DNA of 62,850 nucleotides, filler included, from Nitrospinae bacterium RIFCSPLOWO2_12_FULL_45_22 (GTDB taxonomy: Bacteria; 2-12-FULL-45-22): the NCBI GenBank assembly GCA_001803565.1. It is 7 parts of 7 records of this genome, joined end to end, with 100 filler letters (N's around TTAATTAATTAA, not from the genome) between each part and the next. Parts side by side here need not be neighbours in the genome. Positions count along the whole stretch, not along the records: positions 32,104 to 37,283 come from MHDQ01000180.1; positions 37,384 to 50,518 come from MHDQ01000181.1; 5 more parts are not named here. One strand, 5' to 3'. Both the position numbers and the translations under genes were made by a program. The notes beneath the pieces were generated by a model. The model was not told the DNA's origin. It did not search any database and was given only the letters and a program-made list of their open reading frames with translations. Below, in pieces: positions 1 through 62,850 of this stretch. Numbering within the stretch: the first letter of the stretch is position 1; each line of letters begins with the position of its first letter.

Positions 1-105
1 CAGGCCGAGGATGTCAAAGATAATGTCGTCCAATGCCTTAGGGTCAGTAAAAGGGTTCGGTTTTTGCTTATGAATGGGACGATCGGGGTCGATGCCGAGT
101 TCGGC
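1..105 (-). pseudogene. Diverged second copy of a DNA methyltransferase/type IIG RM C-terminal segment (runs off the window edge)
   Basis: Minus strand reads AELGIDPDRPIHKQKPNPFTDPKALDDIIFDILGL and aligns without gaps to 790-894 (SELGINPTLPIREQKPIPLPDRKALDDIVFDILGL); about three-quarters nucleotide identity by manual alignment. Confidence 0.75.
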
Positions 106-106
106 T

Positions 107-460
107 TTAATTTGAAGCATTCTTTTGTTCAATAAGTTTGAGGAAAGAGCCTTTGATCTCTGAGAGAATATTCGGTTTAACCCGACCAAAAGTTTTAAGG
201 ACAATTGATTTATTCAGGGTGTAAATCTTATCAGCCCTGATCATACTCGCAACTTTTAAGAACCCTTCTTCTAAGTCATCACTTGTGAGGGTAATTGTAA
301 AATCACGGGGTTCAATATTTGAGGTAAGTGCAACAACTACTATATCTTCATTTGTTTCATTGTAGTTATTATTAGAAATCACGATGGCAGGGCGTTTTTT
401 CTGCGATGCTAAATCTGTAAAGGGAATAGGAATCAGAATAATATCTCGCTGTTTAGGCAT
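107..460 (-). CDS. mazF: PemK/MazF-family type II toxin (endoribonuclease)
   Basis: DIILIPIPFTDLASQKKRPAIVISN and IRADKIYTL motifs; the ATG at 460 overlaps the stop of the upstream small gene (ATGCCTAA). Confidence 0.9.
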   Translation of the reverse strand: MPKQRDIILIPIPFTDLASQKKRPAIVISNNNYNETNEDIVVVALTSNIEPRDFTITLTSDDLEEGFLKVASMIRADKIYTLNKSIVLKTFGRVKPNILSEIKGSFLKLIEQKNASN

Positions 461-650
461 TATTCCAGATAGCGTCATCTATTGGGTTGTCCCAGAACTT
501 CAGGCTGCTTTCTGCCGCCTGCATTATTTCAAAAGATTCTTCTTCAGGAAATATGATTACTTCAACCCTTGAACCTTTTGGAAGCGGAATAGATGGCAAT
601 TCTATGGTCCCGTTTTCTTTTATTATTGAATGATATTTGAATGCATTCAT
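453..650 (-). CDS. Putative antitoxin of the MazF pair (65 aa)
   Basis: AGGAGG RBS before the ATG at 650; AbrB-like N-terminus (ENGTIELP...KGSRVEVII); acidic C-terminus (AAESSLKFWDNPIDD); translationally coupled to the toxin. Confidence 0.75.
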   Translation of the reverse strand: MNAFKYHSIIKENGTIELPSIPLPKGSRVEVIIFPEEESFEIMQAAESSLKFWDNPIDDAIWNNA

Positions 651-1040
651 AATCTGCCTCCTGTAAAAATATTTTACCTCTTTCCACTTTATAATCACAA
701 TCTTTTTTTCACGCACTCCTTGCCTTCTCAAGCCGGTTCTTTACCAGCTCGCAGACAGCCCAGTAGACCTCGTTTCTTTCATCCTCGGTCAGGCCGAGGA
801 TGTCGAAGACGATATCGTCTAGGGCTTTACGGTCTGGAAGAGGGATTGGTTTCTGCTCACGGATGGGAAGGGTTGGATTGATGCCAAGTTCGGAGAAGAT
901 AGATTGGATTTCTCTGTCAATTTTTAGTTCCCTTTCTTTGGGACATAATACAAAATAGATACCTTTTACATCATAGACTGGAAGCTTTAAGACGCCCTCG
1001 CCCATTGCAGCAAACCCTTTCAATTCTCGAAAAAGACAAT

Positions 1041-1149
1041 CGGGGTATCCCCTTTATTGGACTAACCATAAGATATAGTAAAATATGGCATTGATAACCA
1101 CAATATATACGGAACATATATAGTTTAGTCCAGTTAAGGGGATACCCCT
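1041..1149. mobile_element. MITE of about 109 bp with terminal inverted repeats
   Basis: Left GGGGTATCCCCTTTATTGGACTAA vs right reverse complement GGGGTATCCCCTTAACTGGACTAA; flanked by the direct repeat AAAAGACAAT (1031-1040 and 1150-1159). Confidence 0.85.
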
Positions 1150-1150
1150 A

Positions 1151-1208
1151 AAAGACAATATAGAGTGCTGTTTAATAATAAAGACAATATAGAGTGCTGT
1201 TTAATAAT
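1151..1208. repeat. Perfect 29-bp tandem duplication
   Basis: AAAGACAATATAGAGTGCTGTTTAATAAT at 1151-1179 and 1180-1208. Confidence 0.9.
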
Positions 1209-1554
1209 ATCGAATAATATTTTGAATTCTCCCTACTGCGAAATGTAATGCCATATAAATTAACGCCCTTCGGGCGAGCTTTTTAGACAGGATTAACAGG
1301 ATTTACCAATTTTTCCCTTGAAAATACCTTTTGGTCCGGCTGGAAGCCTGACTATTTTTCATGTCCTTTGTGAGCCAATAGCTCATGAGTGCTTTTCCTC
1401 TGTATTTATCCTGTTCCATCTGGTAAATCCTGTCAAAAAAGGAAATTGGTATGCGATCTACCTTCTTGGGATTGATACCCTGAAAAACCGCATTATTAAA
1501 ATGAAAATTCCTATGCTATCAAGGTACACGGTTGGTGCTATATTCTATTATTGC

Positions 1555-2508
1555 CTAGGTTTTTTTCTTGATCTGGTCAATGAGGACGGCGGCAAGGATG
1601 ACGATGCCTATAATGACCTTCTGGAGGAAAGAGCTGACCCCTACCAGGTTTAAGCCATTGTATAGGACCTGGATAATCATGGCGCCAATGAAGGTACCCA
1701 GCATGCTCCCCCTCCCCCCCATAAGAGTGGTGCCGCCAATAACCACCGCGGCTATGGCATCGAGTTCATAGAGCACACCGACTTTTGGGTCCCCCACACC
1801 CATCTTTGAGGCCAGAATAATACCGCTGAGCGCTGTCAGGCCGCCACAAAGGATATAGACCAGTAACTTCACCCGCCGGACATCAATGCCAGATAAGCGA
1901 GCCGCCTCCTCATTCCCACCAATAGCATAGGTGTAGCGGCCCAGACGGGACTGGTGTAAGACCACGCCGCCTATCACATAAACGACAACCATTACTATCA
2001 CCGGCGCCGGTATACCGAGAATATGACCCTTGCCAATAGCGCCGAAGGCCCCGGGAAGTCCTGAGATGGTAGATTGAATTTTGAGACCGTGGCCGAAGAT
2101 AGGTGGCGATAGTGAGGCCAGGCCACGGCATATGGTCATCATAGCCAGGGTAGCGATAAACGGAGCTACATTGAAGCGGCTGATCATCAGCCCACTGAAT
2201 AGGCCAGCACAGAGCCCCACGGCCAGGCCGGCCAATAACGCCAACGGCAGCCGCAACCAGAGTGGGGTAATATCTAGTGTCAGCACCCCTGCGGTAATAA
2301 TCCCCACCAGGGCAAATACAGAACCAACTGATAAGTCAATCCCAGCAGAAATAATGACAAAGGTCATGCCAACAGCAATGATGGCAATGAAGGTTGCCTG
2401 GTTAGTGACATTGAGAAGGTTGTCAGCGGTAAAGAAATTTTCTGAAAGGAGGGAAAAGATAATAATTTCAAGGGCTAGTGCCAGAATAATACCGTATTTT
2501 TCAAACAA
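1555..2508 (-). CDS. rbsC: Ribose-type sugar ABC transporter permease
   Basis: GIDLSVGS, PFIATLAMM, YAIGGNEEAARLSGI and YELDAIAAVVIGG motifs; highly hydrophobic. Confidence 0.9.
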   Translation of the reverse strand: MFEKYGIILALALEIIIFSLLSENFFTADNLLNVTNQATFIAIIAVGMTFVIISAGIDLSVGSVFALVGIITAGVLTLDITPLWLRLPLALLAGLAVGLCAGLFSGLMISRFNVAPFIATLAMMTICRGLASLSPPIFGHGLKIQSTISGLPGAFGAIGKGHILGIPAPVIVMVVVYVIGGVVLHQSRLGRYTYAIGGNEEAARLSGIDVRRVKLLVYILCGGLTALSGIILASKMGVGDPKVGVLYELDAIAAVVIGGTTLMGGRGSMLGTFIGAMIIQVLYNGLNLVGVSSFLQKVIIGIVILAAVLIDQIKKKT

Positions 2509-2513
2509 TATTT

Positions 2514-4007
2514 TCAGTTCAAACCCCTCCCGGCCGCGTAATACATGATCTGTTCCTGGGTGGCCTCATCATGGGACAGCTCGCCAGCAAGACGGCCACG
2601 GCTCATCACCAATATCCTATCACACATCCCCAGTATTTCCGGCAGTTCTGAGGATATCATGATAATGCCAATACCCTGGTCCACTAGCCCATTGAGCAGG
2701 TGATAAATTTCTATCTTGCCCCCAATATCAATACCCCTGGTAGGTTCATCGAGGATAAGGAGCCTACAACGGGTGAACAACCACTTTGCTAGCGCTACTT
2801 TTTGCTGCGTACCGCCGCTTAAATTTTTGATGAGTTGTTCGGTTGACGGGGTCTTGATTTTTAGGTAGTCAATATATTTCCTTGCCTCGGACCGCTCCTG
2901 CACGAGATTGATTATTCCCAGGCGGGTCAACTGATATAGGTCAGCCAGACTGATATTCTCCCGCACCTTCATTCCCAGGAGTAGGCCCTGCCGCTTTCTA
3001 TCTTCGGGAACCAGGCCAATCCCTAGCCGGATAGCCTCTGCCGGTGATCGGATGGTTACCCTTTTCCCGTTAAAAATAATCTCCCCCCGCTCCCGGGGCA
3101 AGTCGCCAAAAATGGCCCGGGCCAGTTCTGTCTTCCCAGCACCAACCAGGCCAGTTAGACCGAGAATTTCATTACGGTAAAGGGTAAAGCTGATATCAGT
3201 AAGCTTTGTTCCCGAAGTCAGGTTTTGGACAATCAGGACAGTCGGGCCTTTTTCCCGGCACTGGTAGGGATATTCCTCAGTAAGCTCTCTGCCAACCATC
3301 TCCCTGATGAGGATGTGGCGGTTGATTTGACTGATCAGATGGCTCCCGATCCTCTGAGCATCCCGCAGGACAGTTACCCGGTCAGCGATCCTGAAGACCT
3401 CCTCAAGGCGATGGGAAATATAAACGATGCCTAGCCCCTGCCCCTTCAACCGCCGGATAAGGGTAAATAGATTTTCCAGCTCAAATTGGGTCAGGGTGGC
3501 TGAGGGCTCATCCATAATAAGGATTCGGGATCGGAGGGAAAGGGCCCTGGCAATCGCTATCATCTGCTGCTGTGCCACGCTGAGGTTTTCAATGGCATCT
3601 GTTACTTCAAGCTCGATCCTAAGCTGCTCTAGCAAATACCTGGCACGAGCCCGCATGGTTTTCCAGTCAACAAGTTTAAAAAGCCCTTTCACCGGGGGCC
3701 GGCCCAGAAAGATATTTTCTGCCACGCTCAGGTAAGGGATCAGGTTAAACTCCTGAAAGATCATGCTGATGCCCAACTCCTGGGCTTTCAGCGGGGAAGG
3801 GATTTCAACTCGGGTTCCCTCTAAAAAGATTTCCCCTTCATCTCTCGTTTCTGCCCCCGCCAATATTCTCATCAGGGTAGACTTTCCCGCGCCATTTTCA
3901 CCGACGAGGGCATGGACTTCTCCTTTAGCCAGATCGAAATCCACTCCAGCGAGAGCCTTAACGCCCGGATAGGTTTTAGAAATGTTTTTTAGCGAAAGAA
4001 GCATCAT
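2514..4007 (-). CDS. rbsA: Sugar ABC transporter ATP-binding protein (two ABC domains)
   Basis: GENGAGKSTL Walker A, ILIMDEP, LSGGTQQKV and ILDEPTRGID. Confidence 0.92.
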   Translation of the reverse strand: MMLLSLKNISKTYPGVKALAGVDFDLAKGEVHALVGENGAGKSTLMRILAGAETRDEGEIFLEGTRVEIPSPLKAQELGISMIFQEFNLIPYLSVAENIFLGRPPVKGLFKLVDWKTMRARARYLLEQLRIELEVTDAIENLSVAQQQMIAIARALSLRSRILIMDEPSATLTQFELENLFTLIRRLKGQGLGIVYISHRLEEVFRIADRVTVLRDAQRIGSHLISQINRHILIREMVGRELTEEYPYQCREKGPTVLIVQNLTSGTKLTDISFTLYRNEILGLTGLVGAGKTELARAIFGDLPRERGEIIFNGKRVTIRSPAEAIRLGIGLVPEDRKRQGLLLGMKVRENISLADLYQLTRLGIINLVQERSEARKYIDYLKIKTPSTEQLIKNLSGGTQQKVALAKWLFTRCRLLILDEPTRGIDIGGKIEIYHLLNGLVDQGIGIIMISSELPEILGMCDRILVMSRGRLAGELSHDEATQEQIMYYAAGRGLN

Positions 4008-4125
4008 TAAAGTAGAATTCAGAATCCAGTAGTCAGGAGTCAGAATAAAAACTGGTTCATCATTCCAACTCCTGAATTCATATGTAATCCGGATTACAAA
4101 TTCCTATGAAGGTTGTACATCGAAA

Positions 4126-4280
4126 GTAACCGTTCACCCGCTTAATCTTTCTCTGCCACTAAGGCACAAACCGTGAAGAGTGAGGAGTGAGCAGTAAGGA
4201 GTTATCAGCTCTCGGCTCACTCTTTACTCCTCACTGATTACGGTTTTAGTGACTTAGTGCCTTGGTGGCTGAACGATTAC
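4126..4280. mobile_element. MITE-like element (GTAACCGTTCA...TGAACGATTAC ends) with internal heptamer inverted repeats, inside the rbs operon
   Basis: Terminal inverted repeats; arms nearly identical to the element at 55058-55283 (TCTCTGCCACTAAGGCAC / TTAGTGACTTAGTGCCTTGGTGGCT). Confidence 0.7.
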
Positions 4281-4288
4281 CAACAAGA

Positions 4289-5218
4289 TTATTTTGCGGC
4301 TTGAAGGGAGACCTGATCAACAATCCCTACTTTAATGGGAATGAGCTTCGGCACTTCTTTCCCTACCAGATAATCGGCGATGGTATTAATGGTGGTTTGG
4401 CCAATGATCTTCGGGTATTGAATAATGTCGGCCTTTAGGGCACTACCACGCAGGATGGCCTGCCGGCCTTCGGGGGTAGCATCGTAGCCGACAATAAAAA
4501 TATCTTTCCCACCAGCGGCTTCGATAGCCGAAAGAGCCCCTAAGGCAGAGTCATCATTGATGCCGAAAACGGCATTAACCTCCGGGTGCGACTGGAGGAT
4601 GTCTTCCATTACTTTCATGGCCTTGTCCCGCACACCCTCGCCGTTCAGTTTGGCAACGGTCTCTATTTCCGGGAATTTTGCTAGATAATCCTCAAACCCC
4701 TTTACCCGGTCAATGACCGATTGCACGGCTGGTTGGTCAATAATAGCTATTTTCCCTTTGCTCCCCAGCCGTTGCACCATATATTTTGCCGCCTCGCGGC
4801 CCCCGGCGATATTATCAGAGGCAATGTGGGAAACGACACTACCACCTGCCGCTGCGATATCTGCGGTAAAGACAGGAATACCTTTAGTATTGGCCTGTTC
4901 AATAGCAGCAACAATCCCCCTGGTATCAGTAGGGCAGACGACGATGGCATTTACTTTTTGGATGATGAAATCCTCGATCTGGGCTACCTGTTTGGCCAGG
5001 TCCCATTCTGCGGCAGAGATATTTAGTTTAAAATGATGGCTGGCGGCAGCCTCGGTCAGTCCTTCCTCCAGGTCGCGGTAGAAGGCGTGGCCGCGGGTGA
5101 GCAGAGTAACACCAATAACGGCCTTAGCTTGCGCCTTTTCACGGTAGCAACCTGGAAGTTGGAGGAGCAAAGCGCCTGCAAGGTAGACAAGTAAAGCCCC
5201 TAAGAATATTTTCTTCAT
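4289..5218 (-). CDS. rbsB: Ribose-type sugar ABC transporter substrate-binding protein, probable lipoprotein
   Basis: Signal peptide with LPGC; GIPVFTAD, IASDNIAGG, VFGINDDSALGA and IVGYDAT motifs of Peripla_BP_4. Confidence 0.85.
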   Translation of the reverse strand: MKKIFLGALLVYLAGALLLQLPGCYREKAQAKAVIGVTLLTRGHAFYRDLEEGLTEAAASHHFKLNISAAEWDLAKQVAQIEDFIIQKVNAIVVCPTDTRGIVAAIEQANTKGIPVFTADIAAAGGSVVSHIASDNIAGGREAAKYMVQRLGSKGKIAIIDQPAVQSVIDRVKGFEDYLAKFPEIETVAKLNGEGVRDKAMKVMEDILQSHPEVNAVFGINDDSALGALSAIEAAGGKDIFIVGYDATPEGRQAILRGSALKADIIQYPKIIGQTTINTIADYLVGKEVPKLIPIKVGIVDQVSLQAAK

Positions 5219-5240
5219 AGTAAATTATATTTAGGACGCA

Positions 5241-5340
5241 NNNNNNNNNNNNNNNNNNNNNNNNNNNNNNNNNNNNNNNNNNNNTTAATTAATTAANNNN
5301 NNNNNNNNNNNNNNNNNNNNNNNNNNNNNNNNNNNNNNNN
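5241..5340. other. Artificial contig spacer; identical spacers at 14473-14572, 32004-32103, 37284-37383, 50519-50618 and 55803-55902
   Basis: 100-nt N-run containing TTAATTAATTAA, which has stops in all six frames. Confidence 0.98.
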
Positions 5341-6016
5341 CTGCTTCTATTATCCCGGCCAGGATAGTCTCCTTAGATTTACCCTTATGGATATGGGATA
5401 TGACCTCAGATTCTGCAAAGACCGTGCAGTAGCTACTGACCCGTTCGATATGCTGGGCGTGGCAGGCCAACTCTCCTACCTCATCCAGGGATACCTGTAA
5501 TAGGTTGGCCATAATTTCCAGGAAGGCCCCGGTACCGGCGGCACATTTGCTGTTACAGACAAAATTTTTCACCCCGCCTTTTTCATCCAGCTTCATCGCC
5601 CGGGTCCCCTCGGCACCAATATCCAATACGGTCCGGGCTGTCGGGAACAAGTAAAAGGCCCCGCGGGCATGACTCAACTGCTCAGTACGGGTTTTCTGGG
5701 CAAAACTGACCGTGCTACGGCCCACACCCGTAGCAACTATATACGTCAGGTCTGAGCGGGAAAGCCCGGTGTCAGCCAGAATTTGCTCCATAGCTGTTTT
5801 AGAACCTACTGCCCCTCCTTCTTCGGTTACCAGGGTCTTGGTGGCGATAATATGGGAGGAATTAGATGGGGCAGAGCAAGCCTTCGGGCTGAGGCCCTCT
5901 AGGCCGAAGGCTCTGCCACTACAGTTATGATCTGTCCTGGCGGCCAATATTTGGCTATTGGATAAAACCACAACTTTGATACTCTGAGTCCCTACATCTA
6001 TCCCGGCAGTTATCAT
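5341..6016 (-). CDS. Acyl-CoA dehydratase activase / benzoyl-CoA reductase ATPase subunit (HgdC/BcrAD/BadFG family), 3'-truncated by the contig end
   Basis: AGIDVGT, VATGVGR, TVLDIGAEG, NSKCAAGTGAFLE and SYCTVFAESEVIS; carries an insert of about 30 aa near the N-terminus. Confidence 0.9.
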
Positions 6017-6022
6017 CAGTGT

Positions 6023-7201
6023 TTATCCACCGATCATTTCAATGAAGGCCTCGATACTGCCCCGCATCTGCTCTAACCCTTCCAGGGTATAATCCCCTTC
6101 CATATGTAAAACCGGTATGTTGAACTCCCGCTGGATATTATCTCTCAGGTGGGGATACTCGATAGCCCGGCATTCGCAATAATTCATGATCTGATAGATA
6201 GCCCCTCTTACCCTATAGCCCTCTATCCTTTGTTTGGTCTTCTGCCAGCGGTTTTGTGGATGGATATGGCTGCAACCTACCAGACAGGTCTCGGTAGAGC
6301 GGGGACAATCCACTGCCAGTGAATATTTAGCAATAGCCCGTACCGGATCGCTATCTAGCTCGATATTCGACTCGAAATAGCTGCTGGCACAGCTTATATC
6401 CTCCGCCACTACCTGGCCACCACACTCTTCTATGATCTCGTAAAGTCGGGCATTTACCTGATCAAAGGCGCTCCCGGCCAGATAGAGCCTCATACCGGGG
6501 GTGGTGTTATTTCTTTTAGCTACCTCGGTCAATCGTTTCTTCAATAACTCATTATGCTTATCCATAGGCATGAGGGTACTGGCATATTCTATCTCCCAGG
6601 CCTCTTTGCCCGATATAGGCAAGGGGTCCCGCTTCCTTAGTTCCTCCAGTTGGTTCATTAAGTCAAAATGTTCGTTATATACTGCTATGGCCTGGTTTAA
6701 TTGCTCATCAGTTATCTCTATCCTGAGACCCCGCTCGACTTGTTGCTTGAAATATTGGAGCTCGCGGGTATAAAAATCTAGTACTTTAGGCCCGGTAGTC
6801 TTCATAGGATAATTTATATAGACCACATAAGGGCAAAGCTCCATACCCGCCAGGGTAGATTTTTCTCTGGGTACTAATTCCCGCCACCAGTACTCCATCC
6901 GGGCAATAAGGTCACAGGTATTAGGGACTACTACCCCATCCAGGTAATCATAGACCCCCCGGGCACCAAGGTCTAAACAGCTACCTACATAGCGACAGCC
7001 ATAAGGCACCAAATGGCCATCAACTTTCTGAAACTTATCCGTACTGCCGTAGATCCTGACGGGTAAAACACCTGCTGCAAACAAGATCACATCGGGTACT
7101 ACGCAACAAAAATAACCAAAGACCTTGCCCTGGGTCTTTTCTTTCCACTCCTTTACTGCCGCATGACGGTCGGTCACATATTTTTCGAATTCCGTGGTCA
7201 T
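6023..7201 (-). CDS. 2-hydroxyacyl-CoA dehydratase / benzoyl-CoA reductase subunit (HgdB/BcrC/BzdN-like)
   Basis: GKVFGYFCCVVP..ILFAAGVLP, YDYLDGVVVPNTCD, YCEC and IPVLHMEGDY...IEAFIEMI. Confidence 0.85.
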   Translation of the reverse strand: MTTEFEKYVTDRHAAVKEWKEKTQGKVFGYFCCVVPDVILFAAGVLPVRIYGSTDKFQKVDGHLVPYGCRYVGSCLDLGARGVYDYLDGVVVPNTCDLIARMEYWWRELVPREKSTLAGMELCPYVVYINYPMKTTGPKVLDFYTRELQYFKQQVERGLRIEITDEQLNQAIAVYNEHFDLMNQLEELRKRDPLPISGKEAWEIEYASTLMPMDKHNELLKKRLTEVAKRNNTTPGMRLYLAGSAFDQVNARLYEIIEECGGQVVAEDISCASSYFESNIELDSDPVRAIAKYSLAVDCPRSTETCLVGCSHIHPQNRWQKTKQRIEGYRVRGAIYQIMNYCECRAIEYPHLRDNIQREFNIPVLHMEGDYTLEGLEQMRGSIEAFIEMIGG

Positions 7202-7212
7202 CTCTTCCCTCC

Positions 7213-8526
7213 TTATCTTTTTTTTGCCCTTTGTAACAGTTGCTCAGCAAAGGCATCCAACCGGTTATATACCTGGGCCTCAGAAAATAGCCGCTCATCT
7301 ACCAGGTCCCCTTCCAGAGTCACTGTGGGTATTCCCAGGCTCTTCTCCAGGGTGTGATTGATCTCTAAGCTAGGAAAGACAATGGGCCGGCAGGTAATCA
7401 GATAGGATAATACTACGCCCAAGATCTTGTATTGCTGGCAGTCATGCAGCATGGAATTGACCATATTACCCACACCGGTACCCAGCATGAGCCAGCGGTT
7501 AGCCAGCTCCCGCACCGGGTCTTCGCGCCTCCTTGGCGGCCACGGCCAGGGGTTATATGCCGGCTCATAGACAAATACACCACCATATTTCTCAAAATAG
7601 TTGAAGATACTCATGTTATACCAGGTAGGCAAGCCATACCAGAGCAACCGGAACCACTCATCCTCAATCTGGCCAATTCCTTGCTTTACTCGTTCTCTGA
7701 CTTCATCCCGTAGCTTGACATAAAAGTCGTAGCACCTCTTGGTGCCGAGCTGGTACATACCAGGATACATAGTACCAAAACCATCGGCACAGCCCATGGG
7801 TGATGGGACTGCTTTACGCAGCTCCAGTATCTCCTGGCGCGCATCATTGGTCTTATAAGACCAGTCCAGGCACTCATTGAGGCGGGCCGGATCATATTTG
7901 GCACCGGTAACCTCTTCAGCAAATCGAAGGAAGTCTTCTACCTGCGAGACATAATAGTCCACTTCATGCTCCCGGGCTGAGGCCTGGGTGATCCCCTCAA
8001 AGATCCGCTCTGGCCTATCCAGGCAGAAATAGGGTACATTAAGCCGTTGCGCCATATCCTCGAACCATTTAACGCGTACATCACAGACACAACTGGTCGT
8101 AACTATCATATCCGGCAATGGCATCCCACCTATCGGTGCATCCTGCCACTCGCCCGTTCTTAAGCCATGAATGACCCAGCCGGTAGAGACCCGCTGGTAG
8201 CCACAAATATAGCTGGCATAATCCTCCTGCTCTGCTACCCGGGCGAATCTCACGGCCTCCTTTTCTACCGATTCATCCCGGCTACCACCCCGGCGCTGTG
8301 TAGCACAGAGGGCCGCATATTGTTCCGGGAAAAAGGGCAAGATGCCCATGCAGTGAAACAACTCCTTATCCATCGCCGCACAAGACCAGGCGATAGGCTT
8401 TCCCTGGGCCTTGCCGGTATGGCCATTAATATAATCGTCTTTGATGAAGAGCCAGGTCTCCCGGGCGGTCTGCAGAGACTTTTTTGAGCCGGCTGTCTTG
8501 ATCCTCGTCTCAGCTTGGGTAGTCAT
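7213..8526 (-). CDS. 2-hydroxyacyl-CoA dehydratase / benzoyl-CoA reductase subunit (HgdA/BcrB/BzdO-like)
   Basis: PEQYAALC, ICGY, GGMPLPD..CDVRVKWF, TCRP and GIPTVTLEGDLVDER...RLDAFAE. Confidence 0.85.
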   Translation of the reverse strand: MTTQAETRIKTAGSKKSLQTARETWLFIKDDYINGHTGKAQGKPIAWSCAAMDKELFHCMGILPFFPEQYAALCATQRRGGSRDESVEKEAVRFARVAEQEDYASYICGYQRVSTGWVIHGLRTGEWQDAPIGGMPLPDMIVTTSCVCDVRVKWFEDMAQRLNVPYFCLDRPERIFEGITQASAREHEVDYYVSQVEDFLRFAEEVTGAKYDPARLNECLDWSYKTNDARQEILELRKAVPSPMGCADGFGTMYPGMYQLGTKRCYDFYVKLRDEVRERVKQGIGQIEDEWFRLLWYGLPTWYNMSIFNYFEKYGGVFVYEPAYNPWPWPPRRREDPVRELANRWLMLGTGVGNMVNSMLHDCQQYKILGVVLSYLITCRPIVFPSLEINHTLEKSLGIPTVTLEGDLVDERLFSEAQVYNRLDAFAEQLLQRAKKR

Positions 8527-8680
8527 CTCTCGTGTCCCTCCTCTTTTTTAGTCTTTAGTCGTTTATCCAAATCGTTAATCACTTATCTTATAACATAGCT
8601 GGCCTATTGCCAATAGAAAAATTGATCATGGGATTACCAACTGGCAATCCTCCTAAGGAGTGTATCCCAATTTATGATTC

Positions 8681-8709
8681 TTGAACTGGGCTAAAAATAT
8701 TGCTAAAAT
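8681..8709 (+). promoter_or_regulatory. Putative sigma70 promoter
   Basis: TTGAAC-N17-TAAAAT with an extended -10 TG, upstream of the AGGAGG RBS and the ATG at 8740. Confidence 0.55.
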
Positions 8710-8739
8710 AGTGATTGAGATAAACAAGGAGGAGAAAAG

Positions 8740-9033
8740 ATGCAAAAACCACCCTTCATCGAAGCCTTAGAAAAGAATGCACCTGAACTTTTACCTGATG
8801 CTGCAAAGAATGTTGACTTTTTAAATGCGGATACGGCTTTGCCTGCAAAGGTAAAACTTTTAATGGCAGCTATGGTTGACGCTATAAAGAGTCATCCCGA
8901 TGGAGTTAAGGCATTAGTGGGAATGGCAAGGCAAAAAGGGGCTAGCGAAGACGAGATAAAGGATACCCTAAGAGTTGTGTTGGCAATGGATGGTATGCCC
9001 GGTTTTGTCACAGCTACGGCAGCTTATCAGTAA
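8740..9033 (+). CDS. Carboxymuconolactone decarboxylase/AhpD-like protein (no CxxC)
   Basis: ALPAKVKLLMA...ARQKGASEDEIKDTLRV pattern; good RBS. Confidence 0.75.
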   Translation: MQKPPFIEALEKNAPELLPDAAKNVDFLNADTALPAKVKLLMAAMVDAIKSHPDGVKALVGMARQKGASEDEIKDTLRVVLAMDGMPGFVTATAAYQ

Positions 9034-9161
9034 TATGCAGCGCAAAATTAGTTCTGGTATATGGCAAACCTTTTCATGGCAGAGACTCTTATGCGGTATA
9101 CTTACAAACCCGCAGAGGGGCAAAGGCCGTTAAGAAAAATCGAAAGCTAAAAGGTCAACTG

Positions 9162-10472
9162 ATGATGACCCACCGAATCTATCCTACAAAGCCCTTAGAA
9201 TGTTGGCAAAAGGTCAAAGAATTAAGGCTGAATCATTATAAAGAAGTGATAACAGCTAGAGACCAAGGCAAAATTGTCGTACAGGGAGGAGCCAATGCCA
9301 TCTTATCTCTCATAGCTGGCCTGGGAGACTTTGTTTTTCTGGGTGGGGAGCCTTATGGGGCCAGTGTTGGATTTGATCCGGCGTTTAGTGAACAATGTGC
9401 CATGGCTACCGAAGCTAAAGGGTTTGCCCGGGATCTATGTGCCTACATGAGAAATTATCTGGGCTCTATGTTTCTTGATCGCTATTATTTTGGTGGTAAG
9501 TTTCCAAAGCCGGATTTTTGTATTTCGACCCACATATGCGATACTCACGCTAAGTGGTTCCAAATAGTTGGTGAGCACTTTGGCACGCCTCATATTGCAA
9601 TTGACTATCCGATAAGTACCACTTACCGCCGCAAAGAGCAAAAGATTGAGTATCTGGCCTCACAGATGCATGAGTGTATTGAAGAGATGGAGAAACTAAC
9701 AGGCTGTTATTATGATGATGAAAAATTGATAGAGGCCGCCCGGAATGAATTTAAAACCATGTCACTATGGGGTGAGATTTGTCTCTTAAACCAGTCTATA
9801 CCCGCACCACTCGATCAGAAATCAATGCTCAGCCTATATGTCTTACCGCTCCAGACCAGACATCAGAACGAGACAGTGCAATTCTATGAACTTCTGAGGG
9901 ACGAGGTAAAAGAAAGGGTGGAGAACCAGATAGCTGCTGTGGCTACAGAAAGGTTTCGCTATATAGATGACAGTCAACCACCCTGGTATTATTTAAAGAT
10001 CTTCCGCTATTTGGAGAGATATGGAGCCGTTTCCGTAGGTTCCTACTATTCCTTTCTCCTTATGGGCATGATGGAAGAAAAGGGTGGGACCTGGGTAGTA
10101 AAAAAGACCCCTGAGGAGAGTGGAATAGTATTTAAGAGTCGGGATGATGTATTGCGGGCATTGGCCCAATGGTACTTAGAGAGGTCGGTCTTGTGTATGC
10201 TCCTCAATCCTCATGAGAAGAGCACCCAGATGATAAGTATGGTGCAGCAGTGGCATGCCAAGGCAGTGATCATGCACCTCAATCGGGGTTGTGAAGGAAC
10301 CGCTATGGGTCAACTGGAAAATAGACTGGCCTTGATAAAGGCAGGGATACCGGTCTTAACCTTCGAGTCAAATATGGCAGATCGGAGGGAATTTGATGAA
10401 ACCCAGATTTTGGATCGGTTAGATGCCTTTATGCAAAGCCAGGGCTTAAGAAAATTGGATGATCTAGGCTAG
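9162..10472 (+). CDS. bzdO: Bzd-type benzoyl-CoA reductase subunit O-like protein
   Basis: YPTKPLECWQKVKELR, GEPYGAS, ARDLCAYMRNY, ICDTHAKW, PAPLDQKSM, DDSQPPW and HLNRGCEG are characteristic of BzdO. Confidence 0.75.
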   Translation: MMTHRIYPTKPLECWQKVKELRLNHYKEVITARDQGKIVVQGGANAILSLIAGLGDFVFLGGEPYGASVGFDPAFSEQCAMATEAKGFARDLCAYMRNYLGSMFLDRYYFGGKFPKPDFCISTHICDTHAKWFQIVGEHFGTPHIAIDYPISTTYRRKEQKIEYLASQMHECIEEMEKLTGCYYDDEKLIEAARNEFKTMSLWGEICLLNQSIPAPLDQKSMLSLYVLPLQTRHQNETVQFYELLRDEVKERVENQIAAVATERFRYIDDSQPPWYYLKIFRYLERYGAVSVGSYYSFLLMGMMEEKGGTWVVKKTPEESGIVFKSRDDVLRALAQWYLERSVLCMLLNPHEKSTQMISMVQQWHAKAVIMHLNRGCEGTAMGQLENRLALIKAGIPVLTFESNMADRREFDETQILDRLDAFMQSQGLRKLDDLG

Positions 10473-10728
10473 TCCTTCTACTTAACTCAAGCCGAGCATT
10501 TGCAGGAAAGACTCTACTTGATCTCTTACCTGATGTATATAGTCTGGCAAATGCAAATCACCTGCCTTCCTGTCAACTCTAGCAGAGCAATAGCAAATAC
10601 AAAACCCTAGCGCCGCTTTCGATTATCCCGTCGTTTTTGATCATGTAAGGTGAGGGGTTCCCAGAGTAGACCTCACAAAAATAGCCATTCGCAAAAATAA
10701 ATCGCTATTTTGCTGGATATGGCTTTGC

Positions 10729-10757
10729 TTGACTAAATCCGGCAGCTAACCTATACT
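10729..10757 (+). promoter_or_regulatory. Sigma70 promoter for the mazG-cinA operon
   Basis: TTGACT-N17-TATACT about 40 nt upstream of the mazG start. Confidence 0.7.
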
Positions 10758-10795
10758 GGGGAAAAAATAAAGCCAGATAAAGGAGCAATATTATT

Positions 10796-11572
10796 ATGAT
10801 ACAGGAACCGGGGGCATTTGTTCGGTTATTAGCTATAATGGATCAGTTGAGACAAGAAGGGGGCTGCCCCTGGGATAGGGAGCAGACCCGCCATTCTCTG
10901 AAACCTTTCTTGATCGAAGAGGCCTATGAGGTAATCGAAGCCATCGAAACCGGCGAGCCAGATAAGATCAAGGAGGAGCTGGGGGACCTCCTCTTCCAGA
11001 TAATCTTCCATGCCAAAATCTCTGAAGAACGAGGAGAATTCAGTATAGAGGATATTATTAAGACTACAGCGGAAAAGATGATCAAACGCCACCCCCATGT
11101 CTTTGCTCAGAAAAAGCTCCAGAATGCCCAGGAAGTCCTTATACAGTGGGAGGGAATTAAGCAGGCGGAAAATAAGCGCTCTATTCTGGAAGGTGTACCG
11201 GCTCAGTTACCCAGCCTCTTACGCGCCCATCGCTTACAAGACCGGGCAGCCCGCGTGGGCTTTGACTGGGAAAATACCGGGCAGGTACTAGAGAAAGTGG
11301 AGGAGGAGTGGAGAGAATTTGGTGCGGCCCTATCTGAAGGCGATCAGGTTCAGATGGAAAAAGAGTTCGGGGACTTGCTGTTCTCGCTGGTCAACCTGGC
11401 CCGCTTTGTCCACATTAATCCTGAGGATGCCCTAAGGAGGACTATTAAGGAGTTCATCCGCCGCTTCCAGCACATAGAAAAGGGGTTGGAGCGAGAAGGT
11501 AAGGCCCTTAATGAAGTGTCACTGGCTGAAATGGATACCCTATGGGAAGAGGCCAAAAAAGAGGAGAAGTAG
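10796..11572 (+). CDS. mazG: Nucleoside triphosphate pyrophosphohydrolase MazG
   Basis: GCPWDREQT, EEAYEV, EELGDLLFQ, RHPHVF and EFGDLLF. Confidence 0.95.
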   Translation: MIQEPGAFVRLLAIMDQLRQEGGCPWDREQTRHSLKPFLIEEAYEVIEAIETGEPDKIKEELGDLLFQIIFHAKISEERGEFSIEDIIKTTAEKMIKRHPHVFAQKKLQNAQEVLIQWEGIKQAENKRSILEGVPAQLPSLLRAHRLQDRAARVGFDWENTGQVLEKVEEEWREFGAALSEGDQVQMEKEFGDLLFSLVNLARFVHINPEDALRRTIKEFIRRFQHIEKGLEREGKALNEVSLAEMDTLWEEAKKEEK

Positions 11573-11573
11573 T

Positions 11574-12836
11574 ATGAAGGCTGAGATAGTAATGATCGGT
11601 TCAGAGTTGCTCCTGGGCCAGATTGTGGATACCAATGCCACTTACCTGGCCCAACAATTAAATAATATTGGTATCAGCTTATACTATAAGACTACCGTGG
11701 GTGATAACCCCGGCCGTATGGAAGAGGTCTTAAACCAGGCCCTAACCCGCTCGGATATGGTTATTGCTTCAGGTGGACTGGGGCCGACCGATGATGATCT
11801 TACCCGGGAAGTAGCGGCTAAAGTAACCGGCCGGGAGCTAGAATTTAAGCAGGAACTGATGGACTATATTGAAGCGCTTTTTAAGAAGGTGGGGATGAGG
11901 ATGTCTCCCAGTAATCGCCGCCAGGCTTATGTCCCTAAAGGCTCAAGAGTAATCCCTAACCCCCGCGGCACGGCCCCCGGTTTTATTGTAGAAGACCCCA
12001 GAGGGCTGCTGATAGCTATTCCCGGTGTACCAGCCGAGGTAAAATTCCTGATGGAAAATTCGGTAATACCTTTTCTTCGGGAAAAGTTTGGCCTGGGCCA
12101 GAGCATAATCAAGTCCCGGGTGCTGAAGATCTGTGGCATTAGCGAGTCTGCCCTGGGGGAGACCATAAAAGATTTACTCACCACCAGCCAAAACCCTACC
12201 CTGGGTATCCTGGCCAAACAAGGAGATATGGAGGTACGGGTGACCGCCAGGGCCAGTAGCGAGCCAGAAGCTGATTCCCTCATTGCCGTTATGGAGGCCG
12301 AAATAAGACGTCGCTTAGGAAATATTATTTATGGCGCAGATGAAGATACCCTGGAAGGAATCGTTTGTTCACTCTTACAAGAGATGGGTTTAAGATTGTC
12401 GGTGCTGGAGACCAATACTGGTGGCCTGGTAGCCCAGCGACTGGTTAGTATTGCCCCGCAGGTATTAAAAGAAGGGTTTGTAGCTATCAGTGATGAGGCC
12501 AAGAGACGCCTGGCCTCGACGGCTGAACTGGAAGCCGATAGTCCCTCCCTGGCTAACTTGCTGGCAGAAAGTATCAGGCGGGTTAGCGGCTCAGACCTGG
12601 GCCTGGCCATAGTGAGCAAGACCCCGCTAAGCCCGATAGGAGAGAAAGCCCGCCAGGAGATAGACTATGGCCGGACTTATTTTGCCTTTGCCTCTAATCA
12701 AGGGATAACCAACTTTGAATATGGCTTTGGGGGCTGGAGTAAGGATAGTCAGCCCCGGACGGCTACAGTAGCCCTGGAGATGGTGCGCCGTAACCTCAAG
12801 GGTATGAAGATGGAATTTGTCACGAAAGAGAAATAA
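11574..12836 (+). CDS. cinA: CinA-family protein (molybdopterin-binding-like domain + PncC-like domain)
   Basis: IGSELLLGQIVDTN, VGDN, SGGLGPTDDDLT, GTAPG and PGVPAE; true start MKAEIV at 11574. Confidence 0.9.
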   Translation: MKAEIVMIGSELLLGQIVDTNATYLAQQLNNIGISLYYKTTVGDNPGRMEEVLNQALTRSDMVIASGGLGPTDDDLTREVAAKVTGRELEFKQELMDYIEALFKKVGMRMSPSNRRQAYVPKGSRVIPNPRGTAPGFIVEDPRGLLIAIPGVPAEVKFLMENSVIPFLREKFGLGQSIIKSRVLKICGISESALGETIKDLLTTSQNPTLGILAKQGDMEVRVTARASSEPEADSLIAVMEAEIRRRLGNIIYGADEDTLEGIVCSLLQEMGLRLSVLETNTGGLVAQRLVSIAPQVLKEGFVAISDEAKRRLASTAELEADSPSLANLLAESIRRVSGSDLGLAIVSKTPLSPIGEKARQEIDYGRTYFAFASNQGITNFEYGFGGWSKDSQPRTATVALEMVRRNLKGMKMEFVTKEK

Positions 12837-12903
12837 AATGGTGACAGCTCACGGGGTTCGGTTAACAGGGCGCAGAAAAAGGGTTTAAATAAGGAGATAA
12901 GAC

Positions 12904-13911
12904 ATGAAAGATAGAGCCGAAGGAGCGCAAGAGTTACAAAGGATCATGGAGATAGCCCATGCCTACTGGGCATCTTCTTGCCTGCTGGCAGGCAATGAAT
13001 TGGGCATCTTCAAGGTATTGAGTCCGGGGCCTAAAGATGCCAGGGAGATAGCGCAGGCTATTGAGGGCGATTTGCGGGCTACTACTATCTTGCTCAATGC
13101 CCTGGCTGCCCTGGAATTTTTGCAGAAAAAAGGAGAACAATACCAGAATATGCCTGCCACCGAACAGCACCTGGTAGAAGGTAAGCCAGCGGCCATCACT
13201 AATATGCTCCATCATAGTTATGATATGTGGGGTGCCTGGGGTAGCCTGGCCAGCGTAGTACGACAGGGCTCTCCGAAGATCAATTGGGAGGATAACTTCT
13301 TAAGGCAAAAACCTGAGCGAGTAAGCCACTTCATCCGGGCTATGGATGAGATAGGGGCTGCCAGCGCTGCGGAGCTGGCCAGGCGGCTGGACCTGAGCCG
13401 GGTAAAGAGGGTATTGGACACGGCGGGTGGGCCCGGGAGTTATGCCTATGCTATGATCCGGATAAACCCCAATATTAAGGCCACTATCTTTGACCTGCCT
13501 CTGACCCTGCAGGTGACCCAGGAATATGTGGCAAAGAATAAAATGCCCGATAATATAGAGCTAAAAGAAGGCGATCTTTTGAAAGACCCATTAGGCGAAG
13601 GGTATGACCTGGTCCTCTTTTCCCATATCTTCCATGCCTATTCACCAGACGAAAACCGGGAGTTTCTCCGCAAAGGCTATAAGGCCCTGAATCCCGGTGG
13701 TCAATTGGTAGTCCACGATTTTCCGGTAGATGAGACTAAGACCTCACCCCCACAAGCTGCCCTCTTCTCGGTTAATATGCTGGTCAATACCCAGGCGGGC
13801 GCGGCATATTCAGTGAATGAATTCATTCAGTGGATGACGGATGTGGGCCTGCGGGATATCAAGACCGAGGATATCCTGGGCCGCTCCAATGCCTTTATTG
13901 GCTACAAATGA
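12904..13911 (+). CDS. SAM-dependent O-methyltransferase with dimerisation domain
   Basis: VLDTAGGPG, TIFDLP, GDLL..YDLVLFSHIFH and LNPGGQLVVHD. Confidence 0.88.
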   Translation: MKDRAEGAQELQRIMEIAHAYWASSCLLAGNELGIFKVLSPGPKDAREIAQAIEGDLRATTILLNALAALEFLQKKGEQYQNMPATEQHLVEGKPAAITNMLHHSYDMWGAWGSLASVVRQGSPKINWEDNFLRQKPERVSHFIRAMDEIGAASAAELARRLDLSRVKRVLDTAGGPGSYAYAMIRINPNIKATIFDLPLTLQVTQEYVAKNKMPDNIELKEGDLLKDPLGEGYDLVLFSHIFHAYSPDENREFLRKGYKALNPGGQLVVHDFPVDETKTSPPQAALFSVNMLVNTQAGAAYSVNEFIQWMTDVGLRDIKTEDILGRSNAFIGYK

Positions 13912-14423
13912 AGCTAAAGTTGGATCTGCATACCCACTGCTACGAAGCCCTGGGGTTCCCTGAACCAAGTATCGAGACGGTGGGAGTTATTATAGATGCC
14001 GCCAGGAGAAAAGGGCTGGATGGGTTAGCTATTACTGAGCATTACAGCAAACGCTATGGCCTTCTGAGTAAAGAGATTGCCCAAAAATATTTCGGTGATG
14101 AAATAATTATTATACCGGGCCAGGAGATCCGGGTCTACACTCAGGAGGTAGTAGAATTATATATGGATGAGGGGAGGGTGTTTAGATTCCTGGTCCACCC
14201 CTCTAACCTTTATGCGTTTGAGAGGCATGAATACAACATCCAGGGTATTGAAATAGATAACCATCTGCATAATGGCTATATTTATAAAGAAGGGGTACGG
14301 CAGTTAGCCGCCCAGCGCGGCCTCTTACTCCTGAGAAATAGCGATGCCCATAACTTAGAAGCCCTGGGCAGTTTTTACAACCTCCTCTCTTTAGAAGAGA
14401 TTAATACTCCGACCGAGTACTAA
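13908..14423 (+). CDS. PHP-domain metal-dependent phosphoesterase
   Basis: LDLHTH, GLDGLAITEH, IIPGQE, HP and NSDAH; ATGA overlap with the upstream stop. Confidence 0.85.
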   Translation: MKLKLDLHTHCYEALGFPEPSIETVGVIIDAARRKGLDGLAITEHYSKRYGLLSKEIAQKYFGDEIIIIPGQEIRVYTQEVVELYMDEGRVFRFLVHPSNLYAFERHEYNIQGIEIDNHLHNGYIYKEGVRQLAAQRGLLLLRNSDAHNLEALGSFYNLLSLEEINTPTEY

Positions 14424-14572
14424 GTGGCCCCAGGCTAAATAACACCTCCTTCCTTTAAGGTGTTACCCTTACNNNNNNNNNNNNNNNNNNNNNNNNNNNN
14501 NNNNNNNNNNNNNNNNTTAATTAATTAANNNNNNNNNNNNNNNNNNNNNNNNNNNNNNNNNNNNNNNNNNNN

Positions 14573-15670
14573 TTGCCGGGCGGTCTTTTCCCAGGAGAAG
14601 AAGGCTGTCCGTTCCAGGCCCGAATTCTTCAGCCGATTTTTTAATTCCGTATCGGTCAATACTTTATGGATAGCCCAGGCTATTTCTTCACCATTTAATG
14701 GGTCTATAAGTAAAGCGGCTTTACCAGCAACTTCAGGCATGGAAGAAACGTTTGAAGTTATTACTGGGGTACCGCAACTCATGGCTTCTAAGATAGGCAA
14801 GCCAAAGCCTTCATAGAGGGAGGGATAGGCCAATAGTTCGGCTCCATTATAGAGCAGTACCAGGTCTTCTTCAGGGACATATTCGGTAAAAATGATGTCT
14901 TCTTGCAGGCCATACTTATTCAGCATTTCGAAAATCTCTTTATAAAGCCAGCCCTTTTTTCCCACATTGACTAATTGGTAGGAGTTATTGGTTTTTTCTT
15001 TAACCAAGCTAAAGGCATTAAACAATCGGGGGAGGTTTTTTCTCGGCTCGATATTACCCACCTGGAGAATATAATCTTTTTTAATCCCGTATTTTTCTTT
15101 AACTGATTTTATCAGGTTTCTATTATTTACTACACGATAACTTGGACTTACCCCCAAAGGGACTACATGGATTTTTTCTTCCGGTACCTTCAATCGGTCC
15201 ATTAATTCATTTTTTACTGAATAAGAATCCACAAGGACTTTATCTGCCCGCAGGGTAGCTGCCCTTATGAGCATCCTCATATAATATTTGTATTTTATGG
15301 GAATAGTATGGGGATAGGAGTAAGCTACTAAATCGTGAACAGTTACTACCGCGGCCCTATGCCGGTAGAGGGAGGGAATAAGGAAGGCCGGCCCATGGAA
15401 GATATCTATCTGGTTCCAGAAGAGACGAAGGGGGAGGAAGAAATTTTCCCACAAGTCGCCCAAAACATGGTTTTCATTAGAGAACCAGGTAGCCAAAAAT
15501 CGGCAATTTTGAGCAAACTCACCCAGCACCTCTTCTTCTTGGTTATTAGTTATCAGGAAATAAGAATTTTTTTTATCAATCTTTCCTAGGGCTTCAACTA
15601 GATATCTTACATAAAAACCTACTCCGGATTGCTTATTATTAATTGTCCTAACGTCAATAGCTATATTCAT
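14573..15670 (-). CDS. Glycosyltransferase family 4, 3'-truncated
   Basis: IAIDVR..SGVGFY, VGNIEPRKN and PSLYEGFGLPILEAMSCGTPV. Confidence 0.92.
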
Positions 15671-17184
15671 AATGGCGTGTCCGTGTCTGTGAACCGTGAC
15701 CGGAAGTTTTGTTCCAGTCCGTTGGTAGTCACGGACACGGGACACGAATCACGGTCACGACCTAGAAGGCTTTTTAATATATCTATTTCCCTGGTAGTTA
15801 TACCCCCTAGCAGATATGTAACTATAATATAGGGTAAAGGCAGAGAGAAAAGGAAGGGGAGGGAATTTTGGGGTAAAAATATTAGATATGGTATTAAAGC
15901 TAAGGAAGCTAAAAGGGGTATGGAGGCAGCTTTGGAGGCAGAAAGGGCATAGGTACGGGTCTTGGGGATACTGAGGGCATAGAGGAATATAATCATCTGA
16001 CTAATCATAGCAGCCACCCCGGCCCCGATAAATCCTAGCGGAGGTATTAAGGCTATATTAAGAGCAACATTGAAAAAGGCAGCCAGCAATGTGGCATAAA
16101 GATAATACTTTTGGAGATTGGCGGATACCAGGATATAGTTATAAATCATATTAAAAAAGATAAAGACTATGGCCCCCATCAGATACGGAAGGACAATGCT
16201 GGAAGGCAAATATGCCCTTCCAAATATCAAAGATATTATCTCTTGTCTATAGAAGATCATTATGGTTGTGAGGGGCAAGATAAAGCTAAAGAGATACTTA
16301 AAAGTAGCTTCATAGACTTCTTGCATCTTATCGGGTGCGTGAGGATAATAGCTGGTCATCAGAGGATAAACCGTTATCAGCATAGTAATGGGGAAGATAC
16401 TCAAGATTTCTACCAGGCGAACCGCGGCAGAGTAATACCCTACCTCCAGATCACTGCTCAGTTGGGAGAGGATCAGGATATCTATCCGGCCTAAGATAAG
16501 GCCAATGAAAAGGGTTAAGGCCAGGGGCAGGGAATATTTCATTACTCCCCGACAAAGAGACGGGTCCAGCTTAAACCTGGGTCTTAAAATTCTATACGAC
16601 AAAACGATCAGCCATAAAGAACCCGGTAGTGGTGTTATTATCCGGGCTATGATAATACCCGCTAAGCCTTTATCAAACCAGATAGTTAAGATAATACCAG
16701 CCAGGAACAGGACCTCTGATGAGATCTTTAAAAGCATGGGGGAAAACATCCTTAAATTCATCTGAAAAGGAATATCAAAAATAGTGCGGAAAGAATTGTA
16801 CCGATAAGAAAAGAGGATGGTAAAAGAGGCCAGATAGACCAAGGTTTTTAGTTGGGGCGGATAGTTGAGTATATGGATCAGGATACAGGCGGAAAACAGG
16901 CCCAGGAGAGATAGACACAACCGGAGAAAGATGGTATTACCCAGCAGGATGTTGGCTGGGGTATTGCCCCGAGATATCTCCCTTATGGCTATACTATCAA
17001 TACCGAAATCTCCCAGCAGACAGAAAAAAGCCAGGTAGGCAAAGATAAAGGAATATTGACCAAACTTCTCTACGCCCAAGTATCTAGTAATTATAAAGAA
17101 GGATATAATAACTAATAGTCGGCTGATAGATTCTCCTAAGAGAACCAGGCCAGAATTTTTTACCGCCCTACCCACTAGTTCCAT
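15667..17184 (-). CDS. Wzx-type polysaccharide flippase
   Basis: RYLGVEKFGQYS, DFGI..IREIS, VGYYSAA and LNIALIPPLGFIGAGVA; many TM helices. Confidence 0.88.
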   Translation of the reverse strand: MELVGRAVKNSGLVLLGESISRLLVIISFFIITRYLGVEKFGQYSFIFAYLAFFCLLGDFGIDSIAIREISRGNTPANILLGNTIFLRLCLSLLGLFSACILIHILNYPPQLKTLVYLASFTILFSYRYNSFRTIFDIPFQMNLRMFSPMLLKISSEVLFLAGIILTIWFDKGLAGIIIARIITPLPGSLWLIVLSYRILRPRFKLDPSLCRGVMKYSLPLALTLFIGLILGRIDILILSQLSSDLEVGYYSAAVRLVEILSIFPITMLITVYPLMTSYYPHAPDKMQEVYEATFKYLFSFILPLTTIMIFYRQEIISLIFGRAYLPSSIVLPYLMGAIVFIFFNMIYNYILVSANLQKYYLYATLLAAFFNVALNIALIPPLGFIGAGVAAMISQMIIFLYALSIPKTRTYALSASKAASIPLLASLALIPYLIFLPQNSLPFLFSLPLPYIIVTYLLGGITTREIDILKSLLGRDRDSCPVSVTTNGLEQNFRSRFTDTDTPL

Positions 17185-17225
17185 AACTATAGCCAACGAC
17201 AATAATAAAGTATAATACCTAACAT

Positions 17226-17356
17226 AAATCCTAAATTCAAAATGCTAAATCCTAAACAAATTCAAATGACCTACATTCAAAACTATATGTTTTTAGGTGA
17301 TGTTTTGGACATTTGAATTTTGGATTTTGGTTATTGTTTAGGATTTCGGGTTTAGA
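17226..17356. repeat. Short-unit inverted-repeat element (AAATCCTAAA/TTTAGGATTT type)
   Basis: AAATCCTAAATTCAAAATGCTAAATCCTAAACAA on the left is mirrored by TTGTTTAGGATTTCGGGTTTAG on the right. Confidence 0.65.
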
Positions 17357-17386
17357 ATATTTGATTAAGGATTTGCATATGTCAAC

Positions 17387-18574
17387 TTATTTATAACTTT
17401 CACTATAAATTGCTAGATAAAGCTCCAGGGTTTTTTGGGCGGTTTTATCCCAGGAGAAGTGGGTAGCTTGCTTAAGGCCCTGCTGGATTAGGGTTTGCCT
17501 GAGCTCAGGCCCTATTAAGAGAGTTTTTATGCTATTCATCAGAGACTCTGTGCTGTAAGGATCAAAAAGTATGGCCGCTTCTCCCGCTATTTCTGCTATA
17601 CCTGGGGCATGGGAACAGACTACTGGCGTGCCGCAAGCCATTGCTTCCAATACCGGCAAGCCGAAGCCCTCATAGAGGCTGGTATACACAAAGAACTCTG
17701 CGGCACTAAAGAGGGCGGGCAAGTCCTCATCGGCTACATAACCTAATAATCTTATCTTGTGATCTATTCCCCGGTGGCGTATCTGGGCCGTTAATTGCGG
17801 GAATTGCGCGTCATTTTCTATCTCGCCGGCGCAAACCAGGCAATAATTGGACCATTCAGGTTCTTTAATTAATTCAGCAAAGGCTTGAATCAGCCGATCT
17901 ACATTCTTTCTTTCATCAATACCACCCAGGTATAAGAAGTATCTCCCCTCTATGCCATACCTTGCCCTCACAGCACAAATAGTCGCCGGGTCTTTTACTG
18001 GCCTAAAACAGGTGTCTATTCCGGGATAGATGACCACTATTTTGTCTGGGTCTATCTTTAGAAATTGTACCAGGTCTCTCCTGGTCTGCTGCGAGATAGC
18101 GATGATCTTTTTGGCATTCCTGATTGCCCTGGCCTCCAGGAATCTTCCGGCCGTAAATCTCATACTAGAATTTTTTCTATTATATAAATCCTGTAGTACG
18201 ATAGGGATTATATCCATTACGGTCACCAGGGTCTTTTTGGGAGAAAAGGATGGGGCGTCTAAATGGGAACAAAAATGGATAAAATCGAGCTCTAGCTTAG
18301 CCAGGAAAATGGGTAGCAATATATGCTGTCCAAAAGTCCTCTGCCAATAGGGAGCTTTTATGGGCCAATGAGTATTAATCTCAATGTAGGAAAATTTATC
18401 GGGATCGCTCTCAATAGAAGGGAGTTCCCCTTGTTCGACCAGGAAAAGATATTGATCTCTTTGATCTAACTCTAATAGACTCTTGATCAGCATGGAGGTA
18501 TAACGCCCTATCCCGCGGGCCTTATGCGCACGGAATCCCTTCTGTAAAGCCCTTATATCTATCCCTATCCGCAT
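17387..18574 (-). CDS. Glycosyltransferase family 4
   Basis: RIGIDIR..RGIGRY, YLGGIDERKN and SLYEGFGLPVLEAMACGTP. Confidence 0.92.
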   Translation of the reverse strand: MRIGIDIRALQKGFRAHKARGIGRYTSMLIKSLLELDQRDQYLFLVEQGELPSIESDPDKFSYIEINTHWPIKAPYWQRTFGQHILLPIFLAKLELDFIHFCSHLDAPSFSPKKTLVTVMDIIPIVLQDLYNRKNSSMRFTAGRFLEARAIRNAKKIIAISQQTRRDLVQFLKIDPDKIVVIYPGIDTCFRPVKDPATICAVRARYGIEGRYFLYLGGIDERKNVDRLIQAFAELIKEPEWSNYCLVCAGEIENDAQFPQLTAQIRHRGIDHKIRLLGYVADEDLPALFSAAEFFVYTSLYEGFGLPVLEAMACGTPVVCSHAPGIAEIAGEAAILFDPYSTESLMNSIKTLLIGPELRQTLIQQGLKQATHFSWDKTAQKTLELYLAIYSESYK

Positions 18575-18646
18575 AGCAATAGGTGATTGGTGAATGGTTA
18601 ATTAGTGATTGGTAATTTACTCACCAATCACTACTCAGCATTCCCA

Positions 18647-19516
18647 TTAAAGGTATAGGATCAGGACTACCGCTAATAACCATAACCCTACATTGATCAA
18701 CAAGGGCTGATCCGTAAGAAGCATCCTGGCGGGATTGCCGCCCTGTTCTCTTTTGTGTACCAGGTATAAGTAACGAAATATACCGTAGAGGACAAAGGGA
18801 ATAGTTAAATTGAGATGGGAAGTCTGGAGCTTGGCCTCTACTTCTGGGGCCATAGTATATAGGGCATAAGCCACTACAGTAGAGGCAGTAACTATAGAGA
18901 TCATCTGATCCAGGAGGTAAGGGTCATATTCATCTAAGGTACGGCGGTGATGAGAAGCTGCGTCTTCCAGGAGGACTAGCTCATGCCTCCTCTTACCAAG
19001 GGCAAGGAGTAGGGCTAAAAGGATAGTACAGACGATTAGCCAGGCAGATATTTCTACATCTATCAGATAGCCACCAGCTAATGCCCGCAAGACAAACCCT
19101 AAGGCTACTACCATAACATCAATGATCACGATATGCTTCAAGAAACGGGAGTATGCCAGGTTCAAACCCATATAGACTAAGGCAATAAGGCCGAATGAGG
19201 CATTTAACCAGAAAACAAGGATTAAGGTCATAATAGAAATACTGATAGCTGCGGCGGTAGCGATCTGGGGTGAGAGCTGACCAGAGGCTATGGGGCGGTT
19301 CTTCTTCAAAGGGTGTTTCCGGTCTTCTTCTAAATCTAATAGGTCATTTATCAAATATACCCCACCACAGAGGAGGCAGAACAGAGAAAAACCTGCCAGG
19401 GTCTTAAGGAACATAGGCAGGTCAAACATGGTCTGTGAGAAGAGCAGCGGGGCGAAGATAATCAAGTTCTTAATCCATTGGTGCGGTCTTACCGCGATAA
19501 ATAACGCAGAAACCAT
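18647..19516 (-). CDS. Decaprenyl-phosphate phosphoribosyltransferase-like UbiA prenyltransferase
   Basis: RPHQWIKN, YLINDLLDLEEDRKHPLKKNRPIASG, LGFVLRA, KRRHE and YGIFRYLY. Confidence 0.88.
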   Translation of the reverse strand: MVSALFIAVRPHQWIKNLIIFAPLLFSQTMFDLPMFLKTLAGFSLFCLLCGGVYLINDLLDLEEDRKHPLKKNRPIASGQLSPQIATAAAISISIMTLILVFWLNASFGLIALVYMGLNLAYSRFLKHIVIIDVMVVALGFVLRALAGGYLIDVEISAWLIVCTILLALLLALGKRRHELVLLEDAASHHRRTLDEYDPYLLDQMISIVTASTVVAYALYTMAPEVEAKLQTSHLNLTIPFVLYGIFRYLYLVHKREQGGNPARMLLTDQPLLINVGLWLLAVVLILYL

Positions 19517-19635
19517 TGATCCACTCCTTTTAGCCCATATTTAGCCGCTGTAATGTAAACTGGCCATGCTCAGCCAGATACATGCGAGTCTTTGAAAGCA
19601 CCACCGGATTCTACCGCATCACCGCCGAGAGGATA

Positions 19636-19955
19636 TCAGTATCCACTACCACTTTTCCTCCTAACTCTATAATTTATCCATTCAGTCTCATCCGGGTCAT
19701 ATGCTGTAATAATGACAACTGACGGAGGTAGTGCAATTTGAACATGAAGATTCCTGCCAGATTTAGTCTTTCCATATAATGAGACAACTTGGAGAATATT
19801 TGTCATCGGGATATTCTTCAATAATCTCTCCAGATGACACTGTTTCCTCAATTTCAATTCGATCAATAGACCGTTTGATCATTCTTTTCACAGCATGATC
19901 AGAAAAGCAATATTTCTCCTCTGCCTATTTTAACTCTAATTCCCTCTATTTCCAT
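19636..19955 (-). pseudogene. DUF4258-family small gene with two frameshifts
   Basis: Joining frames gives MEIEGIRVKI / EKYCFSDHAVKRMIKRSIDRIEIEETVSSGEIIEEYPDDKYSPSCL / YGKTKSGRNLHVQIALPPSVVIITAYDPDETEW. Confidence 0.75.
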
Positions 19956-20297
19956 AATTTACTCTTGACATATTACTTTGGTGACCAATGAGCGCATATA
20001 TAGAAACCGGAAATTTTTTTGACATAAAAAATTCGTAATCATTCACCGCAGAGCACGCAGAGGACACAGAGGAAAACTCCTGTAGCTCAAGGCTTTAGCC
20101 TTGAGCAACCCTAAAGGGTTGAGTTACGGTCCTGGGTAACTCAGGGCTGAAGCCTGGCCCATATTTAATTCAGAATGGTTAAAAATTTATCGAACTATTG
20201 AATCCCCAAAAATATTTAACGTGCCCTAATGTCAACTTTTTTATTGGTTTGCAGATAACTTGTTCAATAAGAACCAACTTCGTATATACCTCCCTTG

Positions 20298-20418
20298 TTG
20301 AGTTTCTTGGCCGTCTATAAATGCTTCCCAGCCGGGATAATATACCTCGCTCAAGATCAACAGGTTAGGGGAGTATCCTTATCAACAGATACCACAACCA
20401 CGAGATTTAGGGGAAAAG
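20298..20418 (-). pseudogene. Remnant of a YfhO-family membrane protein C-terminus
   Basis: Minus strand 20363-20301 encodes LLILSEVYYPGWEAFIDGQET, matching the YfhO LVLSExYYPGWxAxVDG pattern; the upstream part is out of frame. Confidence 0.6.
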
Positions 20419-20422
20419 CTTC

Positions 20423-21418
20423 TTACACTCTCTTGGTGCCTTCGTGCCTCAGTGGCAGAGAACGGTTACCCGATTCATTTATTAGCTTACGTTGGGTAAG
20501 GGATAGAGCTATCATTCCTACTACGACTCCGAACCAGAGGGTGCAGGCCCTGATAATAAAGGTACTGGCTACAGCCAGATGTTTAGGGATATTTAACGCC
20601 AGCAAGAACCCGGTAATACTGCCTTCTGTTGCCCCCAATCCTCCTGGTAGCATACTGAGGGCCCCGATCAAGGTAGAGAAGGCATAGATAAATACCGAAC
20701 TATTCAGGGAATACGATAGATTAAATCCATAAAAAACCAGATAAAAACCAAGACATTCACAAAACCAGGCCAAACAGCTTATCAATACAGTACAGATTAA
20801 TGCCTTAGGCATAATCAAGCTGGACATACTATCATAAGCGGTCTCTAATCTGGCTGCCCCTTTAGAAATCAGGGGCCATTTAGTTAACCACTTAATCAGG
20901 CCCAAAGAGAGGGGTGGCCAGCCTACCATGACCATAAAGAGTCCCATGAGCCCAAAACTGATCCCCAGGGTCTGGAGGCCATATCTGAAGGTTGTTACCC
21001 CAAAGACCGAGAGTAAGGCAATAGACATAAAATCGGTAAATCTCTCGGCCAAGACGATTGGGGCCGAGCGGCTGATGGGGGTGCCATTTATCTCTTTAAG
21101 GAGGTACGACTTCAACACTTCTCCCATCTTGCCGGGGGTAATAGCCATGGTCAGGCCTGAGATAAAGATAGCAAGACTCTCTTTTTGAGAAATCCTGATA
21201 TCTAGAATGTGCAGATAATAGCTCCATTTGAGATACCTAAAGAGATAATTAGCTAATACCAGGAGTAATATCAGCGGCAAGTAGCGCCAATTAAAGGCTT
21301 GAAAGGCCCGGATAGTCTGCTCAAAATCGGCATAGAAACTAAAGCCCAAAAATACCGCTACGCCTAATATCAGGGAGATGAGGAACCGCTTGTGCCAGGA
21401 AGAGTTAATACCGTTCAA
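20423..21418 (-). CDS. Lysylphosphatidylglycerol synthase-like transmembrane (flippase-like) protein
   Basis: TPGKMGEVLKSY, AERFTD, LPGGLGATE and FIIRACTLWF. Confidence 0.85.
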   Translation of the reverse strand: MNGINSSWHKRFLISLILGVAVFLGFSFYADFEQTIRAFQAFNWRYLPLILLLVLANYLFRYLKWSYYLHILDIRISQKESLAIFISGLTMAITPGKMGEVLKSYLLKEINGTPISRSAPIVLAERFTDFMSIALLSVFGVTTFRYGLQTLGISFGLMGLFMVMVGWPPLSLGLIKWLTKWPLISKGAARLETAYDSMSSLIMPKALICTVLISCLAWFCECLGFYLVFYGFNLSYSLNSSVFIYAFSTLIGALSMLPGGLGATEGSITGFLLALNIPKHLAVASTFIIRACTLWFGVVVGMIALSLTQRKLINESGNRSLPLRHEGTKRV

Positions 21419-22484
21419 AGAGTTGTCCCCATATGGTCTTTTTGAAGTCAGAGATGCGCTTTTTACCGATGGTAGGATACCAGAGATAATCGTGATAGAT
21501 ATTAGAGGCTATCGGGGCCCAAAATACTAAAGGTGAATGGAGGAGGGGCTTTTCTAAGAATCTTAGCGGCCCTATCCGCAGCAACTGGTCTCCCCAGATG
21601 ACTAAACTCCGGTTTGTATTAAAGCCAAAGTTTACCCCGGAGATATCTTCTCCGATAAGCTCGATTTCATTCATATCGCCTATCCCCAAACCTTTTTCGT
21701 GACAGAGGCCGATATAAGGGATATCCATGGGGTTGTAGCCCATCATCCTGGCTGCTACCGCATCAATGGCGACAGAATCGCCACTGGCCAGGATAAAATT
21801 CTTTATTTTAGGTATCATGGTCCTGGGCCCGGCACCATCACCGCATACCGTACCATCCATCACGGTGAAGATACCCGGGTGAAGTTCTTTCTGCATGATC
21901 ATAAGATCCACCAGTACCTCATGGATATATTTATGCGCATAGTGTCTTACCTCTTTTAACAGCCCACCAAAAGAGTTTTTTACGGCACCAGTAATAGTAG
22001 AATGTCCATGCGTCTTTATAGTAGGCAGGTGGATAACACTCTTGCCGATAAACATCCTGGGTATCTCGATCCCTTCAGGGAATATCTGATTCAAGCGTAG
22101 TAGCTTGCCTTTGAAGGGGTATTTTACCCACTCTACCTCGGGCAGGGGGATAAAAGGGAGTCCGTATCTATCCAGGATAGGTAACCATTTATTATGGATA
22201 GCGCCTTTCCTGGGGTTAGTGACCACGGTTTTGTTCTCTACCGGGAAGAGTTTAGTAGGCAGGAATTGATCCCCCAATAGGGTTTTTACTACCCCTTCTA
22301 GTTGCCAGGGCTCAGTGGAGCATGCCGGGAAATACTTGGTCCAGGAAAGATTTATCTTTATTAAAGTATCATGCCCCTGGGAGATAAAGTCCTGGTATTC
22401 TGCCAGGTGCATCAACCGCTTATAATCATCCAGGACTGTTTCCGGGCTAGTCTTTAATACTACAACCCTGGCTCTTTTCGGCAT
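21405..22484 (-). CDS. DUF362-domain protein
   Basis: IKINLSW, HLPTIKTH...TGAVKN, VMDGTVCGDGAGP and DSVAIDAVAARMMG. Confidence 0.85.
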   Translation of the reverse strand: MPKRARVVVLKTSPETVLDDYKRLMHLAEYQDFISQGHDTLIKINLSWTKYFPACSTEPWQLEGVVKTLLGDQFLPTKLFPVENKTVVTNPRKGAIHNKWLPILDRYGLPFIPLPEVEWVKYPFKGKLLRLNQIFPEGIEIPRMFIGKSVIHLPTIKTHGHSTITGAVKNSFGGLLKEVRHYAHKYIHEVLVDLMIMQKELHPGIFTVMDGTVCGDGAGPRTMIPKIKNFILASGDSVAIDAVAARMMGYNPMDIPYIGLCHEKGLGIGDMNEIELIGEDISGVNFGFNTNRSLVIWGDQLLRIGPLRFLEKPLLHSPLVFWAPIASNIYHDYLWYPTIGKKRISDFKKTIWGQLFERY

Positions 22485-22528
22485 CCCATAGCTCCTTTCC
22501 TTACAGGAACATTAATGATAAATTTTAT

Positions 22529-22649
22529 GAAACACTCGCAGAATACCCCGCCATTCATGGCGGGGATGAATGCGAAGCGGGGGTATGGGGGATGCAATCC
22601 CCCTCCTTGCCTTTTAAGAAGCCCCGCCTTTCAAGGCGGGGAGCTTCAC
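22529..22649 (+). mobile_element. Non-autonomous IS200/IS605-family remnant (PATE-like, both ends and no ORF)
   Basis: Left hairpin CCCCGCCATTCATGGCGGGG (22546-22565); right end AAGCCCCGCCTTTCAAGGCGGGGAGCTTCAC; preceded by TTTAT; no TSD. Confidence 0.75.
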
Positions 22650-22762
22650 AATGGATTCAAGTAAAGAATTAAAAAAAGCTATATTTCCCGCTAAAGAGGA
22701 TTCGTCCATGGACAATTTTTTGCGTTCTCTGCGCCTCTGCGGTGCATAACTCGTGCCTATAA

Positions 22763-23449
22763 TTAATCAACAAAGCGGTATTTAATAAGGGTCCAGAGGG
22801 CCGAGAAACCGTCTTTCCAGGTAATCTTTTTCCCCTCATGATATTCCCTACCAGCATAGGATATCGGTACCTCATATATCCGGATATTTTTCTTCAAGAC
22901 CTTTGCTGTTACCTCGGGCTCAAAATTGAACCGATTTGCCTTTAGCTTGATCCCTTTTATTATCTCCGCCTTCCATACTTTATATCCAGTTTCCATATCA
23001 CTCAGGGTAGTATTGTATAATATATTGGCAATTAAAGTCAGGAGTTTATTGCCGACCCAATGGTGGAAGAAGATATTGCGGTGCTCTCCAGTGAAGCGAG
23101 AGCCATAAACCACCTCGGCCTTCCCATCCAGGATGGGCCTTAATAGCTTAGGGTAATCCTGCGGGTCATACTCCAGGTCTGCATCCTGAACCAGTAAATA
23201 GTCTCCAGTCGCTTGTCTAAAGCCAGTTTTAAGGGACGCTCCTTTCCCTTTATTAGTTTCATGAGCCACTAGTAGTATCCCATTGGCCCTTTCTTGTTCC
23301 AGTATCTCCCGGGTACCATCAGTAGAGGCATCGTCAACGACAATAATCTCTTTTTCTACTCCCGGCAAATCTACCGCCCTTACTCGTCTCAGAATATCTT
23401 TGATAGTATTTTTCTCATTAAAAGCCGGGATAATGATAGAAAGCTTCAT
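22763..23449 (-). CDS. Glycosyltransferase family 2 (polyprenol-phosphate mannose synthase-like)
   Basis: LSIIIPAFNE, VDDASTDGT, NKGKG, QDADLEYDP and DMETGYK; true start MKLSII at 23449. Confidence 0.9.
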   Translation of the reverse strand: MKLSIIIPAFNEKNTIKDILRRVRAVDLPGVEKEIIVVDDASTDGTREILEQERANGILLVAHETNKGKGASLKTGFRQATGDYLLVQDADLEYDPQDYPKLLRPILDGKAEVVYGSRFTGEHRNIFFHHWVGNKLLTLIANILYNTTLSDMETGYKVWKAEIIKGIKLKANRFNFEPEVTAKVLKKNIRIYEVPISYAGREYHEGKKITWKDGFSALWTLIKYRFVD

Positions 23450-23546
23450 CTTTTGTTTTGCTCTGAAAATAACACTTTTGGCAGGCGAGACGCCTGCCCT
23501 ATTGGTGGAGGTGGTCCCAAATGGATAGGTCAGGCATCTTGCCTGA

Positions 23547-23681
23547 CTAGTGTATCGTTTCATAAAAACATTTACACTACTGTCATTTCGAGTGAAACGA
23601 GAAATCTTTTCCATATCAATGAGATAGAAAGATTTCTCCCTATGGTCGAAATGACAATCTTTTAATGAAACGCTATACTAG
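23547..23681. mobile_element. CTAG-bounded MITE with an internal GTCATTTCGA...TCGAAATGAC hairpin
   Basis: CTAGTGTATCGTTTCAT / ATGAAACGCTATACTAG ends; second copy at 52004-52136. Confidence 0.75.
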
Positions 23682-23970
23682 TTTTCATATTTTTATAGCA
23701 GATAATGCTGGAATGGGCAAGGTAAAAAACTAATTGGAGTTCCCCCCCAAACTTTTATACCTGAAAGGTATAATTGCATGACCATTAATGGTTTTAGGAA
23801 ATTAGAAATCTGTGATTAAACCCGATGGCTATCTGGCAGCTTAATAGTGCTTTTATTTCCTGCCAGACAACTGATTGCTAAATATTAGTTTTGAGTGCTT
23901 TCGTAATAGCCTCTGGTGGCACATTAACAAATCATGCCGCTGAAATGCTTGACAGATAAAGATTTATCGA

Positions 23971-24090
23971 GGCCAAAAAATTGGCCTTTTCGGCCAACTT
24001 TTTGGCCACTATGGCTCAAACTGGCCACAGTAAAGGGATTACGAGTCAGCAAAAGGTAAAATTTCGATTTTCGCGGCCAACTTTTTGGCC
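23971..24090. promoter_or_regulatory. Three GGCCAA-N4/5-TTGGCC palindromes, candidate enhancer sites for a sigma54 activator
   Basis: 23971-23986, 23992-24007 and 24075-24090; the last two lie in an exact 17-bp direct repeat, about 140-250 bp upstream of a sigma54 motif. Confidence 0.5.
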
Positions 24091-24226
24091 TTTTTGAAGG
24101 GAGCCAGTATCCTTAATTTTGCCCCAAAAATTTTTTAAATTTTTTGAACTCCTTCTTCAGATAGCTTTGTCTTTGCAAAATTTCGCAATCTTACCAAGGA
24201 TTATTCTCCATATCTGGTCCCTTATG

Positions 24227-24242
24227 TGGCACATAATTTGCT
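24227..24242 (+). promoter_or_regulatory. Sigma54 (-24/-12) promoter
   Basis: TGGCAC-ATAAT-TTGCT is an exact consensus match. Confidence 0.8.
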
Positions 24243-24416
24243 TCTAATAAACCCATAGTAAGAGCCAACCAACTTGTAATAAGCAGCATTCCAAATATTC
24301 TTTCTTCAAGAAGGAGGTGAAGCGGGGAAGAAACGTAGAGCAATCTTGTCCATGCAAGACTCTAAAAAGTGCAAGAGTTTAGTTAGTAAAAATACCGTAT
24401 CAAGGAGGTGATAGAT

Positions 24417-25214
24417 ATGTCTTTTAATTATGATGTATGGGGAATGGCGATAAGTTTTGCCCAAAACTATCCCAAAGGATATAAAAAGGTTTCTATGATT
24501 TATGGAGGGGGGAGTATACATCTATCAGAAAAGAAGCCCGATGACTTCAACCTAGTCATTTTTGAAGATGAAGATCCTCCAGGTAGCGGACTCCGAGTTT
24601 ATACAGCATTGAGAACCGCCTTAGGCGGTTTATATTTTGTTGAAACGGGGGAAAAAGCAGAGGGTGTTCTTATTATACAAATGTATCCCGGAGTTCAGTT
24701 ATGGCCTACATGGCTACAATTACCCGAGAGTGTAGGGCAGGAATTCAGGTATCCTAATCCGCCCAATGCAGAAATAAGGCACCTGGGTCCTTCATGTGAA
24801 ATTAGAGCTACATATCCACCCCACTACAACAATTTTAGAAATTGCATCTTATGGTATGGTGATATTAATGTGACCAATAATTACGAAGGGCAACCTAACT
24901 GGACAATTTATCCACCTGAATCAGGTATGAATGGTATGGGTGTGAGAAAAGTTGTTGTTACTATTAGTTATCCCAATGATAATAACCTTTCTGAATGGTC
25001 TGCTGCAGATTGTGGGCCTGGGGGAGCAGAGGGTCAACCGACCTTTGGGGTATTAGCTTATGGCCACTTTAGGTTTATCGGTACAGATAAAGAAAGTCAA
25101 TGGAAAAATCAAAATTATTATGAAAGATTATCAGAAGTTTGGTGGGGTAATTATACCTCTGGTCCCGTTGATTTATTCTTACGATCCTGTGCATATGGAG
25201 ACCGGTGGTATTGA
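24417..25214 (+). CDS. Hypothetical protein
   Basis: Long ORF with an AAGGAGG RBS; no motif recognised; rich in P/G/Y/W/N. Confidence 0.7.
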   Translation: MSFNYDVWGMAISFAQNYPKGYKKVSMIYGGGSIHLSEKKPDDFNLVIFEDEDPPGSGLRVYTALRTALGGLYFVETGEKAEGVLIIQMYPGVQLWPTWLQLPESVGQEFRYPNPPNAEIRHLGPSCEIRATYPPHYNNFRNCILWYGDINVTNNYEGQPNWTIYPPESGMNGMGVRKVVVTISYPNDNNLSEWSAADCGPGGAEGQPTFGVLAYGHFRFIGTDKESQWKNQNYYERLSEVWWGNYTSGPVDLFLRSCAYGDRWY

Positions 25215-25231
25215 AACCGGAGGGGAAAACT

Positions 25232-25570
25232 ATGTTTTTATTAAAACCTTTAGATGCAATGGAGGGGACTTACATGGTATTTTTAAAGAATGTCGCTCAT
25301 GATACATCAAAAGGCGGAGGAGGTGGATGGAGTTTCTTATACTTTAGGGTAAATAAGTCGGTGATGCCCGCGAAACCTTCCTCTTATATTGGGGAGTTGG
25401 TCTATCCAGGCCCGGATGGTGGTGCTACTTCGGTAATAAAAATGGATTCTATGAATACCGCCCTGGATTTTGGAGACTATTGGATATTGCAGTTTGAATA
25501 CCGAACCATTGACGGATCATCAGTGCCGAACGCACCATATGTGGCTAATATCGTAGCCTACTTTGGTTGA
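25232..25570 (+). CDS. Hypothetical protein
   Basis: GGAGGGG RBS before the ATG at 25232; follows the previous ORF on the same strand. Confidence 0.6.
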   Translation: MFLLKPLDAMEGTYMVFLKNVAHDTSKGGGGGWSFLYFRVNKSVMPAKPSSYIGELVYPGPDGGATSVIKMDSMNTALDFGDYWILQFEYRTIDGSSVPNAPYVANIVAYFG

Positions 25571-25692
25571 TGCCAAAAAGACTATAAATGCAGAGCAAGC
25601 TTTGTCACAATAGCTTTAAAAATAGGTTGCAGTGGCTAAGCTTGCTCGATTCCGTCCATGGCATCTTACTGTTCTTAGTGGCCTGAACTATT

Positions 25693-27930
25693 ATGCTTAA
25701 CATTATTCAATATTTAGTAATTCTGAGGATAAAAATCATACTGTCTGTGGAAAAAGTAATAAGGCGGAAATATGTCTTGCTTTCTCTTCTAGGCATAGTA
25801 ATCAGCCTTATCCTAATACCTAGTCAGGCTTTAACTGAACCCAACACCTATATAAGGATATGGCCAGAGTTACCCGGGCCCTGGTATTTCAGATACCCTG
25901 AAGGGATAGCAATAGACAGGGATAATAATGTCTATATAGGTGATGGTTATAGTCACATCCAGAAATTTGACGCCAATGGCCGATTGATCTCCAAATGGGG
26001 TGGCTATGGCAGTGGCGATGGCCAGTTTATCCGCTCTCGAGGGATAGCAATAGATAATTCAGGAAATGTTTATGTAGTTGATAATGGTAATAACAGAATC
26101 CAGAAATTTGATGCTAATGGTCGCTTTATCAGGAAATGGGGCGAATATGGTAGCAGCGATGGCCAGTTTGAATACCCTGAAGGGATAGCGATAGATAGTT
26201 CGGGGAATGTTTATGTAGCTGATACTTACAATCATAGGATCCAGAAATTTGATCCCAATGGTAACTTTATCACTAAATGGGGCAGTTATGGTAGCGGTGA
26301 TGGCCAGTTTATTTGGCCGAAGGGCGTTGCTGTAAACTTTGCTGGTGACGTATATGTAGGTGAAGATTATATAGCTGATAGCGGTAATCACAGGATTCAG
26401 AAATTTGATGCTAATGGTCGCTTTATCAGGAAATGGGGCGAATATGGTAGCAGCGATGGCCAGTTTAACCACCCTGAATGGATAGCTATAGATGGTTCAG
26501 GGAATGTTTATGTGGCTGATACCTACAACTTTAGGATTCAGAAGTTTGATCCCAATGGTAATTTTATTACTAAATGGGGCAGCTATGGTAGTGGCGATGG
26601 CCAGTTTTCTAGTATTAGCGGGATAGCGGTGGGCAGCTTAGGGAAAGTCTATGTTGTGGATTTCGGCAATAACCGAGTCCAGAATTTTGACACTGAGGGT
26701 AACCTAATCGCAAAATGGCAAAGCAGTGGTATTAGTGATGGCTATTTCACTAACCCCGGAGATGTAGCGATAGATAGTTCAGGGAATGTGTATGTAGCCG
26801 ATAGCGGCAATCATAGAATCCAGAAGTTTGATGCCGACGGCAGGCTCATTACTAAATGGGGCAGTGAAGGTACTGGTGACGGTGAGTTTAAATATCCAGC
26901 CAGGGTAGGAGTGGATAGTTTAGGAAAGGTCTATGTGTTAGATAGTGTAGATAGTGGCAATCGTAGGGTCCAGAGGTTTGACGCCAATGGCCAGTTCATT
27001 ACAAAGTGGGAAGTCGGGGGGATGGTTGGTAGTGGTCCTGTCATTGGTATCTTAGATATGGCAGTAGATAATTCAGGTAATGTGTATCTTGCAGATAATT
27101 ATTATTATCGGTTTTATAATTTTATTAATGGCCGAATCTTGAAGTTTGATTCCAACGGTAAATTCATTACTGAATGGGAGAGGGCTGACGTATGGTGGCA
27201 GCCAATGGGAATAGCGGTAGACAATATGGGTTCTGTGTATGTTGCCGATAGGGTTAATAAAGAAATTGTTAAGTTTGACTCCAACGGAGGCTTTATTACT
27301 AAATGGGGGGGCAGGGGTAGTGGAACCGGTCAGTTCTCTGAACTGTGGGCAATAGCAGTAGATAGCGCCAGCAATGTCTACGTAAATGCTGATTCCCAAA
27401 TCCAGAGGTTTGACTCGGGTGGTGGCTTTATCACTAAATGGGGCAGTTATGGCGGTGATATTCTTCAGTTCGGTGGAAGTGTCGAGATAGCGGTAGACAA
27501 TTCGGGCAATGTTTATGTAGCTGATAGCGTTAATAACCGTATCCAGATTTTCCCACCGAATCCCTCTATAATGTTGCATCTTAATAATGATAGCTTCCGG
27601 CCAGATGGTATATTGGATTTATCTATCGACATCTGGGCAGGTACTGATAATTATATTGCCGATGCATATTTAGCCCTACTAGCACCTGATGGCAGGCTCT
27701 TCTTCTGGGGTCCGAGATTGAAGAGTTTCAGTGAGAAAGTCCAACCTGTATGTAGCTCCTGTGCGGTAGAGAATTATTCGGAAGTTATTATGTCCATACC
27801 TCTTGATGCCTCTATCACTATCGGACTCTATACTTTCTATGCGGTGCTGACCAAGGTAGGAAGTAATCCTCTGGAGCAAAATAATTGGCTCAGCAATCTA
27901 GCTCAAGCTACCTGTAAGTTTACAAAATAA
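25693..27930 (+). CDS. Secreted NHL-repeat beta-propeller protein with a C-terminal Ig-like domain (start may be GTG at 25747)
   Basis: About 12 repeats of F..P.GIAIDSSGNVYVADT.NHRIQKFD.NG.FITKWG; N-terminal signal peptide (LIPSQA). Confidence 0.9.
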   Translation: MLNIIQYLVILRIKIILSVEKVIRRKYVLLSLLGIVISLILIPSQALTEPNTYIRIWPELPGPWYFRYPEGIAIDRDNNVYIGDGYSHIQKFDANGRLISKWGGYGSGDGQFIRSRGIAIDNSGNVYVVDNGNNRIQKFDANGRFIRKWGEYGSSDGQFEYPEGIAIDSSGNVYVADTYNHRIQKFDPNGNFITKWGSYGSGDGQFIWPKGVAVNFAGDVYVGEDYIADSGNHRIQKFDANGRFIRKWGEYGSSDGQFNHPEWIAIDGSGNVYVADTYNFRIQKFDPNGNFITKWGSYGSGDGQFSSISGIAVGSLGKVYVVDFGNNRVQNFDTEGNLIAKWQSSGISDGYFTNPGDVAIDSSGNVYVADSGNHRIQKFDADGRLITKWGSEGTGDGEFKYPARVGVDSLGKVYVLDSVDSGNRRVQRFDANGQFITKWEVGGMVGSGPVIGILDMAVDNSGNVYLADNYYYRFYNFINGRILKFDSNGKFITEWERADVWWQPMGIAVDNMGSVYVADRVNKEIVKFDSNGGFITKWGGRGSGTGQFSELWAIAVDSASNVYVNADSQIQRFDSGGGFITKWGSYGGDILQFGGSVEIAVDNSGNVYVADSVNNRIQIFPPNPSIMLHLNNDSFRPDGILDLSIDIWAGTDNYIADAYLALLAPDGRLFFWGPRLKSFSEKVQPVCSSCAVENYSEVIMSIPLDASITIGLYTFYAVLTKVGSNPLEQNNWLSNLAQATCKFTK

Positions 27931-28231
27931 GCATGATCGTACCCAGAAGTAATACTGATATACTCATCCTTAGAACCCTCGGTCCCCAAAATTAGTTCAT
28001 CGCGGCCAAGAGACTATCGAGCATGAGGAAGCTAGGTTTTTTAATATTATGCCTTTGCCGCCTTGGCTGCACCTAGCTCTACCCAGAGCGGCTCTCCCCA
28101 ACTCCTCAGCCCCATCAACCTGGCATATTTTGATTTTAGCCATTAATGTTTAAGCTCCAGCACTATGTATCAGGCATCAATTGATAAAGGTGAGTTAAAA
28201 GCGGTACACTTTTATCCTGGAGGTGATAGGA

Positions 28232-28456
28232 GTGCCGGCAAAGAACCCTAGGATTAATCTGGTACTAGAAAAATCCCTTTATGATTATATTAAGTACCTT
28301 GCTAAAAAGGAAGGTGTATCTTTATCGCTAAAAGCCCGCGATTTATTAAAAGATGCATTAGAAGCAAGAGAAGATATGGCTTTAGCGAAAATTGCGGGAG
28401 ATAGAGAAAAGACCTTCGACAAATCTAAGGCTTTAACCCATAGCCAGGTCTGGTAA
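28232..28456 (+). CDS. Ribbon-helix-helix antitoxin (RelB/CopG-like)
   Basis: PAKNPRINLVLE..LYDYIKYLAKKEGVSLSLKARDLLKDALE..ED.ALA...ALTHSQVW; GGAGG RBS. Confidence 0.75.
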   Translation: MPAKNPRINLVLEKSLYDYIKYLAKKEGVSLSLKARDLLKDALEAREDMALAKIAGDREKTFDKSKALTHSQVW

Positions 28457-28457
28457 T

Positions 28458-28495
28458 TTGGCTTTTGAACTGAAATATCATTCTGACGTTAATCT
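28458..28495 (+). pseudogene. Stub of a RelE/ParE-type toxin gene
   Basis: TTG start 1 nt after the antitoxin stop; MAFELKYHSDV resembles RelE N-termini, then runs into the convergent gene. Confidence 0.45.
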
Positions 28496-28496
28496 G

Positions 28497-30631
28497 TCAT
28501 TTCCAGGATATTTCTCCTACTGCTATCCCGATATCCCGGGCATCTGGAGATATGCCGGCCACTAATGGGTTCCAAACCCGGNNNNNNNNNNNNNNNNNNN
28601 NNNNNNCCAGGATATTTCTCCTACTGCTATCCCGATATCCCGGGCATCTGGAGATATGCCGGCCACTAATGGGTTCCAAACCCGGTCTACTTTAAAGGTC
28701 AAAACCACTCTATCTTTCTCGGTATCAGGCACTGGGTAGCTTAGCAGGCGCCAATTGTTGTCTTGCAAGATGGTCTCACCCAGAAGGTGATGATCTAAAT
28801 AGATTTGAACTTTCACGGGTTTGCTTCTGATAGCCGGATGGCTGCTTAAGATAGGGATAAAGATGGTCGTCCCTTTAACTTCTTGCTCAAGGGATGCTGT
28901 TTTCTTACTCCATCTAAATTTGAACTGGTTATTCCAGGTTTCCCCATGATACCAACCGCCAAAATCGGTCTTTACCCCTTCTACAATTTTAATTGCGGCT
29001 AATGATAGGAAAAGAAAAAGTATGATCATTCTTAATTTTGGTAAGAGTTTTCTCTGAGGGATTTCGATATTACCCAGTCTAGCCGCGAGGGATATGAGGG
29101 ATAGGTTTAACCAAAACATCAGCTCTAAGGCATGGATATAAAATAGATCTTGAACAAAGCTATAGACCACAAATCCAACTAAAAAACCTAAGCTTGCACC
29201 CGCTAAGCTCCTGACCCGTCTATCTCCTCCCTGCATAGTCCTGATTCCTATCTTAAAGGCCAGGTACAATAACCAACCAAAGATGAGTAAGCCTAAAATA
29301 CCCCTCTCAGCCAGTATTTGGAGGTGGTTGTTATGGGCAGTGCCGTGGTCCTGGTGATAGGCGGGGTGAGAAGGAGGGATATGTTCCAGATAGTTCCATG
29401 CATATGATCCTAAGCCTGCGCCCATAAGGGGGTGTTCGGTAAATATAACTAAGGCAACTTTTCCCAAGTGGAGTCTAACATCTCCCTGGGAGATAGAAGA
29501 GAACCTTTCCGCAATCTTTAATTCGACCAGTAAAGGTCTTAAAAGAACCAACGATAAAGCCAATGCTAATGTTATGGTACCTAAAGACCACCAGATTTTC
29601 CGGCGGGGGTTTTTTCTTTTTGCAGGGGTTTGGCTTGTTAATATAAATAATAGCAGCATACAGACTATTACCACAGGGTACGATACCCATCCCCCCCTGG
29701 CATAACTGAGGACGAGATTAATCGTGACCAGTATTGCCGTTAATAGCAAGAGCCACTTTCGATAGCCTTTCTGTATGGATATTAGAGCAAAAAGAAAGGG
29801 AGAGACCAGAATCAGGTATTCTGCGTACCAGCGTGGATTCCAGAAGGTAGCATGCACACAGTGCGAGGGTCCATAACGAAAATAATTGCGTGACCTCTCG
29901 AAGGTATACTCGCTCCATTCCAGCGGCAGGCTAATGATCTCCAGGTAGTCTAGTAAGCCATATAAGTTAGTCAAAATAAAGGAGACTAAGAGCCAAAATA
30001 TCAACCAATTTATTTGCTTCAAATTATCAAGGTTATTAATTGCAAACAAATATAGCAATACCCCGAATAGCAAGTTTAGAATGCATTGCATGGTATAGAG
30101 CGGATAATGCTCATTTACATTGGCTACCGCCCGGAAAAACTGGAAGATATCAGACCATTGAAAGGTATTCTGATAGAGGTATATGAGATAGGGAATGGCT
30201 GAGACCAGGCTTATGAGGAGAAACAGGATAATTGGCAAATCCAGATGGGTTCTATAAAATCTCAAGTCCTTTTCTTTCAGGAGGCGAATAATCCAGCTTG
30301 CTATAATAAGGAGAAGTAATATATCCAGGAGAAAGAGGTAAGGGCCGCTCGGGTGATTGCCGAAGAGGGGGACAAAGAAAACTAATGCGTAGAGTCCCCA
30401 TACAGGTTTTATAGAGGCGCAAACAAGGCCTATCCCTAAAAAGGTCAGGATAATGATCTGGAAAGTAGAGCCCCAATGAGGAGGGTAGGGGCCCTCTACC
30501 AAAGATATGTTTCTGGCGTGGTAAATTAGATAGAAAAATAAAGTGCCGATCCATATAGCCGCAAGAGATAATAAGATTCTGAAGAAAGGCAGGAACTTGC
30601 GAGAAGGCGAATAGTATTTATTTGATATCAT
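28497..30631 (-). CDS. O-antigen ligase/Wzy-family membrane protein with a C-terminal soluble domain
   Basis: ATFWNP, LSYARGGW, HPLMGAGLGSY and AHNNHLQILAERGILG; true end at 28497 (GEISWK*) once the duplicated sequence around the N-gap is collapsed. Confidence 0.85.
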
Positions 30632-30699
30632 TAAACCCGATAATTTTGTGTTCTATCTTATTCTGGCTAAACTATTACCCGGTTTTTCTTTTGGCCTCT

Positions 30700-32003
30700 T
30701 TATGAAATTCCTTTATCAATAAACATGCGGTGCCAGAGCTCCAACATCAGGAGGTTCCAGAGGAGATAGTGCCAGTTGCGGTAGCCACGGCTATGCTCAT
30801 CCAGCATCTGTTTAACATAGTTTTTGTTAAAATAGCCCCGCTGCAAAGCCCTGTTATCCAATAGGGTATCATAAGCCATCTCCTTTAGCTCCTTCCTGAA
30901 CCAGTGGTCTATCGGTACACCAAAACCCATCTTGGGGCGATTAAGGATTTCTGGAGGCATTAAGGGAGCCAGGGCCTTTTTGAGGATATATTTTTTTGTC
31001 CGGCCTTTGAGCTTGAGAGAACTGGGTATCTGGGCGGCCAATTCCATGAATTCATGATCCAGGAAAGGAGAACGGGCTTCCAAAGAGTGGGCCATAGAGG
31101 CAATATCTACCTTTACCAGCAGATCATCCGGTAGATAGCTATTTACATCTACCGAGAGGGTAGCATCAATAAAATCCAGGGCATCAGAGGTGGCGTACCA
31201 GTGTTCCAGAAGACTCATGGAATCTATCTCACCGACTAATCTTTTAAATTCATTGGTGTATAGATCATCTTTCTGGTCGTTGCTAAAATGGATAAGCCAA
31301 TGTCCATAGCGTCGTTCCCGTGACTCAGCCAATGCCTCAAGGAACCGCTTCCCTCGCCGCAAGAAACTCCGGGGATCAGTAGAATAAGGCAGGAGGAAGA
31401 GCATTTTATGAATCTGGCTCCGCAAAAAACCCGGCAAACAATCATACCAGGAAGCTAGTTTATTAGCAACATAGCGGTCATAACCAGCAAAATTTTCATC
31501 CCCCGCATCCCCATTCAAAGCTACAGTGACATATTCCCGGGTCATCTTGACCAGATAATAGGTAGGGATAGCCGAGGAGTCAGCAAAAGGTTCATTGTAA
31601 TGCCAGATAAGCTTGGGGAAGATTTCTATCGCATTAGGTTTAACAATAAACTCGTGGTGCTCGGTCTGATATCTTTGAGCAATTAACCGGGCATAAGGCA
31701 GCTCATTATATTCCTCCTCTTCAAAGCCAATAGAGAAGGTCTTGATTGGTCCTGAACTTAGTTGTGTCATAAGGGCTACGACTGCACTTGAGTCAATGCC
31801 ACCACTCAAAAAGGCCCCTAAGGGGACATCGCTGATCATCCTTAACCGTACAGCCTCCTGTAGTTTTTCCATGATAGCCTCTGTCCATTCCTCTTCCGAG
31901 CGGTGTTGCTTATGGGCATAAGAGAGCTTCCAGTAGCGGCTAATTTTTATCTGGCCATTCTCCAGGGTAAGGATATGTCCGGGTGGTAATTTATTTATCC
32001 CTT
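30700..32003 (-). CDS. asnB: Asparagine synthase (glutamine-hydrolysing)-like amidotransferase, 5'-truncated
   Basis: KLPPGH, SDVPLGAFLSGGIDSS, EPFADSS, GDAGDENFAGY, LEARSPFLD and RPKMGF. Confidence 0.92.
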
Positions 32004-32103
32004 NNNNNNNNNNNNNNNNNNNNNNNNNNNNNNNNNNNNNNNNNNNNTTAATTAATTAANNNNNNNNNNNNNNNNNNNNNNNNNNNNNNNNNNNNNNNNN
32101 NNN

Positions 32104-33769
32104 CCCGCTTATTGGCATGGCATGTTACGCAGATGGCCGAGTCATGGGCTTCTACGGAAACACCCGCAGGCATATGCACCTCACCCTGTACCCGCAACTG
32201 GTAAGAATGGGCCCGGCCACTGCTATCCGTTCGGTCGGTATTGGGAAAGCTATGAGGGTCGTGGCAGGTAGGGCAGGCAATGGGTGGCTGGCTGCCCGGC
32301 TCAAAGAGCGTCGCCGGTTTATCAGCCGTAGCATCAGCCGGGAAGATGGCCTCTTTACCCCGCATCTTTACCTGGATAAAGCCCTGGCCAGTATGGCACT
32401 CGACACAACTGGTACCTCCGGCCATATGCAGTTCTGGCTCTTTACTGTGGGCAGCATTTTTAAACTCATAATACTGCGGGTGGCACTGGGTACAGACATA
32501 GTGGTCATAGGTCAGATGGCTCTCCTCACTGGGGTGGTTGGCGCCGGGGCCATGGCACTGCTCGCACTGGATATTCATAATTTTTTGTATACCGGCCGTT
32601 GCCGGGTCATCCAGGAAGGCGGTCAGGGTAGCCCATTTCTCTTTGAGCCAGGCGATGGCGCTTTTATCTTTCGTCGGGTCGAAGCCCGCCTTCTTTGCCT
32701 CCTCATCAAACCCACCACTATTATCCGTCTCATCGTAGCCGGTCACGTGACACCGGATACAGTAAGGAGATGCAGCCGAGTAGCTGGCATAGGTGTTTTC
32801 AAATTTGGCAGCATGACCAGTGCTGATGAAAGAACTGTAGACCGCGGCCTCTTCGCCTACCAATGACGGGTTATTGTGGCAGGTAGCACAATTGGCTATT
32901 CCCACAAACTTACCGGCATAGACCTTGAATGAATATGAGGAGGTCACGCCATCTTCGCTGGTAGCGATAACCTTTATCTGGTAGATACCGGCCTTATCGG
33001 CCAGGAAGCGCTGATACTTAGGGGCCGGGTAAGTAGTGGTATCATAGTTATCCATCAACTTAGCTGTAGAGCCACCCGGTGGGGTCAATTCCCAGGACCA
33101 ACTGGTTATTGCCTTTTCCCGTTCATCATGGGCTTTCCCTTCNNNNNNNNNNNNNNNNNNNNNNNNNNNNNNNNNNNNNNNNNNNNNNNNNNNNNNNNNN
33201 NNNNNNNNNNNNNNNNNNNNNNNNNNNNNNNNNNNNNNNNNNNNNNNNNNNNNNNNNNNNNNNNNNNNNCCCCGGGTACCATAAGCCCCCTTCATCTTGG
33301 CCAGGGCAAAGGGGACGGTCTTGTCTACGACCGTGGCAGTGGCGCTGCCCGAGGCGATAACCTGTAGGGCAGCGGGGGATGAGCCCGGGGCAGTAAAGAC
33401 CCCCCAGAAGGTATAGCTGCCATTAGCTAAACTAGCTGGTACCGTAGCAGAAAAATAGGTCCCCTTACCTGTGGTAACCGGCCAGGAAGACTTATAGGCC
33501 ACTGGGTCAGTAGACCAGGCGCCATCCCCAGCCAGATAGACATAACTCTTATCCGGGAGTTGTAGAGCCAGATAAAAGTCTACGGTGTTGTTCTGATCCC
33601 CGGCCTTAATGTCATAATTCAGGGTAATGGTATCCTTAGCCTTGCCATACTTGGCCTTGTTGAGGATCAAACTGATGGATGGATTAGCGGCCATAACTAC
33701 CGAAACCGATGTCAAGCAAAAAGCCAATACTATTACTCCTATCGTCCATCTCTTGATCGCTACTCCCAT
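32104..33769 (-). CDS. Secreted multiheme c-type cytochrome (at least 7 CxxCH), 3'-truncated, with an internal N-gap
   Basis: Signal peptide; CATCH, CIRCH, CEQCH, CTQCH, CVECH, CPTCH and CVTCH. Confidence 0.9.
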
Positions 33770-33885
33770 CTCCTGCCTCCTTTCTTAAGTTCCAGCAACC
33801 ATAAAAAGAACCACTCTCACTTCCAAAAATTTGCTGCTCTTTATAATTAAAAGTTATTTCCTAGAAAACCACCCCCCTTCTGACT

Positions 33886-34086
33886 TCAATTGAGGGAAAA
33901 TTGTTCCCCTTTGACTCTTCTTACAATATCCTCTGCCTTACCCAGATAGATATTCTTAGTAACTACCCGGCTGGGCCCTGAGCCCCGGGCTTTGCCGCCC
34001 AGGGAGCCGTCTAGCTTTATCCGTTGAGAATGCCGGTAGTAGTAATGATATTTTCTTCCCCGTTTAACCTCATATATCTTTCCCAT
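33886..34086 (-). CDS. Small basic protein resembling the N-terminal DNA-binding region of IS1634-type transposases
   Basis: KRGRKYHYYYRHSQR...KNIYLGKAEDIV pattern; strong GGAGGAG RBS. Confidence 0.5.
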   Translation of the reverse strand: MGKIYEVKRGRKYHYYYRHSQRIKLDGSLGGKARGSGPSRVVTKNIYLGKAEDIVRRVKGEQFSLN

Positions 34087-34285
34087 CCTTCTCCTCCAGT
34101 TAGAGACCAGGTCAGGAGAGCCTCTCCTGCCTCGCCAGGTAGCACTGACTCTCCTAACTCAGCAAAGAGTGTCCTTCTAACTATCCAGCCACCACGGACG
34201 CTAAGTCTCACTAAGGTTTTTTTCTCTTTAGGCCCCTTTCGTCTCACTTCGTGGTTTTCGTGGTTAAATAGCACCAAATAAAATG

Positions 34286-34300
34286 GCAATTTTTGTGCCA
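34286..34300 (-). promoter_or_regulatory. Sigma54 (-24/-12) promoter facing the small ORF and the multiheme cytochrome
   Basis: Minus strand TGGCAC-AAAAA-TTGC. Confidence 0.75.
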
Positions 34301-34527
34301 TTAGATTTTTAACCCGGGCGATTGCTTATTAAATATTGGGAAGCCCACTTTTTATAGGGATAAGGGGCTCTTCAGGATATGGACTTTAATTAGGTAGGAC
34401 ACTTATGGGATGTAACCAAATTGATCCACTAAAAAGCTATGGTTTCGGCTTGAGGCAGATAGACAGAGGGATTACGGGGTGCAACACTTTGTTACTCAGG
34501 TGAGCCGAAATGGGGGCATCATATAGT

Positions 34528-35367
34528 TTACACCTCTAAAACGGTACCCACTGGGCAAAAGAAGAATTTCTCACCAAATTCCTGCAACATCCTTAATGCC
34601 GGTAGCATGCCGGTGCAATGGGACACCCCAATCTTTTGCACCGCGCCGGCCTTAAGCGCCCGAGTAGTCTCATCTAGTTGTTCCTGGCTGGTAAAGGCCA
34701 GATGGGTACCGCCAATTATGGCATAGATGCCGGACTTGCCGGTCTTTTCTCTTACATAGTTCAAAATATTCACCAGCCCGGCATGGGAGCAGCCGAGTAT
34801 TACTACTAACCCCTGGGCCGTCTCCATTACCACTGTGAGATCATCCTGGATCATATCTTGCTCATACCCCTTTGCTCCTTTGACTACCAGCTTAGGGTCA
34901 CCTTTTTCAAAGGTAGTGCAGCGGGGTATCTCACCGGTCAGGAAGAGCCCTGGAGCTATCTCTTGATACTGCTGGACAAAGACGAACTGGGCGCCATAAC
35001 TCTCCAGGATACTCCGTTTAAAAGGCATACCTACATCGAACTCTTTGCCCTCTATCTGGATAGAATAGCTGTCTTTAAAGATATCGGGATGGGCATATAC
35101 CTTTACCGGCCCTGAGGCTTGCAAGACAGCGAGTAAGCCCCCGGTATGGTCAGAGTGGTGATGGCTCAGGATAATGCCCTGGAGATTCCGTAAATCTTTT
35201 CTAAAGACCCGGGCATTATTGATAATCGTCATACCCTGGCCTGTATCTAAAAGGAAATTCCCCTGGTCGGTCTCCAGGAATACTGCCCAGCCATGCTCCG
35301 CAGTAGCCCCCCAACTGGCTACTCCGAAGACGCTATTTTCACACAATACTGTTATCTTCGCCTTCAT
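34528..35367 (-). CDS. MBL-fold metallo-hydrolase
   Basis: AEHGW, LLDTGQ, LSHHHSDHTGG, GCSHAG, GGTH and HCTG. Confidence 0.9.
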   Translation of the reverse strand: MKAKITVLCENSVFGVASWGATAEHGWAVFLETDQGNFLLDTGQGMTIINNARVFRKDLRNLQGIILSHHHSDHTGGLLAVLQASGPVKVYAHPDIFKDSYSIQIEGKEFDVGMPFKRSILESYGAQFVFVQQYQEIAPGLFLTGEIPRCTTFEKGDPKLVVKGAKGYEQDMIQDDLTVVMETAQGLVVILGCSHAGLVNILNYVREKTGKSGIYAIIGGTHLAFTSQEQLDETTRALKAGAVQKIGVSHCTGMLPALRMLQEFGEKFFFCPVGTVLEV

Positions 35368-35520
35368 AATCCCTTATCCCCCGGTTATCGTGGATTATTC
35401 ATAACCGCAGAGCTTGCTATATTGTAGTTGTGGAAAATAAAAAAGGCTATACTCCTTTCCACAAAAACAGATAACGCGAGTTGGCTTATTGTAGCCAACA
35501 AAGGGAAAGGAGATAGCCTT

Positions 35521-36777
35521 ATGGAACCTATATTTAGTGTATCGCAAAAAGCTAAAATTAGCAACGAGAGTTTGATGGTTGGGGTAGATATTGCCAAGAA
35601 GACTAATAAGGGGTATTGTCGTACTCCCGATGGCCAGGAGGTTAAGCCCTTTAATTTTGACAATAATATCCCTGGGTTCAATAATCTTTGGAAGACAATC
35701 CAGATAGCTATGGAGAGGTACAAGCTCAAAGGGGCCATAGTAGGATTTGAGTCTAGCGGTTCTTATGGGGAGCCTTTGCAGCACTTTCTGAAAGACAAGG
35801 CCCAGGTTCATCTGGTTCAAGTAAACCCTATGCACACCAAGCGGGTCAAAGAGCTTAATGACAACTCTCCTAACAAGAGCGATAAAAAGGATCCCAGGGT
35901 GATAGTCGATATTATCCAGTTGGGGCATTTTCTCAGTTGCACACTCCCAGAGGGTGCTGCTGCAGAGTTGCGTAACCTTAGCCATGAGAGAGATTTCCAG
36001 ATGAATTTGCACACCCAGATTTCTAATCGTCTCCACTGGTTGGTGTATCGGGTCTTTCCTGAGTTTACCCAAGTCATTAATGACCCCCTTTGCCAGACAG
36101 GTCGCTATCTCCTGAGGGAGTATAGCACGACTGGGCAGATAGCCGCTTTGGGTTTGGAGAGGCTTACCCGGATAATGAAGGAGAAGAGCCGGGGCCAACT
36201 GGGTCCCGGGCACGCCCTGAGGCTTTGGGAGGCAGCCAAAAATTCTGTAGGGATAAAGGTGGGCCTTGAGAGTATCTGTGGCGAGATAAGAAGAGTTTTG
36301 CAGCAGATAGAGCAAATAGAAGAGACCATTCAAGAGATAGAGGCCCAGATGCTTAAGTGGCTGGGAGAGGTCCCTTACAGTCCGAGACTGCTTTCTATCC
36401 CTGGGGTAAAGTTGATTACCGCTGCCGGTATTATAGGGGAGGTAGCGGATTTTAATAAGTTCTCTGGCCCGAAGGCCCTTATGAAATTGGCCGGGCTTAA
36501 TCTTTATGAGATAAGCTCCGGTAATTACCAGGGGGAACGGCACATCTCCAAACGGGGTCGGCCTTTGTTGAGAAAGCTGCTTTATTTTGCCGCTCTTAAT
36601 GCCACCAAAAGGGGTGGAATTATGTACCAGAAGTATCAAGAGATGATAGGGCGAGGCATGAAGAAGCTGAAAGCGCAGATAGCCATCTCCAGGAAGTTGC
36701 TCCGGCTTATGTATGCCCTGGTACGAGATAATAGAGACTATACGCATAACTACTCCGAGTTAAGAAAAGCGGCTTAG
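35521..36777 (+). CDS. IS110-family recombinase/transposase
   Basis: DEDD residues (VGVDIAK, GFESSG, KSDKKDP); Tnp_20 domain SIPGV...AGL..EISSG...ISKRGRPLLR; AAAGGAG RBS. Confidence 0.95.
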   Translation: MEPIFSVSQKAKISNESLMVGVDIAKKTNKGYCRTPDGQEVKPFNFDNNIPGFNNLWKTIQIAMERYKLKGAIVGFESSGSYGEPLQHFLKDKAQVHLVQVNPMHTKRVKELNDNSPNKSDKKDPRVIVDIIQLGHFLSCTLPEGAAAELRNLSHERDFQMNLHTQISNRLHWLVYRVFPEFTQVINDPLCQTGRYLLREYSTTGQIAALGLERLTRIMKEKSRGQLGPGHALRLWEAAKNSVGIKVGLESICGEIRRVLQQIEQIEETIQEIEAQMLKWLGEVPYSPRLLSIPGVKLITAAGIIGEVADFNKFSGPKALMKLAGLNLYEISSGNYQGERHISKRGRPLLRKLLYFAALNATKRGGIMYQKYQEMIGRGMKKLKAQIAISRKLLRLMYALVRDNRDYTHNYSELRKAA

Positions 36778-36783
36778 GGCTTT

Positions 36784-36940
36784 AGGAGGGGGAGATTATC
36801 ATCGGCGTCATTGAGGCGCTTAAGGCGACCTCCTCGCAGAGCTTATATAACTCCCTCTCCTCTGACCACCTAGCCTCTATGAAGCAAGGTCAGGGCACAG
36901 AGCTCTGTGATCCTCAAAGTACCAGAGTTAGGCAAGGTGG
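36784..36940 (+). ncRNA. Putative bridge/seek RNA of the IS110 element
   Basis: Two stem-enclosed internal loops. Loop 1 has GCGTC (36805-36809) and CGCAGAG (36835-36841), matching the target strands. Loop 2 has AGCAAG (36883-36888) and ACCAG (36921-36925), matching the donor junction strands. Confidence 0.7.
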
Positions 36941-37450
36941 AAAAAGGCAATAAAGCCGTAAAGAGTTTTATAAACAGGTTTATTCACTGTTCTTTTAAAA
37001 ATAGGGTTCTGGTTTTAGCAGTAGTTTCAAGGGGTTAGAGGGCTTTCCACAATTTAACGGAGTTATTAGTCTCCCCCCCAAGCCCCCCCTCATTACTACT
37101 ACTACTGCTAATAAAAAATACTTGACTACAATAAACCAGACGCAAAGAGGATAATGGGTCATTAGGTCATTGGGTGACTACGTTATTGCGCCATTACTTA
37201 ATAACCCAATAACCCAATAACGTAATGACCTATTGGGGGTCATTGCGTTCTTAGCGCCTTTGCGGTGTATAAGCGGTGTATAANNNNNNNNNNNNNNNNN
37301 NNNNNNNNNNNNNNNNNNNNNNNNNNNTTAATTAATTAANNNNNNNNNNNNNNNNNNNNNNNNNNNNNNNNNNNNNNNNNNNNGCACGAATAGAATTGAT
37401 GCCTACAAATGAGGCTGACCTTGTTATTGCGCGCAGAGCGAAATTGAGGG

Positions 37451-37475
37451 TAGCGGGGGACGAGCCCCCGCTACC
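37451..37475 (-). terminator. GTAG-type REP-like hairpin or terminator after the gene
   Basis: GTAGCGGGGG-ACGAG-CCCCCGCTAC, 5 nt past the stop codon at 37481. Confidence 0.55.
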
Positions 37476-37480
37476 ATACC

Positions 37481-38872
37481 TTATTTCAGCTCCTGGAACT
37501 TGGTGCCATTGGCCCAGCCCCAGGCATCAAACCCACCCCGGGCCTTCCACATATCCTGGTACCGCGTGACCTTGGCCTTCATCTCCGGGTCAAGCCGCGC
37601 TACCCCAGCCCGATCCTTATGCGTTTTTTCTTCATATAGGGGAACGTAGGGCGGGAATTGTTCGGCCTTGGTTACTGCTCGATAGCCCGGTGCAGATCGC
37701 CAGAAATACTCCTTACTCAGCTCGGTCATGGTATACTTAGTATCGGGGATCGGCTGTCCAAACTTGAAACCCCCATACCAACCATAGCCTCTATAATCTC
37801 GCTGCCAATCGCCTATGGCAATAGTGGTTCTCCCCCAGGCTGTTCTACCATTATAGCTATTAGGATAGGGCTTCCAGGTTTGTTCGCCAAGTCCAATCCG
37901 GACATAGTTACCTTCATGGTCATACTGCTCCTCATGCAGTTGGAGCTTGGTATGTTTCTCTATCCAGTAGAGGATATACCCAAGATAGTAATTTGGATCT
38001 TTAGGTATAGCCTTGACCACCCAGCACTCTATGCCCCCATCCTCCCGGTAGGGGTTCTGACTATCACCCCAGACCCCCTGGCCCGGATAGACCGGGTTGT
38101 CTACAATGACCTTGGGGTCCCCCAGGATGTCATGACCCTTTATCCCATTAACCTCATAGAGGACATCCTCAGCGATAATCTCATAGGTATACTCCCAGAA
38201 TTGCCGCTCGCCATTGTCATCATTGCTTGCGGGAAAACCGAGGGTATCGTCCTGGCGGTCACCTCCGGCCGAGCGCCTCACTCGCCTCAGGGCCGGCACC
38301 CAGGAGTAGCGGTCCGGGTCCTTCCATTTACCCGGGGCATTATCATACTTGACTACCAGTTGGGCAAGCCCCCGGATCTCGGGTGGGTTATCCAGGATAG
38401 TGAAGGCCTTCTGGTAGATACTACTGATCCCCTGCCTATAGTGGATCACCTCATCAAACCTCTCCCAGGAATGGGTCCGCATGATATAAAAGTTCTTGCT
38501 AATCACCAAACCCCGTTTGTTTATAGTAGGCAGATAACCAAAATAATCCTGGGTCTTACCCCCCTCGGCCCCCCAGAAGGCGCATTCCCTGAACCAGAGC
38601 AGCTCCTCACCGGTATAGGGGACATCCTTGCGGGGCCAGGAGGGCTTCCAGGGGAAGGGGTCTTTAAGCACCCAGGGGTACTGCGGGTGGCGTTTATCCG
38701 GGGCAGTCAAGTCCTTTACTGGCTCAGCATAAGGGGTCCAGCCTTTAATGGTGACTGGTGCTGGGGCATATTTGTCTGCCGGCTGTTGCGCTAATACCGT
38801 ACCTGGCTGGAGCCACCAGAACCCCAGGGCAAGCAAGGCAACCATTAGAAACATCATCTTTCTCTTTTGCAT
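37481..38872 (-). CDS. DUF1329/LolA-like periplasmic protein, copy 2
   Basis: Signal peptide; PPEIRG..L, WVPALRRVRR..GGDRQDD and PKDPNYY motifs. Confidence 0.75.
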   Translation of the reverse strand: MQKRKMMFLMVALLALGFWWLQPGTVLAQQPADKYAPAPVTIKGWTPYAEPVKDLTAPDKRHPQYPWVLKDPFPWKPSWPRKDVPYTGEELLWFRECAFWGAEGGKTQDYFGYLPTINKRGLVISKNFYIMRTHSWERFDEVIHYRQGISSIYQKAFTILDNPPEIRGLAQLVVKYDNAPGKWKDPDRYSWVPALRRVRRSAGGDRQDDTLGFPASNDDNGERQFWEYTYEIIAEDVLYEVNGIKGHDILGDPKVIVDNPVYPGQGVWGDSQNPYREDGGIECWVVKAIPKDPNYYLGYILYWIEKHTKLQLHEEQYDHEGNYVRIGLGEQTWKPYPNSYNGRTAWGRTTIAIGDWQRDYRGYGWYGGFKFGQPIPDTKYTMTELSKEYFWRSAPGYRAVTKAEQFPPYVPLYEEKTHKDRAGVARLDPEMKAKVTRYQDMWKARGGFDAWGWANGTKFQELK

Positions 38873-39256
38873 GAGCTATCTCCTCCTTTCTCCGATTCTA
38901 CTGCGCTTAATCAGTGGGCCATAATATCCATTAGTGTAATTGCCCAATATCTTGTGCGGAATTAATATCACCGCAGAGACACAGAGAAGACCCGTAAGGC
39001 GTGAGAGCGTTAGGCATAAGGAGATGCCCCCTCACCCTCACACCTTACTCCTTACGATCCGTAAGAAGACTCTGCGCCTCAGCGTCTCTGCGGTTCAATG
39101 GCATCTTCTACAACTTATTGAGTAATTACCCATTAGTAACAACTCTGTCATCTCACCCCCTTTCTCCTCACTTTGTAGGCACGGATTTATCCGTGCATTA
39201 TAAATAGCACGAATAGAATTCGTGTGCAGGCCGGGGGCTTGTACCCCCGCCCTGGC

Positions 39257-40912
39257 TCAAAACTCGTACTTGACCTTGAACTCGACATAGTTCCGGTCGT
39301 TCAATGGCCCCCAGGCTAAATCGTTTGGGTGGCCATAGAAGTAGTGAAAGAGCACAGAGGCCGTGAGGTAGTTAGAGAAGGTATAGCTGGTCCCGAATGT
39401 ATTTTGCGAGGTCATGCGGTTAAAGGGGGTGATCATATTGATCCAGGTGATAGACCAGCGGTCTTCTGTAAAGGGAGCGCGCCAGGTTAGTGCTGGGAGG
39501 TAAATGGCACTGATATTATTTGCGGGGCTGGCAGGCTGCGGCACCGGTATCCCACCATCCCGGCCAAAGAGATAGGTAAATGACCAGTAGAGCATGAAGC
39601 TAAAATCCTGCCGGAAATAGCTCTCTACCCCCCAAATCTGTCTATACAGGCTCCGCTTACTATAGCCATCATACTTATTCAGCAAGGGGTTAGTCAACCC
39701 CAGGGCGATAACACTCTCATTCAGGTTCGGGAGATACTTATTCAGGTCCAGGGCATTCTCAAAGAACATGCCCCAGTTTCGGTTTAGGAACCAGAAACTT
39801 TTATCCAGGGCTAGGCCCATAGTATGCAGCCGGGTAGGCTTGGGCTCGACAAAGTACCGGGGTGCCCCTCCTACTATGCGGAAGGCCCGGCGGAAACCGG
39901 TCATGGACTTGTCCCAGTAATAGGCATAGAAGAGGTGTCCGTTCCAGCCGCCATAATTGAACCCCAGCCGGGTGATCCACTCATGGTCTTTGACATTCCA
40001 GGTAGGCATATCGGCCCGCATCCGGGTAGTCAGGGCCGCCGGGTTAATACCAATGTCTGAGGGGCTTCCTTGGGGCCAGACATAGCCCGCAGGATAATAA
40101 TAGTTCCGCTCATAGTCAAAGTTCCAGATCAACTGAAAATAGAGGTTAGGGGTGAATTGCCTGATGACCGAGAGCATCCAGGTAGGGAGATTGACATACT
40201 CAAAGTCGGTCTGGGTAAGGCGGGGGTTGGCGGCAGTGCCATACCTGAGGTCTACCGGGAAGACAGAATCATGCACCTTGGTATCTACCTTGGCCCAGAT
40301 ATGCTGCTGCTTACCGAGTTGGATGATCCAGCCCGGCGGGGTCCATTTGAGATAAAGCTCACGCCAGATGCGCTTGGTATCGTTATAATACTCATCGGCC
40401 TCCTTGACTGCCGGGTAAAGGTTACGGCGGGCAGCACTGCGAGTACCACCAAAGCTGTGCTTGAAGCTATGGTCCCAATCATACAGGGCATTGTAGCGGA
40501 AGTCCCAGATGCTGACAAACTCCAGGCTCGGTATAGCCGGTGGGACATAGCGGGCCTCCAACTCCGTGAACCACTCGATCTTCTCCAGGTTATAGTTCCG
40601 CTTCCGGAGAGCACCCGCGGGCAGTCCTGGGTTAGAGTTATAGCGGCCGGCGGCAGGCGGGTTGGGATTGCCCCGCATAGTCTTACCTCCACCTTCTCTC
40701 CCTCTGCCATTCAGGAACAAGCCGGTGTCATTCCAGAGAACCCCCTTCAGCCACAGGCCCGGGACCGCTTCTTCCACATTATTCAGGGCATGACCAAAGG
40801 GATCAAAATTACTCAGGTCAAACCACTTACCCTCCTCCTGGGCCTGGGCCAGCGTACTCAGGAACCCCAGGGCCAGGAGACAGACTATTACTGAGAACAT
40901 ATGCCTTTTCAT
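39257..40912 (-). CDS. Outer-membrane beta-barrel protein (DUF1302-like), copy 2
   Basis: Signal peptide; RELYL...LGKQQHIWAKVD; C-terminal beta-signal YVEFKVKYEF. Confidence 0.75.
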   Translation of the reverse strand: MKRHMFSVIVCLLALGFLSTLAQAQEEGKWFDLSNFDPFGHALNNVEEAVPGLWLKGVLWNDTGLFLNGRGREGGGKTMRGNPNPPAAGRYNSNPGLPAGALRKRNYNLEKIEWFTELEARYVPPAIPSLEFVSIWDFRYNALYDWDHSFKHSFGGTRSAARRNLYPAVKEADEYYNDTKRIWRELYLKWTPPGWIIQLGKQQHIWAKVDTKVHDSVFPVDLRYGTAANPRLTQTDFEYVNLPTWMLSVIRQFTPNLYFQLIWNFDYERNYYYPAGYVWPQGSPSDIGINPAALTTRMRADMPTWNVKDHEWITRLGFNYGGWNGHLFYAYYWDKSMTGFRRAFRIVGGAPRYFVEPKPTRLHTMGLALDKSFWFLNRNWGMFFENALDLNKYLPNLNESVIALGLTNPLLNKYDGYSKRSLYRQIWGVESYFRQDFSFMLYWSFTYLFGRDGGIPVPQPASPANNISAIYLPALTWRAPFTEDRWSITWINMITPFNRMTSQNTFGTSYTFSNYLTASVLFHYFYGHPNDLAWGPLNDRNYVEFKVKYEF

Positions 40913-41126
40913 AACACCCTCCTTTCTCTTTAGTGAGCAGTGAGGAGTAAGCAGATAATCTCGAATTTCGAAATTAGGGTCGTTAACGGCTCACGGCTTT
41001 ACTGTTCACTACTCACTCTATTAACCCTTAGCGCTATCTACAACTAGCGATAACTACACAAAATTTAAAAGATTTTCCTGAATTCTGTTAACTGAACCCC
41101 CGGGAACTGTTACCCCAAATTAAACG

Positions 41127-41270
41127 GTAACCGTTCAGCCACGAAGAAGTGCAAAGTGTAAAACTACGGTAAATTATTCCTCAGCTTTGCACTTTTAGCT
41201 TTGCATTTTCCGCCCTCCTGGGCCTTTGTGCCTTAACGGCAGATAAAAGGTTATCCCGGTGAACGGTTAC
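41127..41270. mobile_element. MITE with GTAACCGTTCA terminal inverted repeats and a near-perfect 8-bp TSD
   Basis: ATTAAACG|GTAACCGTTCA ... TGAACGGTTAC|ATTAAACT. Confidence 0.75.
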
Positions 41271-41652
41271 ATTAAACTGATAATCCTTGACCGAATTTGG
41301 GATAAGGTGATAGGACCCAGTTATTAGGTAAGTGCGATGATATTTCGAGGAACAGCCGGAGGTATGAGCAGATAGCAGGGACTTTAGCGGCAACTTTTAT
41401 GGATCATCTGAGCCAGGTGACGATCCTACTCTCACAAGCATTATGGAATTAAGTACAAAAGAAATGGACACTTTAACGGTCGTTCCAGCTAAGACCAACT
41501 CGGTCACATTATTCTGGACGCCTTAAGCTATCTTCAGCCGACCCACATAACCCATCACCCCCCTTACCTGCCTTGAACAGTATGGAAAATACCTGCTTAC
41601 CTTCAGTAGGTAGGAAACAAAGGCAAATTACTACTCCTCAAATGTGAAAGGC

Positions 41653-41681
41653 ACTTTAAACTAATAGCGCCTTTTTGTCAA
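41653..41681 (-). promoter_or_regulatory. Putative sigma70 promoter for the second barrel/DUF1329 copy
   Basis: Minus strand TTGACA-N17-TAAAGT just downstream of the copy-1 terminator. Confidence 0.5.
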
Positions 41682-41710
41682 GACTTTTTTTTGGGGCTAA
41701 AATTTTTACA

Positions 41711-41745
41711 AAAAAATGTAGGCACGGATTAATCCGTGCCTACAT
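41711..41745 (-). terminator. Perfect REP-like palindrome with a U-tract (intrinsic terminator)
   Basis: ATGTAGGCACGGATTAATCCGTGCCTACAT followed by a T-run on the minus strand, just after the stop at 41755. Confidence 0.7.
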
Positions 41746-41754
41746 ACAATGCCG

Positions 41755-43146
41755 CTACTTCAGCTCCTGGAACTTGGTACCATTGGCCCAGCCCCAGGGA
41801 TCATAACCACCACGGGCCTTCCACATATCCTGGCTGGCCCTGGCCTTCTTGATCAGCTCCGGGTCGAGCCGTTCTACCCCAACCCGGTCTTTACACTTCT
41901 TCTCTAAATAGAAATAGGGGTAGGGGGGGAAATGATCAATCTTGGTTACTGGCCGATAGCCCGGTACCGGGCGCCAGAAATACTCCTTTTGCAGCTCGGG
42001 TATAGTATACTTGGTATCAGGGATGGGCTGGCCATATTTGAAGCCACCATACCAGGCCATCCCCCAAAAATCTCTCTGCCAATCACCCAATAAGATAGTG
42101 GTCCTGCCCCAGGCCACTCTACCTTTATAGGAATTGGGATAGGCCTTCCAGCTTTGTTCGCCTATCCCCATCCGGATATAGTTGCCTTCATGGTCATACT
42201 GCTCCTCATGCAGTGGCAGCTTGGTACGCTTCTCTATCCAGTCGAGGATATACCCTAGATAATATTTCGGGTCTTTAGGCGTGAGCTTAACTACCCAGCA
42301 CTCTAAGCCCCCATCCTCCCGGTAGGGGTTCTGACCATCTCCCCAGACCCCGGCTCCAGGATAGATCGGGTTGTCCACAATAACCTTGGGGTCTCCCAGG
42401 ATGGCCTGACCTCTTGCCCCATTAACCTCATAAAGGATGTCTTCACCAATGATCTCATAGGTATATTCCCAGTATTGCCGCTCGCCATTATCGTCATTGC
42501 TCAAGGGATAACCCAGGGAGTCGTCCTGCCGGTCACCACCGGCCGAGCGCCTCACCCGCCGCAAAGCCGGTACCCAGGCATAGCGGTCCGGGTCTTTCCA
42601 CTTGCCCGGGGCATTGTTGTATTTGACTACCAGTTGCGCAAAGCCCCGCAGCTCGGGCGGGTTATCCAGGATAGTGAAGACTTTTTGGTAGAGGCCATTG
42701 ACCCCCATCTTGTAGTGGATGATCTCATCAAACTTCTCCCAGTAATGGGTGCGCATGATATAGAAGTTTTTGCTGACGACCAAGCCCCGGCGGTTCCGCA
42801 TGACGGAATACCCACAATAATCCGCGGTCTTACCTCCCTCGGCCCCCCAGAAGGCGCATTCCCTAAGCCAGAGCAACTCCTCACCGGTATACGGGACATC
42901 CTTGGTGGGCCAGGAGGGCTTCCAGGGAAAGGGGTCTTTAAGTACCCAGGGGTACTGTGGATGGCGCTTATCCGGGGCAGTCCAGTCCTTTACCGGCTCA
43001 GCATAAGGTGTCCAGCCCTTGATGGTTGATGGTGCAGGGGCATACTTGTCTGCCGGCGCCTGCGCTGACACTACAACTGGATTAAACCACCAGAACCCCA
43101 GGCTCAGCAATAAAACCATTAGGAACATCATCTTTCTCTTCTGCAT
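41755..43146 (-). CDS. DUF1329/LolA-like periplasmic protein, copy 1
   Basis: Paralog of 37481-38872 with the same length (463 aa) and WVPALRRVRR motif. Confidence 0.75.
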   Translation of the reverse strand: MQKRKMMFLMVLLLSLGFWWFNPVVVSAQAPADKYAPAPSTIKGWTPYAEPVKDWTAPDKRHPQYPWVLKDPFPWKPSWPTKDVPYTGEELLWLRECAFWGAEGGKTADYCGYSVMRNRRGLVVSKNFYIMRTHYWEKFDEIIHYKMGVNGLYQKVFTILDNPPELRGFAQLVVKYNNAPGKWKDPDRYAWVPALRRVRRSAGGDRQDDSLGYPLSNDDNGERQYWEYTYEIIGEDILYEVNGARGQAILGDPKVIVDNPIYPGAGVWGDGQNPYREDGGLECWVVKLTPKDPKYYLGYILDWIEKRTKLPLHEEQYDHEGNYIRMGIGEQSWKAYPNSYKGRVAWGRTTILLGDWQRDFWGMAWYGGFKYGQPIPDTKYTIPELQKEYFWRPVPGYRPVTKIDHFPPYPYFYLEKKCKDRVGVERLDPELIKKARASQDMWKARGGYDPWGWANGTKFQELK

Positions 43147-43278
43147 GAGCTATCCTCCTCCTTATCTACGATTCTGCTGCAGTTAAGCCGTAAACTTTTA
43201 GTATCTTTTTATTAACAAACCTATCCTCTCACCCCCTTTCTCCTCATTACTGACGGGGGGATGGCCCCCCGCTCCAGC

Positions 43279-44934
43279 TTAAAACTCGTACTTGACCTTG
43301 AATTCGACATAATTCCGATCGTTCAATGGCCCCCAGAGTAAGTCGTTCGGGTGGCCATAGAAATAGTGAAAGAGCACCGAGGCCGTGAGGTAGTTAGAGA
43401 AGGTATAGCTGGTCCCGAATGTATTTTGCGAGGTCATGCGGTTAAGGGGGGTGATCATATTGATCCAACTGATAGACCAGCGGTCTTCGGTAAAGGGAGC
43501 GCGCCAGGTTAGTGCCGGGAGGTAAATGGCGCTGATATTATTTGCGGGGCTGGCAGGCTGCGGTGCCGGTATCCCTCCATCCCGACCAAAGACATAGGTA
43601 AATGCCCAGTAGAGCAGGAAGCTAAAATCCTGCATGAAATAGCTCTCTACACCCCAGATATGTTTATACAGGGTCCGCTTACTATAGCCATCATACTTAT
43701 TCAGCAAGGGGTTAGTCAACCCCAGGGCTATAACACTCTCATTTAGATTCGGGAGATATTTGTTAAGCAGAAAATAATTCTCGAAGAACATGGCCCAGTT
43801 GCGCTTCAGGAACCAGAAGTTGGTATCCAGGGCAATACCGGTATAATGCACCCGGGTCGGCTTGGGCTCGACAAAGTAGCGCGGCGCACCCCCTACTATG
43901 CGGGAGGCCCGGCGGAAACCAGTAAGAGACTTATCCCAGACATAGGCATAGAGCAGGTGCCCGTTCCAGCGGCCGACATTAAACCCAAGCCGGGTGATCC
44001 ACTCATGGTCTTTGACATTCCAGGTGGGCATATCGGCCCGCATCCGGGTAGTCAGGGCCGCCGGGTTGATACCGATATCTGAGGGGCTCCCCGAAGGCCA
44101 GACATAGCCCGCAGGATAGGTGTAGTTCCTTTCGTAGTCAAAGTTCCAGATCAACTGAAAATAAACGTGTGACCCTAACTGTTTGGTGGCCGAGAGCATC
44201 CAGGTAGGGATATTGACATACTCATAGTCAGTCTGGGTAAGGCGGGGATTGGCAGCAGTGCCATACCTTAAGTCCACTGGGAAGAGGTCATCATGAACCT
44301 TGGTGTCTACCTTTGCCCAGATATGCTGCTGCTTGCCTAATTGGATGATCCAGCCCGGTGGGGTCCATTTGATATAGAACTCCCGCCAGATGCGCTTGGT
44401 ATCGTTATAATACTCATCGGCTTCTTTTACGGCTGGGTAGAGGTTACGGCGGGCAGCACTGGTAGTAGCACCGAAGCTGTGCTTGAAGCTATGGTCCCAG
44501 TCATACAGGGCATTGTAGCGGAAATCCCAGATGCTGATAAACTCAAGGTTCGGTATAGCCGGTGGGACATAGCGGGCCTCCAGCTCCGTGAACCACTCGA
44601 TCTTCTCCAGGTTATAGTTCCGCTTCCGGAGAGCACCGGCGGGCAGTCCTGGGTTAGAGTTATAGCGACCCGCCGCAGGTGGGTTGGGATTGCCCCGCAT
44701 AGCCTTACCTCCACCTTCTCGTCCTCTGCCATTCAGGAACAACCCCGTATCATTCCAGATAATCCCCTTCAGGTAGAGGCCCGGGACACACTCTTCGACA
44801 TTGTCCAGGGCATGGCCAAAGGGATCGAAATTACTCAGGTCAAACCATTTGCCCTCCTCCTGTGCCTGCGCCGTACCCAGGAAGAACATGCATAGGAGCA
44901 AGCACAAACTCAGAACACTCATCTTCGCTTTCAT
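43279..44934 (-). CDS. Outer-membrane beta-barrel protein (DUF1302-like), copy 1
   Basis: Paralog of 39257-40912; AAAGGAGGG RBS before MKAKMS; C-terminal KVKYEF. Confidence 0.75.
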   Translation of the reverse strand: MKAKMSVLSLCLLLCMFFLGTAQAQEEGKWFDLSNFDPFGHALDNVEECVPGLYLKGIIWNDTGLFLNGRGREGGGKAMRGNPNPPAAGRYNSNPGLPAGALRKRNYNLEKIEWFTELEARYVPPAIPNLEFISIWDFRYNALYDWDHSFKHSFGATTSAARRNLYPAVKEADEYYNDTKRIWREFYIKWTPPGWIIQLGKQQHIWAKVDTKVHDDLFPVDLRYGTAANPRLTQTDYEYVNIPTWMLSATKQLGSHVYFQLIWNFDYERNYTYPAGYVWPSGSPSDIGINPAALTTRMRADMPTWNVKDHEWITRLGFNVGRWNGHLLYAYVWDKSLTGFRRASRIVGGAPRYFVEPKPTRVHYTGIALDTNFWFLKRNWAMFFENYFLLNKYLPNLNESVIALGLTNPLLNKYDGYSKRTLYKHIWGVESYFMQDFSFLLYWAFTYVFGRDGGIPAPQPASPANNISAIYLPALTWRAPFTEDRWSISWINMITPLNRMTSQNTFGTSYTFSNYLTASVLFHYFYGHPNDLLWGPLNDRNYVEFKVKYEF

Positions 44935-45303
44935 AAGAAACCCTCCTTTCGTTACCATTTTCCACCTTAGATTGAACTAATTAGCTTTGTACGGCTAGCT
45001 CTCTCTCCTGCTACCATCGTTACCTCAGCATCAGGATTTTCGCTTGATCGAGCAGTGTTCGTTTGGCGCAATATAAACTATCTGGAATCAAAATATTCTC
45101 AACCCATAAATCATCACCTCCCCCTGCCTTTCTTATACCAGTTCATCATATTTAATAGCATTCAGCAATCAGCCGTCAGCTCTCAGCTTAACCCATTGGC
45201 AAGTAAAATTCTTTTTCCCCTCAGCATCTCATCCCTTACTCCTAACGCCTTAGGAAAAATCTTGCTGAGCGCTGATAGCTTACAACTGAACCCTTACTAG
45301 ATA

Positions 45304-45762
45304 TTATTCTACTGTGATAGTACCTTTGGTCTCTTTGCCGATGGGCGCCTGGGGCCGATAGACTAACTTGGCGGGTACGACCGTGTACTCAAAGGCACCT
45401 TTCTCGACAAAGCAGAGACTGGCCACGGCACCCGGTGGTATCCGGTCAGAATAGAACCCCCCTTCTGAAGGGTTGGCAATGAAATGTACTGGGGATTTGC
45501 AGGCTACCTCTACCTGCTTACCGCTAAAGAAGATTTCTACATAATCACCCGTAGTGTTTACCCAGATCACGGTAGTACCGGCCTTTACCTTGGCTTCTTG
45601 GGGATAAATCCCAGCCTGCTCGATAATCCGTACCAGGAAAGTACCTAGTTCTTCCCCTTTGATCCGCTCCTTTTTGTCTTGCGCACCTAACGGCACCAAC
45701 AAAAAAGTAATGCCAATAAATAGGGCTACGAAAAGGACACTACACTTTGAATATTTTAACAT
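45304..45762 (-). CDS. Secreted cupredoxin-fold protein lacking the type-1 copper C-terminal ligand set
   Basis: Signal peptide; VKAGTTVIWVN, FVEKGAFEYTV and GTITVE. Confidence 0.65.
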   Translation of the reverse strand: MLKYSKCSVLFVALFIGITFLLVPLGAQDKKERIKGEELGTFLVRIIEQAGIYPQEAKVKAGTTVIWVNTTGDYVEIFFSGKQVEVACKSPVHFIANPSEGGFYSDRIPPGAVASLCFVEKGAFEYTVVPAKLVYRPQAPIGKETKGTITVE

Positions 45763-45856
45763 CTTCCCTCCCTCCTATAATAATGGGTTAATAATAAACG
45801 GCATAAAGCCACCTACACCTCCTCTAAAACCTTAAGCCTCCTCATTTGTCTAGTCC

Positions 45857-46675
45857 TCAATCTTTAGCGCAGCGGAAGCCGATACCATTGCTTTTGGTGC
45901 CGGGTTCGGCCAGGACCCGGCTAAATGTTTGCGCATCTTTAGCATCACTGCTCCAGGCCCCACCCCGAACAATGAGCATCGTATACCACAAATCCTGGCC
46001 ATCACTGCCTTTTTCTCTGGGAGAATGCTGGTATTGGCGGTATTCCATACTGGTCCATTCCATGACATTGCCCGCCAGGTCATACACACCATAAGGGCTC
46101 TTGCCCGCCTCGTATTTCCCTACTGCATGGATGCTTTTTGCGCCGGCTTCCCAGGTATTGGTCTTAGTCTTATCAAATTCTTTACCCCAGGGGAATTCCC
46201 GGGCATCAGCCCCCCGGGCGGCCTTTTCCCACTCCTCTTCGCCTGGTAATCGTTTCCCCGCCCAATTACAATAGGTCTTAGCATCCCACCAGGCAACAAA
46301 CGTTACCGGATAATCGTCTTCGCCCTCAGGATAAGCGCCGGTATGCTGCCAATGATCCGGTAGCCGGTACCTGGTCTCATCTACAAATTTCTTGTATTGC
46401 CTATTAGTCACCTCATATTTATCCAGGTAAAACCCCTTCAAGTATACCACCCGCTTTTTTCTCGGTTCTTGGAATTTAGTAGCATAGCCATAGGGATTTC
46501 TTAAGATACGGAACTCTTCATTATCGGTACCCATGATAAATTTTCCACCGGCTATATAGACCATATCGCTGGTAGCAGATGTATCCCCGGCCAGGGAGTA
46601 CCTCAGCAACCAGTAGGAAAGGGCTGGCACCAGCAAAACAAATAGAGCTATAAGGATTAACTTTTTGCTGGACAT
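45857..46675 (-). CDS. Formylglycine-generating enzyme (SUMF1/FGE-sulfatase) domain protein
   Basis: YEVTN.QY, PVTFVAWWDA..YC.WAGKRLP.EEEWEKAARG, GNVMEW and GFRCA. Confidence 0.88.
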   Translation of the reverse strand: MSSKKLILIALFVLLVPALSYWLLRYSLAGDTSATSDMVYIAGGKFIMGTDNEEFRILRNPYGYATKFQEPRKKRVVYLKGFYLDKYEVTNRQYKKFVDETRYRLPDHWQHTGAYPEGEDDYPVTFVAWWDAKTYCNWAGKRLPGEEEWEKAARGADAREFPWGKEFDKTKTNTWEAGAKSIHAVGKYEAGKSPYGVYDLAGNVMEWTSMEYRQYQHSPREKGSDGQDLWYTMLIVRGGAWSSDAKDAQTFSRVLAEPGTKSNGIGFRCAKD

Positions 46676-46714
46676 CTTTATCTCAGGTCCCCTCAATGAC
46701 AAATTTTACGGCTT

Positions 46715-46743
46715 ACTGTAGACCAGAATAAAAGAAATGTCAA
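46715..46743 (-). promoter_or_regulatory. Putative sigma70 promoter
   Basis: Minus strand TTGACA-N17-TACAGT upstream of the FGE gene. Confidence 0.55.
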
Positions 46744-46835
46744 CAAAAAAAAATTAAAAATTATTTTCGCTCATAGCCGATTACAGACCTCTCCAGGCAA
46801 ATAAGGAATTGCAAATAGCTTGACTTTGTCACATT

Positions 46836-46983
46836 GTAAGCGTTCAGCCGTCAGCAATCAGTGGTCAGCAAGGCAAATAAAAACAACAGCTTATATACAA
46901 AACCTTAGCTTGGGAATTATAGACTGTTCTCTTGTGTCATATTGGTTTTGCTGAAAGCTGACGGCTAATAGCTGAACGCTTAC
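46836..46983. mobile_element. MITE with perfect 13-bp terminal inverted repeats and a perfect 8-bp TSD
   Basis: GTCACATT|GTAAGCGTTCAGC ... GCTGAACGCTTAC|GTCACATT; internal (C/T)CAGC heptamer repeats. Confidence 0.88.
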
Positions 46984-47035
46984 GTCACATTTATAGCAAA
47001 CTGATTAGCTTGACAATGTCAGGCGACTAACAATC

Positions 47036-49885
47036 TTATTTCGTAGGGGCCAGGTTAGGGTTCAGGCGGAGGGCCTGCTGGTATGCCTGAGCGGCTTCCT
47101 GTCTCCAGCCTTTAGCAAAAAAGGCATCTGCCAACAAATAGTATACTTCAGCCAGATCAGGCTGTAGCTCCAGGATAGATTTGTATAAGGCGATAGCCTC
47201 ATCGGGCATCCCCTTAGCTAGATGCTCCTCACCCCAGCTAAGGGCCAGGTCAGTTAAGGCATAACCTGCTTCGGCATCCATAGGATTAAGGCTGAGGCCC
47301 TTTTTTAGTTCTTGTAAGGCAAGATTCCCCTGGCCAGCCAGCATGGCCCGAATTCCATTGGCAATGTATAACCTGGCCTGATAGACCCCCCTGAGGGCCT
47401 TTTCTCGTCCCTCTCGATCTGCGCCCCAATTATGTATTAGAGGCAGGATGGGCTTTCGGTGCGGTGCGAGCCCTTCCAGGAGCTTATCGGTCTGGATGGG
47501 CCGATACAGGTCTTGCGAGGCGCGGTATTCGATCAGATTATTATTGTCAGTATGGATAGGGGCATCATGGGCATATAAGGCCGCTTCTGTGCCATCCATC
47601 ACAAAAATCCCTAAGATATTATACATATTAGCTTTACCAATCCGGGCCAGATCAGCCTGGACTTTGGCCTGGGCCAGGCTATGCTCCAGCCGCGGGAGGT
47701 CTATCTTTAGGGCCTGCTGGCTGCCTATGAGGAGATAATCACCACCAGTAGAGATTTCCCAGAGGGAAGAGTAGGGGAAGGCCTGGCTAAAGGTCTTGAG
47801 GAGGGAGCGGAAGCTCCTGGCTGAGAGGTTATATGCCTGCACCCATTGGCAGATAAGGCCATTATCGTTTAACCTTTTCTTTACTAACGTATAATAATCC
47901 CGGGAGAAAAGGCTCCCCATCCCTGCAATCCAGAGGTTGGAGGGTTCTGAGATGATTACATCGTACCTTTTTTCCCTTAGCAGGAGGTGATTGCGGCCAT
48001 CACCTATTATGAGGTTGAGGCGGGGGTCGGCTAAGGCATTATGGGTAAAATTTTGAAAGAACCTGGCCGCCTCTACTACTTCCGGCGATATCTCCACGGT
48101 ATCAATCTCTTTAACCGGGTACTGCTCGATAGAACCCAGGGTAAGACCGCTACCCAGGCCAATCAGCAGGACCTGTGCCGGGTGGGGATGAAATAGCAAG
48201 GGTAAGTGGGCAGTTAGAATCTGAGTGGGCATATCCCGGTGCCGGGTGGAGGCATCTACTTTGCCATTGATCTGGAGGGTAAGGGCCCGGTCAATAGCTC
48301 GCTCATATACCGAGACCGTGGCACTGACGCCTTCTTTGTGATAGAGGATATTCCCTTGAGATTCCATAACATCTTTGACCCCAATGGCATTATTGCCCGG
48401 GATAGGTTGATATATCTGATAATAGATATAGGGGCCGCTATTTAGAATATACCGGTTCCACTGGGGGGTATACCAGAGCAATAGGGGGGTCAGGATCAGA
48501 CCAAAACCTAACCTTACCGCCTTTCCCAAACTATAGTAACCGGGGTTTATCAGGATAATCAATAACCCCGGTAAGATATTCATTAGGGCGGCGGCGATAA
48601 TAGTCTTCTGGAGTCCTAACCATGGTATCAGGATAAAGCCACCACAAAAGGCCCCCAGGATAGACCCCAGGGTATTGATAGCATAGACCCTCCCTATGGA
48701 AGGGGTGACTTTTTCCAGGCTCTGGGTATATATCTTGGTTATTAAAGGGAAAGTTATACCTATGAGGAAGGTAGGTATTAGGATCAGTAGGAATATAAAG
48801 CTAAATTCGATCCCCTGGAGGAGATAGAAACTCTGACCATAATTTTGCAGCACTTTTACTATGAAGATAGACAATTGCTGGAAGAGGGGGATCAGCAACA
48901 GGGCGGCGAACCCAATAGCTAACTGGAGCTGACCAAACAGACCCAGCAGGTCTGCCCGCTTATCCAGGTAGCGGGCCAGGAAGAGGCTGCCCAGGGCTAA
49001 GCCAGTAATAAAGGCGGTCAATATAAGGGTGAAGGCATAATGGGAAGAGCCAATAGCTAAAGATAATACCCTGGTCCAGGCCACCTGGTAGGTCATAGAA
49101 GCAAAACCTGAAGCAGCTAAAGACCATACCGCTATCTCAGCTAAGATATAAGGGAGGGGTTTAGGGCCAACCAGTTGGGCCTTGGTTTTGGCTTTAACCC
49201 CAGCCCGGGGTAAGGATTTAGGTGGCAGTAGAGGCGAAGGTGCAAGGGCCGGGGGGCTGCGGCGGGCTAGCAGAATGACTGCGGTGGCAATAGCCAGATT
49301 AATAAAGGCCGCCAGATATATAGTAGACCTCATCCCTAAATAAGGGAGCAGGATAAACCCACTAAGTGCAGAACCTAAAGCCGCACCAAAGGTATTCAGG
49401 GAATAAATCTTGCCAATGCTCCAGCCCAGATGGGGAAACTGGTCAACAAAATATTTGCTTAAGACCGGTAAAGTAGCGCCCATAAGGGCAGTGGGGATCA
49501 GCAGGATAAGGCTGCAGATGGAGAAGCGGAGCAGGCTGAAGAGATAGAAGGAGGTAGTCAACTCATTATATATAAGCTGATAAAGAGGGATCACGAGCTG
49601 CAGTAACCCGGGTATTAATAGGCAATAGAGACCGATTCCCCCTTCTAAAATCCCGTAAACCTTTACGGGATGAAAAGACCTGGTCATGAGCCGGCCAGCG
49701 CCATAACTGCCAATAGCTAAGCCAGCCATAAAGGCAGTTAAGACCGTGGTGACGGAGAATACCGTGTTACCGATAACCAGGGTCAGGAGCCGGGTCCAGA
49801 CCACCTCATAAATCAGGCCACAAGCCCCGGATAAAAAGAAAAATACCAGGATCAGCCCCTTATACTCTCTATCCCTTTGCGTCAT
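47036..49885 (-). CDS. Fused MFS-like membrane domain / spermidine synthase-like protein with C-terminal TPRs
   Basis: FFLSGACGLIYEVVW, PTALMGATLP, INGKVDAS, LIGLGSG, DGRNHL and YDVIISEPSN; TPR-like end. Confidence 0.88.
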   Translation of the reverse strand: MTQRDREYKGLILVFFFLSGACGLIYEVVWTRLLTLVIGNTVFSVTTVLTAFMAGLAIGSYGAGRLMTRSFHPVKVYGILEGGIGLYCLLIPGLLQLVIPLYQLIYNELTTSFYLFSLLRFSICSLILLIPTALMGATLPVLSKYFVDQFPHLGWSIGKIYSLNTFGAALGSALSGFILLPYLGMRSTIYLAAFINLAIATAVILLARRSPPALAPSPLLPPKSLPRAGVKAKTKAQLVGPKPLPYILAEIAVWSLAASGFASMTYQVAWTRVLSLAIGSSHYAFTLILTAFITGLALGSLFLARYLDKRADLLGLFGQLQLAIGFAALLLIPLFQQLSIFIVKVLQNYGQSFYLLQGIEFSFIFLLILIPTFLIGITFPLITKIYTQSLEKVTPSIGRVYAINTLGSILGAFCGGFILIPWLGLQKTIIAAALMNILPGLLIILINPGYYSLGKAVRLGFGLILTPLLLWYTPQWNRYILNSGPYIYYQIYQPIPGNNAIGVKDVMESQGNILYHKEGVSATVSVYERAIDRALTLQINGKVDASTRHRDMPTQILTAHLPLLFHPHPAQVLLIGLGSGLTLGSIEQYPVKEIDTVEISPEVVEAARFFQNFTHNALADPRLNLIIGDGRNHLLLREKRYDVIISEPSNLWIAGMGSLFSRDYYTLVKKRLNDNGLICQWVQAYNLSARSFRSLLKTFSQAFPYSSLWEISTGGDYLLIGSQQALKIDLPRLEHSLAQAKVQADLARIGKANMYNILGIFVMDGTEAALYAHDAPIHTDNNNLIEYRASQDLYRPIQTDKLLEGLAPHRKPILPLIHNWGADREGREKALRGVYQARLYIANGIRAMLAGQGNLALQELKKGLSLNPMDAEAGYALTDLALSWGEEHLAKGMPDEAIALYKSILELQPDLAEVYYLLADAFFAKGWRQEAAQAYQQALRLNPNLAPTK

Positions 49886-49905
49886 AAGTTAACCGAAATG
49901 GTCAC

Positions 49906-50048
49906 GTAACAGTTCACGGGGGTCAGGGATCGGTTGTCAGGCAATCTTTTCCTCAAAGACATCTTTCGCGCAATCTCCAGATATTGATGACCATTCAAAA
50001 TTTAAAGTATTCCCTGAGCCCTGTGAACTGAACCCCGTGAACTGTTAC
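49906..50048. mobile_element. MITE-like element with GTAACAGTTCACGGGG terminal inverted repeats
   Basis: GTAACAGTTCACGGGG ... CCCCGTGAACTGTTAC; related single arms near 12841 and 41090-41113. Confidence 0.65.
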
Positions 50049-50618
50049 AATGTAACTATCCAGCCACAGAGTCACACAGGATGAATCTTTTCGATCATCT
50101 GTCTTCTTCTCTGTGCCTTTGTGTCTCGGTGGCAAATTAATAACTATTATGCTGAGGAATATAGCAAAGGATCAGATTGAGGTCAAGCCAGGATAAACCT
50201 GGACGTACAGGTTAACCGTTAGTGGACGTAGAGACAGATTAAATAGCGGGACTGATGCCCTTATATGCGGACGGAAAATAAGCTTGACAATATGAGGGGG
50301 TAATGGTACAAATTTCTCTTTAATCCCTCAGATTAAAAAATAGTGTAAGCATTCAGCTATCAGCCGTCAGCTTTCAGTATTATCCGTCACCACTTACGAT
50401 AAGCTTTGCTGAACGCTTACATCCTGTTAAGCCTGTCTAAAAGTACTGATTAATATTAAGGAGGGGGTTGTAGTAAGGGGCTGTCAGTTCTCTAAAAACC
50501 TGGATCAAGAATAGGTCTNNNNNNNNNNNNNNNNNNNNNNNNNNNNNNNNNNNNNNNNNNNNTTAATTAATTAANNNNNNNNNNNNNNNNNNNNNNNNNN
50601 NNNNNNNNNNNNNNNNNN

Positions 50619-51884
50619 GAATAACTTGGTAAATAGTGCATAAGCTAACGAAAAGCCCGCCAAGGCCCCAGCCGTGATAGACAACTCTACCCAGGTAGGG
50701 GCATAACCACCCCACATATAGGGGAGACGCTGGCGGGCCAGGGAAGGCACTATAATCAGGAACCTCTCTAAAAACATGCCTACATTAATAATTAATGATA
50801 GGGCAAAGATAGCCCCAATATTGTTCCTAACCCGCTTAAAGGCTAATAAGGGGACCGGTATAATAACATTACATAACATAGTGATAAGAAAGAGCGGCTC
50901 ATAATCGTGGTGCCGGTGTCGGATAACTTCCATCTCTGATGGCATACCAGCATACCAGAGAGTCAGGGCCTCGGCAAAGAAGAAATAGAACCAGAGCAGA
51001 GAGACCGCCAGCAGGAGCTTGCCCAGATTATCGAAATGGATCGGCCTAATATATTCCTCTAGCCCATAGACCTTCCGCAAAATAGCCATCAGGCTTATTA
51101 CGGCCGCTACTCCGGAAAGGATCGCCCCGACAACAAAATAGGGGGCAAAGATAGTACTGTGCCAGCCCGGTACTACCGTCATGCCAAAATCCCATGAGAC
51201 AATACTATGAACCGATATAAATACTGGTATGATAAGGACTGTCAGGAGGGCACATGCCTTCCTCAGCCGTTGCCACTCCATCTCACTACCGCGCCAACCC
51301 AGAGCCAGGATACTATAAAACTTGTGCCGCCAACCCCGGGTATTATCACGGGCCAAAGCCAGATCAGGAATCATGGCCACATAAAGGAAGAGGGAGCTGC
51401 CGGTAAGATAAGTAAATATAGCCGTCATATCCCATAGCAGTGGAGAACGAAAATTGGGCCAAATAGCCCGCTCGCTCGGGTAAGGGATCAGGTAATAAAA
51501 GACCCAGCTCCTACCTAAATGTATTATAGGAAACATGCCCGCTACTATAAGTGAGAATGTAGTCATAGTCTCGGCTGCGCGGGTAATGGGCCTGCGCCAA
51601 TCTGCTTGTAAGAGCCGCAGTATAGCAGAGATCAAAGTACCGGCATGGCTAATGCCCACCCAGAAGACAAAATTGACGATATAAATACCCCACATGACCG
51701 GCATATTAATCCCGGCTACACCCATACCAGTCCGGAGTTGATAGCCCCAGGCTAGTAAGCCATTCAGCACTATCAGCCCCAGGACCACTACTAGCAGGTA
51801 AAAGGGCCAGCGGGATACTAAGAGGGGTCGGAGGATATCCTGATTAATCTGGGTATCCGGTACCCACCCTTTTTCTTGAGACAA
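50619..51884 (-). CDS. actC: NrfD/PsrC-family membrane subunit, ActC-like, 3'-truncated
   Basis: WGIYIVNFVFWVGISHAGTLISA, HLGR, RSPLLWD, VHSIVSWDF and PGWHSTIFAPYFV. Confidence 0.85.
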
Positions 51885-52003
51885 GTTTTACCACCCTCCT
51901 TAAAACTAGCTTAAGTGTTCAGCCACAGAGACACTGAGTCACAGAGAAATTGGTCATCTCAGTGTCTCTGTGGCAAACCTTCTCTTGCCTTAATTGTTAC
52001 AAG

Positions 52004-52136
52004 CTAGTACATCGTTTCCAAAGTAACGTTACAATGCTGTCATTTCGAGCGAAGCGAGAAATCTTTGTGCTAAAAGGGTTAGAAATATCTCTCCCTTCGG
52101 TCGAGATGACAAGTTAATAAGGAAACGCTCTACTAG
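52004..52136. mobile_element. CTAG-bounded MITE, second copy
   Basis: CTAGTACATCGTTTCC ... GGAAACGCTCTACTAG with a GTCATTTCGA hairpin; its right CTAG overlaps the stop codon of the Fe-S gene. Confidence 0.7.
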
Positions 52137-52822
52137 GTACCTACTCTTTTTAAATAGTAAACTACTGGCTCAGTCCCTAATTCTTCTAATAGGCGGAATC
52201 TACGTTGGCCTTTGATAAGTTGTGCTACCTCGCTCTGGGGATCATTCAGGTTGCCAAAGATCAAGGCCCGGGGTGGGCAGGTCTGGACACAGGCAGGCTG
52301 AGCCTCACCATCCCTCACCTGCCTCCCTTCATCTTTAGCCCTATCTTTAGCTTCCCGTATCCGCTGGATGCAGAAGGTACATTTTTCCATCACACCCCTG
52401 CCCCGGACACTTAGGTCGGGATTGAGCTGGTTTTGCAAAGGTTCATCCCAGTAGGGAGAGAACCAGTTAAAGAACCGGACTTTATACGGGCAGTTATTAG
52501 CACAATAGCGCGTCCCTACGCAGCGGTTATATATTTGGGTATTAAGCCCTTCAGGGTTATGATAAGTAGCAAATACCGGGCATACCGGCTCGCACGGGGC
52601 ATGCTGGCAATTCTGGCACAGGATAGGGATAAATTTTATCTTAAAATCAGGATACTCGCCTTCCCAGTAGCGTTCCACCCGGATCCAGTTAAAGGACCTC
52701 CCCTCAGCACAGCGATCCTGTCCTACAACCGGTATATTATTTTCTGCATGACAGGCTATTACACAAGCCTCACAGCCCGTACAGCGGTCCAGATCAATAA
52801 CCATTCCCCAAAAATAACTCAT
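52133..52822 (-). CDS. 4Fe-4S dicluster protein (ActB2/QrcC/NrfC-like)
   Basis: CTGCEACVIAC, CQNCQHAPCEPVCP, CVGTRYCANNCPY and EKCTFC...PACVQTCP. Confidence 0.92.
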   Translation of the reverse strand: MSYFWGMVIDLDRCTGCEACVIACHAENNIPVVGQDRCAEGRSFNWIRVERYWEGEYPDFKIKFIPILCQNCQHAPCEPVCPVFATYHNPEGLNTQIYNRCVGTRYCANNCPYKVRFFNWFSPYWDEPLQNQLNPDLSVRGRGVMEKCTFCIQRIREAKDRAKDEGRQVRDGEAQPACVQTCPPRALIFGNLNDPQSEVAQLIKGQRRFRLLEELGTEPVVYYLKRVGT

Positions 52823-52823
52823 A

Positions 52824-55058
52824 TCAAAAGAGCTCCCATAATAGCCTTGGATAACCCGCTAGCTTTACTAATCTCACTTCCTCCCCGACCGCCTTATATA
52901 ACTTTACCCGGGTAGCTGCCCAGGCCCAGGCGCCAGTCCGGGACTCAGTCAAGGGGGCCAGGATCTTTAAGGGATTAGCACCCCTATTCTGGGCATAACG
53001 TCCATAGAGGGTATGGCCCTGTCCGGCAGGCATACTCACTACTTCGGGCATTATCCCTGGATAAATTAAGGCTGGTACCAGTGCCCTACCGTGGGGAGAC
53101 TCAACCCATACCGGAGCCCCTTCCGTAATACCTAATTTGCGGGCAGTCTCTGGATTAATCTCTACCCAGGAACCCCACACTACCGTTGTTATCGGGTCGG
53201 GTAGCTCTTGTAACCAGGGCTGATTAGCTCCCTGGCCTTCAGTAAAGGCTACAGAGGGATTAATATGGAGATGATAGGGATATTCCTCTGGTCTGGCTCC
53301 ATATTCAGGTAATTCCAATGGTAGGATAGGCGCTTCTTGCTTACCTTTCTTGCCTTTTGCAGTAGGGGGAGGCGGCGCCGGGGTATAACTGTCCCACCAG
53401 TAGCCCACCTGTAAAAGGGTAGACCAGAACTCTTCAAAATCCTCTTCTTGAATAGAACCCCGCTTAGATTGCTGAATGATGCGCCAGCGCTCTTTTAGGA
53501 GCTCGGCATAGCCTTTCCAGGGTAGGGCTTCAGCTAATTCTCCTCCCAGTTCTTTCGCTAACCCTAACAGGACATTGGCCGTGGCCCGGGTGTCAAATAC
53601 CGGATTAACTACCGGCTGCATAATCCCGGCTAAAAAGATATCCAGTCCGGGCTCAGGGACATCGTCTCCCCAACGCTCTAAATAGGTATGCTCCGGCAGG
53701 ATCAGGTCCGCCAGGCTGGTGGTATCATCCATAAAGCTACCGAAACTGACAATAAAAGGGACTTTCTCTATAGCCTTCTGAAAACCGCTAACTTCGGGTA
53801 AGGTAAAGACTGGATTGGTATCATAAAGCATAAGGAGCTTTACCTCTCCAGCCCGCATAGTGTTGACGAAAGTAGTCATCCTCCCTGCCTGTGCCTTGGC
53901 AGACAGGTCAGGGGATGGTCTATTTGTAGGTGGCAGCTCGCTAAAAGGCGATGGTGGGGGAAATTTTATCTTACTCCCTACCAGTATATTTAAGGTATTA
54001 ATAGCCACCAGGTTAAATACCCCATTGGTGGTAGCCCCAGCCGTTCCACCCCCGAGAGCGAGGCTCGGTCCCCGGGTAGCGAACTCTCGGGCAACCCGTA
54101 TAATCTTGTCGGCTGATACCCCGGTTAGCTCAGCCACCTTCTTCGGCGCATATTCTTTAAGGGCTTCTTCCCAGGCTAGGGGGTTATCAATCTGGCCTTT
54201 GTAGAGCCCTTCTTTCAGGATTATATGGGCTAGCCCCAGGGCCAATATGCCTTCATAGCCTGGTTTAATAGGGATCCATTCATCGGCATTAGCGGCGGTC
54301 ATAGATAATCGGGGTTCTACCTGGATAAACTTTCCGCGCTGGCCTGGCCGGCCCTGACGCATCTGGCCATAGCCCACCCCGTAACGGACTGGTGAGAGCC
54401 AGGTCTCTAAAAAATTAGCGCTGAAAGACAGGAGATAATTGATATCCGCCAGGTCATAAGCTGGTATAGCCTCTTCCCCAAAAATCATTGCATTAGCTCT
54501 TATTAATGGATCAGGGCTGAAGGGTTCATAGGATAGATAATTATGGGAACCAAATAGCATCAGGAACTTCTCCACCAGCCAGGCAAAATTACCTCTCAAT
54601 AGCCTGCTTATGAACCATAGGCCCTGTTCTTCTCCCTTGTCTTTCAATTCCCGGAGTTTATCGGCCAACAGCTTTAATCCCTCAGCCCAGCTTATCTTCT
54701 CATAAGCCCCACTACCCCGGCGGCCCGTGAGCTTTAACGGCCCCCGAATACGATCAGGATTATATAAGACCTGGAGGCCCGCCTGGCCCCGGGCACAGAC
54801 TTTACCCCGATTCAAGGGATAGAGGGGGTTCCCTTCGATCTTCTTTGCCCGGCCATCCACTACCCGCACTACGATCCCGCAGCCCGCAGGACATTGCTGG
54901 CAGATGCTGGCATACCATTGCCCTAGCCCAGGGATAACCTGGAATGGGGTTTCTGGGTAGGCATGCAGATATTCTGTTGGTTTCCCCTGGCCGCAATTGG
55001 TCAACAAGCTACCAGTAGCAACCAGCCCACTTAATTTTAAGAATTCCCTTCGATCCAT
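52824..55058 (-). CDS. Molybdopterin oxidoreductase-fold subunit (ActB1/QrcB-like), Tat-exported
   Basis: MDRREFLK twin-arginine signal; CQQCPAGCG...CARG; MTAANADEW; DDTTSLADLILP; NQPWLQELPDP. Confidence 0.88.
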   Translation of the reverse strand: MDRREFLKLSGLVATGSLLTNCGQGKPTEYLHAYPETPFQVIPGLGQWYASICQQCPAGCGIVVRVVDGRAKKIEGNPLYPLNRGKVCARGQAGLQVLYNPDRIRGPLKLTGRRGSGAYEKISWAEGLKLLADKLRELKDKGEEQGLWFISRLLRGNFAWLVEKFLMLFGSHNYLSYEPFSPDPLIRANAMIFGEEAIPAYDLADINYLLSFSANFLETWLSPVRYGVGYGQMRQGRPGQRGKFIQVEPRLSMTAANADEWIPIKPGYEGILALGLAHIILKEGLYKGQIDNPLAWEEALKEYAPKKVAELTGVSADKIIRVAREFATRGPSLALGGGTAGATTNGVFNLVAINTLNILVGSKIKFPPPSPFSELPPTNRPSPDLSAKAQAGRMTTFVNTMRAGEVKLLMLYDTNPVFTLPEVSGFQKAIEKVPFIVSFGSFMDDTTSLADLILPEHTYLERWGDDVPEPGLDIFLAGIMQPVVNPVFDTRATANVLLGLAKELGGELAEALPWKGYAELLKERWRIIQQSKRGSIQEEDFEEFWSTLLQVGYWWDSYTPAPPPPTAKGKKGKQEAPILPLELPEYGARPEEYPYHLHINPSVAFTEGQGANQPWLQELPDPITTVVWGSWVEINPETARKLGITEGAPVWVESPHGRALVPALIYPGIMPEVVSMPAGQGHTLYGRYAQNRGANPLKILAPLTESRTGAWAWAATRVKLYKAVGEEVRLVKLAGYPRLLWELF

Positions 55059-55283
55059 AACCGTTCACCCGATTGATCTTTCTCTGCCACTAAGGCACGA
55101 AGACACCAAGGAAACGTAAAACGCAAAGCTAAAAGTGCAAAGCTGGAGAAAAGAATACAGAATACAAAGAAAAGAGAGTAACTCCAACCCCTGTATTCTG
55201 TATCCTTAATTTTACACTTTGCATTTTAAGCTTTAAGCTTTGAGCTTCTTAGTGACTTAGTGCCTTGGTGGCTAAACGGTTGC
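55058..55283. mobile_element. MITE-like element of the same family as 4126-4280
   Basis: TAACCGTTCACCCG..TCTCTGCCACTAAGGCAC left arm and TTAGTGACTTAGTGCCTTGGTGGCTAAACGGTT right arm; fills the whole intergenic space. Confidence 0.7.
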
Positions 55284-55286
55284 TTC

Positions 55287-55796
55287 TTACTTATGGCAGG
55301 TCCAGCAGTCTATACTGACTTTTCTCTGCCTATGGCACTCCAGACACTTGCCCATCTCAGGATTTAATGGTTGATACATACGATCCATCTGCTCTACCGC
55401 ACCATGGCAAATAGCACAATCTATCCCGGCACGGATATGGCGTTTATGGTTAAAATAGACATGGTCAGGCAAATCGGTTACTTTTATCCAACCAATAGAC
55501 TCCTTCTTGGCCCAATAATCTAAGAGCTTCTTTACCTCGGGATGGAAAGGTAGGACAACTATATGGCAGTTGCGGCATTTCTCCACACTGGGTATCCCGG
55601 CTATGGCAGCCTTTCTGGCGTACTGGTGGCAGTATAGACAGGGGATCTGGTTTATACCAACATGGGTCTTATGGCTAAAGGCAATGGGCTGGAGCGGCCC
55701 CTGGTGGCTGAAGACAAATAAATAGAGAAACAGGATCAGGAAAAGGAGAGCTAGTGCGCCTGATCCTGCCCCAATCAATACCATCCTCCCGCTCAT
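55287..55796 (-). CDS. actA: Membrane-anchored pentaheme cytochrome c (ActA/QrcA-like)
   Basis: N-terminal TM helix; QPIAFSHKTH; CLYCH, CRNCH, CAICH, CLECH and CWTCH; LPDHVYFNH. Confidence 0.85.
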   Translation of the reverse strand: MSGRMVLIGAGSGALALLFLILFLYLFVFSHQGPLQPIAFSHKTHVGINQIPCLYCHQYARKAAIAGIPSVEKCRNCHIVVLPFHPEVKKLLDYWAKKESIGWIKVTDLPDHVYFNHKRHIRAGIDCAICHGAVEQMDRMYQPLNPEMGKCLECHRQRKVSIDCWTCHK

Positions 55797-55904
55797 AAGA
55801 CCNNNNNNNNNNNNNNNNNNNNNNNNNNNNNNNNNNNNNNNNNNNNTTAATTAATTAANNNNNNNNNNNNNNNNNNNNNNNNNNNNNNNNNNNNNNNNNN
55901 NNTG

Positions 55905-58900
55905 GCCAAGCGCCTTAAGCAAAAACAGGTTGCTAAGGAATGCGCTGACTGGGTTCTCTCAAAGGTGGACATTCGTTCTGTTAAGCAAAGCAACCTTCTC
56001 CACGGAAAAATGTATCATATCAACCTTGGTGGTATCAACGATGCAATCATCGGCAGCTCTAATTTTACGGTAAAAGGGCTTGGCCTTGGCGAAGCAAATA
56101 ATATCGAACTAAATCTTGAAGTAAACGATAAACGAGACAGGGAAGACCTTAAGAATTGGTTTGAGGAACTCTGGAATGATAGTGAACTGGTTGAGGATGT
56201 AAAAGATGAGGTATTGCGTTATTTGGAGCAACTCTATCAGAATAATCCGCCTGAGTTTATCTACTACAAAACCCTCTTTCATATATTTGAAAGATTCCTC
56301 ACGGAACAGGATAAAGAAGGTTGGTTAGAGGAGAAGAGTCAAATAGTAGATACAGTCGTATGGAACATGCTTTATGAATTTCAGAAAGATGGGGTTAAGG
56401 GAGCGATTAACAAAATCCTGACCCATGGAGGATGTATACTCGCAGATAGTGTAGGACTCGGTAAAACCTTTGAAGCCCTGGCAGTTATCAAATATTTTGA
56501 GCTGCGCAACCACAGGGTCCTGATTTTATGCCCGAAAAAGCTTCGGGAAAATTGGACAGTTTACCAGGCGCAAAATGTGAGTGATCTAAACCCCTTACTT
56601 AATGACCGCTTCAGCTATACGGTTCTTTCTCATACTGATCTAAGCCGGGATCAGGGGAAGTCCGGCGACATCAACCTTGCTACAATCAACTGGGGGAATT
56701 TTGATCTTGTGGTTATTGACGAATCTCATAATTTCCGTAACAACACCCCTGGCAAAAAAGATGAGGAAGGCACTCTTGTACGCAAGAGCCGTTATCAACG
56801 GTTAATGGAAGATATTATCCAGAAAGGTGTAAAAACCAAGGTCCTCCTCCTTTCTGCCACACCCGTGAATAACACCCTCCAGGATTTGCGCAATCAGATC
56901 TATTTCATAACAGAAAACGAAGACGATGCATTTGCTGCATCCCTGGGCATAGCAAGCCTCAAAGATACGCTTGCCGCCGCCCAGCGCGTTTTTACCCGAT
57001 GGGCGGATAATAGGGAAAAACGACATACCAGGGACCTGTTAGATAGACTGAGCGCAGCCTTTTTCAAGCTGTTGGATGAATTAACTATTGCCCGTTCCCG
57101 CAAACATCTTCAGAGGTATTATCAGAAAAGTATCCATGAGTTAGGCCAGTTTCCCAAAAGGCTCAAACCCATATCATTATCCCCGAATATAGACACGGAA
57201 GGCAAATTCCCTTCCTACGACGAGCTGAATGATGAAATCTCAAACTATCAACTTTCTTTGTTTAACCCCTTCAAATATGTGTTGCCAAAACACAAAGATA
57301 TTTACGAAGACAGGAGCATCCCGCATTTCAGCCAGCAGGATCGTGAGAATTACCTCATCGCCATGATGAGGGTAAATTTTCTCAAGCGTCTGGAAAGCTC
57401 CGTGTATTCATTTACGTTAACCATGAAACGAACAATAGATAAGATTGAGGACCTTGAAGACCGTATAGGACGATTCCAGAAACTCAAAGAAGAACGCCCG
57501 GACTTTACTGTAGACGATTTCAGTGACATTGATCCAGAAGATGAAGACCTGCAGGCCGCATTCGTAGGCAAGAAGCTCAAATTTAGCCTTGAACACATTG
57601 ATATTGACCGATGGAAACGCGATCTTAAACAGGATAAAGAGCAGCTACAAATCTTGTATCTTGTTGCCAAAGACATAACAAAAGTACGCGATGCCAAACT
57701 CATGGAATTGAAAGACCTCATCGCCCACAAGGTCCGGCACCCAACCCGAACCAAAGATGGTAAAGAGAATCGTAAGGTCCTGATCTTTACTGCCTTTGCC
57801 GATACCGCCGAATATCTATTCGATGCACTTAGGGAATGGATTACAACTGATCTCGGCCTTCATGTGGCCATGGTCTCGGGCGGAGCAAAAGAGAACCAGA
57901 CAACTTTCGGAAGAAAAGATTTCATTCATATCCTGACCCACTTTTCACCGGTTTCAAAAAGCCGCGCTAAAATCTCTTCTCTCCCACAGGACAGGGAGAT
58001 TGAGATACTTATTGCCACAGATTGTATCTCCGAAGGCCAGAATCTCCAGGACTGTGACTATCTTATCAACTATGATATCCATTGGAATCCCGTTCGTATT
58101 ATCCAGCGGTTCGGCAGGATTGACAGAATCGGCAGCATTAATGATGAGATTCAGATGGTAAATTTCTGGCCGACAGACAATTTAGACAATTACATCAGGC
58201 TCAAAACCAGAGTCGAGGCCCGGATGGCCCTGGTGGACATTACGGCCACCGGAGAAGACAACCTCCTGGATCGTGTCAAGGACCTGGTTGAAGATGAATT
58301 AACCTATCGTGACAAACAGCTCCTTCGCCTCAGAGAAGAGGTGCTTGATCTTGAAGATTTTAATGAAAATGTGTCCCTTAACGAATTTACCTTAGATGAT
58401 TTTCGGATCGATTTGATGAGGTATATCGAAAACAATAGAAAGCGGCTTGAGGAGGCGCCTTTAGGGCTTTATGCCGTTGTGCCGGCACATCCTGATTACC
58501 CGGTCATTCGCCCTGGTGTTATATTTTGTCTCCAACAAAAAGGGGATAGTTCAGGTAACGAAAAGGTCAATCCCTTGCAGCCCTATTTTCTCGTCTATCT
58601 CTATGATAATGACCGGGTCATCCGTTATAATTTTGCCCAGCCCAAACAGATACTGGAAATACTGCGTATGCTTTGCGCAGAAAAGACCACCCCTTATGAA
58701 AAACTTTGCAATCTATTTGACCAGCATACGAAAAACGGCGAGGACATGAGCCAGTATGACGGCCTTCTAAATGCCGCTGTAAAGGCCATCGCCGGAAGCT
58801 TTAAGAAACGCACTCTAGGAAATCTGCTTTCAGGCCGCGACGGTGTGTTGGCTGAGCGGGAAAAACAGGTGACATCATCCGATGATTTTGAACTCGTGAC

Positions 58901-58919
58901 CTGGATAGTGATAAGATGA
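55905..58919 (+). CDS. PLD-like nuclease domain + SNF2-family helicase, 5'-truncated
   Basis: LHGKMY...IGSSNFT (PLD-like); ILADSVGLGKT, VVIDESHNFRN, LLSATP, SEGQNLQ and IQRFGRIDRIG. Confidence 0.9.
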   Translation, partial: AKRLKQKQVAKECADWVLSKVDIRSVKQSNLLHGKMYHINLGGINDAIIGSSNFTVKGLGLGEANNIELNLEVNDKRDREDLKNWFEELWNDSELVEDVKDEVLRYLEQLYQNNPPEFIYYKTLFHIFERFLTEQDKEGWLEEKSQIVDTVVWNMLYEFQKDGVKGAINKILTHGGCILADSVGLGKTFEALAVIKYFELRNHRVLILCPKKLRENWTVYQAQNVSDLNPLLNDRFSYTVLSHTDLSRDQGKSGDINLATINWGNFDLVVIDESHNFRNNTPGKKDEEGTLVRKSRYQRLMEDIIQKGVKTKVLLLSATPVNNTLQDLRNQIYFITENEDDAFAASLGIASLKDTLAAAQRVFTRWADNREKRHTRDLLDRLSAAFFKLLDELTIARSRKHLQRYYQKSIHELGQFPKRLKPISLSPNIDTEGKFPSYDELNDEISNYQLSLFNPFKYVLPKHKDIYEDRSIPHFSQQDRENYLIAMMRVNFLKRLESSVYSFTLTMKRTIDKIEDLEDRIGRFQKLKEERPDFTVDDFSDIDPEDEDLQAAFVGKKLKFSLEHIDIDRWKRDLKQDKEQLQILYLVAKDITKVRDAKLMELKDLIAHKVRHPTRTKDGKENRKVLIFTAFADTAEYLFDALREWITTDLGLHVAMVSGGAKENQTTFGRKDFIHILTHFSPVSKSRAKISSLPQDREIEILIATDCISEGQNLQDCDYLINYDIHWNPVRIIQRFGRIDRIGSINDEIQMVNFWPTDNLDNYIRLKTRVEARMALVDITATGEDNLLDRVKDLVEDELTYRDKQLLRLREEVLDLEDFNENVSLNEFTLDDFRIDLMRYIENNRKRLEEAPLGLYAVVPAHPDYPVIRPGVIFCLQQKGDSSGNEKVNPLQPYFLVYLYDNDRVIRYNFAQPKQILEILRMLCAEKTTPYEKLCNLFDQHTKNGEDMSQYDGLLNAAVKAIAGSFKKRTLGNLLSGRDGVLAEREKQVTSSDDFELVTWIVIR

Positions 58920-61900
58920 GAACGGCAACACAAGATATCAAATCAGCCATTGCCGAATCCTTAAAGGCATTCGGCAATGGCTCTTTGCGTACCAATGCCA
59001 TACAATTGTTTAACACACTTGGCTACACAAGCGAAAAGACCATCGAACTATCTCCTAACACGCCCGAAAATTTCCTCCATGAAATTGACCAGCATAACCG
59101 ATTACGCAAGGACAAGGCCCTTTTCTCAAGATGGGAAAGCCTGGATATTATCTTCCAGATCACCGGAGAAGAGATTAAGGCCGCTGGAAGCCGACAGATC
59201 TCCCTTCAATTTGATTCTCGCCAAAAGATAGACAACAGAATCATTGAGTCCTATCTGTTACTTGCCATCAAATTGAGAAAGGGGCATTACACCCGAACAG
59301 ACCTTTCTACTATTACCCGTGAAATAAATAGGCTCTTCCCCATGCCGGCCCTGATACTTTTCCAGCAGGGCGACACCCTAACGCTCTCTGTTATCAACCG
59401 CCGGTTGCACAAACGCGATCAGTCTAAAGATGTACTGGAAAAAGTAACACTTATCAAAGACATCCGCTTTGCCGATCCCCACCGCGCCCATATTGAGATT
59501 CTCTTCGATCTGTCATTTAGAAATCTTTATGACCGTTATCGGTTCTCGAACTTCGTGGCGCTGCATGATGCCTGGCAAAAAACTTTAGACATCAACGAAC
59601 TCAATAAGCGTTTCTATAAAGAAATGGCGAACTGGTATTTTTGGGCCATCCAGAATGTCACCTTTCCCAAAGACGCTGGAGAAGATGAGGAAGTTCGCAA
59701 TGCCACGAGTGTTATTCGACTGATTACCCGGCTGATTTTCGTCTGGTTTATCAAGGAAAAGGGTCTGGTGCCGGATGATCTTTTCAACAGGGACAAATTG
59801 GATGCGCTTCTCAAATTTGACGATCCTAATCAGTCCACTTACTATAAGGCGCTCCTGCAAAACCTGTTCTTTGCCACCCTAAACCAGGAAATGAACACTC
59901 CTGAGCAGCCTGATAACCGCAAATTCAGGAGTAAGGCCAAAAAAGCCGGAGGGCGAGACCAACATTACATGATTCACAATGTGTATCGCTGTGAGAATTA
60001 TTTCAAAGACCCGGATAAAGCGTTAAGGCTTTTTTCGAGCATCCCGTTTCTGAACGGCGGCCTTTTCGAGTGCCTGGATAAGCCTGATAAAGAGGAACCC
60101 CAAAAAACCCTCCGTATCGATGGTTTTTCCGACCACAAAGACAATGAAGTCGTTGTGCCGGATTTCCTGTTCTTTTCCCAAGAACAGGAAGTTGATCTCA
60201 ACGAGAGTTATGGCACCAAGAACAAGCAGTACAAGGTAAGGGGACTTATTAATATCTTTGATAGTTACAAGTTCACCATAAATGAAAATACTCCCATTGA
60301 GGAAGAGGTCGCCCTTGATCCTGAGCTGTTAGGCAAGGTCTTTGAAAACCTCTTGGCGGCCTATAATCCTGAGACCGGGGCAACCGCCCGCAAACAAACC
60401 GGCTCCTTTTATACACCAAGAGAAATAGTGGATTATATGGTGGATGAAAGTCTGAAAGCATCTCTATCCAATCTGGTTGCTGAAAAACTAACTGACTGCT
60501 CGAAAGAAGATATTAGAACAGGCTTAGATATTCTCTTTGCCTATACAGAGAAAGAGCATGCCTTTAACGATAAAGAAGTTTCAAAAATAGTCGAAGCTGT
60601 TTCGCAAATTAAAATCCTTGATCCTGCATGCGGCTCCGGGGCTTTTCCTATGGGGGTGCTGCACAAACTGGTCTATATCTTGGGCAAGCTTGATCTGGAT
60701 AATGCTCAGTGGAGAGAGTTGCAAAAACAGAGAGCAATGAAAGAGACAGAAGAGGCCTATAATATGGGCAATAAAGAGGACCGTCGCCAAAGGCTTAGTG
60801 AGATTGAAGAAGCATTTGACTTTAACACCTCTGATTACGGCAGGAAGCTATATCTGATTGAAAATTGTATCTATGGCGTGGATATCCAACCCATTGCCGT
60901 TCAGATCGCCAAGCTGCGCTTTTTTATCTCACTCGTGGTTGACCAGGAGATTGACGATACCCAGGAGAACCGCGGCATTCTTCCCTTGCCTAACCTGGAG
61001 ACGAAATTTGTGGCCGCTAACACATTGCTTAATGTTGAAAAACCGCAGCAACCCAATCTGGCGAATCTGAAGGTCCGGGCAGAAATTGACCGGAAGGAAA
61101 GAGAACTGGCCGATGTCCGCCGAAACCACTTCATTGCGCGTACCCTGAAGACAAAAAGGAAATGGCGTGAACGTGACGCCCAACTCCGTGCCGAAATCAG
61201 TGATCTGCTCAAAAAAGAGGACTTTCCTCCCGAAACTACCCAGAAGTTGGCCTACTGGGACCCTTACGACCAGAATGCCTCTGCCGATTTTTTTGACCCG
61301 GAGTGGATGTTCAACCTTTCCGATGGCTTTGATGTGGTGATCGGCAACCCGCCTTATGTACGCGCCGATTCAGGTGAACAACATTTAGCGCTGCGTAAGA
61401 CTATTGAAGATAATAAACTCTATGAGACACTCTGGGAAAAATGGGATCTGTATATCCCTTTCATTGAGCGCGGCTACAAATTGCTCAAGCCAGGTGGCTT
61501 CACTACGATGATTGTCTCTGATGCCTTTTGTCATTCAAAATATGCGCAGAAATCGCAAAACTGGTTTCTGGAACACAGCCGGATCTTGCGCCTTGATTTT
61601 TTCAGCAAGATCAAGATTTTTGATGCTGCCGTACATAATATTACCTATCTATTCCAAAAAGCTGACGGTAGACATCATCGACCGGAACGTAGGGTTCATG
61701 ATCCGGAATTCGGGGCCGTAAAGATTCTGCCGACCGCCGAGCAGAGGAAGCTTAACTACCGTGCCTTTTTTCCGGAGGATACTGTACCACAGCAGCTTCA
61801 TAACTCGACTATTGTACTCTCTAGTATTTGCTACATTAGCTATGGGCTTAGACCGAGTAGCGATGAACACGAGGCAAAAGGTGCATTTACTACCTCCGAT

Positions 61901-62647
61901 CTTGTATCTGAAACAAGGGATCAACTCCATTGCAAGGCGTTTGTGGAGGGCAAGCATCTGGACTGCTGGATTCCGTTGACAAACCTTTGGATAGAATGGG
62001 GTTCTGACCGTGCTCCTTCAAAGTTCTGCAGACCGACCTTTCCAGAAATGTATGCTGTAGCTGAGAAGGTGCTTGCCCAACGTAGTCCCGGCCCTGATCC
62101 TAAGGCATGTTATGATAATAAGCGCTTGATTTTTACTCCTAGCAGCGTAGGCTTCATTCCCTGGCACAGTCTCTCCGGTGTTCGCAACAGATCCCTCAAA
62201 AAATCTGCCCGATACCGTAATGAAAAGCCTCCTCGCCCTGATTTGCCGAAGCGTGAAGAACTTGAAAAAACAAGCCGCCGTTTTGCTGTGAAATTTTTGC
62301 TTGCCGTGATGAATTCCACTGCCGCCCATAATTTCCTGCGGGCCAATCGACGGAGCAATATTCATCTCTATCCTGACGACTGGAAACATCTCCCCATCCC
62401 TGATGCATCATCCAAGCAGCAAACACCGATTGTCAAACTTGTGGATAAAATCCTCACGGCCATGCGTGCAGATCCCGCGGCCCACATTACTTCGCTGGAA
62501 GCAGAAATAGACGCCCGTGTGGCACATCTTTATGAGTTAACCGAGGAAGAATATTCCTTGATTCTCAACGAAACAAAACCGCCAGATCCCTTCCGCATTG
62601 CCGCGCTCAATTTCTATAGGGATATAGCAAGAGGAATTCTCAAATGA
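58916..62647 (+). CDS. Large N6-adenine DNA methyltransferase with TRD (Eco57I/type IIG-like)
   Basis: PFLNGGLF, LGKVFE, GSFYTP, ILDPACGSGAF (motif I), GVDIQ and VIGNPPY (motif IV); ATGA overlap with the helicase. Confidence 0.92.
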   Translation: MRTATQDIKSAIAESLKAFGNGSLRTNAIQLFNTLGYTSEKTIELSPNTPENFLHEIDQHNRLRKDKALFSRWESLDIIFQITGEEIKAAGSRQISLQFDSRQKIDNRIIESYLLLAIKLRKGHYTRTDLSTITREINRLFPMPALILFQQGDTLTLSVINRRLHKRDQSKDVLEKVTLIKDIRFADPHRAHIEILFDLSFRNLYDRYRFSNFVALHDAWQKTLDINELNKRFYKEMANWYFWAIQNVTFPKDAGEDEEVRNATSVIRLITRLIFVWFIKEKGLVPDDLFNRDKLDALLKFDDPNQSTYYKALLQNLFFATLNQEMNTPEQPDNRKFRSKAKKAGGRDQHYMIHNVYRCENYFKDPDKALRLFSSIPFLNGGLFECLDKPDKEEPQKTLRIDGFSDHKDNEVVVPDFLFFSQEQEVDLNESYGTKNKQYKVRGLINIFDSYKFTINENTPIEEEVALDPELLGKVFENLLAAYNPETGATARKQTGSFYTPREIVDYMVDESLKASLSNLVAEKLTDCSKEDIRTGLDILFAYTEKEHAFNDKEVSKIVEAVSQIKILDPACGSGAFPMGVLHKLVYILGKLDLDNAQWRELQKQRAMKETEEAYNMGNKEDRRQRLSEIEEAFDFNTSDYGRKLYLIENCIYGVDIQPIAVQIAKLRFFISLVVDQEIDDTQENRGILPLPNLETKFVAANTLLNVEKPQQPNLANLKVRAEIDRKERELADVRRNHFIARTLKTKRKWRERDAQLRAEISDLLKKEDFPPETTQKLAYWDPYDQNASADFFDPEWMFNLSDGFDVVIGNPPYVRADSGEQHLALRKTIEDNKLYETLWEKWDLYIPFIERGYKLLKPGGFTTMIVSDAFCHSKYAQKSQNWFLEHSRILRLDFFSKIKIFDAAVHNITYLFQKADGRHHRPERRVHDPEFGAVKILPTAEQRKLNYRAFFPEDTVPQQLHNSTIVLSSICYISYGLRPSSDEHEAKGAFTTSDLVSETRDQLHCKAFVEGKHLDCWIPLTNLWIEWGSDRAPSKFCRPTFPEMYAVAEKVLAQRSPGPDPKACYDNKRLIFTPSSVGFIPWHSLSGVRNRSLKKSARYRNEKPPRPDLPKREELEKTSRRFAVKFLLAVMNSTAAHNFLRANRRSNIHLYPDDWKHLPIPDASSKQQTPIVKLVDKILTAMRADPAAHITSLEAEIDARVAHLYELTEEEYSLILNETKPPDPFRIAALNFYRDIARGILK

Positions 62648-62850
62648 AAAGCAAACTTCCTTTAATTACTTTCCGTGTGCAAAACTTCAAAGCCGTTCAG
62701 GACAGCAAAACAATAAAGTTTACGCCTCTAACCGCTTTTATCGGAAATAACGGATCAGGCAAAAGCAGCATTATCGAAGCCCTGGAAACATTGCAGATAC
62801 TGGCGCTTCACGGCATTGATGCCGCCATGCAACCCTGGCATGGCTTTGAG
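62644..62850 (+). CDS. AAA/ABC-type ATPase (AAA_15/AAA_21-like), runs off the window
   Basis: MKSKLPLITFRVQNFKAV...LTAFIGNNGSGKSSIIEAL; ATGA overlap with the MTase stop; absent from the ORF track. Confidence 0.8.
   Translation, partial: MKSKLPLITFRVQNFKAVQDSKTIKFTPLTAFIGNNGSGKSSIIEALETLQILALHGIDAAMQPWHGFE

What the first reader, a model, noticed from the sequence alone, without database searches (positions are those of the whole stretch)
35405..37150. IS110/IS1111 bridge-recombinase system whose RNA appears programmed against a host repeat family
Seen in sequence: the element is bounded by AG cores. Excision rebuilds the empty site AACCGCAG-AG-ACGCAAAG and the donor junction ATAAACC-AG-CTTGCT. 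The non-coding region after the recombinase folds into two modules. Module 1: stem 36784-36794/36851-36861 encloses GCGTC (reverse complement of the right target half), a hairpin, then CGCAGAG (left target half plus core). Module 2: stem about 36866-36878/36924-36940 encloses AGCAAG (reverse complement of the right donor half), the palindrome CACAGAGCTCTGTG, then ACCAG (left donor half plus core). Both loops use the same right-then-left order. Established: IS110-family recombinases use a bispecific bridge/seek RNA, and IS1111-type members encode it downstream. Inference: this is an intact RNA-guided recombinase with an AG core that could be reprogrammed. The guide matches are only 5-7 nt, so their shared geometry is the main support.
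Basis: partly seen in the sequence, partly recalled or inferred. Interest (0 to 1): 0.85.

Follow-up and report, generated by a model that had tools for sequence, protein, structure and literature searches.

The report
RNA-guided IS110/IS1111 insertion sequence, intact
This is an intact mobile element whose recombinase appears to be steered by its own two-loop guide RNA into a short host repeat; the kind is already known, but its many wild relatives show the guide being naturally re-written to match new targets.

Summary
A 1727-bp element (35413-37139) sits between two AG dinucleotides. It encodes an intact 418-aa IS110-family DEDD recombinase, followed by a two-module non-coding RNA.

- **Ends:** metagenome contigs from two runs join 35410 directly to 37138, which is the empty site.
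- **Structure:** in 51 distinct relatives the RNA fold is conserved. 96.5% of cells pair and 24 of 34 pairs show compensatory changes.
- **Target loop:** across 42 guide types from 64 insertions in 23 target classes, the 5' arm of loop 1 matches the reverse complement of core-G plus the right flank (6.93 of 8 against 4.34 permuted). The 3' arm matches the left flank plus AG (6.31 against 4.24). No permutation out of 10,000 reached either value. A separate metagenome set repeated this.
- **Donor loop:** loop 2 matches the element's own ends, and its 3' arm tracks three natural right-end variants.
- **Promoter:** joining the ends would give TTGACT-17 nt-TATATT.

The arm order is the reverse of IS621, as published for IS1111 seekRNAs. 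RNA expression and protein binding were not shown.

Verdict: a new member of a known kind. One part remains unexplained: a third, sequence-conserved block (about 36975-37121) whose core motif also lies near transposase genes of other IS families.

The parts
35403..35410 (+). Left target half (AACCGCAG) in host DNA
   Evidence: Its last 5 nt plus the AG core equal the 3' arm guide CGCAGAG.
35411..35412 (.). Left copy of the AG core dinucleotide
   Evidence: AG flanks all 68 elements whose two ends were found. The empty-site joint has a 2-nt ambiguity.
35413..35520 (+). Left end (108 nt non-coding). CTTGCT is the donor half. The -10 hexamer TATATT is at 35418-23 and the subterminal inverted repeat TATTGTAGT at 35420-28.
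   Evidence: CTTGCTAT was the motif used to locate the left end in the 68 elements.
35521..36777 (+). 418-aa DEDD recombinase (IS110-family transposase), intact
   Evidence: PF01548 4e-22 and PF02371 2.5e-20. NF033542 scores 205 bits against a cut-off of 140. It aligns to IS621 (8wt6) over both domains. D23, E77, D121, D124 and S332/S333-G334 are invariant in 30 relatives.
36786..36859 (+). RNA module 1, the target-binding loop. Closing stem 36786-98/36848-59; 5' arm 36801-12 (guide TCGGCGTC at 36802-09); hairpin 36813-32; 3' arm 36833-47 (guide CGCAGAG at 36835-41).
   Evidence: for the structure; for covariation between guides and flanks.
36865..36940 (+). RNA module 2, the donor-binding loop. 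Closing stem 36865-76/36930-40; 5' arm with AGCAAG at 36883-88 (reverse complement of the left end CTTGCT); hairpin 36893-36913; 3' arm with ACCAG at 36921-25 (right end plus core).
36975..37121 (+). Third conserved non-coding block ('module 3'), function unknown. It holds CTTTCCACA, then the C-rich mirror motif AGTCTCCCCCCC-AAG-CCCCCCCTCATT, then (ACT)n and an A-rich tract.
   Evidence: The whole tail downstream of the RNA modules is 191 of 208 aligned positions identical to L001, although the proteins are 66% identical. No consensus RNA structure in 25 sequences. The motif occurs in at least 120 metagenome contigs.
37122..37137 (+). Right end. The -35 hexamer TTGACT is at 37122-27, the subterminal inverted repeat ACTACAATA at 37125-33, and the donor half AAACC at 37133-37.
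37138..37139 (.). Right copy of the AG core
37140..37147 (+). Right target half (ACGCAAAG) in host DNA
   Evidence: Core-G plus ACGC pairs with GCGTC of the 5' arm.
37155..37232 (.). Imperfect palindrome in the right flank, part of a high-copy host repeat. An inverted copy of the target motif follows at about 37258-37272.
   Evidence: Weak hairpin-type hit. Summed contig depth is 42-303 at 37140-37219, against roughly 1-23 in the adjacent bins inside the element. Sequence read.

Best explanation
This is an intact IS1111-type member of the IS110 family, 1727 bp long, with an AG core.

Proposed mechanism (inferred from the anatomy and from the published family mechanism):
1. The recombinase excises the element as a circle by joining the two AG cores.
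2. The junction places a -35 box from the right end 17 nt from a -10 box in the left end. This would drive transcription of the recombinase gene and of the RNA encoded just after it.
3. That RNA folds into two internal-loop modules.
4. Loop 1 reads the target. [quoted passage not shown] 5. Loop 2 reads the element's own joined ends with the same geometry.
6. The recombinase, bound to this bridge/seek RNA, then exchanges strands at AG and inserts the element without a duplication.

The preferred site CGCAG-AG-ACGC... belongs to a short repeat that recurs in the host genome.

Shown here: the anatomy, the ends, the conserved RNA fold, the guide-flank covariation and the empty site. Inferred: the circle, transcription, RNA-protein binding and the strand-exchange chemistry.
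For: **Protein.** PF01548 plus PF02371. NF033542 'IS110 family RNA-guided transposase' scores 205 bits against a cut-off of 140. It aligns to IS621 over both domains, with D23, E77, D121 and D124 opposite D, E, D and D of IS621 and S333-G334 opposite its SG. These columns are invariant in 30 relatives.

**Ends.** Copies within five metagenome-assembled genomes lose similarity exactly at AG|CTTGCT and at AAACCAG|. All 68 elements with both ends found have AG on both sides. Contigs of X2 and X4 join 35410 to 37138.

**RNA fold.** Across 51 distinct sequences, 34 consensus pairs, 24 of them with compensatory changes. 96.5% of cells pair, against 86.5% when shuffled and 36-54% when slid by 1-3 columns. 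170 cells carry double changes against 35.7 expected (0 of 500 shuffles). Frequent G-U pairs (for example 18 at pair 16/99 and 27 at 111/178) fit an RNA of the + strand.

**Target loop.** 42 guide types from 64 insertions. The 5' arm scores 6.93 of 8 against 4.34 +/- 0.18. The 3' arm scores 6.31 against 4.24 +/- 0.16. The six non-core positions score 4.26 against 1.87. None of 10,000 permutations reached any observed value. There are 23 target classes. Replication on 17 guide types from metagenome contigs gave 6.71 against 4.58 and 6.53 against 4.70, again 0 of 10,000.

**Donor loop.** The pentamers ACCAG, ACAAG and ATAAG in the 3' arm go with right ends AAACCAG, AAACAAG and AAATAAG. The remaining sequence (L040) has GCCAG with an AAACCAG right end.

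**Junction promoter.** The spacer is 17 nt in 44 of 47 distinct end pairs. No promoter-like site was found in the linear left end.

**Order of arms.** It agrees with IS1111 seekRNAs (Siddiquee 2024, sections read).
Against: - No RNA data: none of the 20 runs that hold the sequence is on record as RNA.
- No circle junction was seen in the contigs.
- This copy's 5' guide matches its own right flank at only 6 of 8 positions.
- Three of the four runs laid hold a form with 265 bp deleted inside the recombinase gene (36174-36438). In X1 depth is zero across three bins inside the deleted stretch. Part of the population is therefore non-autonomous.
- Some relatives sit in flanks that fit their guides poorly: L169 scores 3 of 8, L053 4 of 8, L040 4 of 8 and L024 4 of 8 on the 5' arm; L008 and L065 score 3 of 8 on the 3' arm.
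- The permutation test ignores relatedness of the elements.
- The structure scored was derived from the same alignment.
- The empty-site contigs have only 28 nt on the shorter side, in a repeat-rich flank.
- Rfam gave no match to the RNA.
Confidence: 0.88

Rival explanations
1. The anatomy is right, but this particular copy is a fossil. It no longer moves, because its guide has drifted from its site and it lacks a promoter of its own.
For: There are 2 mismatches of 8 between the 5' guide and the right flank. No promoter-like site lies in the left end of the linear form. A 265-bp internal deletion form occurs at the same locus in 3 of 4 runs. No RNA holder is listed.
Against: The ORF is full length, with all catalytic columns intact. 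Both loops and both ends are intact. Contigs show the empty site. They also show element ends joined to other flanks, at 37139 in X4 and at 35406 in X1. Relatives with 6 of 8 matches are common among evidently multi-copy elements.
Confidence: 0.08
2. The short matches are chance. The region after the gene is only a structured 3' untranslated region or terminator with no guiding role.
For: In the window alone the matches are 5-7 nt. The fold z-score is only -2.19. No Rfam family matches.
Against: Guide-flank covariation across 42 and then 17 guide types, with 0 of 10,000 permutations reaching it. The donor-arm pentamer tracks three right-end variants. Only 2 of 10,000 arm shuffles reach the window's own score. 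No terminator-like site lies in the region.
Confidence: 0.02
3. The conserved modules act as DNA, as protein-binding sites near the right end, and not as RNA.
For: The block after them (36975-37121) is conserved in sequence without any RNA structure. So at least part of this region may act as DNA or as unstructured RNA.
Against: The stems keep pairing through double changes and use G-U pairs, which would be A-C mismatches on the other strand. The loop arms read both strands of the target in the way published for bridge and seek RNAs.
Confidence: 0.02

Closest known systems
IS1111-group elements with a seekRNA (ISEc11, ISPa11, ISKpn4, ISPst6; Siddiquee et al. 2024, PMC11187229; sections 6, 9, 12 and 13 read)
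   Same: The long non-coding region lies downstream of the gene. There are subterminal inverted repeats. The segment complementary to the top strand lies 5' of the one complementary to the bottom strand, and the two overlap at the insertion point. Targets are specific sites, often repeats.
   Different: The recombinase has 418 aa, against 330-350 aa stated for IS1111-family transposases. The second (donor) loop is evident here. The clade's ends, CTTGCT...AAACC with an AG core, are its own. No experimental data exist.
IS621 bridge recombinase and bridge RNA (Durrant et al. 2024, PMC11208160, passages read; PDB 8wt6)
   Same: A DEDD recombinase with a C-terminal Ser-Gly domain. One RNA with a target-binding loop followed by a donor-binding loop, each reading both DNA strands around a 2-nt core. 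A promoter forms at the circle junction. The target is a host repeat.
   Different: In IS621 the RNA lies upstream in the left end. [quoted passage not shown] The IS621 core is CT, here AG. Here the 5' arm of the donor loop never pairs with the core (G in 29 and A in 22 of 51 sequences). Protein similarity is distant (E = 3.8e-11).
ISPpu9 and ISPpu10 of Pseudomonas putida (Pares-Guillen et al. 2025, PMC12288879, passages read)
   Same: IS110-family elements that insert into repetitive extragenic palindromes. ISPpu9 recombines at an AG dinucleotide. ISPpu9 can carry an extra non-coding module downstream of the gene.
   Different: ISPpu9 is assigned to the IS110 group, without inverted repeats, and forms no junction promoter. 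Its extra module (ssr9) has its own copies of the end boxes. No such internal end copies were recognised here.

Membership tests
IS110 family (DEDD RNA-guided transposases) | N-terminal DEDD/RuvC-like domain plus the C-terminal Transposase_20 domain | tested here: met
   PF01548 4.1e-22 and PF02371 2.5e-20. NF033542 scores 205.4 bits against a cut-off of 140.
IS110 family (DEDD RNA-guided transposases) | Catalytic D, E, D, D and the Ser-Gly of the C-terminal domain are present | tested here: met
   D23, E77, D121 and D124 align with D, E, D and D of IS621, and S333-G334 with its SG. The columns are invariant in 30 relatives. Which IS621 residues are catalytic is recalled, not taken from a call.
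IS110 family (DEDD RNA-guided transposases) | Site-specific insertion at a shared core dinucleotide without target duplication | tested here: met
   AG on both sides in 68 of 68 elements. The empty-site joint skips exactly 1727 nt with a 2-nt overlap.
IS110 family (DEDD RNA-guided transposases) | Circular intermediate that creates a junction promoter | tested here: inconclusive
   Sequence only: TTGACT, then 10 nt, AG and 5 nt, then TATATT, which gives a 17-nt spacer. This holds in 44 of 47 distinct end pairs. No circle junction was seen in the contigs.
IS1111 group | Subterminal inverted repeats (7-17 bp according to Durrant 2024) | tested here: met
   A 9-bp exact repeat, TATTGTAGT, at 35420-28 and inverted at 37125-33. 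It starts 7 nt and 4 nt inside the ends.
IS1111 group | Long non-coding right end that carries the guide RNA; short left end | tested here: met
   The left end is 108 nt and the right end 362 nt. The RNA modules lie at 36786-36940.
IS1111 group | Segment complementary to the top strand lies 5' of the segment complementary to the bottom strand | tested here: met
   compared with Siddiquee section 9.
IS1111 group | Transposase of 330-350 aa (Siddiquee 2024) | tested here: not met
   418 aa here. The listed relatives have 414-439 aa, apart from one of 333 aa (P0019).
IS1111 group | Phylogenetic placement inside the IS1111 clade | not tested
   No named reference IS sequences were fetched. The listed plasmid-borne relatives are 31-35% identical and are annotated only as 'IS110 family transposase' or 'transposase'.
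Bridge RNA / seekRNA | Two internal loops closed by stems that are conserved through compensatory changes | tested here: met
   24 of 34 pairs show double changes. 96.5% of cells pair. 0 of 500 shuffles reach the observed values.
Bridge RNA / seekRNA | Target-loop arms covary with the DNA flanking the element | tested here: met
   on two independent sets; 0 of 10,000 permutations in each.
Bridge RNA / seekRNA | Donor-loop arms are complementary to the element's own ends | tested here: met
   The 3' arm tracks three right-end variants. The 5' arm AGCAAG is the reverse complement of the left end CTTGCT, which never varies, so that arm gives no covariation test.
Bridge RNA / seekRNA | The RNA is made and is bound by the recombinase | not testable with these tools
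   No RNA holder is listed among the runs.
DnaA-dependent basal unwinding system (considered for module 3) | DnaA box within about 16 bp of at least three 3'-GAT-5' trios (Pelliciari 2021) | tested here: not met
   A box-like TT(A/T)TCCACA and (ACT)n repeats are present. However, about 41 nt separate them, as read from the sequences.

The most novel reading that the evidence does not exclude
Besides the two-loop guide RNA, the element carries a third non-coding module (about 36975-37121). It is conserved in sequence but not in RNA structure. Its 25-29-nt C-rich mirror motif also lies just after the transposase genes of IS3-type elements, after an IS21-type IstB gene, and before a DDE_Tnp_1_4 transposase gene.

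The boldest reading is that this is a portable accessory module exchanged between unrelated IS families. It would recruit a host factor, such as DnaA through the adjacent box-like TT(A/T)TCCACA, or Rho through the unstructured C-rich RNA. That would help end opening or insulate the element from transcription.
Probability: 0.2. Interest if true: 0.65.

Novelty: new member of a known kind. Interest (0 to 1): 0.4.

Why it matters
The mechanism was published in 2024, so the element itself is not a surprise. Three things give it modest value.

1. It belongs to a large environmental clade (Desulfobacterota, Nitrospirota, Omnitrophota and other uncultured lineages, by the record titles). The clade keeps one RNA scaffold and one donor sequence while its target guides have been rewritten to at least 23 target classes. 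That is a ready-made natural map of which guide positions matter: LT-5 to LT-1 plus AG, and core-G plus RT+1 to RT+7.

2. It combines a long IS110-sized recombinase with the IS1111 layout and an AG core. Only the target loop's 5' arm reads the core. Both features could inform the engineering of orthogonal bridge recombinases.

3. The unexplained third block, shared with other IS families, is a lead worth a separate look.

Tried and rejected
- **Own genome:** none is held, so copy number in the host could not be counted.
- **Rfam:** at E <= 1 it gave only a weak hairpin-type hit (mir-592 model, 28 bits against a cut-off of 67) in the right flank. Nothing matched the RNA modules or module 3.
- **RNA evidence:** no RNA holder is listed among the 22 runs.
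- **Circle junction:** none among the joints of the four runs laid.
- **Module 3 as an RNA:** 4 sequences gave 17 pairs with no compensatory change. 25 sequences gave no consensus pair at all.
- **Module 3 motif as a terminal inverted repeat of the IS3-type elements:** an inverted copy (up to 3 substitutions) was found in only one of the 120 loci, about 4 kb away from the motif. The best left-end matches were 17-23 of 41-43 positions in the 10 of 11 loci that returned one.
- **Module 3 as a DnaA-box/DnaA-trio unwinding unit:** the spacing criterion is not met (one search compared).
- **Module 3 as a small ORF:** the frame is not kept, because the C runs and the gap vary in length (read).
- **Literature search for the motif string:** only two unrelated papers.
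- **Right-flank palindrome:** not repeated elsewhere in the window, apart from a 30-nt motif at 22720-49.
- **Plasmid collection:** no named close relative; all 2144 matching records are under 60% identity.
- two scripts failed or mis-matched through regex slips and were corrected.
- **Supplementary files:** those of the cited papers (IS lists, target logos) could not be opened. They may already list members of this clade.
Full report
**What is there.** The window is a chain of draft contigs joined by N-TTAATTAATTAA-N linkers. The finding lies on the piece 32104-37283. An ORF at 35521-36777 (+) gives a 418-aa protein with PF01548 and PF02371. It scores 205 bits on NF033542, 'IS110 family RNA-guided transposase', against a cut-off of 140. 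It aligns to the solved IS621 and ISCro4 recombinases over both domains. The D, E, D, D and Ser-Gly positions are kept and are invariant in 30 relatives. No whole genome is held for this window.

**Ends.** A scan of one genome per species found 141 relatives, of which 80 loci were kept. In five metagenome-assembled genomes with 3 to 8 copies each, similarity between copies stops exactly at AG|CTTGCT on the left and at ...AAACCAG| on the right (one genome has ...AAATAAG|). The flanks differ between genomes.

Using these end motifs, both ends were found in 68 of 81 sources (80 loci plus the window). The other 13 are cut by contig ends or did not match the pattern. All 68 have AG at both sides, and lengths run from 1559 to 1810 bp.

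For the window itself, Logan contigs of two runs from different studies (X2, X4) join 35410 directly to 37138. They skip 1727 bp with a 2-nt ambiguity, which is the uninterrupted site. The shorter side is only 28 nt and the flank is repetitive, so a paralogous site cannot be excluded. Other contigs carry the element's ends joined to different flanks, at 37139 in X4 and at 35406 in X1.

**The RNA.** The 51 distinct sequences downstream of the stop codon align cleanly. RNAalifold gives two modules, each a closing stem, an internal loop and an inner hairpin. There are 34 pairs, 24 of them with compensatory changes.

Counted on that structure, 96.5% of cells pair, against 86.5% in shuffles and 36-54% when the partners are slid by 1-3 columns. 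170 cells carry double changes against 35.7 expected, and 0 of 500 shuffles reach the observed value. The structure was derived from the same alignment, which favours it. Even so, the double changes and the many G-U pairs argue for an RNA of the + strand.

In window coordinates:
- Module 1: stem 36786-98/36848-59, arms 36801-12 and 36833-47, hairpin 36813-32.
- Module 2: stem 36865-76/36930-40, arms 36877-92 and 36914-29, hairpin 36893-36913.

**Do the loops read the flanks?** For the 64 of 68 elements with enough flank (L011, L043, L045 and L072 were dropped), I slid the expected 8-mers along each arm. I then collapsed the set to 42 distinct guide pairs, using the first insertion of each.
- The 5' arm of loop 1 matches the reverse complement of core-G plus the first 7 right-flank bases at 6.93 of 8 positions. 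Permuted pairings give 4.34 +/- 0.18.
- The 3' arm matches the last 6 left-flank bases plus AG at 6.31 of 8, against 4.24 +/- 0.16.
- Without the constant core, the score is 4.26 of 6 against 1.87.
- No permutation out of 10,000 reached any observed value.

Position by position, LT-6 is not read (match fraction 0.07), LT-5 to LT-1 are read (0.76-0.90), and all eight positions of the 5' arm are read (0.71-0.93). The targets fall into 23 classes.

The permutation ignores relatedness of the elements, so a second set was taken from metagenome contigs found through an unrelated motif. In that set 19 insertions and 17 guide types gave 6.71 against 4.58 and 6.53 against 4.70, again 0 of 10,000.

There are misfits: L169 (3 of 8), L053, L040 and L024 (4 of 8 each) on the 5' arm, and L008 and L065 (3 of 8) on the 3' arm.

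The window's own copy scores 6 of 8 and 7 of 8. Two of 10,000 arm shuffles do as well. The only foreign insertions that its guides fit as well (4 of 63) share its target class.

**Donor loop.** The left end CTTGCT never varies, and the 5' arm of loop 2 always holds its reverse complement AGCAAG. The right end varies, and the 3' arm follows it. ACCAG goes with AAACCAG (44 sequences), ACAAG with AAACAAG (5) and ATAAG with AAATAAG (1). The remaining sequence has GCCAG.

The base that would face core-G in the donor 5' arm is G (29 sequences) or A (22), never C. The equivalent position of the target loop pairs in 88% of guide types.

**Promoter and repeats.** The right end carries TTGACT at 37122-27 and the left end TATATT at 35418-23. 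Joined through one AG, they would be 17 nt apart. The same spacing holds in 44 of 47 distinct end pairs. The linear left end has no promoter-like site. A 9-bp subterminal inverted repeat lies 7 nt and 4 nt inside the ends.

**Host repeat.** The reconstructed site recurs in the window with up to 3 mismatches at four places, against 0.04 expected. The core of the guide-defined site, CGCAGAGRCRC, recurs three times against 0.03 expected. Two of these form an inverted pair around about 90 nt, which is the same layout as the occupied site and its right flank. Contig depth over 37140-37219 is 42-303, against roughly 1-23 in the adjacent bins inside the element.

[quoted passage not shown] Here the order is reversed. 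That is what Siddiquee et al. report for IS1111 seekRNAs, with the RNA downstream of the gene (sections 9 and 12).

Subterminal repeats and a long right end also fit the IS1111 group. The protein length of 418 aa does not fit: IS1111 transposases are given as 330-350 aa and the IS110 subgroup as 395-455 aa. An AG core and REP targeting are known from ISPpu9 (passages).

The listed relatives in the plasmid collection are 31-35% identical and carry no IS name. The closest proteins in the large collection are 77% and 66% identical, all from metagenomes. I could not open the papers' supplementary IS tables, which may already include this clade.

**Loose ends.**
- *Deletion variant.* Three of the four runs hold a form lacking 36174-36438 (265 bp, out of frame). 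In X1 depth is zero across three bins inside the deleted stretch.
- *Third conserved block.* Between the RNA and the -35 box lies a block (about 36975-37121). The tail that contains it is 191 of 208 aligned positions identical to L001, although the proteins are 66% identical. It has no conserved RNA structure.
Of these, 62 lie at right ends of this clade, 56 lie elsewhere and 2 are cut. Among the loci examined elsewhere, the motif lies 25-31 nt after IS3-type orfB genes (6 loci), 143 nt after an IstB gene and 146 nt before a DDE_Tnp_1_4 gene.
- *Ideas ruled out.* It is not a terminal inverted repeat. A DnaA-box/DnaA-trio reading fails on spacing. Its role is open.

**Verdict.** This is a new member, and probably a distinct environmental subgroup, of a known kind. 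Expression, RNA-protein binding and activity remain to be shown.

Noticed in passing
window 36174-36438: Contigs of 3 of the 4 metagenome runs laid (X1, X4, X10) carry the element with a 265-bp internal deletion in the recombinase gene, which is not a multiple of three. In X1 depth is zero across three bins inside the deleted stretch (36180-36419).
   Followed up: partly
window 36975-37121; loci L081-L200: A third non-coding block, conserved in sequence but not in RNA structure. Its motif AGTCTCCCCC-N(2-8)-CCCCCCTCATT also lies just after IS3-type orfB genes, after an IstB gene and before a DDE_Tnp_1_4 gene in unrelated contigs. It is preceded by a DnaA-box-like TT(A/T)TCCACA and followed by (ACT)n repeats.
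   Followed up: partly
window 34528-35367 (-): A metallo-beta-lactamase-superfamily gene (PF00753, 2.6e-13) starts 43 nt from the left end of the element. The insertion therefore sits where that gene's promoter would be expected.
   Followed up: no
window 38969-39095: Two unoccupied copies of the target motif in inverted orientation around about 90 nt. This is a REP/MITE-like unit with the same layout as the occupied site plus its right flank (37140-37272).
   Followed up: partly
loci L169 and L001: L169 and L001 carry identical target-loop arms. The right flank of L169 fits its 5' guide at only 3 of 8 positions. This could be an off-target insertion or a later rearrangement.
   Followed up: no
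window 25893-27547: A long array of about 141-nt tandem repeats (up to 11 copies, 62-100% identical to the reference copy). It was not examined further.
   Followed up: no
window 37482-40054 and 41756-44076: A duplicated block of about 2.5 kb (79-92% identical) that includes the LolA_like gene at 37481-38872.
   Followed up: no
window 28503-28685 and 33143-33269: An exact 79-nt direct repeat on either side of a 25-N run, and a separate 127-N run. These are probably scaffolding gaps.
   Followed up: no
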